DNA from: Candidatus Nomurabacteria bacterium
GTDB lineage: Bacteria; Patescibacteriota; Minisyncoccia; Phycocordibacterales; UBA9973
Assembly (NCBI GenBank): GCA_026396015.1
Contig: JAPLXP010000011.1
Coordinates: forward strand, 15,897-79,896
Length of the DNA stretch: 64,000 nt
Direction of reading: 5' to 3'
Positions 1 through 64,000 of this stretch are shown piece by piece. Within the stretch, counting starts at the first letter, position 1. Every line of letters begins with the position of its first letter. The notes under the pieces are model-generated. The model saw only the letters and a program-made list of their open reading frames with translations, ran no database searches and was not told the origin of the DNA. Both the position numbers and the translations under genes were made by a program.

Positions 1-23
1 GAGAAGAAATATTTGATCACGAA

Positions 24-2030
24 TTGCTCGACATGCTGAATGCTGCGAACCCATACATGACGGGTTTTGAATTGAAGTACATGACAGCCGCTCACATGCA
101 ACTTGCTGGTAATAGCTACTGGCTTCTTGATGGGGTAAAAAATGATAGCAGTCAGCCGATAGCAATCTATCCACTCAATCCAAAATTTATAAAAGTATTG
201 TCAGCACCGGCACCAGAGTTTGTGACCGGTTACGAATATAAAGTAGGTAATACGACAAAGATATTCAAACCATACGAAATTTTACACCTCAGAATACCTG
301 ATCCAAATGATCCATACGAAGGCATAGGTACAGTGCAGGCGATTGATCAGTGGATCGAAGCTGACAACTATGCAACAGAAGTAAATAAAAAGTTTTTTGA
401 GAATGGTGCTCGTTTGAGCGGACTCATAACAAGTGAAAATGAAATCACAACTGAGCAAGTGGAGTATCTCCGCAAATCATTCGAAAGTATTTATAAGGGC
501 GTAGAAAATGCTTACAAAGTTGGAGCGCTTCCATATGGATTGAAATATGAGGAGCTCGGACAGACTCCGAAAGACATGGACTTCGCAAATCTTGCAACTG
601 AAATGCGAGATCGTATTCTTGCGGGCTTTCGTGTGCCAAAAACAATTCTCGGTGTTGCTGAGAGCGAAACGAATCGTGCGACTGCAGAAACAGCCAATTA
701 TGTTTTTGCTGCACGAACGGTAAAGCCCGCAATGCAATTGATTGTTGAATATCTCAACGAGTTTCTCGTGCCTCGTTATGGCGAAAACCTAGAACTATCA
801 TTCGAAGATCCTGTGCCAGAAAACCGAACAGAGAGAATACAAGAAATGCAGGCCGCGCTAGGACAACAGGCAGCAATCAGCGTAAATGAAGCTCGTGAAG
901 CCTACTTCGGGCTTGCACCCATCACTGATGGTGACGCTGTTCGCGGTAATTTCAGCCTTCAACCGATCGGAATACCAGAGAAAAGTATGAATCGTCCAAC
1001 CTCAAAGAGCAAAGTATTCAAGCCAAGATACATAAAAAGTGCCAAAAAACGAAAGGAAATAGTCGCTGATCTTGCCTCAAAAGCCACTGAGGTACTCAAG
1101 AATATCGAGATAAAGACGGAGGAAGTGAAGAAAAAGGACATAACTCAGCTCTCTCATGAGGAATACGGACTCATCTACAAAGCATTCAACGCTCGAGCAA
1201 CTAGATATGAGAATGCGGAGCGAGAAGCGATCAAAAAAATAAATGAAGGACAGAAAAAAGAAGTTATTGGAAATCTTCCAAATCTGATCAAATCAAAAAT
1301 AAATAAAGCAGATACCTTAGAGCTATTCAATAAAGATGCTTGGGTTATGGCCACAGTGAATGCATCACTACCGATCATGAGCGACTTGTATAAAACAGAA
1401 TCAGCTGAGGCGTACAAACTCATCGGATTAACTCCCGCTGAAACACTCACTCCTGAAGTATTGAAAGCTCTCAAGCGTTCAATGGAACTTATGAGTGAAA
1501 GCTATCACAGCACAACCATAGACTTACTAACAGAAAAAATAAAACAAGCACTTTCAAGCGGACTTAGCATCGATCAGCTCAAGGATCTTGTATCTCAAGT
1601 GTATGAATTCAGTGATGAAGTGCGTGCGCAAGCAGTAGCTAGAACCGAAACATTCCGCATAGGCAATGATGCCACTAGACAGTCGTGGAAAGACTCGGGC
1701 GTTGTTCGAAGTGTGAAGTGGTACACAGCTGAAGACGAAGAAGTTTGTGAATATTGCGGTCCCATGGATGGGACAGTAGTAGCCGTAGAAGAAAACTTCT
1801 TTGATAAAGGCGACAGCGTCGGTGGATCAGACGGTGGGAATCTCGACCTTTCATATAGCAATGTTGAGAATCCTCCACTTCATGTGAATTGCCGATGTTA
1901 TATACGTCCGGAAGAAATAAGTCTTGAAGGAAAAATGCAGGAAGAACCGGAGGCTCCAAAGGTCGAAGAAGACCCTGATCTTTCTGAGGATCAGGTCAAA
2001 GAACTAGAAACAATCATCAATGAAGAATAA
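24..2030 (+). CDS. Phage portal protein fused to a MuF/SPP1-gp7-like head morphogenesis domain. The reading frame is open to the window start, so the true 5' end may lie upstream.
   Basis: 668-aa ORF. The N-terminal part is portal-like. The C-terminal part carries a CEYCGP ... HVNCRCY Cys/His motif typical of the Mu F-like minor head protein domain. Its position directly upstream of the protease and capsid supports the call. Confidence 0.7.
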   Translation: MLDMLNAANPYMTGFELKYMTAAHMQLAGNSYWLLDGVKNDSSQPIAIYPLNPKFIKVLSAPAPEFVTGYEYKVGNTTKIFKPYEILHLRIPDPNDPYEGIGTVQAIDQWIEADNYATEVNKKFFENGARLSGLITSENEITTEQVEYLRKSFESIYKGVENAYKVGALPYGLKYEELGQTPKDMDFANLATEMRDRILAGFRVPKTILGVAESETNRATAETANYVFAARTVKPAMQLIVEYLNEFLVPRYGENLELSFEDPVPENRTERIQEMQAALGQQAAISVNEAREAYFGLAPITDGDAVRGNFSLQPIGIPEKSMNRPTSKSKVFKPRYIKSAKKRKEIVADLASKATEVLKNIEIKTEEVKKKDITQLSHEEYGLIYKAFNARATRYENAEREAIKKINEGQKKEVIGNLPNLIKSKINKADTLELFNKDAWVMATVNASLPIMSDLYKTESAEAYKLIGLTPAETLTPEVLKALKRSMELMSESYHSTTIDLLTEKIKQALSSGLSIDQLKDLVSQVYEFSDEVRAQAVARTETFRIGNDATRQSWKDSGVVRSVKWYTAEDEEVCEYCGPMDGTVVAVEENFFDKGDSVGGSDGGNLDLSYSNVENPPLHVNCRCYIRPEEISLEGKMQEEPEAPKVEEDPDLSEDQVKELETIINEE

Positions 2031-2994
2031 CTACGAAAAATTGAAGGGAAAAATCAGTAAGAAACTCGCAGATAAAAACGAGGTTATTAAAACGCTTACA
2101 AAAGAAAATGAAGACCTTAAAAACCGCCCGCCTCAAACTCAAGTTATCGTAGAAAAATTAGTTTTTCCTGATGAGATGGAAATGCACGGTGAAGTCGAAG
2201 TCAAAAATCAAATCAAGGAAGTAGCGATAAATAATCTTCCTGAAATCCAAAAAGTATCTGGTGAGGTGCATATCGCTAACTTGCCCGAAGTCCAAAAAAT
2301 TGTAGGGGAGGTCAGCATTGCCAATTTGCCAGAGCTGCCTGAAGTGCAAAAAGTTGAAGGTGCGATAGAAATCACAAATTTTCCTGACCCTGAAAAACAA
2401 CCTACATGGATTGCCGGAATATTTACAGACTTTTTTGCCACTCTCTCAAAATTACTCACAAAGATTGCAAATAAAACATTCACGACAAAACTCGCAGAGG
2501 GAGAAAGGCAAAAGCCTCAGCTCGTGGTCGTGATCGGCGAAGACGGAAAAGTTATGGATTTCAAGCGCCCTATAAACATTCAAGCAGGACGAGGAAGCGG
2601 TCCCTCAGTAGTTGGTCTGAAAAATACAAACAATCAGGCTATTAATCCTATGACGGAAGAAACCGGCGATACCATCCTCTCAACACTACAAAACTTTGAA
2701 TCAGAAAATGGAATCAGTAATGAAACTGTGCGAGTGGCAATAAGCAAAGGTCTTGCTCAGTATCGAATCCATGACATCTCAACTAACAGCGGTGATCCTC
2801 TTGTAAGTTATTACGGATTCGCTGACTCACTTAACAACTGGTACATCCTCCAAGAAAACAATGACGATCCTATCAATCCGACTTATCGCTATGCAGGTGG
2901 AAATTCAAACATAAACATGGATTACGGAAGTGCTTGGAATAATCGTGAAGGTCTGGGATATGACTACATCTTTAATATAACAATTCCAATTTAA
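2020..2994 (+). CDS. Phage hypothetical protein with an N-terminal coiled coil and about 4 tandem ~15-aa repeats (xIANLPEVQKIVGE). Possibly a structural or scaffold protein.
   Basis: 324-aa ORF. The internal peptide repeats are visible in the translation (EVHIANLPEVQKIVGEVSIANLPELPEVQKVEG). Confidence 0.5.
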   Translation: MKNNYEKLKGKISKKLADKNEVIKTLTKENEDLKNRPPQTQVIVEKLVFPDEMEMHGEVEVKNQIKEVAINNLPEIQKVSGEVHIANLPEVQKIVGEVSIANLPELPEVQKVEGAIEITNFPDPEKQPTWIAGIFTDFFATLSKLLTKIANKTFTTKLAEGERQKPQLVVVIGEDGKVMDFKRPINIQAGRGSGPSVVGLKNTNNQAINPMTEETGDTILSTLQNFESENGISNETVRVAISKGLAQYRIHDISTNSGDPLVSYYGFADSLNNWYILQENNDDPINPTYRYAGGNSNINMDYGSAWNNREGLGYDYIFNITIPI

Positions 2995-2998
2995 TTAT

Positions 2999-3385
2999 AT
3001 GCCAGCACCAATTAATCTAAAAAAATTCAATAAGAAGTTAAACCCGTTCACCTGCGAGTTGCAACTGTATCGAACTCACAATCAAGAGTACAGAGTTATC
3101 ACTTCCGGTGGGACGGATGACATCCACATTGAAGATGAGGTGATTCTCATTGAAACAACAGATCCAGTAACGCTTAATCTACCAGATCCGAATTCTGCCG
3201 CAGGGCATATATACACAGTAAAGAAAAAGGTCGGGGCTAGTCCAAACACAAATGTCGACCCTGAACCTGTAGGCACAAATATAGATGGCGATCACCACCC
3301 ATTCTATATGGGGAAAAACCTACAGTGTACAAGATTTTATTCCGACGGGGTCGAATACTGGATAATCGGAAATTATATCCCTTAA
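2999..3385 (+). CDS. phage hypothetical protein
   Basis: 128-aa ORF in the co-linear phage module; no recognisable motif. Confidence 0.45.
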   Translation: MPAPINLKKFNKKLNPFTCELQLYRTHNQEYRVITSGGTDDIHIEDEVILIETTDPVTLNLPDPNSAAGHIYTVKKKVGASPNTNVDPEPVGTNIDGDHHPFYMGKNLQCTRFYSDGVEYWIIGNYIP

Positions 3386-3426
3386 AAGTCGAATGAATCA
3401 TTATAAAAAATTATTAGTAAAAATTT

Positions 3427-4353
3427 ATGGAAGAAATATATAAAAAATTAACAGAAGAAGTAAAGACCGCTCTTGAGACAAAAGAAATTCTCGAGACGGT
3501 AGCAAAGACAAAAGCCTCGGAAGACTCGGGTACTTTCGAAGTGATTATTTCAACCGCTGATCAAGATCGTCAAGGTGAAGTGGTAGATCAAAACGGATGG
3601 GATCTCTCCCACTTCATGAAAAACCCGATCGTGTTGTGGGCTCACGATTACAGCTCTTTACCAATCGGAGTGGCTGACGAAGTAAAGCTTGTCAATGGAA
3701 ATCTTACTGCAAAGGGACGCTTTGCTCCTGAAGATGCCAATCCATTCGCACAGCAAGTACGCCGACTCTACGATGCAGGGATCGTGCGGGCGACATCGGT
3801 CGGATTTATTGCAAAGAATATGCAGAAAAATGTGATCACCGAATCACAGCTCCTCGAGTTTTCATTCGTTCCGGTCCCTGCGAATCCTTATGCACTCTCC
3901 CTCCGATCAGCAAAAGAAATGGGCTTTGATACGGAAATGCTCGCAATGAAAGGCATCACATTCAAAGCTGAAGGCGATACATGCACACTCGAAGACGGAA
4001 CTGACGGCACGATGCAGGCAGATCCGGACGGAAAACTTGTGTGCATGCCTGCACCGAACGATAAAGAGACTGCACAGGAAGTGATCACCACAATTACCAA
4101 TGCCATCAAAACATTACAAGAAGCAATCGCCGCCTACGGACCTAGAGCCAAGGGTGACGAGGGGGAGGAACATCCAGCAGATGGGGATGCCCCAAACGAA
4201 AGGTCGAATGACGCAGGGACAGATACTGGTGAACCAAACAATGAAGCGAAAGCTCTCAATGATTGGCTTACACAGCGACAGCTCTTGCGACTAATTAATA
4301 ACGTAACAAGTGATGCTCTCAAGAAATTTAATGAGAAGCATCGCTCCAAATAA
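3427..4353 (+). CDS. HK97-family prohead (head maturation) protease with an acidic C-terminal tail
   Basis: 308 aa. The N-terminal region reads FEVIISTADQDRQGEVV...PIVLWAHD, typical of phage prohead serine proteases. It sits immediately upstream of the major capsid gene. Confidence 0.75.
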   Translation: MEEIYKKLTEEVKTALETKEILETVAKTKASEDSGTFEVIISTADQDRQGEVVDQNGWDLSHFMKNPIVLWAHDYSSLPIGVADEVKLVNGNLTAKGRFAPEDANPFAQQVRRLYDAGIVRATSVGFIAKNMQKNVITESQLLEFSFVPVPANPYALSLRSAKEMGFDTEMLAMKGITFKAEGDTCTLEDGTDGTMQADPDGKLVCMPAPNDKETAQEVITTITNAIKTLQEAIAAYGPRAKGDEGEEHPADGDAPNERSNDAGTDTGEPNNEAKALNDWLTQRQLLRLINNVTSDALKKFNEKHRSK

Positions 4354-4355
4354 GT

Positions 4356-5534
4356 ATGAATGAGGAACAACTCAAAGCTATAGAAGCAAAATTCCGCGAA
4401 GTTGTAGATGAGGCTTTCGAAAAGAAGATCGGTGAGGCCGTAGGTCCCATGGTCGCTAAAGAAACCCGCTCAATCGTGGAAAAGATGCGCATCGAGCGCT
4501 CTCTCTTCGGCAGTGATGTGTCCGGTCTTACCAATGATCAAAAAACAAATTTTGCAGAAATTGCAAAAGCTGTAGGTTTTGGTGATAAGGCTAAGGCAGG
4601 TGCATTAACTGAGGAGCAAGATAGCGCGGGCGGATACCTTGTAGAAACTGAAGTTGCAGCAGCGATCGTGAGGATTGCGGCAACTGTTGGCCTCGTCTTG
4701 GCACAGGCTACAAAGTGGCCTATGACAACTGATGAGCTCGGAATCCCTGCATTCACAGGTGCATTCTTGGAAGGTGAATACCTAGGCTATGATGCCGCAG
4801 GTTCTATTACTGCAATGACATTCGGGCAAGTCGCTTTGATAGCAAAGAAGTGGCAGCTCGCATTTGCATTGGGTAATGATCTTCTCTCGGATGCCAGTGT
4901 GAATCTTGCGGATTGGCTTCTTGCACTCGCCGGTGAGGCGCTTGCAAACCGAACCGACAAGGAAGGATTCATCGGTGGCGGATTCGCAGGTTCTCCTTTT
5001 GTGGGAATCATGAATCATCCGACTGTGACCGTACAGACAATGGCGACAGGAAAAACAACTTTCGCTTTGTTTGATATTGCGGAAGCATCGGACGCTATCG
5101 CGAACCTTGAAGAATCTTTACTTGATGGTGCGGCGTTTTACTTCAACCGCACAGTATGGGCAAAGATTCGTTCGCAGAAAGACACCGCAGGCAACTACAT
5201 CTTCGGTTATTACAATACCGACTTTGTATCTTTCGGTGTGGGATCGGGACTTAAACCGCAAGGTTTTATTCTCGGCTATCCGGTCTACACAACTCGCCAT
5301 CTCCCCGCAAACTCCGCTTCAGCAATCAGCACTACTTTTGCCATCTTTGGCAACATTAAGGCTCTTGCGTACGGAGACAAGGGTGAGATGAAGGTCGCGC
5401 AGTACCAGTCCGGAACTTTCGGAGGCAAGGAAATTGCACTCTCCGATCAGACGGGTCTTGTGATTAAACATCGTCATGCCGTAGTGGTAACACTCGGTGC
5501 GGCGTTTGTGCTTCTTAAGACTTCGGCTTCTTAG
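4356..5534 (+). CDS. HK97-like major capsid protein
   Basis: 392 aa. There is an N-terminal coiled-coil delta-like region, a 2-bp gap after the protease gene, and a strong downstream hairpin. Confidence 0.75.
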   Translation: MNEEQLKAIEAKFREVVDEAFEKKIGEAVGPMVAKETRSIVEKMRIERSLFGSDVSGLTNDQKTNFAEIAKAVGFGDKAKAGALTEEQDSAGGYLVETEVAAAIVRIAATVGLVLAQATKWPMTTDELGIPAFTGAFLEGEYLGYDAAGSITAMTFGQVALIAKKWQLAFALGNDLLSDASVNLADWLLALAGEALANRTDKEGFIGGGFAGSPFVGIMNHPTVTVQTMATGKTTFALFDIAEASDAIANLEESLLDGAAFYFNRTVWAKIRSQKDTAGNYIFGYYNTDFVSFGVGSGLKPQGFILGYPVYTTRHLPANSASAISTTFAIFGNIKALAYGDKGEMKVAQYQSGTFGGKEIALSDQTGLVIKHRHAVVVTLGAAFVLLKTSAS

Positions 5535-5546
5535 TAGTAATTAACT

Positions 5547-5593
5547 CTCCCGACTTTCTGTCTGTGATTCCTCGCAGACAGTGTAGTCGGGAG
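5547..5593 (+). promoter_or_regulatory. Long imperfect hairpin immediately after the capsid gene. It is a possible RNA-processing or attenuation structure and lacks the T-tract of a classical terminator.
   Basis: ctcccgact...ctgtctg-loop-cagacag...agtcgggag: inverted repeats 9 + 7 bp read directly from the sequence. Confidence 0.4.
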
Positions 5594-5604
5594 AAACAAC
5601 AACC

Positions 5605-5901
5605 ATGACAAAAACTTACCAAGTAATAAAACCTGTTGGCTTCGCTGGTCGCCGAGAAATCGGTGAGATGTTGGAGCTGACAGATGATGAGGCGCGCAAT
5701 ATTGGTGACGAATTTGTGAAGCTTGTTCCTGATCAGGAAGAAAGTACAGATGTGGCAGAGTCAGAAAAAACTGATGAGCCTGCAGATGAACATGAACCTG
5801 AAAAAGAAGAAGAACACGAAGAAGTTGCTCCGGAGTCCACACCTGCGACCGCAGGCGATAAAGTCGAGGACGAGGATGGTGTCAATCACGATAACGCGTA
5901 A
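5605..5901 (+). CDS. small highly acidic phage protein
   Basis: 98-aa ORF; the C-terminal half is D/E-rich. Confidence 0.5.
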   Translation: MTKTYQVIKPVGFAGRREIGEMLELTDDEARNIGDEFVKLVPDQEESTDVAESEKTDEPADEHEPEKEEEHEEVAPESTPATAGDKVEDEDGVNHDNA

Positions 5902-5916
5902 GCCCAAAAAAAACAT

Positions 5917-6339
5917 ATGAGATCAGTATATGACGGAGTTAAATCTTTAATCGCAATTCGTCCAGTTAATGCATCTGCAGTTCAGACAAGTGCAGCTATT
6001 GATACCCAAGGGTACAACAGCGCAATGTTTGTGATTGAAAATGGTGCTGCGACAGGAACACCAACGAGCTACACAGTAGACGCGAAGGTGCAGGAATGTG
6101 ACACGTCAGGCGGTACATACGTCGACATCCCGAGTTCAGCAATCACACAAATCGTTGCAGATAATAAATCTGCACAGATTCGTGTTGAAGCATTGAATAC
6201 CGGACGCAAGCGTTTCTTTAAGCTCTTGATTACTCCTGCATTGACAGGTGGTACAACGCCTAAAGCGCTTATTTCCGGACATGCGCTCCTCGGACGTGCA
6301 TTCCAGAATGCGGTTAGCAACAGCTCAGTTCCTGCTTAG
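5917..6339 (+). CDS. phage hypothetical protein (possible head decoration/minor capsid)
   Basis: 140-aa ORF downstream of the capsid gene, Thr/Ala-rich. Confidence 0.45.
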   Translation: MRSVYDGVKSLIAIRPVNASAVQTSAAIDTQGYNSAMFVIENGAATGTPTSYTVDAKVQECDTSGGTYVDIPSSAITQIVADNKSAQIRVEALNTGRKRFFKLLITPALTGGTTPKALISGHALLGRAFQNAVSNSSVPA

Positions 6340-6345
6340 TCAGGA

Positions 6346-7044
6346 TTGAGTCTCGGCTCACGCGCTCTCGGCAACGGGGGCGCGACGCGGGGACTTAATA
6401 ATAAAATCCCCGAAACATTTATGGCAGAAACAATCTACACATACGCACTGACGACAGTGCAAAGAATGAAAGACAGAATGACAATCACGGTCACAGACCA
6501 TGATGCAAATTTATTGCGCATGATAAATGTGGTCACTGATTTCATAGAAAGCCAATGCCATAGAAGATTCCTTGAAGGTACTTATACCGAAGAAGTCTAC
6601 TCGATACATGGACACAAACAGAATCATTTGTTTTTGAAACACTATCCTGTCTCTGTTCTCACACAACTGCAATACGGAGTAGGCACGCCTTCAAATAAAA
6701 GCTGGACGAGCTATTTGGTCGATGACTTCGAGCTTGCTGATGACGGAGGCAACGGACTGGTCCGCATGTATAACATCCTTCCGTATGGCGTGAATAAGAT
6801 TCGCGCGACCTACACAGCCGGATACAAGATCGACTGGCCGAACTTTGGAACTGCTACTCACACATTGCCTGCAGATTTGACCGACTTATGCGAGCGACTG
6901 GTAACAAAGCTCTTTAAAAAGCGCGATCAAGAAGGCAAAGATGAGGAGATATTCAACGGTAATCGAGTGATTTGGAGCAAAGAATTATCGCCCGATGACA
7001 AGGCAGTGGTCGCACACTACAAACGATTCCCAGTATTTTCTTAA
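6346..7044 (+). CDS. Putative head-tail connector / head completion protein. The real start is possibly the ATG near 6421.
   Basis: The segment MAETIYTYALTTVQRMKDRMTITVTDHDANLL resembles gp6-like head-tail connector N-termini. The first ~25 codons are GC-rich and atypical. Confidence 0.4.
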   Translation: MSLGSRALGNGGATRGLNNKIPETFMAETIYTYALTTVQRMKDRMTITVTDHDANLLRMINVVTDFIESQCHRRFLEGTYTEEVYSIHGHKQNHLFLKHYPVSVLTQLQYGVGTPSNKSWTSYLVDDFELADDGGNGLVRMYNILPYGVNKIRATYTAGYKIDWPNFGTATHTLPADLTDLCERLVTKLFKKRDQEGKDEEIFNGNRVIWSKELSPDDKAVVAHYKRFPVFS

Positions 7045-7047
7045 ATT

Positions 7048-7434
7048 ATGTCCAGCTATAACGTACAAATTGAAGGAATGAAGGAGCTGATTAAGGCAAT
7101 GGATGAAGCGCCATCAATCATAAAACCTCTACTACAGAGTGCGGTAGTAGCGTCCGGCGCAATATTTGCAAGTAAAACTTTGAAAGATGATCCGATCCCG
7201 TGGCGAACAGGAAATCTTCTTCTTTCGTTTCGATTTACCACCGGAGATCTTCTCGCGAAATGGTACCCGACTGCTTACTACGCAATTTTTGTTCACGATG
7301 GAACGAGTAGGGGATTGAAGGCGAATCCATTCATGCCAAAGGTCGGAGAAAAAGCAAAAGAAAATATTAATTCATTATTCAGAGACGCGACTCGAAAAGC
7401 AACACAAAAAATTTCAGGTCGCACATCAATATAA
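7048..7434 (+). CDS. putative head-tail joining / head closure protein
   Basis: 128-aa ORF; assigned from position in the module only. Confidence 0.35.
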   Translation: MSSYNVQIEGMKELIKAMDEAPSIIKPLLQSAVVASGAIFASKTLKDDPIPWRTGNLLLSFRFTTGDLLAKWYPTAYYAIFVHDGTSRGLKANPFMPKVGEKAKENINSLFRDATRKATQKISGRTSI

Positions 7435-7438
7435 ATTT

Positions 7439-7882
7439 ATGCCAACACTTGTAGGAAATATAAAAATACAAATAAAAGCAAAACTCGATGCACTGGTAAC
7501 GGCAGGAACCCTTGCGTCAGTACAAGAAGATGATTTTTCAGTTGGTGTGTTGTACCGAGACTTCGGAAAATTCCCTGTCGCTATTCTTTCGGGTGCTGCG
7601 ATTGGAAACTCCATACTTACTAACCGTGACAACCTGAGAGCGCATACGTTCAACATTCTTATTCTCTCAAAAGCTGAAGATGTGACATCACCCGATCAAG
7701 TCGAAACATTGATGGAAAATGTTATCAATGCTTTTGATAATGATCCGACATTACAAGGAACGGCGGACGGCTCAGTCGAACCGTCCACGTCGTCGCCCGA
7801 GCCAGTGTCCTCGGCAGGCAAAAACTATATTGCCTTCATGGTCACGGTAAAGGCAAATGCAGTTAAAAATCTAACTTACTAA
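7439..7882 (+). CDS. putative tail completion / tail terminator protein
   Basis: 147-aa ORF; assigned from position in the module only. Confidence 0.35.
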   Translation: MPTLVGNIKIQIKAKLDALVTAGTLASVQEDDFSVGVLYRDFGKFPVAILSGAAIGNSILTNRDNLRAHTFNILILSKAEDVTSPDQVETLMENVINAFDNDPTLQGTADGSVEPSTSSPEPVSSAGKNYIAFMVTVKANAVKNLTY

Positions 7883-7886
7883 AACA

Positions 7887-8066
7887 ATGAATAATCCAAA
7901 CAAAGCAATCACAAATAAGGAGGTCGAGGAAGGAAAAATTAAAACCACAATAAATTCCTTTCACTTTGCGGGCGGTATGGAATATGAACCGCTCACGGTC
8001 GAAGCAGGGTCCCGCGAAGAAGCAGAGAAATTGTGGGAAGCACGAAGGGTAAAGGTCAAAGTTTAA
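7887..8066 (+). CDS. small phage ORF (59 aa), absent from the ORF track
   Basis: Read by hand: ATG 7887, TAA 8064-8066. It fills an otherwise 210-bp gap in a tightly packed module. Confidence 0.35.
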   Translation: MNNPNKAITNKEVEEGKIKTTINSFHFAGGMEYEPLTVEAGSREEAEKLWEARRVKVKV

Positions 8067-8092
8067 TTATTATTAATTTTTAGAAAAAATAT

Positions 8093-9082
8093 ATGTCAAA
8101 AGGTATAGGCAGACTGTTCCAAGTAGGTATCGCAAAAGAAACAACACGCGGTACTGCAATATCCTCGGCAGCATACTGGATCCCTTTCTCCGAGCTTGCG
8201 CTTGAAGAAAAGGATTCAAAAATTGTCGACGATCAATCATACGGCGTGATTGAAGATTCACAGAATCAAACGATTACAAAACAATGGGCGGAAGGGAAGA
8301 TGAAAGCACCAATAGGTGATCGACATTTTCCGTTAATTCTTCTCTCAGTTCTCGGCTCGCTGAGTACAACAACCAATGCAGATGCAAGCGGTAACGTGAG
8401 AGATCATACAATCACGGTCGCTCAAAGCGCACAGCATCAATCGCTGACGTATTTTCTTGATGATCCGCTTTCCGGAGCTGATTACAAGAATGCGAATGGT
8501 GTGATTGAAAACCTAGAAATTCACTACGATATGGGTAAGTTTTTAGAGTACAACATCACTGTAAAAACACAGAAAGGTGCGTCGACGACAAACTCACCAT
8601 CAACGACAGTAGAGAATCGTTTTCTTCCTCAGCATGTGACTTTCAAACTCGCATCCGCATACTCCGGTCTTGGTGCGGCTTCAGCACAAGTGATCAAATC
8701 GCTTAGTCTCAAGTTCGAAAACAATATAGAAGATGACTATGTTCTCGGCAGTCTTTCCCCCGCTGATTTTCTCAATAAGCAATTCACGATAAGTGGAACG
8801 CTTGAAGCATTGTGGCAAAACGAATCTGACTTCAAAACATTCGTGCTTGCGGGTACATACAAAGCAATGCGTATCGATATTATGAACACCGATGTGACGA
8901 TCGGTACATCAGCGCGCCCAGAAGTAAAGATTGATCTTGCAAAAGTTATCTTCGAACCAGTCACACGTCCAATCAAGGTGAATGACATGGTTAAACAACA
9001 ACTCAACTTCAAAGCACATTATTCGCAGACAGATTCAAAAATGGTTCAAATAGTCGTAACGAACCTTATAACTTCTTACTAA
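8093..9082 (+). CDS. putative major tail (tube) protein
   Basis: 329-aa ORF immediately upstream of the tail chaperone and tape-measure genes. Confidence 0.5.
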   Translation: MSKGIGRLFQVGIAKETTRGTAISSAAYWIPFSELALEEKDSKIVDDQSYGVIEDSQNQTITKQWAEGKMKAPIGDRHFPLILLSVLGSLSTTTNADASGNVRDHTITVAQSAQHQSLTYFLDDPLSGADYKNANGVIENLEIHYDMGKFLEYNITVKTQKGASTTNSPSTTVENRFLPQHVTFKLASAYSGLGAASAQVIKSLSLKFENNIEDDYVLGSLSPADFLNKQFTISGTLEALWQNESDFKTFVLAGTYKAMRIDIMNTDVTIGTSARPEVKIDLAKVIFEPVTRPIKVNDMVKQQLNFKAHYSQTDSKMVQIVVTNLITSY

Positions 9083-9084
9083 TT

Positions 9085-9417
9085 ATGGAACGTACAACAA
9101 AAACATTACAGACTCCGCTTCGAAAGGAAATCGTACTAAAAGAGTATGTCACCGCGCGTGAGCGAAACGAATTGCGATCAATCCTTCTAGGCAATATGAA
9201 ATTTGACACTGAGGGAAAAGAAATAGGAACGGCAGAACTTTCAGGAAATACACTCGAGATTTCAGAAAGAAAAATGCTTGAAGTGATTGTGACTTCTTAC
9301 GATGGAAGTACAGAAAATATTATTGATCGACTTTTGGATTCAACACCAGAAGAATATGACTTCGCAGTCAAGGAAGCAATGGAGGTCAACAAGGGAAATT
9401 TAATCGCGGCGAAGTAA
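9085..9417 (+). CDS. tail assembly chaperone (gpG-like)
   Basis: 110-aa acidic ORF directly upstream of the tape-measure gene. It ends just after a slippery heptamer. Confidence 0.6.
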   Translation: MERTTKTLQTPLRKEIVLKEYVTARERNELRSILLGNMKFDTEGKEIGTAELSGNTLEISERKMLEVIVTSYDGSTENIIDRLLDSTPEEYDFAVKEAMEVNKGNLIAAK

Positions 9418-9602
9418 CGTACCAATGGGAACGCTACTTCGCCTCAGGTAGAGCCGATCTTACTCACGAAATGGTGCAAGCAGTTATCTGTAGAGAAATG
9501 AAATGGACATATGAAGAATATCTTGAATGTCCGAGTTGGTTTATAGACATGATACTCGACATGCTTCAGTCCGAAGCGAGAGCAAATAACAAAGACAAAT
9601 AA
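9085..9602 (+). CDS. tail assembly chaperone -1 frameshift fusion product (gpGT-like). Made of 9085..9402 joined in the -1 frame to 9402..9602.
   Basis: Hand translation of the -1 frame after the slip: NRGEVTYQWERYFASGRADLTHEMVQ...ARANNKDK*. This matches the conserved G/GT arrangement of tailed phages. Confidence 0.5.
9396..9402 (+). promoter_or_regulatory. -1 programmed ribosomal frameshift slippery site A_AAT_TTA
   Basis: The heptamer AAATTTA lies in the 0 frame of the chaperone ORF as A AAT TTA. The -1 frame stays open for another 66 codons, to the TAA at 9600-9602, 2 nt before the tape-measure ATG. Confidence 0.6.
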
Positions 9603-9604
9603 TT

Positions 9605-11008
9605 ATGGATCAGACTGTATTACAAATATTGCTACAAGTAAAAGATGAGGCATCGGACTCGATGCGAAAGTTTGGCTCGTCTTTAAAAGATGCCGAAGGA
9701 GCCTCCAAGGGTTTTGCCCTTGGTCTTCTTGGTGTTGGTGTAGCAGCAGTTGGATTTGGATACAGTGTTGTAAAAGCGGCAGCTGAAGCGCAGTCGCAGA
9801 TTGCAAGTATGGATGCAACGCTCCGCTCTATGGGAAAAGGCGGAGAGGAAGCACACGACTCAATCATAAAAATGTCTCAAGCGGCGGTACAGCTTGGCTT
9901 TGATGATGAAGATGCAGCAGTGAGCTTGGCGCGTTTGTATCAACGTACTGGTGATTTGACTGAAGCACAAAAACTAAATGCTACAGCAATGGATCTAGCT
10001 CGAGCAAAACATATAGAGCTATCAATGGCGAGCAGTCTCGTGGGTATGGTAATGAGTGGCAACAGTCGTGTGTTGAAACAATTCGGTATCGACATCAAAG
10101 ATAGTGCCACTCCGCTAGAAGCACTCGGGATATTGCAACAAAAAGTTGGAGGGCAAGCGCAGGCATTCGCGGGAGGATTCCAAGGACAGATGGCAGTGCT
10201 TTCTGTCACCTTTGAGAATTTTAAAGAATCACTAGGGGATCAGGTACTACCGGCACTTACAAAACTAGCGACTGCGGCAACAGACTTCATAGTAAACGTA
10301 CTTCCAAAATGGATTGATAAAGCAAAACAACTGATTGAATTCCTGAAAGGACACCCTGCTGTTATGTATGCGATTGCCGGAGCAATTATCGGAGCTCTGG
10401 TCCCTGCAGTATATGCAGCAGTAACGGCGTTTATAGCTGCTGCCGTGGCGCTCGCACCATTCATTATTGGTGGTGCAATCATCGGCGGAATTGTTGCAGG
10501 CGTTTTATGGGTCGTGGATCACTGGAGCATGCTGAAAGAAAAAGCAGTAGAGATTTTCACTGCGGTCAAAGACTTTTTCAAGAAAGTCTGGGATGACATC
10601 AAAAATGTTTTCAAAGAAGCAATCGATTGGCTGATGGGTCTTATTCAACCATTTCTAGACGCGATCAATAAAGTAATTGGTGGAGCAAAATCAGTAGGTT
10701 CGCTTGTTGGTAAAAGTATAAATGCTGTCGGGCAAGGTCTCACCAATGTCGGGCATGCTCTTGGATTTGCAGATGGTGGAATAATTACAAAGCCAACATT
10801 CGCAATGATGGGTGAGGCGGGAGCTGAAGCAGTGATACCTCTTGATCGTTTAAAAAGTCTAACTGGTGGAGGATCGGTAACAAATAACCAAAACATACTG
10901 AACCTAAATATCAACGCAAAGGTCGATAGCAAGATTGATATCAGAAAAATGGCGGAGGATATCAGCTCAGTCATTATGGGACAGCTTAAGGCAAGTCAAC
11001 GCATATGA
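9605..11008 (+). CDS. tail tape measure protein
   Basis: 467 aa. It has N-terminal coiled-coil segments and hydrophobic/Gly-Ala-rich helices in the middle (AIAGAIIGALVPAVYAAVTAFIAAAVALAPFIIGGAIIGGIVAGV). It is placed after the chaperone frameshift. Confidence 0.7.
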   Translation: MDQTVLQILLQVKDEASDSMRKFGSSLKDAEGASKGFALGLLGVGVAAVGFGYSVVKAAAEAQSQIASMDATLRSMGKGGEEAHDSIIKMSQAAVQLGFDDEDAAVSLARLYQRTGDLTEAQKLNATAMDLARAKHIELSMASSLVGMVMSGNSRVLKQFGIDIKDSATPLEALGILQQKVGGQAQAFAGGFQGQMAVLSVTFENFKESLGDQVLPALTKLATAATDFIVNVLPKWIDKAKQLIEFLKGHPAVMYAIAGAIIGALVPAVYAAVTAFIAAAVALAPFIIGGAIIGGIVAGVLWVVDHWSMLKEKAVEIFTAVKDFFKKVWDDIKNVFKEAIDWLMGLIQPFLDAINKVIGGAKSVGSLVGKSINAVGQGLTNVGHALGFADGGIITKPTFAMMGEAGAEAVIPLDRLKSLTGGGSVTNNQNILNLNINAKVDSKIDIRKMAEDISSVIMGQLKASQRI

Positions 11009-12495
11009 TAATCCTTAAAATAAATGGTACAGATAGGTCTTCACTTATTGAAAGAGACACTCTGCAAATAGACCAGATACTCACATCACAGGCAGACACG
11101 GCTGTCTTTAAGTATCGTAAATATGGAAGTAGAACCTTGGTCCCTGCAGTCGGCGATGACATAGGCATATACCAAAACACAACGAAGATATTCGGTGGCA
11201 CGATAACCTCAATAAAAGAGACAGAAATAAACTCAGCCGACGGACTACTCTATGAAGTGAGTGCTGTTGATTACACGTTTCTTCTTGATAGTAAATTGGT
11301 GAGCGAAACATATGCCAACCAAACTGTCGCATACATCATAAATGACATTCTCACGAAATATACTTCAGGTTTTACCTCAGTGAACGCATCAAGCACTTTC
11401 ACGATCACAAAAATTGTGTTCAATCAGATTCCAGCGAGTCAATGTATCAAACGTCTTGCGGATGTACTTCGTTATGACTGGTATATAGACGAAAATAAAG
11501 ACGTTCACTTTTTCTCAAAATTCACCAACAGTGCTCCCTATGATCTCACTGATACAAGTGGCAACTACGTCAACCAATCTCTTGAGCGTCAGATTGATGG
11601 CACGCAACTTGCTAACACGGTAAAGGTTCGTGGCGGTGAATATGACGGCGCGACATACACCGACAAAATTACAGTAAAAGGAAGCAACACAAAATCATTT
11701 CTACTCCCTTATAGGTTTTCAAATCTTGTGATCACTTTGAATGCTGTGAGTAAAACAGTAGGTATTGATAACATCGATGACTTCTCGACAAAAGATGTCC
11801 TGTATAACTTTGCCGAAAAAACAATCAGGTGGAATGCCGTACTTACCGATGGCGATCTCATCCAGTATTCGGGTAACCCAAAAATACCAGTCCTTGCAAT
11901 TGCGAGCGATCCCGCTTCGATAGCTCTCTATGGTGCAAAAGAAAAGTTGATACGCGATACAAGCATCCAAGACCTTACTGTTGCCCGTAAACGAGCCTCT
12001 GCTGAGGTGGATACATACAAAGATGCAATCAATCAAGGAACTTTCGAGACATACACAGCGGGCTTGCGTACAGGCATGGTTATAAACATTACGAGTACAC
12101 GCAGAAACATAAATACAGATTTCATTATAAGCAAAGTCACATTCAAGGCTCGAACTCTCAATGATTTTACATACTCTGTTGATCTTGTAACAACCAGACA
12201 ATTCGGTCTCATAGAACTTTTACAACAGCTCTTATTACCAGATCCTCGACAAGCTGATGATACGGAAGTAGCCGAAACCATAAAGACTGATACTGCTGAA
12301 GTGACGATTGATGAACTTATTTCCGTACTCTCTCCCTATCAAGATTTTGTAGTAGTCACTATTGCAGAAAACATTCTCAATGATCCGCTCGGCGCAGGTA
12401 TAGAGCCGACGTGGGTACTTGGTAATTACACACCGACAGCTCAGACAGATACCAAGCGCATGGGTCGTTTAGATTATTCGTTAAAAGTTTATTAA
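11005..12495 (+). CDS. distal tail / tail tip component
   Basis: 496-aa ORF overlapping the tape-measure stop by 4 nt. Confidence 0.5.
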   Translation: MIILKINGTDRSSLIERDTLQIDQILTSQADTAVFKYRKYGSRTLVPAVGDDIGIYQNTTKIFGGTITSIKETEINSADGLLYEVSAVDYTFLLDSKLVSETYANQTVAYIINDILTKYTSGFTSVNASSTFTITKIVFNQIPASQCIKRLADVLRYDWYIDENKDVHFFSKFTNSAPYDLTDTSGNYVNQSLERQIDGTQLANTVKVRGGEYDGATYTDKITVKGSNTKSFLLPYRFSNLVITLNAVSKTVGIDNIDDFSTKDVLYNFAEKTIRWNAVLTDGDLIQYSGNPKIPVLAIASDPASIALYGAKEKLIRDTSIQDLTVARKRASAEVDTYKDAINQGTFETYTAGLRTGMVINITSTRRNINTDFIISKVTFKARTLNDFTYSVDLVTTRQFGLIELLQQLLLPDPRQADDTEVAETIKTDTAEVTIDELISVLSPYQDFVVVTIAENILNDPLGAGIEPTWVLGNYTPTAQTDTKRMGRLDYSLKVY

Positions 12496-12501
12496 ACATA
12501 T

Positions 12502-13053
12502 ATGAATTTAAAAAGTGAAATGACAATCAAAGTAAACATAGACACGTTCGTTCTCGCAGAATGGGTGAGTGAAGTAGGGAAAGAAATAGCGATGCTTCGT
12601 GAATATGTGAAGACAGGTAAAAAAAGTATTTTGTCTGTTCTCAGAAAGACCGGAGCGCTTATCAAGCATTCACATCGACACAACTTGATCACCACTGCGG
12701 GGAGAACGGTACTCGCTCGCAGAATTGCAGGAAATACTACATACACAGGCGCAATCAATTATGGATTACTCGGTATGCAAGCAAGTCCGGTCCCTGCGAA
12801 TAGCAGTACACAACTTGGCACTGAAGTCTTTCGTAAACTTGCCGCAAGTCAAACATTCGATAACAACATCGCGTATGTAGATTTTTTCTACACAGCCGGC
12901 GATACAAACGGAACATATACAGAGTTTGGAAATGTGATTGATGGGACAGCAACTGTAAACACCGGGCAGTTGTTTTCTTACGTCGCAACTGGTGGTTGGG
13001 TGAAGTCGAACGCCCAGAGTCTTTTTGTCAGCTGTAAATATACCGTAAGTTAA
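12502..13053 (+). CDS. tail-associated hypothetical protein
   Basis: 183-aa ORF in the tail module. Confidence 0.45.
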   Translation: MNLKSEMTIKVNIDTFVLAEWVSEVGKEIAMLREYVKTGKKSILSVLRKTGALIKHSHRHNLITTAGRTVLARRIAGNTTYTGAINYGLLGMQASPVPANSSTQLGTEVFRKLAASQTFDNNIAYVDFFYTAGDTNGTYTEFGNVIDGTATVNTGQLFSYVATGGWVKSNAQSLFVSCKYTVS

Positions 13054-13054
13054 T

Positions 13055-14179
13055 ATGAAAACTTGGAACGCAGGCGAGATTGTTCTCGCATCAGATTTGA
13101 ATGGAAATTTTATAGAAGCTAGACAGTTTCTATTTGGAGATGGTTCTGACGGTGATGTTACGATTTCAAGTAACACAGGATTGTCTCGAGATATGTACTA
13201 CAACAACCTGACTATTCAGACAGGCGTTGTTTTGAATTCAGCAGGATATAAAATTCACGTCAAAGCAACTCTTACTCAGCAAGGTACAGGCAAGATTGGT
13301 AGATCAGGAAATAATGCAAGCACTGGAAATACAGGTGGAAGCGCAAACAATGGATCAGGAAATAACTCTGTCGCAGGTGGAGCAGGTGGCTCTGGTGTCG
13401 GAGACGGAACACTCAAAGGGTCCGCAGCAGGAAAAAATGGAGCAAGTAGTGGAGGTGGGGGTGGAAATGGAAGTGGTGGATCATCTGGCAGTGCTGGCAC
13501 AACTGGCGATGCAAAATCATCCTGTATTGGAAGTAACGGTGCCGGTGGTGGCAATGGGGGTAACGGTGGCAATGCTACAAACTACGGTGGTGGGGGCGGA
13601 GGTGGTGCAAGCTCGGGAGGTACTGCAACAGGTGCAACCACAAAGCCTCGCAATCTTGTAAACGCCGAATTGATGGTGGATTTTGTGCTTGGAGTAGCAA
13701 CTCCCTATGAAGCAAATGCGGGTAGTGGCTCAGGTGGTGGAGGTGGAGGAGGCGGGGGATTCAATACTGGCCAACCACAATGGAACTATGGCGCAGCCGG
13801 AGGTGGAGGTGGTGGATCTGGATCACACGCTGGGAACTTCTTCATTGCTGCAAAAAATATCGTGATGAGTGGAAGCGGTAATCTTTTTGAATTCATCGGA
13901 GGCGTTGGAGGTAATGGTGGAAATGGGGGAAACGCTGCCGGTGCGACTGGCTCAGTTGGAGGTGCCGGCGGAGGTGGTGGAGCAGGTGCGGGAGGCAATG
14001 GAGGTTCAGGTGTTCTTATTTACGAATCACTCACTGGGACGCTTGCGTACTCACTTGCAGGTGGAGCAGCAGGAACAGTCGGATCAAGTGGCTCTCCTTC
14101 TGCCGGAGGTGGAGCGGGAGCTAACGGTGCCGCAGGTTCTGTCGGAAATGCAGGCACACTTTATACATTTAGTGTTTAA
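13055..14179 (+). CDS. glycine-rich tail fibre / receptor-binding protein with GGNGGN-type low-complexity repeats
   Basis: 374 aa. A conserved N-terminal segment (MKTWNAGEIVLASDLNGNF) is followed by long GGxGG tracts. GC-rich repeats generate spurious ORFs on both strands. Confidence 0.6.
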   Translation: MKTWNAGEIVLASDLNGNFIEARQFLFGDGSDGDVTISSNTGLSRDMYYNNLTIQTGVVLNSAGYKIHVKATLTQQGTGKIGRSGNNASTGNTGGSANNGSGNNSVAGGAGGSGVGDGTLKGSAAGKNGASSGGGGGNGSGGSSGSAGTTGDAKSSCIGSNGAGGGNGGNGGNATNYGGGGGGGASSGGTATGATTKPRNLVNAELMVDFVLGVATPYEANAGSGSGGGGGGGGGFNTGQPQWNYGAAGGGGGGSGSHAGNFFIAAKNIVMSGSGNLFEFIGGVGGNGGNGGNAAGATGSVGGAGGGGGAGAGGNGGSGVLIYESLTGTLAYSLAGGAAGTVGSSGSPSAGGGAGANGAAGSVGNAGTLYTFSV

Positions 14180-14184
14180 AAATT

Positions 14185-14616
14185 ATGGAATCACAAACAT
14201 ACGAAATCAAATGTTCAAAATGCGAAAAAATAGTAGGTCAAAGCTCAATCGAGAATCACAACGGTTTTATTTGTCAGACCTGTGATGACGAAACTCAACT
14301 GACAAATGCTCTTGCGGATGGGAAAAATTATGATCCAACAAATCTTGTGGATGAACGTCCAGAAAAATTTCAAGAAATAATCAAGAAAGCATTGTTTCAA
14401 AATCCATCTGCTTTGCTTTCTCTTAACTTCCATGAAGTCATCGAAGATGCAAAGAAAGAAATTCAAACAACCCTAGGGTTAGATGAACTTGATCATGCAC
14501 AAAAGGTCGAGCTTCTGCAAAAGATTGGAGATGAGGGTGATATCGTCGAAATGAGCGATCAGGATTTAAAAAATAAAGTGGACGTTGAAAAGAAAATACT
14601 TTCTGAGAAAAAATGA
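14185..14616 (+). CDS. zinc-ribbon protein (CxxC...CxxC)
   Basis: 143 aa. It reads CSKCEKIVGQ...FICQTCDDE in the N-terminus and has an acidic C-terminus. It lies between the fibre and holin genes. Confidence 0.45.
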   Translation: MESQTYEIKCSKCEKIVGQSSIENHNGFICQTCDDETQLTNALADGKNYDPTNLVDERPEKFQEIIKKALFQNPSALLSLNFHEVIEDAKKEIQTTLGLDELDHAQKVELLQKIGDEGDIVEMSDQDLKNKVDVEKKILSEKK

Positions 14617-14879
14617 ACCCCGAACAATTCGAACAACTTCAAATAACCATTTCAAAACAGATTGAAATTACTGTTAATGGAAAAATCGACAATCTAAATA
14701 AGAAGGTCGACGACTACATCAAATCTGACAATGAGTGGAAGGATCGCGCCCAGCCAACAATAGAGCTCGGGACGAATGTTCGAGGATTCGGAAAGGTCTT
14801 TGCGTATCTCATAGGAACTGCGGCGGCGGTCGGAGGACTGTTCGCCTTGTTTGAGAGCTTATTCAAAGGCAAAAATTAA
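14613..14879 (+). CDS. putative holin
   Basis: 88 aa. It has a C-terminal hydrophobic helix (VFAYLIGTAAAVGGLFALFESLF), overlaps the upstream gene by 4 nt, and lies directly upstream of the amidase. Confidence 0.45.
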   Translation: MNPEQFEQLQITISKQIEITVNGKIDNLNKKVDDYIKSDNEWKDRAQPTIELGTNVRGFGKVFAYLIGTAAAVGGLFALFESLFKGKN

Positions 14880-14908
14880 AAGATTAATAAAAATAAGTTA
14901 AAAAATAT

Positions 14909-15514
14909 ATGAATATACCATTTACACAAACACCCAACTACGCAACAGGTCCCACTAAGAAGTTAGTTGTAGTGCTCCATCTCACTCTCGGTGCATATAA
15001 CGGAGCTGTCTCATGGCTCTGTAATGGCAACAGACCAAACAGAACTTCTGCCCATTATGTCATTGGAAGAAATGAGGGCGAGAACATTCAACTTGTCAAA
15101 AACACTGACATCGCATGGCACGCCGGTAATGTCAGCAATCCAAATGACAGAGCTAAAAAAGTCATGCTGAAAAATCTTGACGGAACGTACGTGAATCCGA
15201 ATCAATACTGCATCGGCATTGAACTCGCAGCCGGATATGACGTGGATCAAGATGGCACAGTCGAGCCAAATGAAAGTGATATCACAGAATGGCAATACAA
15301 AGCACTCGCAGAGCTGGTGCAATCATTATCAGCAGATGTATCGCTTGGATTTATACTCGATGAAAAAAATATCATTATTCATGGCGACATTGCCGACTAC
15401 AAAGAAAAGCCAGAGATCGTTCGCACCAATCTTCTTGCTCGCCTATTTCCAAATAGACAACCGAGCAAGGACTCAATAAAATCACAAATTATTAGCCTCA
15501 TAAATCAACTTTAA
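14909..15514 (+). CDS. N-acetylmuramoyl-L-alanine amidase (amidase_2/PGRP-type endolysin)
   Basis: 201 aa. It reads AHYVIGRNEGENIQLVKNTDIAWHAGN, characteristic of the T7-lysozyme-like amidase_2 fold. Confidence 0.75.
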   Translation: MNIPFTQTPNYATGPTKKLVVVLHLTLGAYNGAVSWLCNGNRPNRTSAHYVIGRNEGENIQLVKNTDIAWHAGNVSNPNDRAKKVMLKNLDGTYVNPNQYCIGIELAAGYDVDQDGTVEPNESDITEWQYKALAELVQSLSADVSLGFILDEKNIIIHGDIADYKEKPEIVRTNLLARLFPNRQPSKDSIKSQIISLINQL

Positions 15515-15518
15515 TTCT

Positions 15519-15695
15519 ATGCAAATTTACCAATCAGCTTCAAAAATTGTTTTTATTCTCATGGCAGTCGCAACCATCGCGGGCATGCTTATCGGGAAGA
15601 TCGATGCCAAGGATTTCTTGACCCTAGCATCGATGGCATTCGCTTTTTACTTTGCCAATAAGGGGGATGGAAGCCAGCCATTCGCCGGTAAGTAG
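15519..15695 (+). CDS. small membrane protein (58 aa, 2 predicted TM helices), absent from the ORF track
   Basis: Hand translation: MQIYQSASKIVFILMAVATIAGMLIGKIDAKDFLTLASMAFAFYFANKGDGSQPFAGK*. Confidence 0.4.
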   Translation: MQIYQSASKIVFILMAVATIAGMLIGKIDAKDFLTLASMAFAFYFANKGDGSQPFAGK

Positions 15696-15776
15696 CTAGG
15701 TTTTCCACAGGCATTGACGCTTGCTCTATATACAACTATGTGATACTATCTACTATATAGCTTATATTAGATACGT

Positions 15777-16841
15777 ATGAACGATCACACAGACAAATTT
15801 GATAAGAGAATTAAAAGCCCAGAGCCACATATTGTGGCTATTTTGGCTGAAATTGACGGCATAAGAGGGGAATTCAAGTCAGGACTTCGTATGACACCAC
15901 AAGCGATAACCAGCCTCAAAAAGTCTGTTTTGGTGACTTCAGCCGGAGCGTCTACTCGTATCGAGGGGTCAAAATTAAACGACGAGGAGGTGCAAGAAAT
16001 TCTCAGTAAACTTTCAATCTCAAAATTCTCCGATCGTGATTCGCAAGAAGTACAGGGTTACCTCGAGACATTACAAAATGTATTCGACAGCTACCAAGCA
16101 TTGCCACTTCGTGAAGGTGTGATTACTTCACTTCATAATGAATTGATGAAGTATTCCGACAAAGATAAACTCCACAAAGGGAGCTATAAAAAACAGGAAA
16201 ATCTTGTTGGTGTTGCCAATGACAAAGGTGAAGTAACTAAAATTATATTCGAAACTACACCTGCGTGGCTTGCACCGAAGGAAATGACTGAGATTGTTGA
16301 TTGGTCATTTGATGCATTAGAGAAAAATAGATTCCATCCACTGCTTGTCATCGCAAATTTCCTCGTGGAGTTTTTGAAGATTCACCCATTCCAAGATGGA
16401 AACGGTCGTATGTCTCGTGTCCTCACGAACATGCTTCTTTTGCGATCAGGATACCAATTCGTAGAGTACGTCTCACATGAGCAGATTGTTGAGCGAAGAA
16501 AAGATGAATACTATCTTGCACTCCGAAAATCTCAAGAATCGTTCAAAACAGAACACGATACCATCGCACCATGGCTTAATTACTTCCTATCAGTAGTGAA
16601 GGAGCAGGCAACAAAAGCACTCGTATACCTTGAAGAAGAAAAGTTCGAAGATGTACTATCACCAAAACAATACGAAGTATGGAAGTACCTCTCGGGTGTC
16701 GGTGAAGCAAGTCCGGCAGAAATTACCAAAGAGACCGGTATTCTTATTGCAACGGTCAGACAATCACTCCTGCGATTAATGGAGCTAGGTAAGGTAAAAC
16801 GTACCGGTCGAGGTCCGCAAACTAGATATGTAAAAATATAA
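15777..16841 (+). CDS. class II Fic-domain AMPylator with N-terminal autoinhibitory helix and C-terminal winged HTH
   Basis: 354 aa. The Fic motif HPFQDGNGR is present. The upstream inhibitory motif STRIEG fits (S/T)xxxE(G/N). The C-terminal wHTH reads ATVRQSLLRLMELGKV. Confidence 0.85.
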   Translation: MNDHTDKFDKRIKSPEPHIVAILAEIDGIRGEFKSGLRMTPQAITSLKKSVLVTSAGASTRIEGSKLNDEEVQEILSKLSISKFSDRDSQEVQGYLETLQNVFDSYQALPLREGVITSLHNELMKYSDKDKLHKGSYKKQENLVGVANDKGEVTKIIFETTPAWLAPKEMTEIVDWSFDALEKNRFHPLLVIANFLVEFLKIHPFQDGNGRMSRVLTNMLLLRSGYQFVEYVSHEQIVERRKDEYYLALRKSQESFKTEHDTIAPWLNYFLSVVKEQATKALVYLEEEKFEDVLSPKQYEVWKYLSGVGEASPAEITKETGILIATVRQSLLRLMELGKVKRTGRGPQTRYVKI

Positions 16842-16845
16842 ATTT

Positions 16846-19107
16846 ATGGCACTACCAGATAACGAAAAACGAGACATTATAAAATACATTGAAGCCGACA
16901 AGCCATTGCCGGATAAATACCGCTTTCAACTTTTTGAAGATAAGCGTGAAGTTGAGCTTGTGTGGAATGGAAAAACAAATGATGTCACAAATGTCGTTCT
17001 CCCTTTTCAAATCATTGAGCAGATTGATGAGCCAAGAAGTGAGAAAGAAATAAAACTCCAAGCAACACTTTTTGATATTGATACTCGTGGCCGACAACTA
17101 AAAGGTTGGACGAATAAACTTATCTGGGGTGACAACAAATTGATTCTTTCAAGCCTCAAGAATGGTCCACTTCGACAAGAAATTGAGGAGCAAGGAGGTA
17201 TCAAGCTAATTTATATAGATCCACCTTTTGACGTAGGTGCTGATTTTTCAATGGATATAGAAATCGGGGACGAAGCTTTTACAAAACAACCATCGGTACT
17301 AGAAGAACTTGCTTATCGTGATACGTGGGGTAAGGGAGCTGATAGCTTTATCGCTATGATTTATGAACGTCTTCTATTAATGAGAGATCTCTTAGCACCT
17401 GAAGGAAGTATATTTGTGCATTGCGACACTCGCGTGAATAGTTACATACGCTTAGTCTTAGAGGAAATTTTTGGTAACGATAATTTTCACAACGAAATTG
17501 TCTGGCAAAGGAGTTCTAGTGGTAAAACCATTTCAAAAAATCTTTCAAGAGATACAGATACGATATTTTGGTACTCAAAATCTAATGACTACATAATAAA
17601 TTCGGTTTACCAGCCTCTCTCCGATACCACCATTGCCATGTACAGCATGGATGATAAAGATGGTAGAGGAAAATATCGTTTATACCCACTTCAAAAAACA
17701 GGAAGCCCGGGACCAGAAACAACATATGAATACGAAGATAATACCGGCAAAATGTGGAAGTGTCCTAAAAAAGGATGGAGGATGAGATTTCAAAAACTAA
17801 AAGCTTTGGAAAATGACGGAAGACTCTATTTTGAGGGCAATACTTTAGCTGAGAAAGCATACTGGAATGAGCGTGAAAATGAAGGAAGACTAGCTAATAA
17901 TTTATGGAATGATATATCTAATTTACAAGGATCTACTCCAGAGATTCTTGGTTATCCTACCCAAAAACCAGAGAAATTGTTGGAAAGAATTATTACCATG
18001 TCAACAAATAAGGACGATTTAGTGGCAGATTTTTTCTGTGGATCTGGTACTACACTAGCTGTTGCTGAAAAACTTGGACGTAAATGGATAGGATCTGACC
18101 TTGGTAAATTTGGAATCCATACTACTCGTAAGCGTATGATTGGAGTGCAACGCCAACTTAAAAAGGAAGACAAAAATTATCGAGCATTTGAAATTCTTAA
18201 TCTTGGTAAGTATGAGCGTCAACATTATATTGGTGTAAATACGAATCTTCGAGAAGAAGAAAAACAAAAACAGCTTGCTCAAAAAGAAAAAGATTTTGTA
18301 TCTCTCGTTTTATCAGCTTATAAGGCTGAGGAATGTGAAGGATTCAAAACTTTCTACGGAAAAAAGAATTCTCGACTAGTCGCAATTGGTCCTATAAATT
18401 TACCCCTTTCACGACTCTTTGTGGAAGAAGTGATAAAAGAATGCCAAGAAAAGCAGATCACAAAAGTTGATATTCTCGCTTTTGAATTTGAGATGGGCTT
18501 GTTTCCAAATATTCAGGAAGAAGCAAAAGACAAAGGTATTGATTTAGGACTTAAATACATACCTAGAGACGTTTTTGATAAGCGAGCAATCGAAAAGAAT
18601 CAAGTAGTTTTCAATGATGTTTCTTATATTGAAGTTAAACCAATTGTTAAGAAACGATCGGTAGCAATTGAGCTAGTTGATTTTTCTGTTTTTTATAACC
18701 AAGATTCCCTAAAAGAAGTTGAGGAAAACTTAAAAGCCGGTGGCAAAAAGCTTTTAATTGAAAATGGACAAATCATTAAAATTTCTAAAGATAAAGATGG
18801 TATTCTTGAGCGAGAAATTTTAACCAAGAAATGGACTGATTGGATCGATTATTGGGCCATTGACTTCAACTTTGAAAGTAAAAAGGAAATAATCGGCATT
18901 AAAGATAAAAGTGGGGAAGTGCAAGAATTCTGGACTGGTGACTATGTCTTTGAGAATGAATGGCAATCTTTTCGTACAAAAAAAGATCGCGGTTTAGAGA
19001 TGATAAGCATCGCGCGAGAATTGGAATCAGGTAAAAGAAAAATTGCAATCAAGGTCGTCGACATATTCGGTAACGATACGATGAAAATCATCGAGATCAC
19101 AGTATAA
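16846..19107 (+). CDS. mod: type III restriction-modification Mod subunit (N6-adenine DNA methyltransferase, beta-class motif order)
   Basis: 753 aa. Motif IV DPPF (IYIDPPFDV) precedes motif I FxGSGT (DFFCGSGTTLAVAE). There is a 4-bp gap to the res helicase gene. Confidence 0.8.
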   Translation: MALPDNEKRDIIKYIEADKPLPDKYRFQLFEDKREVELVWNGKTNDVTNVVLPFQIIEQIDEPRSEKEIKLQATLFDIDTRGRQLKGWTNKLIWGDNKLILSSLKNGPLRQEIEEQGGIKLIYIDPPFDVGADFSMDIEIGDEAFTKQPSVLEELAYRDTWGKGADSFIAMIYERLLLMRDLLAPEGSIFVHCDTRVNSYIRLVLEEIFGNDNFHNEIVWQRSSSGKTISKNLSRDTDTIFWYSKSNDYIINSVYQPLSDTTIAMYSMDDKDGRGKYRLYPLQKTGSPGPETTYEYEDNTGKMWKCPKKGWRMRFQKLKALENDGRLYFEGNTLAEKAYWNERENEGRLANNLWNDISNLQGSTPEILGYPTQKPEKLLERIITMSTNKDDLVADFFCGSGTTLAVAEKLGRKWIGSDLGKFGIHTTRKRMIGVQRQLKKEDKNYRAFEILNLGKYERQHYIGVNTNLREEEKQKQLAQKEKDFVSLVLSAYKAEECEGFKTFYGKKNSRLVAIGPINLPLSRLFVEEVIKECQEKQITKVDILAFEFEMGLFPNIQEEAKDKGIDLGLKYIPRDVFDKRAIEKNQVVFNDVSYIEVKPIVKKRSVAIELVDFSVFYNQDSLKEVEENLKAGGKKLLIENGQIIKISKDKDGILEREILTKKWTDWIDYWAIDFNFESKKEIIGIKDKSGEVQEFWTGDYVFENEWQSFRTKKDRGLEMISIARELESGKRKIAIKVVDIFGNDTMKIIEITV

Positions 19108-19111
19108 ATTT

Positions 19112-21793
19112 ATGGCACTCCATCAAAAATTTCCAAAATCTCCGTATACTATTCTTGATCCAGCAATTCGCTGGTTTCCTGCTGATGAAAATCTTAGAGA
19201 CAAGGGCTACGAAAAATTACTTCCGCCGCTTGTAGCAGAACTTCGAAAGAAGATAAAAGAGTGGCGTCTTTCTGAATACGAAGGAGCTAGTGAAACTAGT
19301 AAAGCACTTTTGAAATGGTGGTTCTTAACAGACCATCCAACTCCAACTAAAGATGGTGAGATGTTTCTTTTTCAATACTATTTTGCTCAACGTGAAGCAG
19401 TAGAAACTGTTATCTGGCTATATGAAGTAGCTAAAGCTCATGATAAATATGATCTTATACGTTTTGATACATCAGGAGCAATATCACCGGGAATGTTTGA
19501 CGAGACTTGGACTCGGTATATCGTGAAGATGGCAACTGGTTCAGGAAAAACAAAAGTATTGAGTCTTATTCTCGCATGGAGTTATTTTCATAAACTCTAC
19601 GAAAAAGATTCCGAGCTTGCTCGTAACTTTTTAGTAATCGCCCCAAACATCATTGTATTGGATCGAATACGTACAGACTTTGATGGTCTTAAAATTTTCT
19701 TTGCCGATCCAGTTGTTCCAGACAATGGATACCGAGGTCAAGAATGGCGTAACGACTTTCAACTTACTCTTCATATTCAAGATGAAATCGGAACTGTAAG
19801 AAAAACGGGTAATATTTTTCTTACCAACATTCACCGTGTTTATGATGGTGCTACAGAATCTGCTAGTTTTGAAGATGGAGATACGATGGACTACTTTCTT
19901 GGTAAAAAGCCCACAGGTGCAACCAATGAATCGAAATTAGATCTTGGAGATATTGTACGCAACATTGATGAGCTTGTTGTCTTAAATGATGAAGCACACC
20001 ATATTCACGATCCGAGACTTGCATGGTTCAAGGCTATTGAAGATATTCATAACCGCCTTAAAATGAAGGGGGGTAAGTTAGGTTTGCAAGTAGATGTTAC
20101 AGCAACTCCAAAACATACCAATGGATCAATCTTCGTTCAGACGGTTAGTGACTACCCACTTGTGGAAGCAATTCATCAAAACGTAGTGAAGCATCCGGTT
20201 CTGCCCGATCCAGCAAGTCGCGCAAAATTACAAGAACATAAGACATCAAATTACACTGAAAAATACAAGGATTACATCCACCTTGGATATTTGGAATGGA
20301 AAAAAGTCTATGATGAGCATCTTAAGCTAAATAAGAAATCGGTACTCTTTATCATGACTGACGATACAAAAAACTGTGACGAAGTGGCTGAATATCTTGA
20401 AAACACCTACCCCGATCTCAAAGATGCTGTTCTTGTGATTCACACAAAAGACAACGGTGAAATCTCAGAAAGTGCTACAGGGAAAAAAGAAGAGGAGCTC
20501 AAGGAACTCCGTAAAAATGCCAATACAATCGATCACCTCGACAATCCATATAAAGTTATTGTTTCCGTGCTTATGCTTAAAGAAGGATGGGATGTTAGAA
20601 ATGTGACTACGATTGTAGGCTTGCGCGCATACAGCTCCAAAAGCAACATCCTACCAGAGCAGACACTTGGTAGAGGTCTTCGTCGAATGTATCGCGATCC
20701 TGATCTAGCTGAAATGGTGAGCGTTGTCGGTACTGATGCCTTTATGGATTTCGTAGAATCAATTAAAAGTGAGGGTGTTGAACTTGAACATCGTAAAATG
20801 GGTGAAGGAACAGGTCCGAAAGCACCACTTGTAGTTGAAATTGACCGTGAGAATATGAAAAAGAATATTGAAGAATTGGAGATCGAGATACCTGTGCTGA
20901 CACCCCGTATCTATCGAGAATATAAAAATCTCTCCCAGCTCGATGTACCAAAATTTAGTCATCAAAAGATTAATACTAAAGAATTTACTGAGGAGGAAAA
21001 ACGTGAGATCGTCTTCCGAGATATAACAAGTGGCGACATAACACATAAAACGGAATTGGATAGTAATTTTATACCAAATTACCAGAGCGTGATTGGTTAT
21101 TTTACACAGGTAGTAATGAAGGAACTTAGACTGGTAAGTGGGTATGACGTTCTATATGGTAAGGTCAAAGAATTTATTCAAGATCATCTTTTTACAAAAC
21201 CTATTGAGCTTGAAAACTTAAACTCACTTCGTAATCTATCGGAAATAGAAGCTTCCCGTACTATTATTGAGACATTCAAAAAAGAGATTAATGCTCTTAC
21301 GGTCCTTGATAAAGGGGAGGCTGAGATCCGCGATTATATAAAAATCAGCAAGAGTCGTCCCTTTGTGGTAAAGGATCAGGGTTATATTGTTCCGAAAAAA
21401 AGTGTCTTTAATAAAATTATAGGTGACAGTCATTTAGAGCTTGAATTTGCGAGTTTTCTTGAGGGATGTGACGATATAATCTCATACGCAAAAAACTATT
21501 TTGCTGTTCACTTCAAGATTGATTATAAAAATGCTGACGGTAGTATTTCTGATTATTACCCAGATTTTATTGTAAAAGTCTCAGCCAAAGAATACTACGT
21601 AGTTGAGACGAAAGGTCGGGAAGATTTGGATGATATAGAGAAAATCAAACGCCTGAAACAGTGGTGTGATGATGTGAATGCAAATCAACGCGATGCAAAG
21701 TACAACATGCTTTATATCAAGCAGGAAGACTGGGAAGCACAGCAACAAAAGCCTCGAAACTTTAGAGAAGTCATTCGAGGATGGAGTAAATAA
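19112..21793 (+). CDS. res: type III restriction enzyme Res subunit (SF2 helicase + C-terminal PD-(D/E)XK nuclease)
   Basis: 893 aa. Walker A MATGSGKTKV, DEAH (LNDEAHH), and the C-terminal PDF...VETK endonuclease motif are present. Confidence 0.8.
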   Translation: MALHQKFPKSPYTILDPAIRWFPADENLRDKGYEKLLPPLVAELRKKIKEWRLSEYEGASETSKALLKWWFLTDHPTPTKDGEMFLFQYYFAQREAVETVIWLYEVAKAHDKYDLIRFDTSGAISPGMFDETWTRYIVKMATGSGKTKVLSLILAWSYFHKLYEKDSELARNFLVIAPNIIVLDRIRTDFDGLKIFFADPVVPDNGYRGQEWRNDFQLTLHIQDEIGTVRKTGNIFLTNIHRVYDGATESASFEDGDTMDYFLGKKPTGATNESKLDLGDIVRNIDELVVLNDEAHHIHDPRLAWFKAIEDIHNRLKMKGGKLGLQVDVTATPKHTNGSIFVQTVSDYPLVEAIHQNVVKHPVLPDPASRAKLQEHKTSNYTEKYKDYIHLGYLEWKKVYDEHLKLNKKSVLFIMTDDTKNCDEVAEYLENTYPDLKDAVLVIHTKDNGEISESATGKKEEELKELRKNANTIDHLDNPYKVIVSVLMLKEGWDVRNVTTIVGLRAYSSKSNILPEQTLGRGLRRMYRDPDLAEMVSVVGTDAFMDFVESIKSEGVELEHRKMGEGTGPKAPLVVEIDRENMKKNIEELEIEIPVLTPRIYREYKNLSQLDVPKFSHQKINTKEFTEEEKREIVFRDITSGDITHKTELDSNFIPNYQSVIGYFTQVVMKELRLVSGYDVLYGKVKEFIQDHLFTKPIELENLNSLRNLSEIEASRTIIETFKKEINALTVLDKGEAEIRDYIKISKSRPFVVKDQGYIVPKKSVFNKIIGDSHLELEFASFLEGCDDIISYAKNYFAVHFKIDYKNADGSISDYYPDFIVKVSAKEYYVVETKGREDLDDIEKIKRLKQWCDDVNANQRDAKYNMLYIKQEDWEAQQQKPRNFREVIRGWSK

Positions 21794-21795
21794 TA

Positions 21796-24590
21796 TGGAT
21801 AAAGGTACACACTTCTATAAATGCGATTTTCAGGTACATACTCCACGGGATGCAAACTGGGTAGGTACTGAAGCCACCACACAAGCAGAACGTAAAACTT
21901 ATGCAGAGGAGCTTATTCAGTCGTGTCGTATAAAAGGCATTGGAGCAATTGCAATAACCGACCATCACGATTTTACTTTTTTCCCTTATGTTAAAGCAGC
22001 TTCAGTTTCTGAAGTGGATGCGGTAGGAAGTCCTATTCCAAAACGAGATCAAATAGTTGTCTTTCCCGGCATCGAATTAACCCTTTCCTCGCCACCTTGC
22101 CAAGCCATTCTATTGTTAGATTCAGAATTTGATGAAACAAAATTCGGTGATATTCTCACAACCCTTACTATCGCTCCTACCGATAAGGTAAAAAGTAAAT
22201 TAGCAAGCGTAGATTCTGTATCACCAGCATCAATAACTGGATTTAATGACCTAGAGAATAAGCTTAATCAGCATGCATGGCTGAAAGGTAAATTTATCAT
22301 ACTTCCAAATGTTACTACTGCTGGACATAAAACACTTTTTCGTGATGGGTATGCAAAACACTATAAAGAGATGCGGTGTGTAGGAGGATATGTGGATGGC
22401 GATTATTCAAAATCAAGTGATGGCTATAAAAATATCCTAGAAGGTCGTCAACAAAATAATGGCTATAAATCCATTGCTGTTTTTCAGACCTCAGATAACC
22501 GCAAGCGTGATCATTCTGATCTTGGAACCTATATCACTTACGTTAAATGGTCAGAACCAACTGCTGAAGCGTTGCGACAGGCGTGCCTAGCAAAAGAATC
22601 ACGACTCTCTCTTGCTGAGCCAGAGCTTCCTAGCGTATGGATTACATCTGTCACAGTTTCAAATTCTAAGTTCCTTGGACGTGTTGATTTAGATTTAAAC
22701 CAACAATACAACGCCATCATCGGTGGGCGTGGAACTGGTAAATCCACAATCCTAGAATATTTACGCTGGGGTCTTTGTGATCAACCAATAGAAAGCGAGG
22801 ATATGGATATTGTACAAAATAAGCGCAAGAATTTAATCGATAATACGCTACAGAAATTTGATGGAGAAGTGCATGTTGAATTTCTTCTCAACGATGTGAA
22901 TCATATTGTAAAACGAAACTCAAAGAAACAAGAGATTTTGCTTAAAATTGCCGATGGAGATTTTGCTCCAGCTACTGAACAACAAGTAAGAAATTTGCTT
23001 CCAATTCAAGCGTACAGTCAGAAACAACTGAGTAGTGTTGGTGTGAGAATTGATGAGTTAAAACGCTTTGTAGAGCTTCCGATAAAACAAGAACTTGATC
23101 AGATTCGATCCGATGTTCGTGATAATGCTGCTAAAATGCGGTCATCATACGGTGATCTTATCCGAATGAGTGAGATCGAGACTGAAGTTGAAAAAAATAA
23201 TGTTGAAATTGCTTCAGTAACTGAGCAGCTTGATAAGTTAAGAAAAAGCCTCAAGGGTTTGTCTAAAGAAGATCAGAAGACCATCAACCAGAAAGCAAAA
23301 TACGATGAGGAAGAAACTATTATTGGTGATTTACAGAATGAACTCTCAACAGCACAAGGAAGTGTTGAGTCGTTAGAGGCAGAATTTTATAAAGATGTAG
23401 CGACACAAGAGGAAGAAGCTGAACTAGAAAACACGGCGATCATCAAAGATATCAAGAAAAAGTTTGCATCAAAGTTTGTGGAGATAAAAGCGGGGGTTGG
23501 AGCATTATCTAGCTTATTTAAACCAGCATCATTAAAAGATATAAATGATGCAATTAAGGCTTGGAATAAACTCAAGGTGGCGTTTGACAAAAAATACGAG
23601 GCGGCGAAAGTAAAAGCAAAAGTTAATCAGCAACAACTAGATCAAATACAAATACATGAAAAGCGTATCGGTATACTTAAGAAGCAACAAACCGATAAAC
23701 GTAATGCTATTACAGCTCTGGGAAATCCTGAGGCTACCTATAAAGGCTTACGTACAAAATGGGATACTTTACATAACCTAAAAGTTGTAGCCATTGAGAA
23801 ACAATGTGAGCAATTTACTGCTCTTTCTGGTGGATTGATTAAGGCGGAAATTAAAAATAGTCTTGATGTTGATGGTTTTACACAACAACTCAAAACAGCT
23901 TTTTCTGGTATGAATATCAAGGAGGATAAAATTGAAAAAATCTGTAAGATTTTGCTTGAAGCAACTGATCCGTTCACAGAATGGAATAACATATTATCAG
24001 AACTCAGATCCCTCGCTCTCTATTCTGATGAAGGAAATGATGCCTTACCAGAAACACCTATACTTAATGGTAAGTGTTTCTTTATTAATACAGAATTAAA
24101 GAGGATTGCGACCCAGTTTGATTCCGCTCGCTGGATTAATCTTTCCATGGCAGAATTGGAATTCAATCCAAAATTCCACTATTGCACAAATAAAACAAAG
24201 GATGAATACATAGAATTTTCTGATGCATCGGCTGGTCAACAAGCTACCGCCTTACTTACTGTACTTTTGAATCAGCCGGGAGCTCCTCTTATTATTGATC
24301 AACCAGAAGATGATATTGATAGTAAGATGATCAAAGAAATTATTGAACGAGTGTGGAAAGCAAAAAGTAAACGTCAACTTATCTTTGCCAGCCATAGTGC
24401 AAATTTTGTCGTCAACGGAGATGCAGAGCTGGTAGTTTGTTGCGACTACGTCAAAGCAGGAGATCAGACACACGGTGTAATTAAAGCAATTGGCGCAATT
24501 GATAATGCCATAATTAAAGAAGAAATTACCTTAGTTACTGAAGGCGGTCGACAAGCATTCAAGCTTCGTATGGATAAATATGGTTTTTAA
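21796..24590 (+). CDS. PHP-domain phosphoesterase fused to an SbcC/SMC-like coiled-coil ABC ATPase (Ppl-like candidate defence protein)
   Basis: Start reassigned to the ATG at 21796, because the track ORF start at 21678 overlaps res. PHP motifs are present: DFQVHTPRD, ITDHHDF and GIELT. Walker A reads IIGGRGTGKST. About 300 aa are coiled-coil. The signature SAGQQ, Walker B LIIDQPEDDID and H-loop FASHSAN follow. Confidence 0.7.
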
Positions 24591-24604
24591 TCTTAAATAA
24601 AGAT

Positions 24605-25357
24605 ATGTCTGAATACTACAACGCAAACAGAACACGAAACATTTACGATCCAGCCAGTTTGGAGCCTTTCAAGTTGTCACGGTCCAAGATCGAGGGGTAC
24701 ATGAACTGTCCAAAGTGCTTTTATATGGATCGTAGACTTGGCGTGGGGCAACCACCGGGCTTCCCATTTGCCCTTAATTCGGCCGTAGACCACCTTCTAA
24801 AGAAAGAATTCGACATACACAGGGCTAAGCAGGTCCCGCACCCGCTTATGAAGGCGTACGGCCTTGATATGGTCCCTTTTCAGCATGAAAAGCTGAATGA
24901 GTGGCGCGAGAATTTCAAAGGCATCCAGTACCACCACGAGCCTACAAATTTTATAATGACAGGAGCTGTTGATGACTTGTGGGTCAATAGGGAAGGGGAG
25001 GTCACTGTAGTTGACTATAAAGCTACAAGCAAACCAGCGAAGGTGACACTCGATGCTGATTGGCAGATCGGATACAAACGACAAATGGAAATGTACCAGT
25101 GGCTACTTCGCAAGATTGGATTGAAAGTTTCCGACACTGGATATTTTGTATACTGCAATGGAAAAACAGATCGTGAAGCGTTCGATGGAAAACTAGATTT
25201 TGATATTGATCTTCTTCCATACACTGGCGATGATTCATGGGTGGGTGGAATTTTACATGAAATAAAACAGTGTCTTGATGGTGACATGCCCGAGTCGGGT
25301 CTTTCATGTGATTATTGTAGTTACAGAAAAGCTGCAAATCTCGTTGATCGAAAATAA
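24605..25357 (+). CDS. Cas4/RecB-like PD-(D/E)XK nuclease with Cys clusters
   Basis: 250 aa. N-terminal CPKC; core GAVDD ... EVTVVDYK (D ... D/ExK); RecB-family QxxxY (YKRQMEMYQW); C-terminal CDYCSY. It starts 14 bp downstream of the PHP-ATPase gene. Confidence 0.7.
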   Translation: MSEYYNANRTRNIYDPASLEPFKLSRSKIEGYMNCPKCFYMDRRLGVGQPPGFPFALNSAVDHLLKKEFDIHRAKQVPHPLMKAYGLDMVPFQHEKLNEWRENFKGIQYHHEPTNFIMTGAVDDLWVNREGEVTVVDYKATSKPAKVTLDADWQIGYKRQMEMYQWLLRKIGLKVSDTGYFVYCNGKTDREAFDGKLDFDIDLLPYTGDDSWVGGILHEIKQCLDGDMPESGLSCDYCSYRKAANLVDRK

Positions 25358-25364
25358 TAAATAT

Positions 25365-25520
25365 ATGTTAGAAGATAAAGATCCAGAAGAAATAATAGAG
25401 ATTGCCGAAATAGCTCAAAACCAAGGCTTAGACATTGAAGATGCCGAAAAAGTAAAAGAACTTATGGATGAAGAAGGTCTTGATGAGGATGAGGCTTCTG
25501 AACTGATTGATTTACTATAA
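25365..25520 (+). CDS. small hyper-acidic protein (51 aa; about 45% D/E)
   Basis: Inner ATG of track ORF 25275..25520, chosen to avoid overlapping the nuclease gene: MLEDKDPEEIIEIAEIAQNQGLDIEDAEKVKELMDEEGLDEDEASELIDLL. Confidence 0.45.
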   Translation: MLEDKDPEEIIEIAEIAQNQGLDIEDAEKVKELMDEEGLDEDEASELIDLL

Positions 25521-25526
25521 TTCTAA

Positions 25527-25537
25527 AATGTGGGAGT
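25527..25537 (+). repeat. AATGTGGGAGT motif copy 1
   Basis: Direct read: aatgtgggagttta. Confidence 0.8.
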
Positions 25538-25579
25538 TTATCCACAGTATCCTTTATTTGCTTGTGTTTGCTTTTTATA

Positions 25580-25595
25580 AATGTGGGAGTATAAT
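25580..25595 (+). repeat. AATGTGGGAGT motif copy 2, immediately followed by TATAAT
   Basis: Direct read: aatgtgggagtataat. Confidence 0.8.
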
Positions 25596-25742
25596 CAAAA
25601 TACCTGATGATCTTGTGCTCGTGCCAGAGCAGGGAAGTAGGGGGAGTCTAAAAAACTCATTATAAGTATGGCCTCTGTCCCAGTCAGGGATAGCCCACAG
25701 TAGGCGTTGATAACCGGATCAAAGCCTTCTTTCGTTCCGAGG

Positions 25743-25751
25743 TGTGGGAGT
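25743..25751 (+). repeat. TGTGGGAGT motif copy 3 (ggtgtgggagttaaag), 77 nt upstream of the integrase ATG
   Basis: Direct read. Confidence 0.8.
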
Positions 25752-25827
25752 TAAAGATGTTGTTCTCGGAAAACAATCCTAGAACTCTCAAACCAAAAGG
25801 CTTTTAATCAACTAATAAAAAAACTTT

Positions 25828-26760
25828 ATGTTACTTCGAGATGCAATTGAAAATTATTTGCTCTGGAAGGGAACGGAGACTCGCACAGCCGCGAAAGTCT
25901 ACCGACCATTCCTCGAGCATTTCTACAGCTTTGTTGGTAATAAAGATACTCTCGAAATAAAGCTCGAGGAGATCTCAGCGTTCCGAGCGTCATTGAAATT
26001 AAAATACAATGATGGCAATATTTCCAACCACAACAATGTGATCAAGAACTTCTACAAATGGTTAGAAGCGAATCGTATAACTACGGTCCACCCATTCTTG
26101 ATCCGTAACCCAAGGTTCCAACAACCGGAACGACCAGTAGCAACACCTGAAGAAGTCGCGAAGATGTGCGCAACTCTCAATCCAAATTCTTATAGTGATT
26201 TGATGAGGCTTGTAGCAATCAAACTCATGTGGGAATCAATGATACGCGTTAGTGAGCTTATAGACCTAAATGTTAGCGACATACTGTCGCAAAATACATA
26301 CACGGAAATAATAGGCAAGAAGAATTATAAGAAACGATGGATTATGTGGTCGCCAGAAACCCATCAACTCCTACTTCAATATATAGCAAAGAGAAAAATG
26401 TTGTTCGAACACGAAGCATTATTCGCACACGAAAGTGCTGGTGTCAGTCAACGAATGGCTACTAGAAGTGTTGAACGATGGATGAAGATCGCGCGAGAAA
26501 AAGCAAAACTGACTCAAGACATATCTTGTCACGCATTGCGACATGGTGGTGCTCATGAGTTAGTAAAGAAAGGTGCGAGTCTGAAATTCTTAGGATTGAT
26601 TCTAGGACATTCAGATACGAACCCTCGAGCGGGAATGCAATACCTCCGATTCAGTAAAGAAGAATCACTAGATGTTGTGGAAAGATTTGTGGGACTTAGA
26701 TTCTCAAGAAATGTTTCCGAGCCTCTAGGTATAGCATTTAATGCCTACAACATGGTTTAA
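25828..26760 (+). CDS. int: tyrosine site-specific recombinase (phage integrase / XerD-like)
   Basis: 310 aa. The C-terminal catalytic region reads HALRHGGAHELV ... LGHSDTNPRAGMQYLR (H-x-x-R, LGH, Tyr). Confidence 0.85.
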   Translation: MLLRDAIENYLLWKGTETRTAAKVYRPFLEHFYSFVGNKDTLEIKLEEISAFRASLKLKYNDGNISNHNNVIKNFYKWLEANRITTVHPFLIRNPRFQQPERPVATPEEVAKMCATLNPNSYSDLMRLVAIKLMWESMIRVSELIDLNVSDILSQNTYTEIIGKKNYKKRWIMWSPETHQLLLQYIAKRKMLFEHEALFAHESAGVSQRMATRSVERWMKIAREKAKLTQDISCHALRHGGAHELVKKGASLKFLGLILGHSDTNPRAGMQYLRFSKEESLDVVERFVGLRFSRNVSEPLGIAFNAYNMV

Positions 26761-26771
26761 GCTGATTTGTG

Positions 26772-26782
26772 AATGTGGGAGT
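26772..26782 (+). repeat. AATGTGGGAGT motif copy 4, 12 nt after the integrase stop and 20 nt before the next ORF
   Basis: Direct read: aatgtgggagttttgtgctaaatt. Confidence 0.8.
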
Positions 26783-26801
26783 TTTGTGCTAAATTGGACT
26801 A

Positions 26802-26996
26802 ATGAGCAGTACGAGTATACCGAAAGCCAAGGGCGGTCGCGGGAAAGTTGAATTACTACGAAATAAAGCGATCGTAACCCTATATGAGACAGATCCAAAG
26901 AGCTACAACACAAACACGTTGGGGAAGCTATTTAGCCGTGACAGGAAGACCGTAAAGGGTATTCTGGAGAGATTTGCACCTTCAAAGCAGAAATAG
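26802..26996 (+). CDS. small basic HTH-like protein (possible excisionase/regulator)
   Basis: 64 aa. A helix-turn-helix-like segment is present: TNTLGKLFSRDRKTVKGIL. Confidence 0.4.
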   Translation: MSSTSIPKAKGGRGKVELLRNKAIVTLYETDPKSYNTNTLGKLFSRDRKTVKGILERFAPSKQK

Positions 26997-27164
26997 CCGA
27001 TTCTAGTTTATCCACTCATTGACGACGGAACTAGGGAAATGCGCTTGCTATATAAAAGTCATTGGTTTATGCTGTATGTGTAGATCCTTGAAAACTCAAA
27101 TCCTCCACGAAACTCGGGTGTAGGGGAGACTTTTATAAAGCCGCATTTAGCGGCATAAAGAATA

Positions 27165-27177
27165 CGACACAGTGTCG
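27165..27177. promoter_or_regulatory. Perfect palindrome CGACAC-A-GTGTCG (operator-like). A second ACGACACT half-site and TATATAAT lie 15-25 bp downstream.
   Basis: Direct read of cgacacagtgtcg ... ttacgacactatataat. Confidence 0.35.
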
Positions 27178-27218
27178 CACAATATATCTTTTACGACACT
27201 ATATAATAAAATAAAGCG

Positions 27219-27249
27219 CAGGATATTGTGATGGGTATCCTGCGCCTAT
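27219..27249. terminator. hairpin GCGCAGGATA-loop-TATCCTGCGC (10-bp stem) at the element/host junction region
   Basis: Direct read; the T/A-rich flank is weak. Confidence 0.4.
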
Positions 27250-27302
27250 TAATTTTAATTTATTATTGAGCTTGTGCTCCTTTGGATTCGCTCATTTTTA
27301 AT

Positions 27303-27776
27303 TCAACTAACAAAATCATCTTCACTATATTCAGTTGAAAATGGATATTTATTATTTAATATATCCTCTTTGTCTAGGTCTGAATTTAAGACTATCGTAT
27401 CTATAATCATACAAATTGTGCTTACTACGCTACTATCTTGTAAGTCAGCTTCTTTTTCAAATAAAAGATCATTGAACTTTAACATATTTTGTATTGTTGT
27501 AGAAACCTGAGTGTACCTAACTAACTCTAATACTGAAGAATGTTTTTGTTTAGCTTGCCTAGGATTACTGATGATTACAGGATCAAACACAACGATTACT
27601 TCTTCAATTTTTTGATCCAAGCCTTGTGATTCAATATGATCATTGCATATTTTTATTGAAATGATAATTTCATTTTGTTTACATACGGATAAATGTAAAG
27701 AAATAATTTTTACATTTTCGATGTTGAAGATTAACTCTAACCATTTACTGAGGTTTTGATTTTTTATGTTATTCAT
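27303..27776 (-). CDS. hypothetical protein
   Basis: 157-aa AT-rich ORF. Confidence 0.45.
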   Translation of the reverse strand: MNNIKNQNLSKWLELIFNIENVKIISLHLSVCKQNEIIISIKICNDHIESQGLDQKIEEVIVVFDPVIISNPRQAKQKHSSVLELVRYTQVSTTIQNMLKFNDLLFEKEADLQDSSVVSTICMIIDTIVLNSDLDKEDILNNKYPFSTEYSEDDFVS

Positions 27777-27871
27777 TTTTTAAATAATTGATTTTGAGTA
27801 TTATAATACAAAATGCACCATTACGTCAATAGTATGGTGTATTAGGTGTAATATATTGAATTTTGTCTAGT

Positions 27872-29119
27872 CTAAGCGTTCTTACCTGCTACGTATCCAC
27901 TAGTCCAGCATAGCTGGAGTGAATATCCTCCTGAAGGTCTATTGATGTCGAGCAAGTCCCCTGTGACAAATAAATTTTTTATCATTTTTGAATTCATTGT
28001 CTTCATATCTATCTCGCGGAGATCTACGCCTCCATCAGCCACTACAGCGCGTTCAAAGCCCATCAGGCCCTCAATCTCCAATGGTAGAGCCTTTAGTGTA
28101 TCTATGATCTTTCTGCGATCCTCCTTGGATATACTGTGAACCTTGGTTTCGAAATCAATACCCTGAAATAGTGAATCGAGTGATTTATGAGTCCCATCTG
28201 GAACTATCAATTTAAAAATATTTCCAAAATTTTTATTTTTATTCCCATCAAATATTTTAAGTATTTTTTTATCAAGCATTGCTATGTCGTGGTCTGGGTA
28301 TAGATCAATCTTGGCAGTCACAATACCATCATATAACAGCTCTTGAACTTGTGCTGAAGAATTCAATATGAGTGGTCCTGATAAGCCAAAATGAGTAAAG
28401 AGTATCTTCCCTTTCTTTGCAAAAGATTTCTTGTCATCAAGGTAGAATGTAATCTTCATAAGGTCTACAGATATACCAGCGAGCTCTTTGACCCAATTGT
28501 CTGCTACGGCTAGAGGCACGATAGTCGGAGTCGGATCTTTTACTTTGTGGCCTAAATCTTTGAGGAAGTTGAATCCATCGCCAGTTGACCCTGTCTCTGG
28601 ATGAGACAGTCCACCAGTAGCGATGATATATGAATCTGCAAAATAATTGTCTTTAGTAGTTTCTATCTTTTTGATCTTGCTCTCTGTGTGGACGATATTG
28701 CGCACCTTTACACCTAATGCTAGGTCTACATTCAGCTTCTTGAGCTCTTTTTCTAATGTATTTGATACATCCACAGCCTTTTCTGACTTTGGAAATGCAC
28801 GCTTGCGAGCCTGTACTACTAGAGGTAGGCCCAGATCTTCAAAGAATTTGAATGTGTCATTCTTGTTGAATTGTGAAAATGGTGAATGAAGGAAGTCTTT
28901 TGCCTTACCATATTTTGATAGAAATATCTGCATATCATCCTCATTGTTTGTGATATTGCATCTACCACCACCAGAGATTTTCAATTTCTCTCCGAGTTTT
29001 TTGTTTTTCTCTATGATACAGACCTTGCGTCCTTGGCGTGCAGCTACAATAGCCGCCATCATCCCAGATGCGCCTCCACCGATTATCACTACATCAAATT
29101 TTTTGTCTTTTTGTATCAT
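27872..29119 (-). CDS. HI0933/BaiN-like FAD-dependent flavoprotein (NAD(FAD)-utilising dehydrogenase family)
   Basis: 415 aa. N-terminal Rossmann motif VVIIGGGASGMMAAIVAA and GGGRCNITN. Confidence 0.8.
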   Translation of the reverse strand: MIQKDKKFDVVIIGGGASGMMAAIVAARQGRKVCIIEKNKKLGEKLKISGGGRCNITNNEDDMQIFLSKYGKAKDFLHSPFSQFNKNDTFKFFEDLGLPLVVQARKRAFPKSEKAVDVSNTLEKELKKLNVDLALGVKVRNIVHTESKIKKIETTKDNYFADSYIIATGGLSHPETGSTGDGFNFLKDLGHKVKDPTPTIVPLAVADNWVKELAGISVDLMKITFYLDDKKSFAKKGKILFTHFGLSGPLILNSSAQVQELLYDGIVTAKIDLYPDHDIAMLDKKILKIFDGNKNKNFGNIFKLIVPDGTHKSLDSLFQGIDFETKVHSISKEDRRKIIDTLKALPLEIEGLMGFERAVVADGGVDLREIDMKTMNSKMIKNLFVTGDLLDINRPSGGYSLQLCWTSGYVAGKNA

Positions 29120-29171
29120 TTGTAAGTATTATAATAATAACACATTTTTTATAAAATGTCCATAATATTAA

Positions 29172-29199
29172 AAACCTCTTAATTTCTTAAGAGGTTTTT
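29172..29199 (-). terminator. intrinsic terminator (10-bp stem AACCTCTTAA/TTAAGAGGTT plus T-tract), bidirectional
   Basis: Direct read, 4 nt downstream of the decarboxylase stop. Confidence 0.6.
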
Positions 29200-29202
29200 A
29201 AT

Positions 29203-30585
29203 CTACCATCCAAAACTTTTTCCTACTTCTTCGGGTGTCTCACGCTTGCGAGCCATGACTACGTGACCATTCTCAACTATGATCTTAGCTGGAGATGAGA
29301 GCATACAGTGATGAGCGGCTAGTGGATCTTGGTATGCACCAGTATCAAATACTACGATGTACATAGGATCACCACCTGCACTACTATCATAATTTGGTAA
29401 TGTAACTGTACCATTTACTCCCGTATAGATATCATCTGAGTCACAAGAAGATCCTGCTAGCCATACATCTTCTAATTCATCGTCCCCTTTTGCATTTACT
29501 GGAGCGATTGACCACTTTTGACCTATTGCCCAAGTATCTAGAAGATCGTTCATAAAGCTACCATCGATCACATACCACTTCTTTGCACCTGCCTTTTTGT
29601 TGTTTATTGGCTTTGTATCAATAATCTTAAATACTGTGATCTGAGCTGGTGCTACTATGTAGCGTCCCCATTCACATACTAGATTTGGGTGTGGCATACC
29701 ACGCTTCTCGGCTTCATTCTTGAGTAACTGGAATACCTTTTCCATTAATTTATCAACAGGGTAGCTCTTTGTTCTTGTATAAGGTATTGGCATACCTCCA
29801 CCGATGTCCAGTGTATCTAGTGATGGATTCTTTTCCTTTAATTTAAAGTATATATCAAGAGCGTATTTGATTGGACCCAATACATCAGAAAGTTTCTCAA
29901 TTTGTGATCCAATATGATAGTGAACAATTTTCAAATTCTTGAATGATCCCATCTCTAGGATTTCTTTTGCAGAGAATCCAAAACGATCGATCGGCTTGTT
30001 CCAATATGAATCTGCTTTTACTGGCATATCTAGACGGATACCCACGTCATACTTTGAGTGCTGTAGGAATTTTAGTTCATTTGGACCTTCAATCAGTGGA
30101 AAAATCTTTACACCCTTGTGCTGTAGGTCGTCGATTAGGTTGATGTATTTGTCTGTCTTTGGTCCTGAACAAAGGATGCGGATATTCGGATTAAATTTTT
30201 CTTGCTCGAGCATCTTTTTAATCAAATAAAGATCATTGAAAGATGAAGTTTCTAGGTGGGCGCCTTCACCGACAATAGACATCACTATCTCTTTGTTCTG
30301 ATTTACCTTCATTGGATAATGGTAAAAGAATTTACCTTTGTATCCAGTCTTTTTTGCTAGCGCTTCATTCATATCTAGGAAATCTTCAAGTCTCTCCTCA
30401 ACAACAAAAGGCATCAATATTTCTAATGATGTGCCAAATTTTTCTGCCATGTATTTTACGTTATATATATTGTGTCCTTCTTTTATAATCAGATCACCGT
30501 CTTTATTGAAATCAAAATATTGAGTGTTCCACTCTTTCATCCCAAGCTTCCAGAGTTTTCTCGAAGCGGATATGTTTTTATTCAT
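29203..30585 (-). CDS. PLP-dependent decarboxylase of the Orn/DAP/Arg (alanine-racemase fold) family
   Basis: 460 aa. Motifs DIGGGMPIPY and HIGSQ. The substrate cannot be assigned from the sequence. Confidence 0.65.
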   Translation of the reverse strand: MNKNISASRKLWKLGMKEWNTQYFDFNKDGDLIIKEGHNIYNVKYMAEKFGTSLEILMPFVVEERLEDFLDMNEALAKKTGYKGKFFYHYPMKVNQNKEIVMSIVGEGAHLETSSFNDLYLIKKMLEQEKFNPNIRILCSGPKTDKYINLIDDLQHKGVKIFPLIEGPNELKFLQHSKYDVGIRLDMPVKADSYWNKPIDRFGFSAKEILEMGSFKNLKIVHYHIGSQIEKLSDVLGPIKYALDIYFKLKEKNPSLDTLDIGGGMPIPYTRTKSYPVDKLMEKVFQLLKNEAEKRGMPHPNLVCEWGRYIVAPAQITVFKIIDTKPINNKKAGAKKWYVIDGSFMNDLLDTWAIGQKWSIAPVNAKGDDELEDVWLAGSSCDSDDIYTGVNGTVTLPNYDSSAGGDPMYIVVFDTGAYQDPLAAHHCMLSSPAKIIVENGHVVMARKRETPEEVGKSFGW

Positions 30586-30697
30586 CTCTTTATAGCAAAC
30601 GCGATTTTTACTCCGCCTGCAATAAATAATAATACCTACTATTATACAGGATTTTTACGGAATGTAAATAGTCTAGCCTTATAAGTCCTTAAAAGTA

Positions 30698-30725
30698 TTG
30701 ACATATATTGAAATTTTTGTACAAT
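30698..30725 (+). promoter_or_regulatory. sigma70-like promoter TTGACA-16 bp-TACAAT for the 30771 gene
   Basis: Direct read. Confidence 0.45.
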
Positions 30726-30770
30726 TGAACTTAATTTTTAATTTGTTCCATCTTTAAATAAAAGCTTAAA

Positions 30771-31049
30771 ATGAGTAAAGAAACAGTAGACCCAGGAAGT
30801 ATTGGGATTAGAGAGCTTGGAAAAAAATTCCAAGCAATTATCGAAAGTTTTCAAAATGGTGATTTTGAAAAAATTAATTGTCCAACGCCCTCGAACAACA
30901 AGGGGCACGAGGAGATGATCTTCTTTACGTTCATTAAACCAAATGAATTTTTTTATATAAACAATTTAACTGGATCAATCACAGCACATAATTGGGTACT
31001 GGATGAAATCGCAGCTCTATTGGAAAATAAAAAACAAAAAGCAAACTAA
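30771..31049 (+). CDS. hypothetical protein
   Basis: 92-aa ORF with an upstream promoter and a downstream bidirectional terminator. Confidence 0.5.
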   Translation: MSKETVDPGSIGIRELGKKFQAIIESFQNGDFEKINCPTPSNNKGHEEMIFFTFIKPNEFFYINNLTGSITAHNWVLDEIAALLENKKQKAN

Positions 31050-31055
31050 TAAAAA

Positions 31056-31088
31056 GCACTTTGTATAATAGATACAAAGTGCTTTTTT
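31056..31088. terminator. bidirectional intrinsic terminator (11-bp stem GCACTTTGTAT/ATACAAAGTGC flanked by A- and T-tracts)
   Basis: Direct read; sits between the convergent 30771 gene and dnaJ. Confidence 0.7.
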
Positions 31089-32189
31089 CTATATCCCCTC
31101 TTGCTTTAGTATTTCAAGTGCATCGCGTGATTTTTTAGAAAGCTTGGTTGGCATCTTGATCTGAATGCGGATGATGATATCTCCACGCTTTGATCCAGAT
31201 GGTACGCCCTTGCCCTTTACCCTCAAAAATTCTCCATGATTTATCCCCTCTGGAATTTTTATTTCAAGTGATCCATCGAGAGTCTCGAGATCGTAGTTCA
31301 TACCTAGTAGTGCATCTGAGAGCTTGATATGTACATCAGTCATCAGATTCGCACCTTCACGGCGATACGTCTTGTGAGGCCGTATATTGATGCGGATATA
31401 TAGATCTCCAGACGGAGCACCTTTGATCGCTTCACCGCGACCTGTCATACGGATAGTCTCGCCATTGTTTAGTCCTGCTGGGATTGCCACCTTGATCTCT
31501 TCTTGTTTATTGTGTACACCTTTGCCATGACATTCACTGCATTTTTCATGAGGTATTTTTCCTGCACCTGTACATGAATCACATTGCTTGATACTAGAAA
31601 ATGATCCGAGGATAGAGCGCTTCATCTCTCTGATCTGGCCCTGGCCATTACAAGTCTTGCATTCGTCCATCTTTGTGCCAGGTTTTGCACCACTACCACT
31701 ACATACCTCACAAGCTGACTGCTTTGTGAGTAAAATTGACTTTGTAGTACCAAAAACAGCCTCGGTAAAGTCCAAGTCTATTTCTGTAGAAATATCGCGT
31801 CCACGGCGACTATGGGCCCCTCTGCGGCCCATCCCACCACTGAACATATCTCCAAAAATATCTCCTAAATCTCCCATGTCGAATTCCATACCACCTTGCC
31901 CTTGGTTGAAGCCAGAAAAGTCAAAACCACCGAAGCCTTGACCCCCTCCAAAACCACCCTGACCACCAGCAAAACCAGCAGGTCCGTCAGATCCAAACCT
32001 GTCGTACTGAGCACGCTTTTGATCGTGAGAAAGAGTCTGATAAGCCTCATTCACTTCTTTGAATTTTGTATCGTCACCCTTGTTTTTATCTGGATGGTAT
32101 TTATGCGCCATCTTATGAAAGGCCTTCTTGATCTCATCCTTTGAAGCGCTCTTATCTATTCCTAATGTTTCGTAGTAATCTTTTGCCAT
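31089..32189 (-). CDS. dnaJ: molecular chaperone DnaJ
   Basis: 366 aa. J-domain HPD (YHPDKN), G/F-rich linker, and four CxxCxGxG zinc-finger repeats. Confidence 0.95.
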   Translation of the reverse strand: MAKDYYETLGIDKSASKDEIKKAFHKMAHKYHPDKNKGDDTKFKEVNEAYQTLSHDQKRAQYDRFGSDGPAGFAGGQGGFGGGQGFGGFDFSGFNQGQGGMEFDMGDLGDIFGDMFSGGMGRRGAHSRRGRDISTEIDLDFTEAVFGTTKSILLTKQSACEVCSGSGAKPGTKMDECKTCNGQGQIREMKRSILGSFSSIKQCDSCTGAGKIPHEKCSECHGKGVHNKQEEIKVAIPAGLNNGETIRMTGRGEAIKGAPSGDLYIRINIRPHKTYRREGANLMTDVHIKLSDALLGMNYDLETLDGSLEIKIPEGINHGEFLRVKGKGVPSGSKRGDIIIRIQIKMPTKLSKKSRDALEILKQEGI

Positions 32190-32225
32190 AATATTTTTTA
32201 ATTATACAGATACTAATTAGTAAGT

Positions 32226-32258
32226 CAAAAATTCCTGAAATTTATTTCAGGAATTTTT
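32226..32258 (-). terminator. dnaK-dnaJ intercistronic hairpin (11-bp stem ATTCCTGAAAT/ATTTCAGGAAT plus T-tract); partial terminator/attenuator
   Basis: Direct read. Confidence 0.55.
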
Positions 32259-32265
32259 ATAAAGA

Positions 32266-34155
32266 CTATTTATTCTCTGGGTTCTCGTTTACTTCTGCAT
32301 CCTTGATCTCTTCTGCTTGAGGTTCTGCTGTTGTTCCTGTCTCAGGAGCGGCACCAGCCTTACTCATAGCTTCGCCAATCTTGGACATCTCGCTAGATAG
32401 AGCCTCTGTAGCATTCTTAATTGCATCAAGATCACTACCCTCTTTTGTAGCACGGAGAGCAGATATTGCAGATTCTACACCAGCCTTGAGTTCTGGTGTC
32501 ACTTTGTCACCATAATCTTTTATAGATTTCTCGGCAGTAAAGATTGTCATTTCTGCAGTATTTTTCGCATCAACAATTTCCTTTTTCTTTGCATCCTCCT
32601 CGGCATGAGTCTCGGCATCAGCCTGCATCTTTTTGATATCTGCATCAGATAGACCTGAAGAGGCTTCTATGCGAATTGATGTTTCTTTTCCTGAAGCTTT
32701 GTCTTTTGCTTTTACATTCAGAATTCCGTTCGCATCGACATCAAATGTCACTTCGATCTGTGGCATACCGCGTGGAGCTGGTGGAATATCTCCAAGGATG
32801 AATCGTCCTAATGATTTGTTGTCACTAGCCATTGATCGCTCTCCCTGAGTGATGTGTATTTCTACACTTGTCTGATTGTCGGCAGCGGTTGAGAATACTT
32901 GAGATTTTGAAGATGGGATTGTAGTATTGCGTTCTACTAATTTTGTAGCGATTCCTCCTAGTGTCTCGATACCCAGTGATAGTGGAATAACATCGAGGAG
33001 TAGGACATCCTTTACATCACCTTGGAGTACTCCAGCCTGGACTGCAGCACCTAGGGCCACTACCTCGTCTGGGTTGATACTGCGATTTGGCTCTTTATTG
33101 AAGAGTGCCTTTACAGCCTCTACTATCGCTGGCATTCTTGTCTGACCTCCTACCATGATGATCTCATTGATCTCACTCATTTTGAATGGTGAAGCCTCCA
33201 TAGCACGCTTTGTGATCTCGATAGAACGCTTTATATATTCATCAGCGATAGATTCGAGCATGGCACGAGTCATCTTTTCTACTAGGTGCTCTGGGCCATT
33301 CGCACCACTTGTGATGAATGGGATATTGATCTCTGTCTCTGGAGTTGTGGAAAGTTCAATCTTTGCTTTTTCAGCTGCCTCGTCGAGACGCTGTAGAGCA
33401 AGAGGGTCTTTTGATATATCGATACCTGTGCGAGATTTGAATCCATCTGCTAGCCAGTTGATGATCTTTTGATCGATATCACGTCCTCCCATGTGACTAT
33501 CTCCATCTGTAGATTTTACTTCGATAACATCGTTTGAAACTTCGAGAACTGACACGTCGAATGTACCACCTCCAAAGTCGTAAACAACAATCTTTTCATC
33601 TTTCTTTGTGTTGAATCCGTATGCTAGAGCTGCTGCTGTAGGCTCGTTGATGATACGCATCACCTCGAGTCCTGCGATAGCACCTGCATCCTTTGTAGCC
33701 TTTCTCTGAGCATCGTTGAAGTATGCAGGCACTGTGATGATAGCTTGAGTTATTTTTTCTCCGAGCTTTGCCTCTACATCGGCCTTGATCTTTGAAAGGA
33801 TCATCGCTGATACTTCTTCTGGGCGCTTCATCTCACCACCTATGCCTACCTCTACTCCACCATCTTTACCATTTTGAATCTTGAATGAAGCAGTTTTTTG
33901 TGTCTTCTGTATTTCAGGATCAGCAAAATTGTGACCCATGAATCGCTTGATACCGTAGATTGTATTTGTAGGATTTGTCACAGCCTGACGCTTTGCTAGA
34001 AGTCCGACAAGACGATCGCCATTTTTGGCAATCGCTACGATAGAAGGAGTCGTACGAGCACCCTCGATATTTTCTATTATTTTTGGCTGACCACCTTCGA
34101 TGATAGCCACTGCACTATTTGTTGTACCCAAGTCTATACCTATGATTTTTGACAT
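32266..34155 (-). CDS. dnaK: molecular chaperone DnaK (Hsp70)
   Basis: 629 aa. [18 protein letters not shown] and the C-terminal acidic tail are present. Confidence 0.97.
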
Positions 34156-34169
34156 ATATGTTTATTTGA

Positions 34170-34730
34170 TTAACTTTTAATGCTTGCAATAATATTTGTC
34201 CGATTTTGATCTATATAATGTTTAAATAAAGGAAATTTTTCAGAAATCTCATAATATACACCAGATGAGTTACCAGATTTCCAAAAATTTTTAATTATTT
34301 TTTCATTAGTCCAATGAAGTAAAACAAAATCATCCAAATTATTTCTTCCTTTTATTATTAAATTACCTATTTCTTTTTCATCTAATTGGTTAAATTTTTT
34401 TATAAATTCTGAATGCTCTTTAAATCCTTCTTCAAATTTTAAAAGTCCTGATTTTATTTTATTGTTTATCTCTATTTTATTGTAGTAAAAGTAAAGATTA
34501 GGGATTAATTTAGAAATATAACTTGATACACTACCTAGTCCAGTAATATTATCAATATCACCTGAATCATTAAATTTAAAATCATATTTTATTTTAAATC
34601 CTGATTCTTTTTCTTTATCTACAACACTGTTAATAGTTGCTTCTATGTCATTTAATAATTTATTATTTAAATAATCAAAATCTTTTAGTAATTCTATTTC
34701 TGTAAATAAATTTGTGTCTAATTTTCTCAT
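34170..34730 (-). CDS. hypothetical protein, ultra-AT-rich (foreign-looking)
   Basis: 186-aa ORF, strongly AT-biased and Asn/Lys/Ile-rich. It ends 14 bp upstream of dnaK. Confidence 0.5.
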   Translation of the reverse strand: MRKLDTNLFTEIELLKDFDYLNNKLLNDIEATINSVVDKEKESGFKIKYDFKFNDSGDIDNITGLGSVSSYISKLIPNLYFYYNKIEINNKIKSGLLKFEEGFKEHSEFIKKFNQLDEKEIGNLIIKGRNNLDDFVLLHWTNEKIIKNFWKSGNSSGVYYEISEKFPLFKHYIDQNRTNIIASIKS

Positions 34731-34733
34731 ATA

Positions 34734-35162
34734 TTAATTTATTTCATTAATTTTTAATAATTTTCTAATTTTTAAAATCTCTTCTCTTCTTGTTTTGGCA
34801 TCACATATATACCAAGATAAACTTACAAGTAAACATAAATTATCTGCGGCCTTTCTAATATTTTTTGATTTAATATTTTTGAATACTAATCTTTTGTAAT
34901 CTGTTTCTAGGTCGCATGACAATGCTCTAATTTTATTTTCAATTTCCTCTGATATCTCTTTGGGAATTTTTTCTATGTCATTAAGTATTACTGATAAGTA
35001 AAAATTTAACTGATGGTCAATTTTAGATACAGTGTCTTTGTATTTTTGTCTTGGTTTTAATATGTAATCTTGAAATATTTGACTCAAAACAAATACTAAT
35101 ACTCCAGCAATTACAGTTTGAAAAACAGTACTTTGTATTAAAATTAATAAAAAATTAAACAT
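34734..35162 (-). CDS. hypothetical membrane-anchored protein, ultra-AT-rich
   Basis: 142 aa with an N-terminal TM helix. There is a 3-bp gap to the next gene. Confidence 0.5.
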   Translation of the reverse strand: MFNFLLILIQSTVFQTVIAGVLVFVLSQIFQDYILKPRQKYKDTVSKIDHQLNFYLSVILNDIEKIPKEISEEIENKIRALSCDLETDYKRLVFKNIKSKNIRKAADNLCLLVSLSWYICDAKTRREEILKIRKLLKINEIN

Positions 35163-35199
35163 ATATTACATAATATACCCAATTTATATTTTTGACAAG

Positions 35200-35215
35200 T
35201 ATTTAGTGACCACTA
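35200..35215. promoter_or_regulatory. 16-bp perfect palindrome TTTAGTG-AC-CACTAAA in a divergent promoter region, overlapping a TTGACA -35 box
   Basis: Direct read. It lies between the 34734..35162 (-) gene and the PaaX-like regulator gene (+). TGCTATAAT at 35239-35247 precedes the regulator gene. Confidence 0.5.
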
Positions 35216-35249
35216 AAACTATGTTGATATTATATTCAGCTATGCTATA

Positions 35250-35876
35250 ATGTCAAGCATGGAAAATAAGCCTAAAAAACAAGATTTTTCAAAGAAAATC
35301 ATTAAAATATTGTCTGGAAAGAGCGCTGTGGCGGTGGATGATTTAGTAAATATGGTATCGCATTCATCCCCTCCTTTCGGAGGAGGGGTGGCTGAAATCC
35401 GGGGTGGTGATCCAATTCGAATCACCACCCCCAACCCCCTCCTCAACAAGGAGGGGGCGAAAAATGCATACGCCCTTACTCGCTCTATAAAGGGATTAGA
35501 GGACTCAGGGCTCATAGAGCAGGTGTCTTCAGGGCAATCTAAATACGCTCGCCTGACCAAGGAAGGCAAGAAAAAGGCGCATAGCCTGAAGCTCGATGGA
35601 GATGGGGCTATTATTGATACGTCTTGGGACGGATACTGGAGGATGATCATTCTCGATATTCCTGAGGATAGAAAGAGTGAGCGTGAAGCACTACGATACC
35701 TACTAAAAAAAGCAGGATTCATTTGTGTAAAGAATTCAGTATGGATATCTATACTCCCATTTGAAAACTTGTTCATGAATATTAAAAAGGATTTAGGCTT
35801 GACCACAGAGATGATGATCGTAGTCACTGATCGCATAGACGAGGATACAGAAAAAGAGTTTTTGAAGTTGATTTAA
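35250..35876 (+). CDS. PaaX-like transcriptional regulator (N-terminal wHTH + PaaX_C/Cas2-fold C-domain) carrying an in-frame GC-rich insert
   Basis: 208 aa. The N-terminal wHTH reads ILSGKSAVAVDDLVNMV. The C-terminal domain reads WDGYWRMIILDIPEDRKSEREALRYLLKKAGFICVKNSVW. Residues about 38-72 (HSSPPFGGGVAEIRGGDPIRITTPNPLLNKEGAKN) are encoded by the palindromic element at 35368-35457. Confidence 0.65.
   Translation: MSSMENKPKKQDFSKKIIKILSGKSAVAVDDLVNMVSHSSPPFGGGVAEIRGGDPIRITTPNPLLNKEGAKNAYALTRSIKGLEDSGLIEQVSSGQSKYARLTKEGKKKAHSLKLDGDGAIIDTSWDGYWRMIILDIPEDRKSEREALRYLLKKAGFICVKNSVWISILPFENLFMNIKKDLGLTTEMMIVVTDRIDEDTEKEFLKLI
35368..35457 (+). repeat. GC-rich palindromic mini-element A, about 90 bp with three hairpins, inserted in frame in the PaaX-like gene
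   Basis: Stems read directly: CCCCTCC/GGAGGGG, GGTGGTGAT/ATCACCACC (9 bp), CCCCCTCC/GGAGGGGG (8 bp). Confidence 0.7.
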
Positions 35877-35937
35877 GACTTGTTTGACATATATTCTAAA
35901 TACGTTATAATAAGAAAAAATTAAAAAGGAGGAAAAT

Positions 35938-36501
35938 ATGTCGCACCTTAAAATGGAAGTTATAGTTTGTATTGCATTAGCTCGTTTCTTTTGTTTAAAA
36001 AATAATAAAAAACCTGATCCATATAAAAATGCCGTTGAAGAAGTGCGATTGGAATATTTTCCTGAGTACGATCAACATGAATTTTTAGGAGATATTACGA
36101 AAGTAAAAAATCGTATTAAAAAAGATGGGACCATGGCTCTTATTTTAGCTAAAATAAGAGAGGGTAAGAAATATTCTGAAATATCCGATTTACTTGATAA
36201 TAAAAATCAGGAAGAAATGGACTTTCATAAAAATTCTTATTCTAAATATAATTTTGAAAGCGGAATAGCTCTGTATCACTATCTTAGTGCTGGCGCTGTA
36301 CCAGATTGTGCTCATGACACCATTACTCCATATGAGGCCAGCTTGCTTGGTGTAGATCCAGATCCTAAGGAAGTGTTCTTAAAACAAATACAAGAAGAGC
36401 CAATCTTTATGGTGACTGCTAAAAAAATAAGAAGAAAAATAAAAGAAAAATTGCAATTACATTTTGATTTCTACGATAACCCTGATGTTGTTATGGGTTA
36501 A
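35938..36501 (+). CDS. hypothetical protein
   Basis: 187-aa ORF followed by a bidirectional terminator. Confidence 0.5.
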   Translation: MSHLKMEVIVCIALARFFCLKNNKKPDPYKNAVEEVRLEYFPEYDQHEFLGDITKVKNRIKKDGTMALILAKIREGKKYSEISDLLDNKNQEEMDFHKNSYSKYNFESGIALYHYLSAGAVPDCAHDTITPYEASLLGVDPDPKEVFLKQIQEEPIFMVTAKKIRRKIKEKLQLHFDFYDNPDVVMG

Positions 36502-36504
36502 AAC

Positions 36505-36536
36505 AAAAAAGCCGCACTATAATGTGTGGCTTTTTT
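36505..36536. terminator. bidirectional intrinsic terminator (GCCGCAC/GTGTGGC stem flanked by A6 and T6)
   Basis: Direct read; between convergent genes 35938..36501 and grpE. Confidence 0.65.
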
Positions 36537-36544
36537 ATTTGTCT

Positions 36545-37123
36545 TTATTTAAATGCGTAGACTTTTACACGAGCTGGGCGGATGACTTTATCCCCCATCT
36601 TGTATCCAGATTGGATTACCATAGCTACTGTATGATCTTTACTTTCTTCGTCTGTATCAATATTCTCTATGGCTTCATGTGTATTGTGGTCAAAAGCTAC
36701 TCCTACACTATCAATCTTTGTAATATTATATGATTCTAGTGTTTTACCGAATTGCTGATGGATGTATTCCATACCATTTCTCCAGTTTGCATCCACCTTT
36801 TCCCATGCCTCCTTGTTTGATAGTGCCATATCAAAGGCATCCAATGCTGGGAGCAGATCCTCTACTAGTCCTGCAGTGATGAATCCACGAAGGTCTTTAA
36901 TCTTGGTATCCATGTCTTTTTGGGCATTGGCATAGTCAGCCTTGGATCTTTGCCATCCAGTCAAATACTCTTCTTTTTCTTTTCTAAGGGTTTTTATTTC
37001 TTCGCGAAGTTTTTTTACTATATCCTTTGTTGGCAGCTCATCACCATCCTCAGTACTGTCTACAAAAGTCACATCATCAACTTCTTCAATATTTTCTTGT
37101 TTTATTTCATCTTCATTTTTCAT
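36545..37123 (-). CDS. grpE: nucleotide exchange factor GrpE
   Basis: 192 aa. Acidic N-terminus, coiled coil, and a C-terminal beta-domain (KVIRPARVKV). Confidence 0.9.
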   Translation of the reverse strand: MKNEDEIKQENIEEVDDVTFVDSTEDGDELPTKDIVKKLREEIKTLRKEKEEYLTGWQRSKADYANAQKDMDTKIKDLRGFITAGLVEDLLPALDAFDMALSNKEAWEKVDANWRNGMEYIHQQFGKTLESYNITKIDSVGVAFDHNTHEAIENIDTDEESKDHTVAMVIQSGYKMGDKVIRPARVKVYAFK

Positions 37124-37132
37124 AGCGAGTTT

Positions 37133-37160
37133 ATTATATCAAATAATTTTATATATTCAA
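37133..37160 (-). promoter_or_regulatory. grpE promoter (- strand TTGAAT-16-TATAAT, 9 nt before the ATG)
   Basis: Reverse complement of 37124-37160 read directly; no CIRCE element seen. Confidence 0.45.
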
Positions 37161-37166
37161 CAAAAA

Positions 37167-37190
37167 AATCCCCGAAGGGATTCTTTTGTT
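37167..37190 (-). terminator. hairpin AATCCC-CGAA-GGGATT with a T7 tract on the - strand (insulator between rpsI and grpE)
   Basis: Direct read. Confidence 0.5.
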
Positions 37191-37277
37191 TGCGATTAAC
37201 GCTTACGTCACAAGTATTTTTCTGTTGAAAAATCTCGCGACCCCGCCTCGTGCCGACACACTCCGGCCGTCAAAACT

Positions 37278-37303
37278 AAAAAAGCCGCTTTACGCGGCTT
37301 TTT
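37278..37303 (-). terminator. intrinsic terminator after rpsI (AAGCCGC-TTTAC-GCGGCTT plus T-tract)
   Basis: Direct read. Confidence 0.65.
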
Positions 37304-37304
37304 C

Positions 37305-37715
37305 TTAACGTTTTGACCACTGTGGAGCTTTGCGAGCCTTCTTCATACCGAACTTTTTACGTTCAACTTGACGAGGATCACGCTTTAGCATCTTTGCTTT
37401 CTTCAATACTACGCGTAGTTCACCATCGTTTAGTACTAGAGCACGAGAGATTCCATGACGGACTGCCTCAGCTTGAGCATGTACTCCACCACCTTTTGTA
37501 GTAGCTACCATCTCAAATTTCTCTGGTGAAGCTGCTGTCTCGAATGCGCCTGTGACGATCTTCTTTAGTTCAGCTGTTGGGAAGTATACATCGAGTTCTT
37601 TTCCATTGATAGAATAAGATGTCTTTGCAGCCTTGTATAGACGTACTACAGCTGTAGCTGTCTTACGACGACCAATAGCGCGAATGTATTCTTTTGTAGA
37701 TTTCTTTTCACTCAT
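37305..37715 (-). CDS. rpsI: 30S ribosomal protein S9
   Basis: 136 aa ending ...RKAPQWSKR. Confidence 0.95.
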   Translation of the reverse strand: MSEKKSTKEYIRAIGRRKTATAVVRLYKAAKTSYSINGKELDVYFPTAELKKIVTGAFETAASPEKFEMVATTKGGGVHAQAEAVRHGISRALVLNDGELRVVLKKAKMLKRDPRQVERKKFGMKKARKAPQWSKR

Positions 37716-37719
37716 ATAA

Positions 37720-38079
37720 TTAATCTGTTATTATTAAACGCTTCATCATACGAGGGCGAAGCTTGTTATTTGGTAGCATGTTGTAAACAGCAAGACGATA
37801 AAGCTCTGCTACTCCTTTGCCTTTTTGAGCAAGGATCTTTGCATTTGTCTTGAATTTCAATCCACCTGGACGTCCTGAATATGTCTCGTGCTTTGTCTCA
37901 AGAGTTCTCTTTTCTGTCATTTTTGTCTTGCCTGCGTTTACGATACTTACATGTACGTCAGCAACGTTGTTCTTTGTAAACTCAACTTCGTTCTTGCCTA
38001 GTAGTGCATGTGCAGCAACAGAAGCCACTCTTCCTAGTGTTTTACCTGATGCATCAATTGTGTGTTTTATAGTAGCCAT
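37720..38079 (-). CDS. rplM: 50S ribosomal protein L13
   Basis: 119 aa; YSGRPGGLK motif. Confidence 0.9.
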   Translation of the reverse strand: MATIKHTIDASGKTLGRVASVAAHALLGKNEVEFTKNNVADVHVSIVNAGKTKMTEKRTLETKHETYSGRPGGLKFKTNAKILAQKGKGVAELYRLAVYNMLPNNKLRPRMMKRLIITD

Positions 38080-38090
38080 ATATTTAAAGA

Positions 38091-38444
38091 TTATACAAAT
38101 TCAATAACAGACATTTTACTTGCATCACTGAGTCTCACTGGGAGCTTTGTAATACGAGTATACCCCCCTGCACGACCCTTGTATTTTGGAGCGATTTTAT
38201 CTATGAGTGTCTTTGCCTCAGCTGTGCGGTTGTAAAGACGAGAAACAATAAGGCGGTGTGAGTGTAGTGTGCCTTCGTTTGCTAGTGTTACTAGCTTTTC
38301 CATGTAAGGGCGAAGTTCTTTTGCCTTTGCTTCTGTAGTCTCGATGCGTCCGTGTTTGATCAAAGATAGCATAAGACCCCGCAGCAGTGCTGTTCGTTGA
38401 TTCTTCACTCTTCCAAATTTTCTGTTGTGATTTCCGTGTCTCAT
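38091..38444 (-). CDS. rplQ: 50S ribosomal protein L17
   Basis: 117 aa; N-terminal MRHGNHNRKFGR. Confidence 0.93.
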   Translation of the reverse strand: MRHGNHNRKFGRVKNQRTALLRGLMLSLIKHGRIETTEAKAKELRPYMEKLVTLANEGTLHSHRLIVSRLYNRTAEAKTLIDKIAPKYKGRAGGYTRITKLPVRLSDASKMSVIEFV

Positions 38445-38467
38445 AAATAAATTCTAAATACTAATAA

Positions 38468-39448
38468 TTATTCTTTTAGTGTAATATTGTAATTTCCAAG
38501 GGCTTTCTTGATTTCGTTGATACCTTTCTCACCGATACCTTCTATTTCAAGTAAGTCTTCTTTTTTCTTTCGTGCGATACCTCCGATTGTGCGAATGTTT
38601 GCATCAGTTAGAGCATTCAATGTGCGAGTAGATAGGTCTAGTGTGTCGATGCGAGTCTTTAGGATGTCTGTAAATTCACTTCCTGTACCTTCACTTGATT
38701 CAGTAGCAGATTCTTCTTTTACTGATGATTGTAATTCAACTGGCTTTTCTTTTTTCTCGATTGTAAATCCTACGATTGCTTGGAGTTGTTCTGTCATTGT
38801 GACGATAGACTTCTCTAATGCTTCTCGTGGTGTAAGTGATCCGTCAGTCTCGATTGTCATACGTAGACGGTTGTGGTTTGTCTTGTCTCCGACACGCATG
38901 TCTTCAACTTCGTAAGATACACGACGGATTGGAGTAAAGATTGCATCCAATGCGATTGCTCCTACTTCCATCTTTGTCTTCTGGTATACATCCTTTGATA
39001 TAAATCCAAGACCCTTTTCGATAACCATTTCTATAACAAGAGTCTCTTTTCCTGTTATTTCTGCGATGTGTAGATCTCCGTTTAGTACTTCTACTTGGCC
39101 AGAGCATGTAATATCTCCTGCTGTTACTGTTTTAGGTCCTTTAGCTGTTAGTGTTACTGTTTGAGGTTCGTCTGTTGAAAGGCGAAAACGAACTTGCTTC
39201 AACTGAAGCAATAGAGTGATTACATCTTCTTTTACACCGTCAATAACTGAAAATTCGTGATCTACCCCAGAAATTTTTAGTGATGTGATAGCAGCACCAG
39301 GAATTGATGAAAGGATAATACGACGTAGTGAATTACCTAGAGTATGTCCATACCCTGGATAAAGACCGTCTATTTCATAAGTGCCTTTTGTTGCACTTTC
39401 TGAAACTACATTCATTTTTGATGGTAATATGATGTTTAAATCAGACAT
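38468..39448 (-). CDS. rpoA: DNA-directed RNA polymerase alpha subunit
   Basis: 326 aa; N-terminal domain and alpha-CTD (TRTLNAL...IRTIGG). Confidence 0.95.
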   Translation of the reverse strand: MSDLNIILPSKMNVVSESATKGTYEIDGLYPGYGHTLGNSLRRIILSSIPGAAITSLKISGVDHEFSVIDGVKEDVITLLLQLKQVRFRLSTDEPQTVTLTAKGPKTVTAGDITCSGQVEVLNGDLHIAEITGKETLVIEMVIEKGLGFISKDVYQKTKMEVGAIALDAIFTPIRRVSYEVEDMRVGDKTNHNRLRMTIETDGSLTPREALEKSIVTMTEQLQAIVGFTIEKKEKPVELQSSVKEESATESSEGTGSEFTDILKTRIDTLDLSTRTLNALTDANIRTIGGIARKKKEDLLEIEGIGEKGINEIKKALGNYNITLKE

Positions 39449-39518
39449 ATTATTTGCGCGAGTTGCCCCGCAGTATATTAATTATTTATTAAAAAATAAC
39501 CATACGCTATTAATAAAA

Positions 39519-40127
39519 CTAACGACTATAAAACTCTAGCACTGTATTTAGATCAAGGTAAGCATCGATATTCTTTGGCTTGCCTTGCATTGATCCACTG
39601 AGTGTATCAGCTTTGAATGCCAACCAGTTAGGGATTGTGTATTCTTCTAATTTCTTTGCATAGTTAGTAAAGAGAACACTCTTTTTACTACCTTCACGTA
39701 CTGCAATCACATCTCCAACGTTGATACGCTGTGAAGCAACTGTAGACTTCTTTCCGTTTACTGTAATATGTCCATGAGAAACCATTTGGCGAGATAGACG
39801 GCGTGTATGTGCAAGACCTAGACGGTATGTGACATTGTCCAAACGACGTTCTAGTAATTCAAATAGGAATTCTGTAGCTGGAGTTCCTTTGTGAGCAGCA
39901 GTCTCCTTGATGTAATTACCAAATTGTTTTTCTGAGATTCCGTATGTAAAACGAACCTTTTGCTTTTCGATGAATTGAGTAGCGTATCCTGAAAGAGCTT
40001 TTGGGCGCTTGTCCTTCTTGTTCTTTGAGTGACGTGCTTCTGATGCAACGAATTTAGGTGTTTGGCATTTTTCAAACACTCCTGTTCCTAGTCTTCGGCA
40101 AATTTTATATTTTTGAGCTGTTTTCAT
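39519..40127 (-). CDS. rpsD: 30S ribosomal protein S4
   Basis: 202 aa; S4 domain (RLDNVTYRLGLAHTRR...GHITVNGK). Confidence 0.95.
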   Translation of the reverse strand: MKTAQKYKICRRLGTGVFEKCQTPKFVASEARHSKNKKDKRPKALSGYATQFIEKQKVRFTYGISEKQFGNYIKETAAHKGTPATEFLFELLERRLDNVTYRLGLAHTRRLSRQMVSHGHITVNGKKSTVASQRINVGDVIAVREGSKKSVLFTNYAKKLEEYTIPNWLAFKADTLSGSMQGKPKNIDAYLDLNTVLEFYSR

Positions 40128-40130
40128 ATA

Positions 40131-40547
40131 TTATACTCTTCGTGGTTTCTTAGGTTTAGGACCATTGTGTGGGACTGGTGTCATGTCGCGGATGCTGGAT
40201 ATTTCGATATCGTAAGCCATAAATGAACGGATTGTAGGTTCACGGCCACTACCAACTCCTTTTACAACTACGTCTACTTCTTTAATTCCTAGTGCCTTTG
40301 CTTTTTCTCCGATAACTGATCCAGCTTTTCCGGCTGCGAAAGGTGTACCCTTCTTTGCACCCTTGAATCCTAGTGCTCCTGCTGAAGTCCAGAAAATAGT
40401 GTTTCCTTCTTTATCAGAAAGAACTACTTTTGTATTGTTGAAAGTAGCTTCAACGTGCAGAGTTCCGGCTACTACCTTTTTCTTTGGAACTTTTGCCTTT
40501 GGAGCGTCTTTCTTTTGTTTAGTTGTGTTTGTTGTTGTTTTTGCCAT
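40131..40547 (-). CDS. rpsK: 30S ribosomal protein S11
   Basis: 138 aa; ...SIRDMTPVPHNGPKPKKPRRV. Confidence 0.95.
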   Translation of the reverse strand: MAKTTTNTTKQKKDAPKAKVPKKKVVAGTLHVEATFNNTKVVLSDKEGNTIFWTSAGALGFKGAKKGTPFAAGKAGSVIGEKAKALGIKEVDVVVKGVGSGREPTIRSFMAYDIEISSIRDMTPVPHNGPKPKKPRRV

Positions 40548-40578
40548 ATGTATTAATTAGTTTCTAGTAGTTAGTTTT

Positions 40579-40600
40579 TAGGTTCTAGTGACTAGGACCT
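40579..40600. repeat. intergenic motif TAGGTTCTAGTGACTAGGACCT (copy 1 of 2)
   Basis: Direct read; its partner lies at 44086-44108. Confidence 0.7.
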
Positions 40601-40618
40601 AGTTACTAATCACTAATT

Positions 40619-40999
40619 TTATGTCTTACTTTCCTTTCGGCGACCACTTGCCATTGTCTTGCGGACATTTCCACGAACTGTACGTGAATTTGTTTTAGTT
40701 CTCTGACCGTATACTGGAAGCTTCTTCATATGACGAACTCCACGGTGTGACTTGATATCTTTTAATCGTTTGATGTTAGATGCAACTTCACGCTTTAGCG
40801 CCCCTTCTATAGTCATAGATTCGATAACCTTACGGATATCATTCTCTTGGTCTACAGTTAGTGAGTCAGCCTTTGCTGCGACATCTACTCCTGCTTCTTT
40901 TAAAATCTTTCTTGAACGAGAAATACCAATACCGTATAGAGCGGTAAGGCCAATTTCAAGTCTTTTATTATTTGGTATTGTGATTCCTAGAATTCTCAT
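40619..40999 (-). CDS. rpsM: 30S ribosomal protein S13
   Basis: 126 aa; MRILGITIPNNKR. Confidence 0.95.
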   Translation of the reverse strand: MRILGITIPNNKRLEIGLTALYGIGISRSRKILKEAGVDVAAKADSLTVDQENDIRKVIESMTIEGALKREVASNIKRLKDIKSHRGVRHMKKLPVYGQRTKTNSRTVRGNVRKTMASGRRKESKT

Positions 41000-41031
41000 A
41001 ACTCAATCGTTTCTATTACTATTAATTAATT

Positions 41032-41142
41032 TTATTGCTTCTGCTTGTGTTTAGGGTTTGAACAAATTACACGAAGATGGCCCTCGCGCTTTACCATTTT
41101 GCATTTCGCACAGATCTTTTTAATTGATGCTTTGATTTTCAT
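41032..41142 (-). CDS. rpmJ: 50S ribosomal protein L36 (absent from the ORF track because it is under 60 aa)
   Basis: Hand translation of the reverse complement: [36 protein letters not shown]. Confidence 0.9.
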
Positions 41143-41286
41143 AAATTTAATCAAACGACAAATAAAATTAGGGTATTAAAACCCTATATTTCTTCTTGTA
41201 ATCGTATGTCAAGTAATACTACACTATATTAATAAAAAATGCAAGCCCAAATTTACTCACTCCGTAGTTTGGACTTACGTTACCTC

Positions 41287-41505
41287 TTATAGGCGCTTTG
41301 TGATTCTACCCTTTCCTCCGTAGGGGTCGATTAGGACCTCTACTCTGTCTCCTACTAGTACCTTGATACGGTTCATACGCATCTTTCCAGACAAGTATGA
41401 TATCAAGATTTTGTCACCACCTAAATCCACTCGGAAGAGGGTGTTTGGAAGGGATTCTGTAACTACCCCAACCTTTGTATTCTCATCAGTTTTAATTTCA
41501 TTCAT
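41287..41505 (-). CDS. infA: translation initiation factor IF-1
   Basis: 72 aa with the S1-like fold (GVVTESLPNTLFRVDL...RMNRIKVLVGDRVEV). Confidence 0.95.
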   Translation of the reverse strand: MNEIKTDENTKVGVVTESLPNTLFRVDLGGDKILISYLSGKMRMNRIKVLVGDRVEVLIDPYGGKGRITKRL

Positions 41506-41547
41506 GTATGTATAGCTATTATACTTGAAAAATATACAAAGGTCAAA

Positions 41548-42864
41548 TTATCTATTTATTACTTCAATCTTATTTAAATCGGAAGGTAGATAATCCTGCC
41601 ATGGGAAGCGGAATTTGGCTGAAATATGCTCTATTCCTGGATCTTTTTTTGCTGTGGAATCTAGGTCATTGATATTAATACCTTTGACTGTGGCTTTGAG
41701 TAAATTTAAATCAGGATTCCATGTCATTGTAGTCTTGCCTGTCATGTTGAATGACAGTACATTCAAGTCTTTTGTTATCGCTTGATTCTTGTCTGTAAAA
41801 TTGAATGAGAATACTGATAGGTCTGGAATTTCTATCTCGGCATATTCCCTATTATCAAGATTTGGAGATACACGATGTATTATAGCCTGCGCTAGATCAT
41901 CCTTTTTGAATATGACTGCACTAATCGTGCCTTTAATCTGCACTACTCCATCCTTTTCACTTGATTGAGTATTTGGATCGTATGAATAGTTGAAATTCGT
42001 AGCATTACCATATAGGATATACCCATTTTTCACCTCTGCTGCTAATTTTCTATTTATTTGTTCTTTGAACACAGTATTCGCTGCTGCCTCAATAGTGCCG
42101 AGACCCACAGAATCAAGACTGTACATATTGCCATCTGCACCACCTGTGATACTACTACCCGATACGGCATAAATCTTGGCATACTTATCAGTCTTTTGTA
42201 ATCCAGGTACTAGGAATGCTTTTGCTTCTGTATTGTATGAATTTCCTGGTTCAAGAGCTGTAACTGTGGTTTTGATTGTACCGGGTAATATATTTCCAGC
42301 TTTATCTTTTGTATATCCTGGAACAGTTAAAGCCTGATCCGTCAAATAAATCCTACCTGTATCCTCGGTAATCTTTGTATTTACAGCAAGCTTTTGAGGC
42401 TTTAAACTATACTCATTCTTAAATATGACAGTACCTTTTGCCTTCAAGGAGACATTCTTACCAGAAGAAAAGCTAATTTTTTGATTCATTGAATCATTTA
42501 ATATCATAATCTCGAAATGTGGAGATTTCTCACCACCCTTGTATCCTACAAATGATTCATTCTGAAAATCTACATTTTGAACTTTGTTCTGTATTGTTAT
42601 GGTGATCTTTTGAAAAGTAATATAAGAAAAATATAGTGCACCCACCAATAATGACAAGATGAACACTATGAACAAATAATTATTCATATGTGGGCCACTC
42701 TTTCTAATTCTAGTCTGTGGAGTTCTTGGTACATGAATTCTTCTTTTAATAACAACTGGTGAATCCGCTGTATAGTTATCACTAAAATCATTATCCACAA
42801 TCTTTATCGGGATATTTTCTCTTAGAGGTTTCTTTATTTGAATATCTTGGATAATTTTTTTCAT
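41548..42864 (-). CDS. hypothetical membrane-anchored protein (possible pilus assembly partner of the upstream actin-like ATPase)
   Basis: 438 aa; single TM helix around residues 60-85; 3-bp gap to the upstream gene. Confidence 0.5.
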   Translation of the reverse strand: MKKIIQDIQIKKPLRENIPIKIVDNDFSDNYTADSPVVIKRRIHVPRTPQTRIRKSGPHMNNYLFIVFILSLLVGALYFSYITFQKITITIQNKVQNVDFQNESFVGYKGGEKSPHFEIMILNDSMNQKISFSSGKNVSLKAKGTVIFKNEYSLKPQKLAVNTKITEDTGRIYLTDQALTVPGYTKDKAGNILPGTIKTTVTALEPGNSYNTEAKAFLVPGLQKTDKYAKIYAVSGSSITGGADGNMYSLDSVGLGTIEAAANTVFKEQINRKLAAEVKNGYILYGNATNFNYSYDPNTQSSEKDGVVQIKGTISAVIFKKDDLAQAIIHRVSPNLDNREYAEIEIPDLSVFSFNFTDKNQAITKDLNVLSFNMTGKTTMTWNPDLNLLKATVKGININDLDSTAKKDPGIEHISAKFRFPWQDYLPSDLNKIEVINR

Positions 42865-42866
42865 TT

Positions 42867-44048
42867 TTAAAATATATCTTTGCGCTTAATGGTCATAGCC
42901 TCCATCATGATCATTGGATCACAAGGGCCGTCCTCAACCTTACAATAACCCAGAAAATCTGCACCCATCAGGCCCACCACCTCACACTCATTTTTAAATA
43001 GCCCAGAAAGGTCTGTATTTTTCTCGGAGAAAATACTCAAGAACCAAGAGTGAACATCCTTATTCATCAAAATAAATACAGCAGAAGGTATTATCTTTGG
43101 CTCTGGGATAGTCTTGATCGCCTCAATCAGGTCTTCTGACCACATTTTTCGTATCGGAGATAGAGCCTTGTCCATCTTTTCTCGCTCTTTGGATTCTAAT
43201 GTGCCCTCCTGATACATTGAAAACAATGATTCAATCTCTTTTACATCTTTGTTAAGCCACTTCTTCAAATATCTAAAAAATGTCTGTCTTCCAAATGGGA
43301 AAGATATAATATTCTTAGGAATACCGTCTAGTATAATAGATACATCAGTGACTTCACCTCCGACATCCACAATCATGAATGAATCAGTGTTGTGATACTT
43401 GTCTCTAGCAGTCAGATACAATGATGACATCGCTGAACTAAAATAAAATGGAATTTCATGAAATGTAGATTTAATCACATCCTCAATGGACTTTATGCAT
43501 TTTTTTGAAGCAAGAGTCAGGATCATATCCATCTCTACAGATTTTGTCTTTTTGTCTATCGGGTCAGCAACTACATACCCATTGAGCTTTACTTGTACGA
43601 TATCCTTGCCTATTATGATTACTCCATTTTCATCTTCGCCGTACAGCTTCTCGTGTACTTTTTTTATCTTGTGTGACTCCTGACTTAGTATTTTTTTCAA
43701 TAATCCGTCTTTGAATACAAACGGATACTTTTCTTCAAAAAGAATATGCCTGGTCTCTGATAGATACCATGGTGAAGATAATATAATAGATATTTTATCC
43801 GGAGCACCTGCACCAGAAGTAGCGATGTGATTAGACACATCTTTTAATGTTCGGATCATATCATCCATAAATACACCAAAATCCAACTTGTCTTGGAATG
43901 GGATATCTTGTCTGTATGACTTTATTATTTTAGGAATCTTCTTTGTATCAGAAGAGAAATCAACAAGAGAACCACCAACAGAATCAGATCCTATGTCAAA
44001 AATTGCAACTATTTTTTTTGTATCTTTTTTAAGAAATGAAAATTGCAT
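42867..44048 (-). CDS. actin-fold ATPase (PilM/FtsA-like)
   Basis: 393 aa; N-terminal phosphate-1 motif IVAIFDIGSDSVGGSLV. Confidence 0.5.
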   Translation of the reverse strand: MQFSFLKKDTKKIVAIFDIGSDSVGGSLVDFSSDTKKIPKIIKSYRQDIPFQDKLDFGVFMDDMIRTLKDVSNHIATSGAGAPDKISIILSSPWYLSETRHILFEEKYPFVFKDGLLKKILSQESHKIKKVHEKLYGEDENGVIIIGKDIVQVKLNGYVVADPIDKKTKSVEMDMILTLASKKCIKSIEDVIKSTFHEIPFYFSSAMSSLYLTARDKYHNTDSFMIVDVGGEVTDVSIILDGIPKNIISFPFGRQTFFRYLKKWLNKDVKEIESLFSMYQEGTLESKEREKMDKALSPIRKMWSEDLIEAIKTIPEPKIIPSAVFILMNKDVHSWFLSIFSEKNTDLSGLFKNECEVVGLMGADFLGYCKVEDGPCDPMIMMEAMTIKRKDIF

Positions 44049-44085
44049 ATTGTAGTTTTATTATACTACAAATTAGGTTTTAGTA

Positions 44086-44108
44086 GCTAGGTTCTAGGGA
44101 CTAAGGAC
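44086..44108. repeat. intergenic motif TAGGTTCTAGGGACTAAGGACA (copy 2 of 2)
   Basis: Direct read; upstream of the 42867..44048 gene start. Confidence 0.7.
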
Positions 44109-44155
44109 ACAACAAATTATGAAATTACTAGCAACTAATTACTAGAAACTACAAC

Positions 44156-45949
44156 CTAATCTAGTATTCCTTTTATTCGACGAACACCAGCTGATGATGC
44201 TTCTTCTTTTTGTAGTTTGAAATGACCTATCTTTTTTGTATTGGTCACATGAGGACCACCACAGAATTCGATACTGAATTCTGAGTGCCCCCTCGCCTTT
44301 ACAAGGAGAGGGTCGGGGTGAGGTGCGTCTTCTATAAAGTATACAGATACCATATCTGGGTATTTTGCACCGAATTCCATCTGGGCGCCGATCTTTTCGG
44401 CTTCCTCACGAGGTAGCTCACGGCGGATTACATTCAATCCAGCATTTATCTTTTCATTTACGATATCTTCTACCTTTTTCTTCTCTTCATCTGTCATCTT
44501 GCGGTCAAATGTGAAGTCTATACGGAGTCTTTCTTCTGTGATATTACTACCTCTTTGTTTTACTTCTGCGCCGAGGACTTGTTGTAGTGCAGCTAGCAAC
44601 AAATGGTGTGCTGTGTGAAGGCTGATTGTCTTTTCATTATGATTGGCGAGGCCTCCTTTGAACATTCCTGCAGATGCAGTCTGAGAAAGCTTTTGGTGTT
44701 CAGCCATTTTAACTTTAAAATCTTCCAGATCAATAGTTTGGCCTTTTTCTGCTGCCAATTCAAGAGTGAGCTCTATCGGAAAGCCGTAAGTAGTAGCAAG
44801 AATAAAAGGATCAGTTCCTTTTTCGAATTCTTTTAGACCAGAATCAAGAGTATTTTTAAATTTTTCTATTTCATCTATGATTATTTTATAATTACTCGCT
44901 TTAATGTTTAAGAGTTCGGGGTAAGCATCTTTATATGTATCAACAAAATTAGAAAGTATGGCTGTTATATTTTCTAAAACATAACCGATTGGATTGTAGC
45001 CTATTTTATTTAAATGAACCCAGGCACGCCTTATTAATCTTCGCATAACATATCCCGTGTCTTTATTTGACGGAATAACACCGTCAGAAGCCATTAATAA
45101 AACAGCACGTAAATGGTCTAATATTATTCGTGCACTTTTTTCATTGTAATTACGGCAATTATTTCTAAAATCTTCCATGTCTGCAGAAAAAAGATCAGTT
45201 TCGTATGCACTTTTTTCTCCTTGCATCACGGCTGTCATACGTTCGAGCCCTGCTCCAGTATCCACATTTTTCTGCTTCAGTTTTCCAATGACTTTTCCAT
45301 CCTTCTTTTCATATTCCATGAATACATCATTCCAGATTTCGATTACAGTTTCTTTTTTAACTGCAGCTAAAAATCCTTCATGATCAAGGTCGCCAGTATT
45401 GCCTACCATATCGTAAAACATCTCAGAACAAGGACCACATGGGCCGTTGTCGCCAGGACTCCACCAGTTGTCATCAGCTGGCAGTGCATAAATGCGATTC
45501 TCTGGAATGCCCATCTTCATCCAGATATCTTTTGATTCTTGGTCATACGGAGCATTCTCATCGCCTTCGAAAATCGACACGTATAGGCGATTTTTATCTA
45601 GTCTGAGACCTTCTTCTTTAGAAGTCAGGAATTCATAAGACCAAGTGATAGCTTCGTCTTTAAAGTAATCACCCAGTGACCAGTTCCCCATCATTTCAAA
45701 GAATGAAAAATGGCGATTATCCCCGATATCTTCAAGGTCTCCTGTGCGGACACATTTTTGAATATCAGCTATTCTTTTGCCCATTGGATGCTCTTGGCCG
45801 AGTAGATATGGCACAAGAGGTTGCATACCTGCAGTATTAAAAAGGACTGAGGGATCATTCTCAGGCACGAGTGATGCACTAGGTATTATTTTATGGCCTC
45901 TTTTTTCAAAAAAGGCTAAGAATCTTGAGCGAATTTCATTTGATTGCAT
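44156..45949 (-). CDS. alaS: alanine--tRNA ligase, short form lacking the C-Ala domain, with an in-frame GC-rich insert
   Basis: 597 aa. N-terminal MQSNEIRSRFLAFFEKRGH; editing-domain end CGGPHV. The sequence DAPHPDPLLVKARGHSEF is encoded by element B. Confidence 0.9.
   Translation of the reverse strand: MQSNEIRSRFLAFFEKRGHKIIPSASLVPENDPSVLFNTAGMQPLVPYLLGQEHPMGKRIADIQKCVRTGDLEDIGDNRHFSFFEMMGNWSLGDYFKDEAITWSYEFLTSKEEGLRLDKNRLYVSIFEGDENAPYDQESKDIWMKMGIPENRIYALPADDNWWSPGDNGPCGPCSEMFYDMVGNTGDLDHEGFLAAVKKETVIEIWNDVFMEYEKKDGKVIGKLKQKNVDTGAGLERMTAVMQGEKSAYETDLFSADMEDFRNNCRNYNEKSARIILDHLRAVLLMASDGVIPSNKDTGYVMRRLIRRAWVHLNKIGYNPIGYVLENITAILSNFVDTYKDAYPELLNIKASNYKIIIDEIEKFKNTLDSGLKEFEKGTDPFILATTYGFPIELTLELAAEKGQTIDLEDFKVKMAEHQKLSQTASAGMFKGGLANHNEKTISLHTAHHLLLAALQQVLGAEVKQRGSNITEERLRIDFTFDRKMTDEEKKKVEDIVNEKINAGLNVIRRELPREEAEKIGAQMEFGAKYPDMVSVYFIEDAPHPDPLLVKARGHSEFSIEFCGGPHVTNTKKIGHFKLQKEEASSAGVRRIKGILD
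44287..44320 (+). repeat. GC-rich palindromic mini-element B, related to element A, in frame in alaS
   Basis: CCCCCTCGCCTTTACAAGGAGAGGGTCGGGG. It shares CCCCCTC...ACAAGGAG..GGG with element A. Confidence 0.6.
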
Positions 45950-45977
45950 TTACATAATATAGCAAAAATAAGCGCAA

Positions 45978-46006
45978 ATTAAAACACCCTCGTATTGAGG
46001 GTGTTT
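45978..46006 (-). terminator. intrinsic terminator after the MgtC-family gene (ACACCCTC/GAGGGTGT stem)
   Basis: Direct read. Confidence 0.55.
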
Positions 46007-46010
46007 TAAT

Positions 46011-46496
46011 TTAGTTATTGTCTTCAAAATAGTCTGCTTTAAAATAATCACTTTTCTTTATCTGCTCTTCAATGAACCATAGTACTACAAAGATAAACAA
46101 TGTCATGAAAGTAGCTATGATTGCGAGCTTTGTCATACCGAATCCTGCTGCCATACCAATACCAGCAGACACCCATAATCCAGTAGCAGTAGTCAGACCC
46201 ATTAGCTTTGAATCACGAGTCACAATCAATCCAGTACCAATGAATCCTACACCGACGAGGATATTACCTACGAGATATAGTGGATTCATACCTGTAAAGT
46301 AGCTGTACTGCTGGATCATCTGATCAGAAATGATAACAAATAATGCTGCACCCATAGATACGAGTGCATATGTACGCATACCAGCAGTCTTGTGTGCCCA
46401 TACACGCTCCATACCGATAATCATACCCAAGAAAAGTGCCACAACTAAACGACTTATAATATCCATTGTTTGAGGATCAAAAAAATGTTGTATCAT
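46011..46496 (-). CDS. MgtC/SapB-family membrane protein
   Basis: 161 aa; LFLGMIIGMERVWAHKTAGMRTYALVSMGAALF. Confidence 0.75.
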   Translation of the reverse strand: MIQHFFDPQTMDIISRLVVALFLGMIIGMERVWAHKTAGMRTYALVSMGAALFVIISDQMIQQYSYFTGMNPLYLVGNILVGVGFIGTGLIVTRDSKLMGLTTATGLWVSAGIGMAAGFGMTKLAIIATFMTLFIFVVLWFIEEQIKKSDYFKADYFEDNN

Positions 46497-46514
46497 TTTT
46501 TTATTATAACACTT

Positions 46515-47603
46515 TTACTGAACGATTCCACCACCAAGACACACGTTGTTGTCGTATATTACGATAGATTGACCAGGTGACACTAGGATAGAATTGTCGA
46601 ATATTACCTTGATATTACTACCTACTGTTGCCAACACACAATTCAAAAATTCACCGTGATATCTGATCTGTGCTGTGTACCTGCCTGTCCGGTAGGCAGG
46701 TTTTTTGTTTTCAATCACAGAAACATTTTGTATATTTGAATTTATGAGTGTGTATTCTTTATTTGAATCACCACCCCCTGCCCCCTCCTCAGAAAGGCAG
46801 GGGTTATTGGATACTATAATAGTATTTTTATTTATGTCTTTTGATATTACATAATATGGCTCGTCGTTTACGCCCTTCACTGTAATAGTAAATCCATGAC
46901 GTTCACCCAGAGTAAAGAACACTGCACCATCATGGTATCCAATTACTTCTCCATCAACATTTAATACATCACCATTTTGGGGTTCGATGTAATGAGACAG
47001 GAAATCTTTCATATCAAGGGGTCCCAGGAAGCACACACCCTGAGAATCCTTCTTTACTGCAGTTGGAAGCTTGTATTTCAATGCCAGTTTTCGAACTTCA
47101 GTTTTTGGTAGATGGCCAATCGGGAAAAGAGTATGATCTAGGTCGTCGCTGTTTAGGGTCCACAGAAAATATGACTGATCTTTTGATTCATCATTTCCTT
47201 TTACCAATTTATTATTTATATTTTGTGCATAGTGGCCAGTAGCGATAAAGTCTACACCTTGTGATTTAGCAAAATTCCAAAAAACACCAAATTTTACTTC
47301 ACGATTACACATCACGTCTGGATTTGGAGTACGACCCAATTTGTATTCAGAAATCATATAGTCGGCTACACCTTTTTTGTAAGCCTCTTCACCGTCGCAT
47401 TCTAAGAATGGTATATCAAGATGTGCACATACGCGCATCGCGTCGCGGCGCTCATCGCGCCATGTACATTCAATAAAATCAGGCTGCCAGGTACGAATAA
47501 AAACCCCGACTACTTTGTAGCCTTGATCCTTTAGTAATGCAGCAGATACAGAAGAATCAACTCCACCACTCACACCGACAAATACTGTTTTTTGATTTTC
47601 CAT
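46515..47603 (-). CDS. mnmA: tRNA-specific 2-thiouridylase MnmA with an in-frame GC-rich insert
   Basis: 362 aa. PP-loop VFVGVSGGVDSSVSAALL; catalytic Cys region. The sequence SEEGAGGGDS is encoded by element C. Confidence 0.9.
   Translation of the reverse strand: MENQKTVFVGVSGGVDSSVSAALLKDQGYKVVGVFIRTWQPDFIECTWRDERRDAMRVCAHLDIPFLECDGEEAYKKGVADYMISEYKLGRTPNPDVMCNREVKFGVFWNFAKSQGVDFIATGHYAQNINNKLVKGNDESKDQSYFLWTLNSDDLDHTLFPIGHLPKTEVRKLALKYKLPTAVKKDSQGVCFLGPLDMKDFLSHYIEPQNGDVLNVDGEVIGYHDGAVFFTLGERHGFTITVKGVNDEPYYVISKDINKNTIIVSNNPCLSEEGAGGGDSNKEYTLINSNIQNVSVIENKKPAYRTGRYTAQIRYHGEFLNCVLATVGSNIKVIFDNSILVSPGQSIVIYDNNVCLGGGIVQ
46764..46803 (+). repeat. GC-rich palindromic mini-element C, about 40 bp at roughly 90% identity to the 3' part of element A, in frame in mnmA
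   Basis: GAATCACCACCCCCTGCCCCCTCCTCAGAAAGGCAGGGG versus A GAATCACCACCCCCAACCCCCTCCTCAACAAGGAGGGGG; compared by eye. Confidence 0.65.
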
Positions 47604-47609
47604 ATATTT

Positions 47610-48473
47610 TTATGAAGATGTTTCCCATCTTGCAAAGATACCACAAGGTAACAATTTATCACTACCTGATTCTGCGATAGCAAGTTCCCCACTCTCTATT
47701 TCACCACCATAATTAGCCATCATGTCTTTTAGAATATTTGCATATGCAATAGCAGAGTAACCAGCGGTATATCCATTGAGTATTATAGCAATTGGCTTGT
47801 CGGATAATACTTGCTGACATAGATCTATAAGCTCAGCAAAATGTTCTTCAATCTTCCAGAGCTCATCTTTTGGACCATGACCAAAAGCCGGAGGATCCAT
47901 GATTATACAATCATATCTATTACCTCGTTTGATCTCACGACGTAGGAATGCAATACAGTCATCTACTATCCATCGTACCGGTGCGTCTGTCAGACCTGAG
48001 ACTTCAGCATTCTCACGTGCCCATGACACAGCAGACTTTGATGCGTCCACATGGACAACCTCTGCACCTGCACGTGCGGAAGCTAAGGTAGCACCACCTG
48101 TATAAGCAAAAAGATTCAATACTTTTGCAGATCTACCAGTGAGTACTTTGTCTAGCCATTCCCATTGAGCTTTTTGTTCAGGGAAAATACCGATATGCTT
48201 GAAGGATGTTGGTTTGATTATAAAAGTAAAATCCCCGTATTCTATATTCCAAGATTTAGGCACAGTCTTGCCACGGCCTATCTGCCACTCTCCACTATTG
48301 CCACGACGAGTGTAGTATAGGTGTGCATCGTCCCATGCGTATTCATTTGTCTTGTTCCAGATTGCCTCGGGATCAGGACGAGATATAACGATATCACCAA
48401 AACGCTCGAGTTTTTCACCTCCGCCACTATCTACTAGTTCATAGTCTTTTTGTTTTTCGTTTATTATTATCAT
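47610..48473 (-). CDS. class I SAM-dependent rRNA methyltransferase (RlmI/YwbD-like)
   Basis: 287 aa; LNLFAYTGGATLASA ... IIMDPPAFG. Confidence 0.7.
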   Translation of the reverse strand: MIIINEKQKDYELVDSGGGEKLERFGDIVISRPDPEAIWNKTNEYAWDDAHLYYTRRGNSGEWQIGRGKTVPKSWNIEYGDFTFIIKPTSFKHIGIFPEQKAQWEWLDKVLTGRSAKVLNLFAYTGGATLASARAGAEVVHVDASKSAVSWARENAEVSGLTDAPVRWIVDDCIAFLRREIKRGNRYDCIIMDPPAFGHGPKDELWKIEEHFAELIDLCQQVLSDKPIAIILNGYTAGYSAIAYANILKDMMANYGGEIESGELAIAESGSDKLLPCGIFARWETSS

Positions 48474-49378
48474 TTTAAATATTTTTTAATATTATTTTTA
48501 TGTTCAGCAAAGGTCGCAGCATAATGGACTATTCCATCTTTTCCATGAAGATAGAACAAATAGCTACTATCGACAGGATAGAGTGCTGCTCTTATAGAAC
48601 TCATACCTGGATTTGATATTGGATTGCTTGGCAATCCCTTTATCTTATATGTATCTTTGGCTGCGTCTACTTGCAATAACATACCATTCTTTAGTCTTTT
48701 CCACAAAATCCCAGATATAGTACCGTTATCTATATCTCCTTTTGCTTCGTCTTCTAAAATCGAGGCCATTATTATGATTTCCTTTCTGGTATGATTGGAC
48801 TTTGCAAAATCCGAGGACAAGCTGTCAATTTTCTTGGAATAATTACTCTGCAATGCATCAAATACTTCATCCATTGTCGTTTTTGGATAAAAGAAATATG
48901 TATCTGGGAATAGATACCCTTGTTTACCATTCACTCTAACTAAAAAATCAAGAGTATTGAAATCGGGTAGTCTCTTTTCCAATATTCCAGCCATTTGCTC
49001 GTTTGTAATTCCCTCAGGGAATGTGACCTTAATCGGAACAATATGATGATCACCATGAGCGAGCATAAATGCTACCTTCCAGACGGGCTCACCATTGAAA
49101 TAATAGTCTCCGACTGGCATACCTCTACTTGTCTGGAATACCTTCATGAAAATTTTAAAAACTTTTTCCGACCTAATTACATTTTTATCTTTTAAATCTG
49201 TTGAAATCTTGGTTGTACTATATCCTCGCCCAACGTGTATTATAGTTGGAGCTTTATCATATGGAGTACTAATCAATACAAATGTAGCCAACATAACAAG
49301 AAAAACAATTACGAGAATAATTGAATTTCGTAATTGTTTTTCTGCTAATATTCTTTTTATTGATGACATTAAATTCAT
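48470..49378 (-). CDS. mltG: endolytic murein transglycosylase MltG (YceG-like)
   Basis: 302 aa; N-terminal TM helix and YceG-like C-terminal region. Confidence 0.75.
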   Translation of the reverse strand: MNLMSSIKRILAEKQLRNSIILVIVFLVMLATFVLISTPYDKAPTIIHVGRGYSTTKISTDLKDKNVIRSEKVFKIFMKVFQTSRGMPVGDYYFNGEPVWKVAFMLAHGDHHIVPIKVTFPEGITNEQMAGILEKRLPDFNTLDFLVRVNGKQGYLFPDTYFFYPKTTMDEVFDALQSNYSKKIDSLSSDFAKSNHTRKEIIIMASILEDEAKGDIDNGTISGILWKRLKNGMLLQVDAAKDTYKIKGLPSNPISNPGMSSIRAALYPVDSSYLFYLHGKDGIVHYAATFAEHKNNIKKYLK

Positions 49379-49380
49379 AA

Positions 49381-50691
49381 TTAAAGAGGAAGATTTGAAG
49401 GTGGCTTTGCAATCTTTGACTCAATACGTTTGAATGAAGGAGTCTCTGATACCATACCCGGGAAGTGAAATATCGTGGCGAGCTCTTGGGTAGACATTAC
49501 GAATATATTAGGTCTATACGCGGGAAAGAAAATATTGAGTACAGAGGGATAGTCAAAGGCATACTGTATCGGAGGATGGAACATAATACGTAGACGGTAG
49601 TAATCGAGCATTCTCTTCTTCATCTTTGTCATAGCAAGTCCTGTAGGATCAGACCATGGAGCATCAAACTGTGTAGCATTTACACGCCACATTTCATTGA
49701 TACCTGGCTGTGCGAACTGACGAAAGATCAGGCGTACATCACGACGAAGATTATTGAATTCATCCTCTGAAATAAGATCTTTTTTAGAAAGACACACCAT
49801 GCGTATACCTACATCAAAGTGAATCAATTGCATATTGTCGGTCACAGCAGTGACTGCAGGTTTTAGGAAATCCGGCATACCCACCATTTGACGAAGATCC
49901 ATCGGACCATCTCCATCCTTATCATTTTTAACAGTACGAATATATGGAGCGAGCATTCCCTCTATGAATTCAATCGATGCATCATAAAAATTGATGTGTC
50001 CGCCTGTTTTATGACTATGATACATCTTTATGTTCTGACGGATAATTATCTGCATCCATAGCTGCTGGCCTTTTTTCATAGAACCCATAAATTCAATGGT
50101 AGGAGTGATTGGGTCAATCTTGAATTCTTCTTTTACTCCAGTCTTCATCTCGTCACCAAAGTTCTTGTATGTCTTAATTGGCAAAAAATCCTCACGTTTT
50201 TTAGTAAATTCACAGCCCCACATATACCATTCACCATCTTTCTTGAATTGAGGAATATGGAATACATAATCATCCACCTCTATGACCTTGGCCTGAGGAT
50301 ACTGACCATAGATCTGAGTCTCTACAAGATTACGAATACGAGAAGGTGTACGCACAAAGAAGTGTACCTGACCATCTAATGATACGATCTCAAGAGAGAA
50401 CCACATCCATGGTGCACCCACGATAAATTGCTCCCAGAATCCTTTCATACTCTGGTGGTACATGGCATTGGTAAATATCAATTCCATAGCAGCTGGTGTC
50501 TTGTCTACATCACGAGGAACTTGAATCTCGAGCAGTATCCATTTGATTCCTGAAATAAAGTTCTCTTGTCTGTAGTGATGCCATAGATGAAAAGCAGCCC
50601 ATGCCAATGGTAATGGCATAAGATATCCAATACCCACGAGGAGGAATTGAACTACACTAAAACTATGAGTTGCGAAAAAGTTTGCTAGCAT
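49381..50691 (-). CDS. hypothetical Trp-rich protein with an N-terminal TM segment
   Basis: 436-aa ORF with no recognisable motif; lies 6 nt downstream of the small prepilin-like ORF. Confidence 0.55.
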   Translation of the reverse strand: MLANFFATHSFSVVQFLLVGIGYLMPLPLAWAAFHLWHHYRQENFISGIKWILLEIQVPRDVDKTPAAMELIFTNAMYHQSMKGFWEQFIVGAPWMWFSLEIVSLDGQVHFFVRTPSRIRNLVETQIYGQYPQAKVIEVDDYVFHIPQFKKDGEWYMWGCEFTKKREDFLPIKTYKNFGDEMKTGVKEEFKIDPITPTIEFMGSMKKGQQLWMQIIIRQNIKMYHSHKTGGHINFYDASIEFIEGMLAPYIRTVKNDKDGDGPMDLRQMVGMPDFLKPAVTAVTDNMQLIHFDVGIRMVCLSKKDLISEDEFNNLRRDVRLIFRQFAQPGINEMWRVNATQFDAPWSDPTGLAMTKMKKRMLDYYRLRIMFHPPIQYAFDYPSVLNIFFPAYRPNIFVMSTQELATIFHFPGMVSETPSFKRIESKIAKPPSNLPL

Positions 50692-50697
50692 AATATT

Positions 50698-50826
50698 TTA
50701 TGAAGTTGATTCTAGGAAAGAGGAATTTGTATCTACCTTTGGTGTAGTGTAATAACCGATTAGAGCCAATGCGATCACAATTCCTATTATTATCATAATA
50801 ATTGTAGTAAAACCTTTTTGATACAT
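50698..50826 (-). CDS. small prepilin-like membrane peptide (42 aa), absent from the ORF track
   Basis: Hand translation: MYQKGFTTIIMIIIGIVIALALIGYYTTPKVDTNSSFLESTS*. QKGFT followed by a hydrophobic helix resembles a class III signal peptide, but the conserved Glu at +5 is absent. Confidence 0.4.
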   Translation of the reverse strand: MYQKGFTTIIMIIIGIVIALALIGYYTTPKVDTNSSFLESTS

Positions 50827-50851
50827 AAAATTATTATATCATATTTTAAAA

Positions 50852-50884
50852 ACAAAACACTCCGATTGCTCGGAGTGTTTTGTT
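50852..50884 (-). terminator. intrinsic terminator (11-bp stem AAACACTCCGA/TCGGAGTGTTT plus T-tract)
   Basis: Direct read; directly after the stop of the 50884..51915 gene. Confidence 0.7.
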
Positions 50885-51915
50885 TAGATTGCTGTATATA
50901 AACCTGATTTGTTTTTCTTGAAATATTTTGAATTTTGCAAGTTAACCAAGATTGTATTCTTCTTTAGATATCTTTCCTTCATAACCTGGTCAACGATATC
51001 TTCTTTTGTCATTGGACCATTTTTCTTAATCAATTCACGGATTACATCACGGACTACTCCAGTCTTGTAACCCCATTCCTTTAGAGCGTATATTCCACGT
51101 CCTACTAGTACGAAGCGGTCATCCTTGATCAATTCATTGTGACAAGTAGCAGTGTGGCATTTCTTGTTGAATGTATCTGCGATTGATTTTGCTACTTCAC
51201 GGAAGTGCATAGGTGAACCATGCTTTCTCATCATAAGGAATGCGTAATCTTTTATTCCACGAGTTTTGATACCAGAAGAATTTGATTTACCCCATTCACC
51301 AAGAGGATTCTTGTTGATGTGCTTTGACATAGTGATCCATCGGCGAGCAATCTCTTCATTCTTGTACTGCTCTGATACGTCTTTTAGACCATCTAGGAAG
51401 CGAGCGATGAGTTCTGATTCTGTAACAAGATCCTTGTCTGAAAGATTTGAATAGATATCTTTTAGAGCTTGGTGAACCTTTACTGCTACAGCATCATCTA
51501 CACTCCAACGAGATTTGAAATGTTCATCTTCTTTGTGTTTTGTAAAAGCATCTCCGAGTGTGAGGTATAGGTGGATGTGGTTCTGAGTTAGCTTGTCTTT
51601 TGATACATGAGATAGAAGTTCGTCTTCAGAAACGATCGCACCTAGGGTGTGCATGAGTGTCTTTAATTCTTCGAAAATGGCAGTTTCGTTTTTAAAAGTA
51701 TCTCCTTTGCGGATTGATGAAAGAGCAGAATTCTCGATCTGTCGAACGCGCTCACGAGTGATTCCGTATTTTTTACCGATAGCCTCGAGAGTCTTTCTCT
51801 CTGCTTCATCAGTGAGTCCAAAACGGTTTACGACAACTTCGTATGCTCGATCTGGAAGATTTGAAAGCATTCTCTTTGTGACCTGTTTTGGTTTAAATGT
51901 TATAGTTTGTGCCAT
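50884..51915 (-). CDS. sigma-70 region-4-like HTH plus C-terminal HARE-HTH domain protein
   Basis: 343 aa. The N-terminal part (RAYEVVVNRFGL...GITRERVRQIENSAL) is a sigma r4-like HTH. The C-terminal part (HFREVAKSI...DRFVLVGRGIYALKEWGY) matches the HARE-HTH pattern. Confidence 0.6.
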   Translation of the reverse strand: MAQTITFKPKQVTKRMLSNLPDRAYEVVVNRFGLTDEAERKTLEAIGKKYGITRERVRQIENSALSSIRKGDTFKNETAIFEELKTLMHTLGAIVSEDELLSHVSKDKLTQNHIHLYLTLGDAFTKHKEDEHFKSRWSVDDAVAVKVHQALKDIYSNLSDKDLVTESELIARFLDGLKDVSEQYKNEEIARRWITMSKHINKNPLGEWGKSNSSGIKTRGIKDYAFLMMRKHGSPMHFREVAKSIADTFNKKCHTATCHNELIKDDRFVLVGRGIYALKEWGYKTGVVRDVIRELIKKNGPMTKEDIVDQVMKERYLKKNTILVNLQNSKYFKKNKSGLYTAI

Positions 51916-52009
51916 ATTTAAAAAAATTATTTGTAAGCTATATTTTTACAATATCATTATTATCGAATAAAGTCAACACTCACACAAAATCCTTATTTCT
52001 AAACACTTT

Positions 52010-53818
52010 TTACTTCTTTGCAGCTGCTGTTTTAGCTCTCATTCTGTCTTGCTCTGTCAAAAACTTCTTGCGCAAACGTACGTTTTTAGGTGTAATTTCA
52101 AGGTATTCGTCGTCTGACATAGTCTCCAATCCTCTCTCAATAGAAAGCTTGTAAGGAGGCTTTACATTCACAGCTTCATCCGTACCAGAAGCACGCATGT
52201 TTGAAAGTTGCTTACCTTTTGTTGGGTTCACTGCCATCTCATCACCCTTTGTGACGTTACCGACAACCATACCTTCGTAAACTTCATCTCCGTGTTCTAC
52301 ATATAGTATTCCACGCTCTTGCAGAGTCCATAGTGAGAATGCTACTACCTTTCCTGTCACCATAGATGCCATTGATCCTACGTCACGCTTCTTGATCTCT
52401 CCTGCGTAATCCTTGAATCCAATGAATCGTGAAGCGAGGATTCCCTCTCCTTTTGTATCCACTACGAACTGTCCACGGTATCCTAGAATTCCACGAGTAG
52501 GTATTTCAATCAACATGCGAGTAATACCTTCCTTTTCATGCATGTGTGTGATCAATCCACGGCGAGCTGTAAGCTTTTCGATAACTGATCCAGAGAATTC
52601 ATTGCGGACATCGATAGTCACTTCTTCATAAGGTTCTACCTTCATACCATTTTCCTCTTTGATGATTACGTGTGGTTGTGAGACCTGTAGCTCGAATCCT
52701 TCACGGCGCATGTTTTCTAGGAGCACAGCAATGTGCAATTCACCACGTCCGTATACAGTAAATCCTTCACGATCGAGTTCCGCTGATCGCTCCCAGTCTA
52801 CCTTTAGACCAACGTTGATTTCCAATTCTTTTTCTAGGCGCTCACGAATTTGACGACTTGTGACGAACTTACCTTCACGTCCAGCAAACGGTGAATCGTT
52901 CACAAGAAAGTTCAGAGAGATTGTAGGCTCATCAATCTGGATAGATGGTAGGGCCTCTGTGCCAGCTTCAAAAGTGATAGTCTCACCGATGAATACATCA
53001 GGAATACCTGCAATAATAGCAATATCTCCAGTTGAGAATTCAGCAGCTTCTTTACGAACAATACCTTCGAAAGTGAACATCTTTGTGATTTTTGTAGTAC
53101 GAACATGACCATCATCTTTTTTAACATAGATATTTGACCCAGTCTTGATAGATCCACCGTATGCACGAACAATAGCTAGACGTCCAAGAAAGTTGTCATA
53201 ACCAAGGTTGAAAACCTGAGCCTGGAATGGCTTGTCAGCGTCTTTTGAAGCTTCTGGAACTGTCTCTAATATCAAATCCAATAGTGGAGTAAGGTCCTTT
53301 GAGTCGTCAGTAAGATTCTTCTTGGCTATTCCTTGGCGGCCTATAGCGTAGATAGTCTTGAAATCAATCTGCTCATCTGTAGCACCCAATTCTAGGAATA
53401 GTTCAAGAACCTCCTCATGTACGCGGTCTGGATTGGCAGCTGGCTTGTCGATCTTGTTGATCACTACGATAGGTTTTAGGCCGAGTTCTAGAGACTTTTT
53501 CAATACGAAACGAGTCTGAGGCATAGGACCTTCCTGTGCATCTACGAGCAGGAGAACAGAGTCGATAGCACGAAGAACACGCTCTACTTCAGATCCGAAG
53601 TCCGCGTGGCCTGGTGTGTCCACAATGTTGATTTTTGTACCTTTGTAATTTACAGAGGTATTTTTAGAGTAAATAGTGATTCCACGCTCTTGTTCTAGAG
53701 CATTTGAGTCCATAGATGTACCCTCGTTATTCATACCGCATTGCTTCATCAGCTCATCAGTAAGGGTTGTTTTTCCATGGTCCACATGGGCTATAATCGC
53801 TATATTTCTTATCTCCAT
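52010..53818 (-). CDS. typA: translational GTPase TypA/BipA
   Basis: 602 aa; [31 protein letters not shown]. Confidence 0.95.
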
Positions 53819-53961
53819 ATTTTTGTTTCGTATTAATTAAAAATAAAATCGCCTCATGGCGAACTAATACTCGTACTATATCATAAATTTTTAATCTTGG
53901 CAAAGAAAAAACAACATACTTTCAGATAAAAAATATGTTGTTTTATGTTAATTACTTTAAG

Positions 53962-54393
53962 CTATCTAGAAGCTAAGAAATATAGATTTAGTTGCCCCTT
54001 GCGCATACGTAGAAATGCTATCTCATTTGATAAATCTTCTATTCTTTTGTATTTCGATCGAAGAGTGATCTTAACATCCCTTCTGTGCTCCATTATTTTC
54101 ATTCCCAAAAAAAGTACTGAATCTTCTAAGTCAACTAATTTTTCAATAGATTTTAAAAAGAAATTCGATTTAGCCTCTAGGGAAATTAATTCAAATTCTA
54201 AATTAACTAGATCATTTTGAGATATGACTAATTGACAGCTATCTCTTCTTAACTGATACTTAACATAATCTAATGCTTTAAGTGAATCGGTATAAGCTTG
54301 TGAATTTTTTTGTGCATTTGCTTTTAGCCCAGCAAAGATATTTATTATTAACACTCCCATTAATAACAATAAGACTTTTTTTATTATTTTCAT
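53962..54393 (-). CDS. hypothetical secreted coiled-coil protein
   Basis: 143 aa with a signal peptide. Confidence 0.5.
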   Translation of the reverse strand: MKIIKKVLLLLMGVLIINIFAGLKANAQKNSQAYTDSLKALDYVKYQLRRDSCQLVISQNDLVNLEFELISLEAKSNFFLKSIEKLVDLEDSVLFLGMKIMEHRRDVKITLRSKYKRIEDLSNEIAFLRMRKGQLNLYFLASR

Positions 54394-54443
54394 ATTTTTA
54401 CATTTTTCTTTAGATTACAACCAATCAATCTTTTTGTCAAACT

Positions 54444-54484
54444 CAAAAAATACCCTACAGGTTAGACCTGTGGGTATTTTTTTA
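54444..54484. terminator. bidirectional intrinsic terminator (TACCCTACAGG/CCTGTGGGTA stem flanked by A7 and T7)
   Basis: Direct read, just downstream of rseP. Confidence 0.7.
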
Positions 54485-54495
54485 TTTCTATGATT

Positions 54496-55593
54496 TTAGT
54501 GCTTTATTAATTTTACAATATCGTGATAAGTGATGATGAGCATCATGAGCATGAGTAGTCCGAATCCGATAGTATTTACCCAGTTTGCGACTTTTGGATT
54601 GATACGACTTCCCTTTATTTTTTCGATAAGTAGGAATAATAGTCTACCTCCATCGAGTGCTGGGAATGGTATCAGGTTGATCACTGCGAGGTTTATAGAG
54701 ATTAGTGCTGTGAATGATAGTAGATATATGAATCCAAATTTTGCAGCATCTCCTACGACTCCAACAATACCTACAGGACCAGTCAGATTACTCATATCTG
54801 CCTTTCCAAATAGTCCATCATGTACGAGCTTAAAGAATCCTAATGCAGTAGTGACGAACAAATCTTTGGATAGCTTCAACCCCTCCCATACAGCCATACC
54901 AGGATTCAGCTTTAGCATTCCGATTGTATCCATTGCTATGCCGACGATTGGCACATTGTCTGAATTTTTCTCTGGAGTGATGGATACTTGTTTTTCTTCT
55001 GGGCCACGCTTGTATGTGACATCTATAGATTCAGCTCCGTGCTTTTTGATAAAATATTGAACACTCTGAGTTGAAGGAGTGTCAGTAGAGTCTGTCTTTG
55101 TCTTCAGTGATACCAATTTATCTCCAACCTTTAATCCTGCTTTTTCTGCAGCTGATGCAGGTGATACAGATATGACGGTCACTGCCTGATTGGTCAATCT
55201 TTGTCCAGCTGGGATAGAGTCCATAGATGTAGGCATACCAGTCATGAATCCAGCAGATATGAGTATCCATGCTACTAGGAAGTTCATAGTCACTCCTGCG
55301 AACAGTACTGCAGCCTGGATGTATCGTGGTTTGTTTACAAAGCTACGATCTTTGTCAGGTCCATTTATAGATTCATCATCTGGATTCTCTCCAAAGATTT
55401 TCACATAGCCACCGATAGGTAGCATGTTTATACGATAAATCGTCTCCCCTTTTTTGAAACCAAATAATTTTGGACCCATACCAAAAGCAAATTCATCTAC
55501 ACGAATTCCACTCTTCTTGGCAACAATAAAATGCCCCCATTCATGAGACACTACTAAAACTAAAAGTATTACAATAAAAATCAAAATATTCAT
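54496..55593 (-). CDS. rseP: RIP metalloprotease RseP (site-2 protease)
   Basis: 365 aa; HEWGHFIVAK (HExxH) in TM1, a PDZ domain, and a C-terminal LDGG region. Confidence 0.9.
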   Translation of the reverse strand: MNILIFIVILLVLVVSHEWGHFIVAKKSGIRVDEFAFGMGPKLFGFKKGETIYRINMLPIGGYVKIFGENPDDESINGPDKDRSFVNKPRYIQAAVLFAGVTMNFLVAWILISAGFMTGMPTSMDSIPAGQRLTNQAVTVISVSPASAAEKAGLKVGDKLVSLKTKTDSTDTPSTQSVQYFIKKHGAESIDVTYKRGPEEKQVSITPEKNSDNVPIVGIAMDTIGMLKLNPGMAVWEGLKLSKDLFVTTALGFFKLVHDGLFGKADMSNLTGPVGIVGVVGDAAKFGFIYLLSFTALISINLAVINLIPFPALDGGRLLFLLIEKIKGSRINPKVANWVNTIGFGLLMLMMLIITYHDIVKLIKH

Positions 55594-55620
55594 ATTTGTA
55601 TTATATCATAAAATAAGTAG

Positions 55621-55659
55621 CCGCGACCTAGATCGCGGCTACTTATTTTCAAATAATTT
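55621..55659. terminator. strong bidirectional terminator (about 15-bp stem AATAAGTAGCCGCGA/TCGCGGCTACTTATT), followed on the - strand by TGATATAAT (an extended -10) for rseP
   Basis: Direct read. Confidence 0.7.
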
Positions 55660-55695
55660 ACAAGTATAATTTCCCCAAGCGATTATTAAGGAAGA

Positions 55696-56148
55696 TTATA
55701 AATCGTAATTTCCATCCCAGACAATCTTACACTTATTAAAATTAGACATTACATCTTTACAACGTTCAGAATTCTTTCCAACACCAAAGACTACGCAAGA
55801 CTCATTTTTGGTACCATTTTTACTATAAATATCAAAACCACCATCCATTCCTTCAAATACATAACGACTTCCCTCCATATAGAATTCAGGAATGACAAAA
55901 CGGTTTTCAATTGTATTATTACCACAAGCACGAATTTGCGTTGATTTATCTTTTGAGATTATTGAGAGAATTTTGTTTATTGCAACGTCATCACTACCAA
56001 TAGCACCTCCTGTATTTGGTGATGTATATATTGTAGGATTATATCTTGGATTAATATTTGAGGTTTTATTGTTTTGTATTTTAAAAAGACAAATACTGAT
56101 AAGAATAATAATTATGATAAGTAGTATTGTGTTTACGTTATTTTTCAT
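55696..56148 (-). CDS. hypothetical secreted protein
   Basis: 150 aa with a signal peptide. Confidence 0.5.
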   Translation of the reverse strand: MKNNVNTILLIIIIILISICLFKIQNNKTSNINPRYNPTIYTSPNTGGAIGSDDVAINKILSIISKDKSTQIRACGNNTIENRFVIPEFYMEGSRYVFEGMDGGFDIYSKNGTKNESCVVFGVGKNSERCKDVMSNFNKCKIVWDGNYDL

Positions 56149-56149
56149 A

Positions 56150-56704
56150 TTAATTCATTACTTCTACTTCTTTTTTAGTAAAGATTGCTTCTAAGTTTTT
56201 ATTTGATTCATCTACAGCTTTTTGGATATCCTCTTTACCTTTTTTCTGCTCATCTTCAGTCAGATCATCGAGCATTCCTATCTCATCACCACGAGCTTTA
56301 CGAACAGAGATACGTGCATCCTCTAGCTTTTCTTTTAAAACTTTTACCAATCTTGTGCGTGTCTCTGTAGTGAGCATTGGGAATATTGCACGTACACCAT
56401 CACTATCTGACAATACTGAGAGTCCGATATCTGCAGCTCCGATAGCTTTTTCGATCTCTTTAATTGCAGATTTATCCCAGGGTGCGATGCGCAGTGTCTT
56501 TGGATCTTCTACTGATACTGATGCGATATTTTTGATAGGCATATATGAACCATAGCTCTCTACCATAATACTATCTAATACCATAGGAGTAGCACGGCCT
56601 GTATGCACAGATCCATATTCCTTTGATAACCATTCTTCTATCTTTTTTAATTCTACCTTGAATTGTGTTGTATTGTATGCCATATATTTTATATTATACC
56701 ACAA
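56150..56704 (-). CDS. frr: ribosome recycling factor
   Basis: 184 aa (possibly begins at the inner Met MAYNT). TGRATPMVLDSIMVESYG motif. Confidence 0.92.
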   Translation of the reverse strand: MWYNIKYMAYNTTQFKVELKKIEEWLSKEYGSVHTGRATPMVLDSIMVESYGSYMPIKNIASVSVEDPKTLRIAPWDKSAIKEIEKAIGAADIGLSVLSDSDGVRAIFPMLTTETRTRLVKVLKEKLEDARISVRKARGDEIGMLDDLTEDEQKKGKEDIQKAVDESNKNLEAIFTKKEVEVMN

Positions 56705-57398
56705 GCGCTATATGCTCCAAGAGCATTTTTACCGATGAACCTGGATTGCGCAAGTATTTTTTTGCTTTAATAATCTCCCCTAGAACCCATTCTGTATTCT
56801 TATTATTTGTATCTTTTTTGAATTCCGTGAACAAATTCAGCTCGAGTGAATCTAGAATGGACTTTGCTTCAAATCTGATAGTAGCACTAGTATCTGCATC
56901 CTCTGCGGATTTCAATATCAAAGCTATCATGTCTATACGATCCTTGATGGTTGAGCTTATAAATTTTTTTGCCCAAGAATCATATTTATTGTCTTTATCT
57001 AGATATACGACATGACACCTAGATCGAATAGTCGGCAATACATTTTCTACGTCTGGTACGATTATAAAAAAGTGTGTATTCTCACCAGGCTCTTCGAGTA
57101 TTTTAAGGAGTGATTGTTCTGCTTCTCTGTTTATGAATTTTGCCCCTATGATGCAAGCGCGCTTTTTGCCTTTATATGATGCTAGGCTGTGCCACTCTTT
57201 TATCTTGTGGCCTTCATTCATATCCAGAGCTTCATACAATTCAAACATTATATCTGGATTTTCTGTATCAAAAAGATTGCGAGATATTAAATAATCTTTT
57301 AGCTCTGATGGAGAAGTAACCGGATTGCCCTGTATGATGTAGCTATGATTTAGTTGTACTGGGAATAAATCTTCAAACATAATACTATTGTACATCAC
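56694..57398 (-). CDS. holB: short DNA polymerase III delta-prime-like clamp-loader subunit
   Basis: 234 aa; LLKILEEPGENTHFFIIV...LPTIRSRC. Confidence 0.65.
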   Translation of the reverse strand: MMYNSIMFEDLFPVQLNHSYIIQGNPVTSPSELKDYLISRNLFDTENPDIMFELYEALDMNEGHKIKEWHSLASYKGKKRACIIGAKFINREAEQSLLKILEEPGENTHFFIIVPDVENVLPTIRSRCHVVYLDKDNKYDSWAKKFISSTIKDRIDMIALILKSAEDADTSATIRFEAKSILDSLELNLFTEFKKDTNNKNTEWVLGEIIKAKKYLRNPGSSVKMLLEHIALVV

Positions 57399-58239
57399 GA
57401 GGGAAAATATCTACTAATTCATTTGAATAATAGAATTCATATGCAATACCACCAAAAGTATACGATCTACCATTGATTACTATCTCTGCACCACCAACTT
57501 CTGGATTTGCTTTTGGTTGTGAATGTGAAAAACCAAGATTAAATAATGTAGATATTACTTCTGGTCTATTATCTATACTGTATCCTGCATTTTTCCATTG
57601 ATTAGATATTTGATTTATGAAAAGACCTGAATATAAGTATGAAAAATAATGATTATGTGAATCAGTTAGTCTATCCATACGTTCTGTATCTGGGTCTGAT
57701 GTTGTAAAATTTAAATCATTTTCATGATCTGCTCCAGCATAGTACACACTATTTTTATCTTTTAGATTTTCTTCTATTTGCATTGCAGTACCAGTCTTGA
57801 TACCAGCTACACCAAAAGAAAATTTTGTTCCATTACCTAGTAATTTTAACGGCTCAAAATATCTTTTAAAAGATTCACGATTTGAACTAAAAAATCTAAA
57901 TTGTTCTGGAATAACAACAGCAGCGATCATACGAGCAGGAACGCCAGATACACGACTCGCTTCGAGTATTGGCTCTTTGTCTTTAATCAATCCGTTCTTG
58001 AGAACATCCCAATCGCTTGTTGTAGTCCAATCATATTGGATATTTGTTGCTTGTGTTGTGCGAGTAATCTCATCACGAACTTTATTAAAATATTCGTTTC
58101 TGCTGTCGATACTTCCTTTTACATCTGTCAGATGAAGCTGCATTGCGATAAATACACCCGTAAAGACGAACCCAATCACAGCAAAGACGCAAAGAAAAAT
58201 AGTAAATATAAATTTAAGTACTTTTAATTTTTTGTTCAT
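57385..58239 (-). CDS. hypothetical secreted/membrane-anchored protein
   Basis: 284 aa with an N-terminal TM helix. Confidence 0.5.
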   Translation of the reverse strand: MNKKLKVLKFIFTIFLCVFAVIGFVFTGVFIAMQLHLTDVKGSIDSRNEYFNKVRDEITRTTQATNIQYDWTTTSDWDVLKNGLIKDKEPILEASRVSGVPARMIAAVVIPEQFRFFSSNRESFKRYFEPLKLLGNGTKFSFGVAGIKTGTAMQIEENLKDKNSVYYAGADHENDLNFTTSDPDTERMDRLTDSHNHYFSYLYSGLFINQISNQWKNAGYSIDNRPEVISTLFNLGFSHSQPKANPEVGGAEIVINGRSYTFGGIAYEFYYSNELVDIFPRDVQ

Positions 58240-58244
58240 ACCTT

Positions 58245-59258
58245 CTATCTTTTACTTATGATTGATTTTTTATAAGTTTCCAAGTGATTCAATGCTTCAC
58301 CTGTACCGTTGGCGACACAGAATAGTGGCTCGTCTGCTAGGCGGGCTTTGACGCCAGTCTTTCTATAAACAAGATCTGCAAGATTGCGTAGTGATGATGT
58401 ACCTCCAGTCATGATGATACCTTCGTCTATGATATCTGCAGCGAGCTCTGGTGGTGTCTCGGCGAGGACACTCTTGATAGCACCGATCATCATTTTCAAT
58501 TCTTTGTCTATCGCACCCACTATCTCATTTGTAGATATCTGAGCAGTACGAGGTAGACCTTGGATGAAATCACGGCCCTTGATTGTTATCGTCAATTCTT
58601 CTTCTAGTGGAATAGCTGCACCGATTTTGATTTTAATTTGTTCTGAAGTTCGATCTCCGATTGCTAGATTAAAAGTCTTTTTTATGTAGTCTGCTATCGC
58701 TTGGTCTATCTTGTCTCCGGCGCATTTTACAGATGTAGAAGCAACAATACCTCCGAGCGCGATCACAGCCACATCAGTAGTACCTCCGCCGATATCCATG
58801 ATCATATGACCTTTGGATTCCTGAATAGGGATACCTGCACCGATAGCAGCAAGGATTGGCTCCTTTACAACATACGCATTGCGAGCACCAGCACGCACTG
58901 CCGCCTCCACCACTGCACGACGCTCTGTAGATGTGATACCTGCGGGAACAGATACCATCACATCTGGCTTTATTAGATTGTATTTACCGAGAGCCTTGGT
59001 GATGAAATATCGGAGCATTGCCTCGGTCACCCGATAGTCAGCGATGACGCCATCCTTCATAGGGCGATAGACTATAATATTCTCAGGAGTTTTACCTATC
59101 ATGTCTTTTGCCTCGAGACCTATAGCGAGTATTGTATTATCCTGCTCAGATACAGCCACAACTGATGGCTCATTGAGCACTATTCCCTTGCCAGGCAAAT
59201 ATACGAGAGTGTTCGCAGTGCCGAGATCTATTCCAAGTTTTTTGTTGAAGATTGCCAT
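58245..59258 (-). CDS. mreB: rod shape-determining protein MreB
   Basis: Start moved to the inner Met (MAIFNKKLGIDLGTANTLVY); the 18-aa track extension looks spurious. Confidence 0.92.
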   Translation of the reverse strand: MAIFNKKLGIDLGTANTLVYLPGKGIVLNEPSVVAVSEQDNTILAIGLEAKDMIGKTPENIIVYRPMKDGVIADYRVTEAMLRYFITKALGKYNLIKPDVMVSVPAGITSTERRAVVEAAVRAGARNAYVVKEPILAAIGAGIPIQESKGHMIMDIGGGTTDVAVIALGGIVASTSVKCAGDKIDQAIADYIKKTFNLAIGDRTSEQIKIKIGAAIPLEEELTITIKGRDFIQGLPRTAQISTNEIVGAIDKELKMMIGAIKSVLAETPPELAADIIDEGIIMTGGTSSLRNLADLVYRKTGVKARLADEPLFCVANGTGEALNHLETYKKSIISKR

Positions 59259-59331
59259 TTGTGCCGTGATTATAGCATAAAAAATAAGAAAATACAGGCA
59301 TACAAATTTCAAAATATGCTAGGATATACAT

Positions 59332-61365
59332 ATGTATATATTGACTGTCATTCCGATAGACAAAGGTGTCAAAAAAGAATACCTTACATATTTCTCTGCT
59401 TCACACGTCGCTGTGGGTATGATAGTCTCTGTACCCGTCCGCTCTCGTGCAATAGATGCCCTCGTGATAGGAGTCGAGCCTGCCGAGAATCTCAAACAAG
59501 AACTCAAAGACGCAAAATTCCAACTTAAAAAAATAAACAAAGTAAAAGGTCATGCACCATTCGGAGATGCATTTTTTGAAGCTTGTACTCGACTACGAGA
59601 ATACACACTCGGCAGTACAGGTACGATTATAGACACATTACTACCTAGTGTGTTCATGGATAAATCAATAATCGAGTCCAACAATAAACGAGATGAAAAA
59701 TCAGATGATACAAATATCGACAAGAATGATCCAAAAGAAAAAGTAGAGCCAATAAATACTAAAGAAGTCAAACCCGCCGACATTTCAAGTCTTGGCGAAG
59801 CAAAGCAAGAAAAATTGATCTTTCAAGCTACATACGCAGATCGCATGGGCTGGTACAAGACATTAATACGAGAATCTTTTTCAAAAAAGGAGTCTGTATT
59901 CATATGTGTGCCGACAAGATACGATACAGAAAAATTCAAAAATATACTTTCAAAAGGTATAGAGCATTATGTGTTCACCTTTTCTCATGATCTGAACAAG
60001 AAGACAATGCTATCTAACTATCAAAAGTGTGTAAATGAGGAGCATCCAATATTGATAATAGGTACTGGCATGTTCCTATCACTGCCTCGTCATGATATCA
60101 AGACGATAATCCTCGAGCATGAGAGCTCTGATTCTTACAAGCAATTTGTCAGACCATTTATCGATACTCGTACATTTGTCGAGATATATGCATCCATCAA
60201 AAAAACAAAGTTGATATTTGGAGATACAATCTTGCGACCAGAGACACTATACAGACACGACCGAGGTGAGCTGGGCGAAGTAGCACCGCCACTATTTCGT
60301 TTTACAAATGCTGAAAAGCAAATAATCGTAGACATGAAGGAGGAAACAGACGAGACTGGAAAGAAGAGTTTTTCTGTATTGTCATCAAATGTAAAGCAGA
60401 TGATAGATATGGCACAAGAGCAAAAAGAGTCCATCTTTTTATTCTCTGTCCGCAAGGGCCTCGCTGGCGTCACCGTCTGCAATGATTGTGGTCATACATT
60501 ACTATGCCCAAATTGTACATCGCCTGTAGTTCTCTACGGTCAAAAGCAACGTTCTGCTACAAAAGAAGAAGGCGGTCGTGTATTCATGTGCAATAAATGT
60601 GGCTACAAAGAAAAGACAGAGACAAGATGTCCGATATGTACTAGCTGGAATCTCAATCCTCTGGGTGTCGGCACTGACCGTGTATATGAAGAAGTGCGAA
60701 GATTGTATCCTCACATAAATGTAATACAGATAGACAAAGAGACTACTCAGACAGATTCTGAAGCGAGAAAAGCTATCACAAAATTCTATGATACAAAAGG
60801 TAGTATTCTAATCGGTACAGAGATGGCATTCTACTATCTAAAAGACGATATATATGCGAGCGCCATCATATCTGTGGACGGATTATTCTCAATACCTAGC
60901 TTCAACATGACGCAAAAAATTCTTCACATAATAGAGAAGCTCCAAGCCATCACCAAGACAGGGCTAGTGATCCAATCCAGAATGGCAGACAATAAAATAT
61001 TAAAGAATATCCTATCTGGTAATGTGCTACCACTATATAGAGAAGACCTGGAAGAAAGAAAGATGTTCGGATACCCACCCTACAAGAAATTGGTAAAAAT
61101 AACCTTTGGAGGCACTGCTGTCCAAGGTGAAAAAGCACGTGAATATCTCAATAAAATCCTTGAAAAATATGATCCTCAGATATTCTCTGCCTTTGTCGGC
61201 AAGGTACGTGGTGAATACATCACAAACACTATAATCAAGGTAGATCCATCCCTCTGGCCTGTACCATTGAAGAATGGCCTACAAGCAGACGAGGACCTAT
61301 ACAAGAGACTATCAGCCATATCTAGCACTTTTACCCTAAATATTGACCCAGAAGACTTGCTGTAA
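59332..61365 (+). CDS. priA: primosomal protein N' (PriA helicase) with Cys4 zinc-binding motifs
   Basis: 677 aa. CNDCGHTLLCPNC ... CNKCGY ... CPICTS; diverged helicase motifs. Confidence 0.7.
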   Translation: MYILTVIPIDKGVKKEYLTYFSASHVAVGMIVSVPVRSRAIDALVIGVEPAENLKQELKDAKFQLKKINKVKGHAPFGDAFFEACTRLREYTLGSTGTIIDTLLPSVFMDKSIIESNNKRDEKSDDTNIDKNDPKEKVEPINTKEVKPADISSLGEAKQEKLIFQATYADRMGWYKTLIRESFSKKESVFICVPTRYDTEKFKNILSKGIEHYVFTFSHDLNKKTMLSNYQKCVNEEHPILIIGTGMFLSLPRHDIKTIILEHESSDSYKQFVRPFIDTRTFVEIYASIKKTKLIFGDTILRPETLYRHDRGELGEVAPPLFRFTNAEKQIIVDMKEETDETGKKSFSVLSSNVKQMIDMAQEQKESIFLFSVRKGLAGVTVCNDCGHTLLCPNCTSPVVLYGQKQRSATKEEGGRVFMCNKCGYKEKTETRCPICTSWNLNPLGVGTDRVYEEVRRLYPHINVIQIDKETTQTDSEARKAITKFYDTKGSILIGTEMAFYYLKDDIYASAIISVDGLFSIPSFNMTQKILHIIEKLQAITKTGLVIQSRMADNKILKNILSGNVLPLYREDLEERKMFGYPPYKKLVKITFGGTAVQGEKAREYLNKILEKYDPQIFSAFVGKVRGEYITNTIIKVDPSLWPVPLKNGLQADEDLYKRLSAISSTFTLNIDPEDLL

Positions 61366-61375
61366 TTAAAAATAT

Positions 61376-61642
61376 GTGATATCTTACATTAATATGATTA
61401 CAGTTGTAGAAGTAAAGAAAAATGCAAATGAGAGTGGTACAAACCTCATTCGTCGCTTCACTCGAAAGGTGCAAGAGACTGGCATAATACAAAAAGTTAA
61501 AGGCAATCGCTACAGCGAGCGCCCTGCTTCAAAGCTTACAGTTAAAAAAGCTACTTTAAAGCGTCTAGCACGCCGTAAGGAACATGAAAAGCTCCTAAAG
61601 CTCGGTAAAGCAGTCAAGATTGTACGTGGACGTCGTCGTTAA
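61376..61642 (+). CDS. rpsU: 30S ribosomal protein S21 (probably starts at the inner MITVVEV)
   Basis: IRRFTRKVQETGII ... basic C-terminus. Confidence 0.75.
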   Translation: MISYINMITVVEVKKNANESGTNLIRRFTRKVQETGIIQKVKGNRYSERPASKLTVKKATLKRLARRKEHEKLLKLGKAVKIVRGRRR

Positions 61643-61647
61643 TTTTT

Positions 61648-62031
61648 ATGATAAAAGGTTCGTTTGATATTAGCAATAAAACAAAAGGCAAGCTTCCACG
61701 CTTGCCTTTTGTCGTAATGAAAAACAAAATTCTAGGAGAGGACTATGAACTCTCTGTCGTTTGCGTATCCAAAAAAGAATCTCAAAGACTAAACAAGCAA
61801 TGGAGAGACAAAGACTATCCTACAAATATCCTCTCATTCCCCCTCACAGAAAGTTCTGGTGAGATCGTTTTGCAATTGGATATTGTAAAGAGAGATGCTC
61901 CGAATTTTGACATGAATTACACTAACTTTTTGAAATTTTTAGTTATCCACGGTTGTCTACATTTGAAAGGTTTCGAACATGGTAGTACAATGGAGAAAGA
62001 AGAAAAAAAATATTTAAAAATATTTTTATAA
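61648..62031 (+). CDS. ybeY: rRNA maturation endoribonuclease YbeY
   Basis: 127 aa; HGCLHLKGFEH metal-binding motif. Confidence 0.9.
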   Translation: MIKGSFDISNKTKGKLPRLPFVVMKNKILGEDYELSVVCVSKKESQRLNKQWRDKDYPTNILSFPLTESSGEIVLQLDIVKRDAPNFDMNYTNFLKFLVIHGCLHLKGFEHGSTMEKEEKKYLKIFL

Positions 62032-62046
62032 TCCTTCTTTTATTTC

Positions 62047-63219
62047 ATGGCAAAAAGAATATCTGTAGGTATCGACATCGGTACACATACAACACGCGTA
62101 ATAGTCCTCGAACACAAAAATGGTGAATCATCACCATCTATTTTAGGTACAGGTAGTGCACATACAGATGGAGTCAGACTCGGTTACATCACAAATATCA
62201 AACACGCTGCGGACAGTATTCGACGTGCAGTACAAAATGCAGAAAAGAATTGCGGCGAAGTAAAAATCAAAAAAGCCTATATATCTATGGGTGGTATCAG
62301 TCTACTATCTGTCACATCTATCGGTAGTGCCATAATAGGAAAAGCAGACGGAGAGATTACTCACCTAGATGTAAATAAAGCATTTGCAAATAGTGAAGAG
62401 AATTTAGAACTTCCAAATCGAAAGATTATTCAAAGTATGCCGATCCAATACAAACTAGACGGTAAAGAAATATACGGTAGACCAGAGGGTATGCGAGGTA
62501 TCAAACTAGAAGTTAAATCTCTGTATGTGACATGCTTGAAGCAAAATATTGAAGACCTCATCACAGCATGTGCCGAGGCAAATATTGAAGTTCTAGATGT
62601 AATACCATCACCAATAGCTACAGCAAATGCGATACTGAATGACAAACAAAAGAATGCAGGTAGTGCACTAGTTGATATCGGTGCCGAGACATTGTCTGTG
62701 GCAGTATTTGAAAACAACACACCGATATCTGTAGTCGTATTCCCGATCGGAGGTATGGACATCACAAAAGACGTCGCTCTATATTTCAGAATAGATATGG
62801 ACGAGGCAGAGAGTGTAAAGGTAGGTAGTCTTATAGGCAATTTTCCAAAGAAAAAACTCGACGATATAGTAGAAGCCAGAATGACAGATATCTTTGAGCT
62901 CGTAGAAAATCATTTAAAGAAGATAAAGAAAAATGGATTATTACCAGCAGGAATCATAATTGCAGGAGGAGGGTCATATATACCTAGGATAGACGAAGTA
63001 GCAAAGAGAGACTTGAGATTGCCAGCAAGAATCGGTCCAATTGATGGGAGTATAGATTCCAAATTCAAGATAAAAGATTCATCTTGGTATACAGCATTGG
63101 GACTAGCTCTATCTACTAAAAATCACAATCAATATCCAGAGGAAAATAATGTACTAAAGGGAAATTTCAAGCAATTAAAAGAAGGCTTTAAATCATTTTT
63201 AAATCAACTTTTACCATAG
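62047..63219 (+). CDS. ftsA: cell division protein FtsA
   Basis: 390 aa; ISVGIDIGTHTTRVIV. Confidence 0.85.
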   Translation: MAKRISVGIDIGTHTTRVIVLEHKNGESSPSILGTGSAHTDGVRLGYITNIKHAADSIRRAVQNAEKNCGEVKIKKAYISMGGISLLSVTSIGSAIIGKADGEITHLDVNKAFANSEENLELPNRKIIQSMPIQYKLDGKEIYGRPEGMRGIKLEVKSLYVTCLKQNIEDLITACAEANIEVLDVIPSPIATANAILNDKQKNAGSALVDIGAETLSVAVFENNTPISVVVFPIGGMDITKDVALYFRIDMDEAESVKVGSLIGNFPKKKLDDIVEARMTDIFELVENHLKKIKKNGLLPAGIIIAGGGSYIPRIDEVAKRDLRLPARIGPIDGSIDSKFKIKDSSWYTALGLALSTKNHNQYPEENNVLKGNFKQLKEGFKSFLNQLLP

Positions 63220-63249
63220 AAAAGCAAACTGTCAAAAGTTTGCTTTTTA
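63220..63249 (+). terminator. intrinsic terminator between ftsA and ftsZ (AAGCAAACT/AGTTTGCTT stem + T5)
   Basis: Direct read. Confidence 0.65.
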
Positions 63250-63345
63250 CGTGATCCCTGATACTATAGTAGGTATTCGTATGTAACCCGGAGTCCAGGG
63301 CCGCATTACAGAAATTCATATTATAAATATTAATTTATATTCAAA

Positions 63346-64000
63346 ATGCCTAAAATAAATCCAGACATAGAATCATTCGCACGAATCAAGGTTATCGGAG
63401 TTGGTGGTTCAGGAAAAAATGCACTCAATCACATGATAAATTCAAAAGTGAAAGGTGTAGAGTTCATCGTGATGAACACTGATACTCAAGATCTTCACAA
63501 CTCTCTTGCTGAAAAGAAAGTTCACCTTGGAAAAAATCTTACAAAAGGTCTTGGTGCTGGTATGAACCCAGAAGTGGGTCGCCGTGCAGCAGAAGAGACA
63601 AAAGCTGAAATTCAAGATGTGATCAAAGGTGCAGACATGGTATTCATCGCTTGCGGTATGGGAGGTGGTACTGGTACAGGTGCCGCTCCAATCGTAGCTC
63701 AAGCTGCAAAAGAACAAGGAATACTAACTGTAGCCGTAGTCACAAAACCATTCTCCTTCGAGGGAAACCAAAGAATGAAATTAGCTGACATGGGTCTAGC
63801 TGAACTAGAAAGAGAGGTGGATGCAATCCTAGTTATCCCAAATGACCGATTGCTCGTTATATCAGGCAAGGACGTAGGATTCAGACAAGCATTTGCAATG
63901 TGTGATGAAGTGCTAAAACAAGCAGTAGAAGGCATCTCAGAGCTCATTACGACCCCTGGTACGATCAACGTAGACTTTGCTGATATCAAGGCTGTCATGT
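63346..64000 (+). CDS. ftsZ: cell division protein FtsZ; the 3' end lies beyond the window, so it is not in the ORF track
   Basis: Hand translation from ATG 63346: MPKINPDIESFARIKVIGVGGSGKNALNHM...GGGTGTGAAP... Confidence 0.9.
   Translation, partial: MPKINPDIESFARIKVIGVGGSGKNALNHMINSKVKGVEFIVMNTDTQDLHNSLAEKKVHLGKNLTKGLGAGMNPEVGRRAAEETKAEIQDVIKGADMVFIACGMGGGTGTGAAPIVAQAAKEQGILTVAVVTKPFSFEGNQRMKLADMGLAELEREVDAILVIPNDRLLVISGKDVGFRQAFAMCDEVLKQAVEGISELITTPGTINVDFADIKAVM

What the first reader, a model, noticed from the sequence alone, without database searches (positions are those of the whole stretch)
35368..35457. GC-rich palindromic mini-elements inserted in frame in three unrelated genes (RPE-like)
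Seen in sequence:
- Element A, about 90 bp in the PaaX-like regulator gene, forms three perfect hairpins in an otherwise AT-rich gene. It encodes a Gly/Pro-rich 35-aa loop inside the wHTH domain.
- Element C, in mnmA at 46764-46803, matches the 3' 40 bp of A at about 36 of 40 positions.
- Element B, in alaS at 44287-44320, shares the CCCCCTC...ACAAGGAG..GGG core.
- All three elements share one orientation on the + strand, yet they are translated on different strands: + for A and - for B and C. In each case the host ORF stays open.
- Homologues of AlaS and MnmA normally lack the extra peptides, DAPHPDPLLVKARGHSEF and SEEGAGGGDS, as far as I recall.

Established knowledge: Rickettsia palindromic elements behave this way, as selfish palindromic DNA tolerated in frame in protein loops. 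I am not aware of a described equivalent in CPR-like genomes.
Basis: partly seen in the sequence, partly recalled or inferred. Interest (0 to 1): 0.7.

Follow-up and report, generated by a model that had tools for sequence, protein, structure and literature searches.

The report
Palindromic mini-elements inside Patescibacteria protein genes
A short GC-rich, hairpin-forming repeat has been inserted in frame into three housekeeping genes of this small AT-rich bacterium and into dozens of other gene families in related bacteria, much like the "selfish" palindromes of Rickettsia, and I found no description of it for this phylum.

Summary
Element A (35368-35457) forms three perfect hairpins. C matches its right half (84% over 43 nt).

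The window comes from a Candidatus Nomurabacteria MAG. Three syntenic relatives lack the alaS insert (+33 nt) and a further, previously unnoticed 21-nt hairpin in mnmA. They also carry no significant copy across the 12-21 kb of syntenic DNA held for each.

A is a canonical full-length member (about 92 nt) of a modular repeat made of two inverted half-units, each an arm plus a CCCCTCCT/AGGAGGGG hairpin.
- In low-GC metagenome contigs, 88 of 123 copies lie in long ORFs.
- 77 host ORFs hit 67 Pfam families, including PaaX-like, LigA, MnmA, PheT, RsmA, TopA, UvrB/C and FtsK.
- 77 of 81 in-ORF copies use only two of six reading frames.

AlphaFold models put the inserts in low-confidence coils. The same core also occurs, mostly outside long ORFs, in more than 10 other phyla.

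Verdict: an RPE / intragenic-REP-like dispersed palindromic element family, apparently undescribed in Patescibacteria. The way it spreads is unknown: no target-site duplication at the two sites that can be read and no cognate transposase found.

The parts
35368..35457 (+). Element A. A full-length copy (about 90 nt) consisting of an inverted doublet. The left half-unit is H1 (CCCCTCCTttcggAGGAGGGG), a degenerate mid hairpin and the arm GGGGTGGTGAT. The right half-unit is the arm ATCACCACCCC, spacer CAA and H3 (CCCCCTCCTcaacaAGGAGGGGG). It is translated as SSPPFGGGVAEIRGGDPIRITTPNPLLNKEGA.
   Evidence: Fold z = -6.0. Perfect stems confirmed. The halves are inverted copies of each other. External profiles hit the left half on the - strand (long type, E = 1e-9) and the right half on the + strand (E = 2e-7). 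The architecture is the same as in 29 full copies from metagenomes, median length 92 nt.
35250..35876 (+). Host gene 1: a PaaX-like winged-helix regulator of 208 aa. The insert occupies residues 39-70, between helix 2 and helix 3.
   Evidence: Pfam PaaX_M E = 2.8e-19. In the AlphaFold model, residues 39-70 have pLDDT < 50 and are coil between H29-37 and H69-85. Homologues without the insert are 170-182 aa.
44288..44327 (-). Element B. A degenerate half-unit (CACCTCACCCC-GAC-CCTCTCCttgtaaaGGCGAGGGGG as read on the - strand), translated as APHPDPLLVKARGH. The net gain is +33 nt (+11 aa) relative to relatives.
   Evidence: The better alignment and profile hit are on the - strand. L126, L132 and L133 have GA(G/A)A(G/A)(T/C)GG(T/C/A)AA(T/C) (ESGN/ENGN) at this position, with near-identical flanks.
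44156..45949 (-). Host gene 2: alaS (597 aa). The insert lies in the C-terminal SAD/editing domain, just before the conserved EFCGGPH motif.
   Evidence: Pfam tRNA-synt_2c and tRNA_SAD; 59 residues align to 43 profile positions. Relatives are 579-583 aa.
46764..46804 (+). Element C. A half-unit (arm ATCACCACCCC, spacer CTG, CCCCCTCCTcagaaAGGCAGGGG), translated on the - strand as NPCLSEEGAGGGDS.
   Evidence: 84% identity to A-right over 43 nt. Profile hit E = 3e-5 on the + strand. Closest relatives have linkers 3-4 codons shorter and unrelated in sequence, and E. coli 2der has an 11-aa gap here. A distant Paceibacterota MAG (L090) carries a full element in the same linker.
46680..46700 (-). Element D, newly noted. 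An unrelated 21-nt perfect hairpin (CCTGCCTACCGGACAGGCAGG on the coding strand) inserted in frame, adding 7 aa (PAYRTGR). It has the form of a REP.
   Evidence: It is a clean 21-nt gap in L126, L132 and L133 with conserved flanks and no target-site duplication. Perfect 7-bp stem. AlphaFold residues 302-305 have pLDDT < 50.
46515..47603 (-). Host gene 3: mnmA (362 aa). Element C lies in the linker between the PRC-barrel and C-terminal barrel domains. Element D lies in a loop of the C-terminal barrel.
   Evidence: Pfam domains cover residues 6-194, 199-265 and 292-361. The protein is 100% identical to an NCBI MAG protein named Candidatus Nomurabacteria MnmA. AlphaFold low-confidence segments are 273-278 and 302-305.

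Best explanation
**What it is.** These are copies of a dispersed, non-autonomous, nested-palindromic DNA repeat.
- A half-unit is a C-rich arm (ATCACCACCCC), an optional small mid hairpin, and a terminal hairpin CCCCTCCT-loop-AGGAGGGG.
- A full element of about 92 nt is two half-units in inverted orientation.
- The window's Nomurabacteria lineage acquired at least the alaS copy (B), the present mnmA linker copy (C) and the full form of A after it split from its closest sequenced relatives.

**Why the copies sit in genes.** These genomes are gene-dense and AT-rich. The copies that persist add a multiple of three bases, are read in one of two permissive frames (ITTPxPLLxKEG or PLLxEEGxGGGD), and sit in loops or inter-domain linkers of housekeeping proteins. 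There they are translated into short Gly/Pro-rich disordered segments that the fold tolerates.

**Shown here:**
- repeat-family membership;
- lineage-specific presence;
- in-frame residence in many unrelated genes;
- frame bias;
- location in low-confidence coils of predicted models;
- nucleotide-level conservation above that of the host gene.

**Inferred, not shown:**
- that the copies arise by transposition or another copy-and-insert process, most plausibly a hairpin/ssDNA-dependent one of the REP/RAYT type, since there is no target-site duplication;
- that recurrent occupation of the same sites reflects tolerated hot spots, possibly with gene conversion between copies;
- that the inserts are actually translated.
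For: **Structure and repetition in the window**
-.

**Lineage-specific gain**
- Flanking alaS DNA is about 95% identical in L126, yet 33 nt are absent from L126, L132 and L133.
- The 21-nt hairpin is a clean gap in all three.
- No significant element copy occurs in the syntenic DNA of these relatives: best E = 0.015, and 12-21 kb is held for each.

**Family**
- Full copies elsewhere share A's architecture.

**In-frame residence**
- 88 of 123 copies lie in stop-free spans of at least 150 codons in contigs with median GC 0.38.
- 77 host ORFs hit 67 Pfam families.
- Named Patescibacteria examples are topA, tsaD, rsmA, mnmA, ligA, tsaC, tig and mutS.

**Translation-level selection**
- 77 of 81 in-ORF copies use 2 of 6 frames.
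- 21 of 29 full copies have a length that is a multiple of three.

**Tolerated positions**
- AlphaFold pLDDT is below 50 exactly over the inserts.
- The E. coli MnmA structure lacks the segment.

**Not ordinary coding DNA**
- Element nucleotide identity is about 94% among W, L129 and L131, against 61-67% for the host gene.
- Synonymous third positions are 92% identical in the element against 54% in the host.
- The mid hairpin covaries.

**Plausibility of a REP-type mechanism**
- Y1_Tnp/RAYT-like genes flanked by their own 17-21-nt palindromes occur in 6 of the 120 metagenome loci.
Against: - No transposase, terminal cleavage motif or target-site duplication was tied to this family. The RAYT-like genes found are flanked by other palindromes, and none is in the window.
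- Only 40 of 123 spacers carry GTAG.
- Element A's site is shared with distant orthologues, so vertical inheritance with many losses cannot be excluded for that copy.
- The closest relatives keep a decayed right hairpin at that site.
- At the alaS and mnmA linker sites the neighbouring codons are also diverged, so exact insertion boundaries are ambiguous.
- The same primary sequence occurs in more than 10 phyla. This is unusual for lineage-bound selfish repeats and could mean a conserved function.
- Many of the counted in-ORF copies are orthologous, so there are fewer independent events than copies.
- The identity figures for L173-L237 are inflated by ascertainment, because those loci were found by the pattern.
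Confidence: 0.75

Rival explanations
1. The module is a functional structured nucleic-acid motif kept by selection rather than a passenger. It could act in RNA or in single-stranded DNA. Possible roles are an mRNA hairpin that slows ribosomes at domain boundaries, protects against RNases, or sequesters SD-like AGGAGG sequences, or a binding site for a conserved host factor. The encoded peptide would then be a by-product.
For: - Stems are invariant while loops vary, and synonymous positions are 92% identical against 54% in the host.
- The mid hairpin shows compensatory changes: GGCGC/GCGCC, GCCCC/GGGGC, GTCAC/GTGAC, CGGCT/AGCCG.
- The same primary sequence is found in more than 10 phyla.
- The same sites are occupied repeatedly in PaaX-like, MnmA, LigA, TopA and RsmA.
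- Many copies sit in inter-domain linkers.
Against: - Distribution is patchy among close relatives: three syntenic relatives lack all copies.
- Decayed copies exist, such as B and the remnants in P0001 and P0003.
- Both orientations are used in ORFs (53 against 24).
- Hosts are very diverse, with no common pathway.
- There is no preferred distance to start or stop codons outside ORFs.
- No Rfam family matches.
- Palindromes can keep their symmetry through intrastrand repair, without any function.
Confidence: 0.15
2. These are ordinary lineage-specific loop expansions. Variable loops gain Gly/Pro-rich sequence by local indels or template-switch mutations that create palindromes in place. The similarity between A, B and C then reflects convergent composition or similar peptides, not a shared element.
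For: - The mnmA linker is hypervariable. Relatives carry different perfect palindromes at the same place: CCCAGGCCGGGCCTGGG in L126 and CACAGGTCCGACCTGTG in L133.
- The right arm of B may derive from pre-existing GAGAGTGGT.
- B is only a weak profile match, E = 0.04.
Against: - A and C share 36 of 43 nt although they are translated on opposite strands into unrelated peptides.
- Profiles built solely from other genomes recover all four half-units and nothing else in 64 kb.
- The identical module lies in 67 unrelated Pfam families and in intergenic arrays in other phyla.
- The chance expectation for the pattern is about zero.
Confidence: 0.05
3. Assembly or binning artefact: chimeric reads or foreign GC-rich fragments were spliced into AT-rich contigs.
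For: The elements are sharp GC-rich islands in AT-rich genes from a metagenome-assembled genome.
Against: - The sequence is identical in independent Logan assemblies from different runs: L121 covers both mnmA and alaS, and L122-L125 cover mnmA.
- Reading frames are preserved.
- The same element is seen in isolates such as Raineya, Spirosoma, Desulfospira and Roseivirga, and in single-cell genomes.
Confidence: 0.01

Closest known systems
Rickettsia palindromic elements (RPE-1 to RPE-10; Ogata et al. 2000 and 2002, as summarised in PMC10969869)
   Same: - Short palindromic repeats are inserted in frame in many unrelated housekeeping genes of a small, AT-rich, gene-dense genome.
- Each orientation is read in a consistent frame.
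- Inserts sit in positions compatible with the host fold.
- The mobilising enzyme is unknown, and no TIR/TSD signature is known.
   Different: - Different phylum (Patescibacteria rather than Alphaproteobacteria).
- Shorter: about 35-45 nt for a half-unit and about 92 nt for a full element, against roughly 100-150 bp.
- Strongly GC-rich.
- Modular three-hairpin architecture.
- The core motif also occurs outside long ORFs in more than 10 other phyla.
- Sequence relationship to the RPE consensus sequences was not tested.
REP / REPIN elements mobilised by RAYT (Y1 HUH) transposases, including intragenic GTAG- and CGTC-tagged REPs (PMC3733652, PMC3116915)
   Same: - GC-rich hairpin units of 20-40 nt.
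- Inverted doublets that fold into a larger hairpin (REPIN-like; element A).
- No target-site duplication.
- Intragenic copies encoding 20-30 aa in replication, repair and tRNA-synthetase genes have been reported in Opitutus, Thauera and Rickettsia.
- RAYT-like genes with flanking palindromes are present in related metagenome contigs.
   Different: - No strictly conserved GTAG or CGTC tag: GTAG appears in 40 of 123 spacers, and the window copies have GTTG, GCAG and GGTC.
- No RAYT gene flanked by this repeat was found.
- In Patescibacteria most copies are intragenic rather than extragenic.
- The primary sequence is shared across phyla, whereas REP families are usually lineage-specific.
Bacterial MITEs that make in-frame fusions (intragenic ERIC, Correia, BOX; PMC10969869, PMC3184786)
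   Same: - Small non-autonomous repeats with terminal symmetry.
- They occasionally lie in frame within ORFs.
- One bona fide MITE seen here (10-bp TIR GGCAGTGATA, 8-bp TSD) carries a half-unit internally.
   Different: - The in-frame copies show no TSD at the two sites that can be read.
- There is no link to a DDE transposase.
- The intragenic fraction is far higher than is typical for MITEs.
GC clusters of yeast mitochondrial DNA and double-hairpin elements of fungal or algal organelle genomes (recalled from my own knowledge; palindromic organelle repeats are also discussed in PMC2670323)
   Same: GC-rich palindromic mini-elements spread in a very AT-rich compact genome and are occasionally tolerated in frame inside coding or rRNA sequences.
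   Different: These are organellar elements with unrelated sequences. The resemblance is recalled, not tested here.

Membership tests
Rickettsia palindromic elements (RPE) | Sequence similarity to one of the RPE consensus families | not tested
The host phylum and the base composition both differ.
Rickettsia palindromic elements (RPE) | Palindromic repeat with a stable predicted hairpin | tested here: met
   -31.9 kcal/mol, z = -6.0. Perfect stems of 8, 11 and 9 bp.
Rickettsia palindromic elements (RPE) | Inserted in frame in many unrelated protein-coding genes, with the host ORF preserved | tested here: met
   Three genes in the window. 77 host ORFs matching 67 Pfam families in metagenome contigs. 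Named Patescibacteria MAGs also carry in-frame copies.
Rickettsia palindromic elements (RPE) | Copies are read in a consistent frame and lie in positions compatible with the host fold | tested here: met
   77 of 81 in-ORF copies use 2 of 6 frames. pLDDT is below 50 over the inserts. The insert falls in the inter-domain linker of MnmA, and E. coli 2der has a gap at this position.
REP/REPIN-RAYT | Short GC-rich imperfect palindrome, often as inverted doublets that form a larger hairpin | tested here: met
   Element A is two inverted half-units. 29 of 123 metagenome copies are full doublets.
REP/REPIN-RAYT | Conserved GTAG (or CGTC) tetranucleotide at one end of the unit (PMC3733652) | tested here: inconclusive
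   The spacer between arm and hairpin reads GTAG on the complementary strand in 40 of 123 copies. It reads CAA, CTG or CAG in most of the others. The window copies have GTTG, GCAG and GGTC.
REP/REPIN-RAYT | A cognate RAYT gene flanked by the same repeat | tested here: not met
   Six Y1_Tnp/RAYT-like ORFs were found in 120 metagenome loci. Each is flanked by a different 17-21-nt palindrome and never by this family. None is in the 64-kb window. Whole genomes could not be scanned.
REP/REPIN-RAYT | Predominantly extragenic location | tested here: not met
   88 of 123 copies lie in stop-free spans of at least 150 codons in low-GC contigs. All copies in the window are intragenic. In other phyla, stop-free spans around the motif are shorter than at random positions (median 152 against 390 codons).
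MITE (DDE-transposase-mobilised) | Target-site duplication flanking the insert | tested here: not met
   Comparison of filled and empty sites in alaS and for the mnmA 21-nt hairpin shows no duplication.
MITE (DDE-transposase-mobilised) | Terminal inverted repeats, small size, no transposase gene | tested here: inconclusive
   The full element is an imperfect palindrome of about 92 nt with no coding capacity of its own. Half-units, which are the majority, have no TIR.

The most novel reading that the evidence does not exclude
A single, old family of nested-hairpin elements has kept its primary sequence (CACCACCCC ... CCCCTCCT-loop-AGGAGGGG) across more than 10 bacterial phyla. In Patescibacteria it has become a major and recurrent source of new loops in essential proteins. 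It returns to the same few sites in the same genes in separate lineages. It spreads by a mechanism without target-site duplication that is not explained by known RAYT/REP or MITE systems. Possible mechanisms are an unrecognised hairpin-specific enzyme or recombination-based 'homing' between copies.
Probability: 0.3. Interest if true: 0.85.

Novelty: new variant of a known kind. Interest (0 to 1): 0.68.

Why it matters
- **Second large-scale case.** Protein-coding palindromes on this scale have been treated mainly as a Rickettsia peculiarity, with scattered intragenic REPs elsewhere. Finding the same behaviour in Patescibacteria, an unrelated ultra-small-genome lineage, suggests a general outcome when selfish hairpin DNA meets a genome with almost no intergenic space.
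- **Practical consequences.**
  - Unexplained Gly/Pro-rich inserts in CPR housekeeping proteins can be recognised and masked in alignments, phylogenies and structure predictions.
  - Presence or absence of these inserts gives fine-scale strain markers.
- **Open questions it raises.**
  - How a 40-nt sequence stays nearly identical across phyla.
  - Which enzyme moves it.
  - Whether such inserts seed new protein features.

Tried and rejected
**Searches that led nowhere**
- Rfam, at gathering thresholds on the window and nine loci and at permissive E-values on A, gave only generic hairpin noise.
- BLAST of the long-type consensus against plasmids gave only chance-level hits.
- Full-HMMER search of 1.8 billion representative proteins with the 33-aa insert peptide had too little power and gave 3 hits.
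- Word-index search with a composite element peptide gave 1 hit; that search was wasted.
- Exact look-up of the PaaX-like protein found no record.
- Literature searches by DNA core, peptide signatures and topic found no description of this family.

**Ideas tested and dropped**
- The AGGAGGGG arm serving as a Shine-Dalgarno site upstream of genes: there is no preferred distance to start codons.
- Target-site preference or duplication: flanks are only AT-rich, with A at position -1 in 75% of copies, and there is no TSD.
- The GC-rich hairpin at 31812-31832 as a further element: it lies in the conserved GGMGRRGAHSRRGRD segment of DnaJ, which is also present in the relative, so it is not an insertion.
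- Polymorphism among assemblies of the same strain: none, 99.8-100% identity.
- RAYT as the mobilising enzyme of this family: RAYT-like genes exist, but each carries a different flanking palindrome.
Full report
**1. The observation**

The sequence at 35368-35457 is as described.
- As single-stranded DNA it folds into three perfect hairpins: stems of 8, 11 and 9 bp, -31.9 kcal/mol, z = -6.0, and none of 200 shuffles folds as well.
- A scan for perfect GC-rich hairpins finds 6 in the window, against about 0.8 in Markov-shuffled sequence. Three of the six are in A.
- A lies in a 208-aa ORF of the PaaX_M family.
- C (46761-46803) is 84% identical to the right half of A over 43 nt (D7).
- The hairpin pattern CCCCCTCCTnnnnnAGGAGGGGG with up to 3 mismatches occurs 4 times against 0.00 expected.
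- The host ORFs are alaS (597 aa) and mnmA (362 aa), both on the - strand.

- B aligns over more columns to A-right and C in the reverse orientation: 39 and 37 columns, including the arm CACCTCACCCC, against 25 and 9 forward.
- A profile built only from copies in other genomes hits B on the - strand (E = 0.04), against 3.5 on the + strand.
- B is therefore translated in the same direction and frame as A-right. That is why the peptides resemble each other (TTPNPLLNKEGA and HPDPLLVKARGH).

**2. Anatomy**

A is an inverted doublet.
- The left half is H1 (CCCCTCCT-ttcgg-AGGAGGGG), a 12-nt spacer and the arm GGGGTGGTGAT.
- The right half is the arm ATCACCACCCC, the spacer CAA and H3 (CCCCCTCCT-caaca-AGGAGGGGG).
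- The two arms pair to form the central hairpin.
- C and B are single half-units.
- nhmmer with the two external profiles finds exactly these four half-units in 64 kb and nothing else.

**3. Origin of the window and comparison with relatives**

MnmA is 100% identical to a protein that NCBI names as from a Candidatus Nomurabacteria MAG. Independent Logan assemblies carry the region at 99.8-100% identity: L121 and L122 span 12-19 kb, and L123-L125 span mnmA. Misassembly of the mnmA and alaS copies is therefore excluded.

Three syntenic relatives were fetched: L126 (GCA_018061145.1), L132 and L133.

- **alaS.** The flanks are near-identical (...TACCCAGATATGGTATCTGTATACTT[T/C]AT[A/T]GAAGA...). All three relatives read E(S/N)GNQFSKEFCGGPH. 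The window reads APHPDPLLVKARGHSEFSIEFCGGPH, a net gain of 33 nt.
- **mnmA, newly seen hairpin.** A 21-nt perfect hairpin at 46680-46700 (CCTGCCTACCGGACAGGCAGG on the coding strand, PAYRTGR) is a clean 21-nt gap in all three relatives. There is no target-site duplication.
- **mnmA linker holding C.** The relatives' linkers are 3-4 codons shorter and unrelated in sequence. Two of them carry other perfect palindromes there: CCCAGGCCGGGCCTGGG and CACAGGTCCGACCTGTG. E. coli MnmA (2der) has an 11-residue gap at this point.
- **Rest of the syntenic region.** The profiles find no significant copy in the DNA held for the relatives, 12-21 kb each (best E = 0.015).

**4. The PaaX-like site is different**

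- Of 121 homologues, 83 have no insert (the loop is about 13 residues), 27 have a half-unit (ITTPxPLLxKEG) and about 10 have the full element. The full elements are scattered over a neighbour-joining tree.
- The window's nearest relatives (P0001, P0003 and P0005, 83-87% identical) lack the left 69 nt and keep only a decayed right hairpin. Hosts that are 62-67% identical (P0004, P0008) carry the whole element.
- However, the element is far more conserved than the gene around it. P0004 against P0008 gives 89% in the insert and 61% elsewhere. The 36-nt right half is about 94% identical among the three sequences that were not found by pattern. Synonymous third positions are 92% identical, against 54% in the most conserved host block. 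The wider set is biased, because those loci were found by the pattern.
- This is not how a dispensable ancestral loop evolves. It fits repeated occupation of a tolerated site, gene conversion between copies, or constraint on the hairpin itself.

**5. The family elsewhere**

*Genome collection.*
- Hits come from Acidobacteriota, Nitrospirota, Gamma- and Betaproteobacteria, Thiomargarita, Bacteroidota, cyanobacteria, Planctomycetota, Desulfobacterota, Ignavibacteriota and many Patescibacteria. They include isolates such as Raineya, Spirosoma, Desulfospira and Roseivirga.
- In those other phyla, stop-free spans around the motif are much shorter than at random positions (median 152 against 390 codons).
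- Copies occur as tandem arrays (L012, L028) or as a dispersed repeat of about 170 bp with the same H1-arm-loop-arm-H3 plan (Acidobacteria nzgw67).
- A small hairpin between arm and terminal hairpin covaries: GGCGC/GCGCC, GCCCC/GGGGC, GTCAC/GTGAC, CGGCT/AGCCG.

*In-frame copies in named MAGs.* These lie in topA, tsaD, rsmA, mnmA (same linker as in the window), ligA (twice, once in a 61%-GC unclassified MAG), tsaC/sua5, trigger factor, yfhO and mutS.

*Metagenome collection.*
- Median GC of the contigs is 0.38, and 88 of 123 copies lie in stop-free spans of at least 150 codons.
- 77 distinct host ORFs match 67 Pfam families:

| Host | ORFs |
|---|---|
| PaaX_M | 8 |
| LigA domains | 6 |
| MnmA | 4 |
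| PheT | 4 |
| RsmA | 4 |
| MurB | 4 |
| UvrB/C | 4 |
| TopA | 3 |
| FtsK | 3 |
| Tgt, PurD, TyrS/TrpS (each) | 2 |

- 77 of 81 in-ORF copies use only two of the six frames, one per orientation: PLLxEEGxGGGD in 53 and ITTPxPLLxKEG in 24.
- Full copies have a median length of 92 nt, and 21 of 29 have a length that is a multiple of three.
- A, B and C all use the family's preferred frames.
- Many counted copies are orthologous, so independent events are fewer than copies.

**6. Position in the proteins**

- **PaaX-like protein.** The AlphaFold model has pLDDT below 50 and no secondary structure for residues 39-70. That is the insert, between helix 2 (29-37) and helix 3 (69-85) of the winged helix.
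- **MnmA.** The model has low-confidence coil at residues 273-278 (element C, in the linker between the PRC barrel and the C-terminal barrel) and at 302-305 (the 21-nt hairpin).
- **AlaS.** The insert precedes the conserved EFCGGPH motif of the SAD domain, where 59 residues align to 43 profile positions.

**7. Mechanism**

*Shown:* a dispersed repeat family, lineage-specific gain, in-frame residence with strong frame bias, and nucleotide-level conservation.

*Not shown:* how copies are made.
- Filled-versus-empty comparisons show no target-site duplication. This argues against a DDE-type MITE mechanism and fits hairpin/ssDNA-dependent (HUH, REP/RAYT-like) insertion.
- Y1_Tnp/RAYT-like ORFs do occur in 6 of the 120 metagenome loci. 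One of them sits directly upstream of a PaaX-like gene that carries a half-unit.
- Each of these ORFs is flanked on both sides by its own 17-21-nt palindrome: GTGAAGGACGGTCCTTCAC, CATAGGTCAGACCTATG, TTGATGTCGGACATCAA or CAACCTGCCAGGTTG. None is flanked by this family.
- Those palindromes resemble the 21-nt hairpin in mnmA and the palindromes in the relatives' linkers. REP/RAYT activity is therefore a reasonable explanation for the single small hairpins. It remains only a hypothesis for the CCCCTCC family.
- GTAG, the tag of classical REPs (PMC3733652), is present in only 40 of 123 spacers and in none of the window's copies.
- A separate true MITE (10-bp TIR GGCAGTGATA, 8-bp TSD) carries a half-unit inside it.

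**8. Comparison with what is known**

- **RPEs.** The behaviour matches Rickettsia palindromic elements. The 2024 MITE review treats RPE in-frame insertion as exceptional and only conjectures similar cases elsewhere (PMC10969869).
- **Intragenic REPs.** It also matches the intragenic GTAG/CGTC REPs reported in Opitutus, Thauera and Rickettsia, many of them in repair and replication genes (PMC3733652).
- **Membership not established.** Sequence similarity to RPEs was not tested. The REP tag result is inconclusive. The cognate-RAYT and extragenic criteria are not met.
- **Prior description.** Searches of the paper library by DNA core, peptide signature and topic found no description for Patescibacteria. 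That library omits most subscription journals.

**9. Verdict**

- The finding is real and the RPE-like reading is supported, with corrections.
- I class it as a new variant of a known kind (protein-coding palindromic repeats).
- The cross-phylum conservation of the core, the recurrent sites and the unknown mobilising activity remain open and are the interesting parts.

Noticed in passing
window 46680-46700 (mnmA, - strand): A 21-nt perfect hairpin (CCTGCCTACCGGACAGGCAGG) is inserted in frame and adds PAYRTGR. It is a clean gap in three relatives and has no target-site duplication. It is unrelated in sequence to A, B and C, but it has the form of a REP.
   Followed up: yes
window 34208-35185: About 980 bp of very low GC (about 30%) holds two - strand ORFs (34170-34730 and 34734-35162) with no Pfam match. 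In relative L127 this stretch is absent and dnaK is followed directly by the PaaX-like gene. It is an indel right next to the host gene of element A.
   Followed up: partly
L173 562-1293 (-); L250 3980-4426 (-); also L160, L215, L243, L185: These are Y1_Tnp/RAYT-like ORFs in low-GC metagenome contigs. Each is flanked on both sides by its own 17-21-nt palindrome, for example GTGAAGGACGGTCCTTCAC. In L173 and L250 the gene sits directly upstream of a PaaX-like gene that carries a half-unit.
   Followed up: partly
L153 about 5150-5330 and 9480-9650; L171 about 12740-12900; L227 about 570-730; L241: A MITE of about 150 bp has 10-bp terminal inverted repeats (GGCAGTGATA/TATCACTGCC) and 8-bp target-site duplications (for example AAATTATA, GTAATTTT, GGAAATAT). 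It carries a half-unit (ATCACCACCCC-CTA-CCCCCTCCTcaAGGAGGGG) internally and lies next to unrelated genes.
   Followed up: partly
MnmA homologues P0131-P0232 (linker between the PRC-barrel and C-terminal domains): The linker is hypervariable in Paceibacteria. It holds other recurrent insert peptides that look like further repeat families: SSGPR(V/G)(G/K)SPDHSE in about 10 proteins and DTNNSLLGISSARASR in about 5. Relatives L126 and L133 carry different perfect palindromes at this position.
   Followed up: partly
L012 6840-7170 (Permianibacter MAG); L028 1300-2030 (Flavobacteriales MAG); L005/L007/L009/L062/L116/L120 (Acidobacteria nzgw67): Outside Patescibacteria the same module forms tandem arrays of units of about 115-160 bp. 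In one acidobacterial MAG it forms a dispersed repeat of about 170 bp.
   Followed up: partly
window 13055-14179 (+): A 374-aa ORF contains long Gly-rich runs (GGNGGNGGN, GGGGGGG). It lies in the higher-GC left part of the window (41-48% GC) and produces the D1 repeat family.
   Followed up: no
window about 27000-29000: GC skew and AT skew both change sign near 28 kb. Over 33-49 kb most long ORFs are on the - strand. Gene orientation left of 28 kb was not checked.
   Followed up: no
window 9705-9723 and 31812-31832: Two further perfect GC-rich hairpins. The second lies in the conserved GGMGRRGAHSRRGRD segment of DnaJ, which the relative also has, so it is not an insertion. The first lies near the N-terminus of ORF 9605-11008 and was not compared with relatives.
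   Followed up: partly
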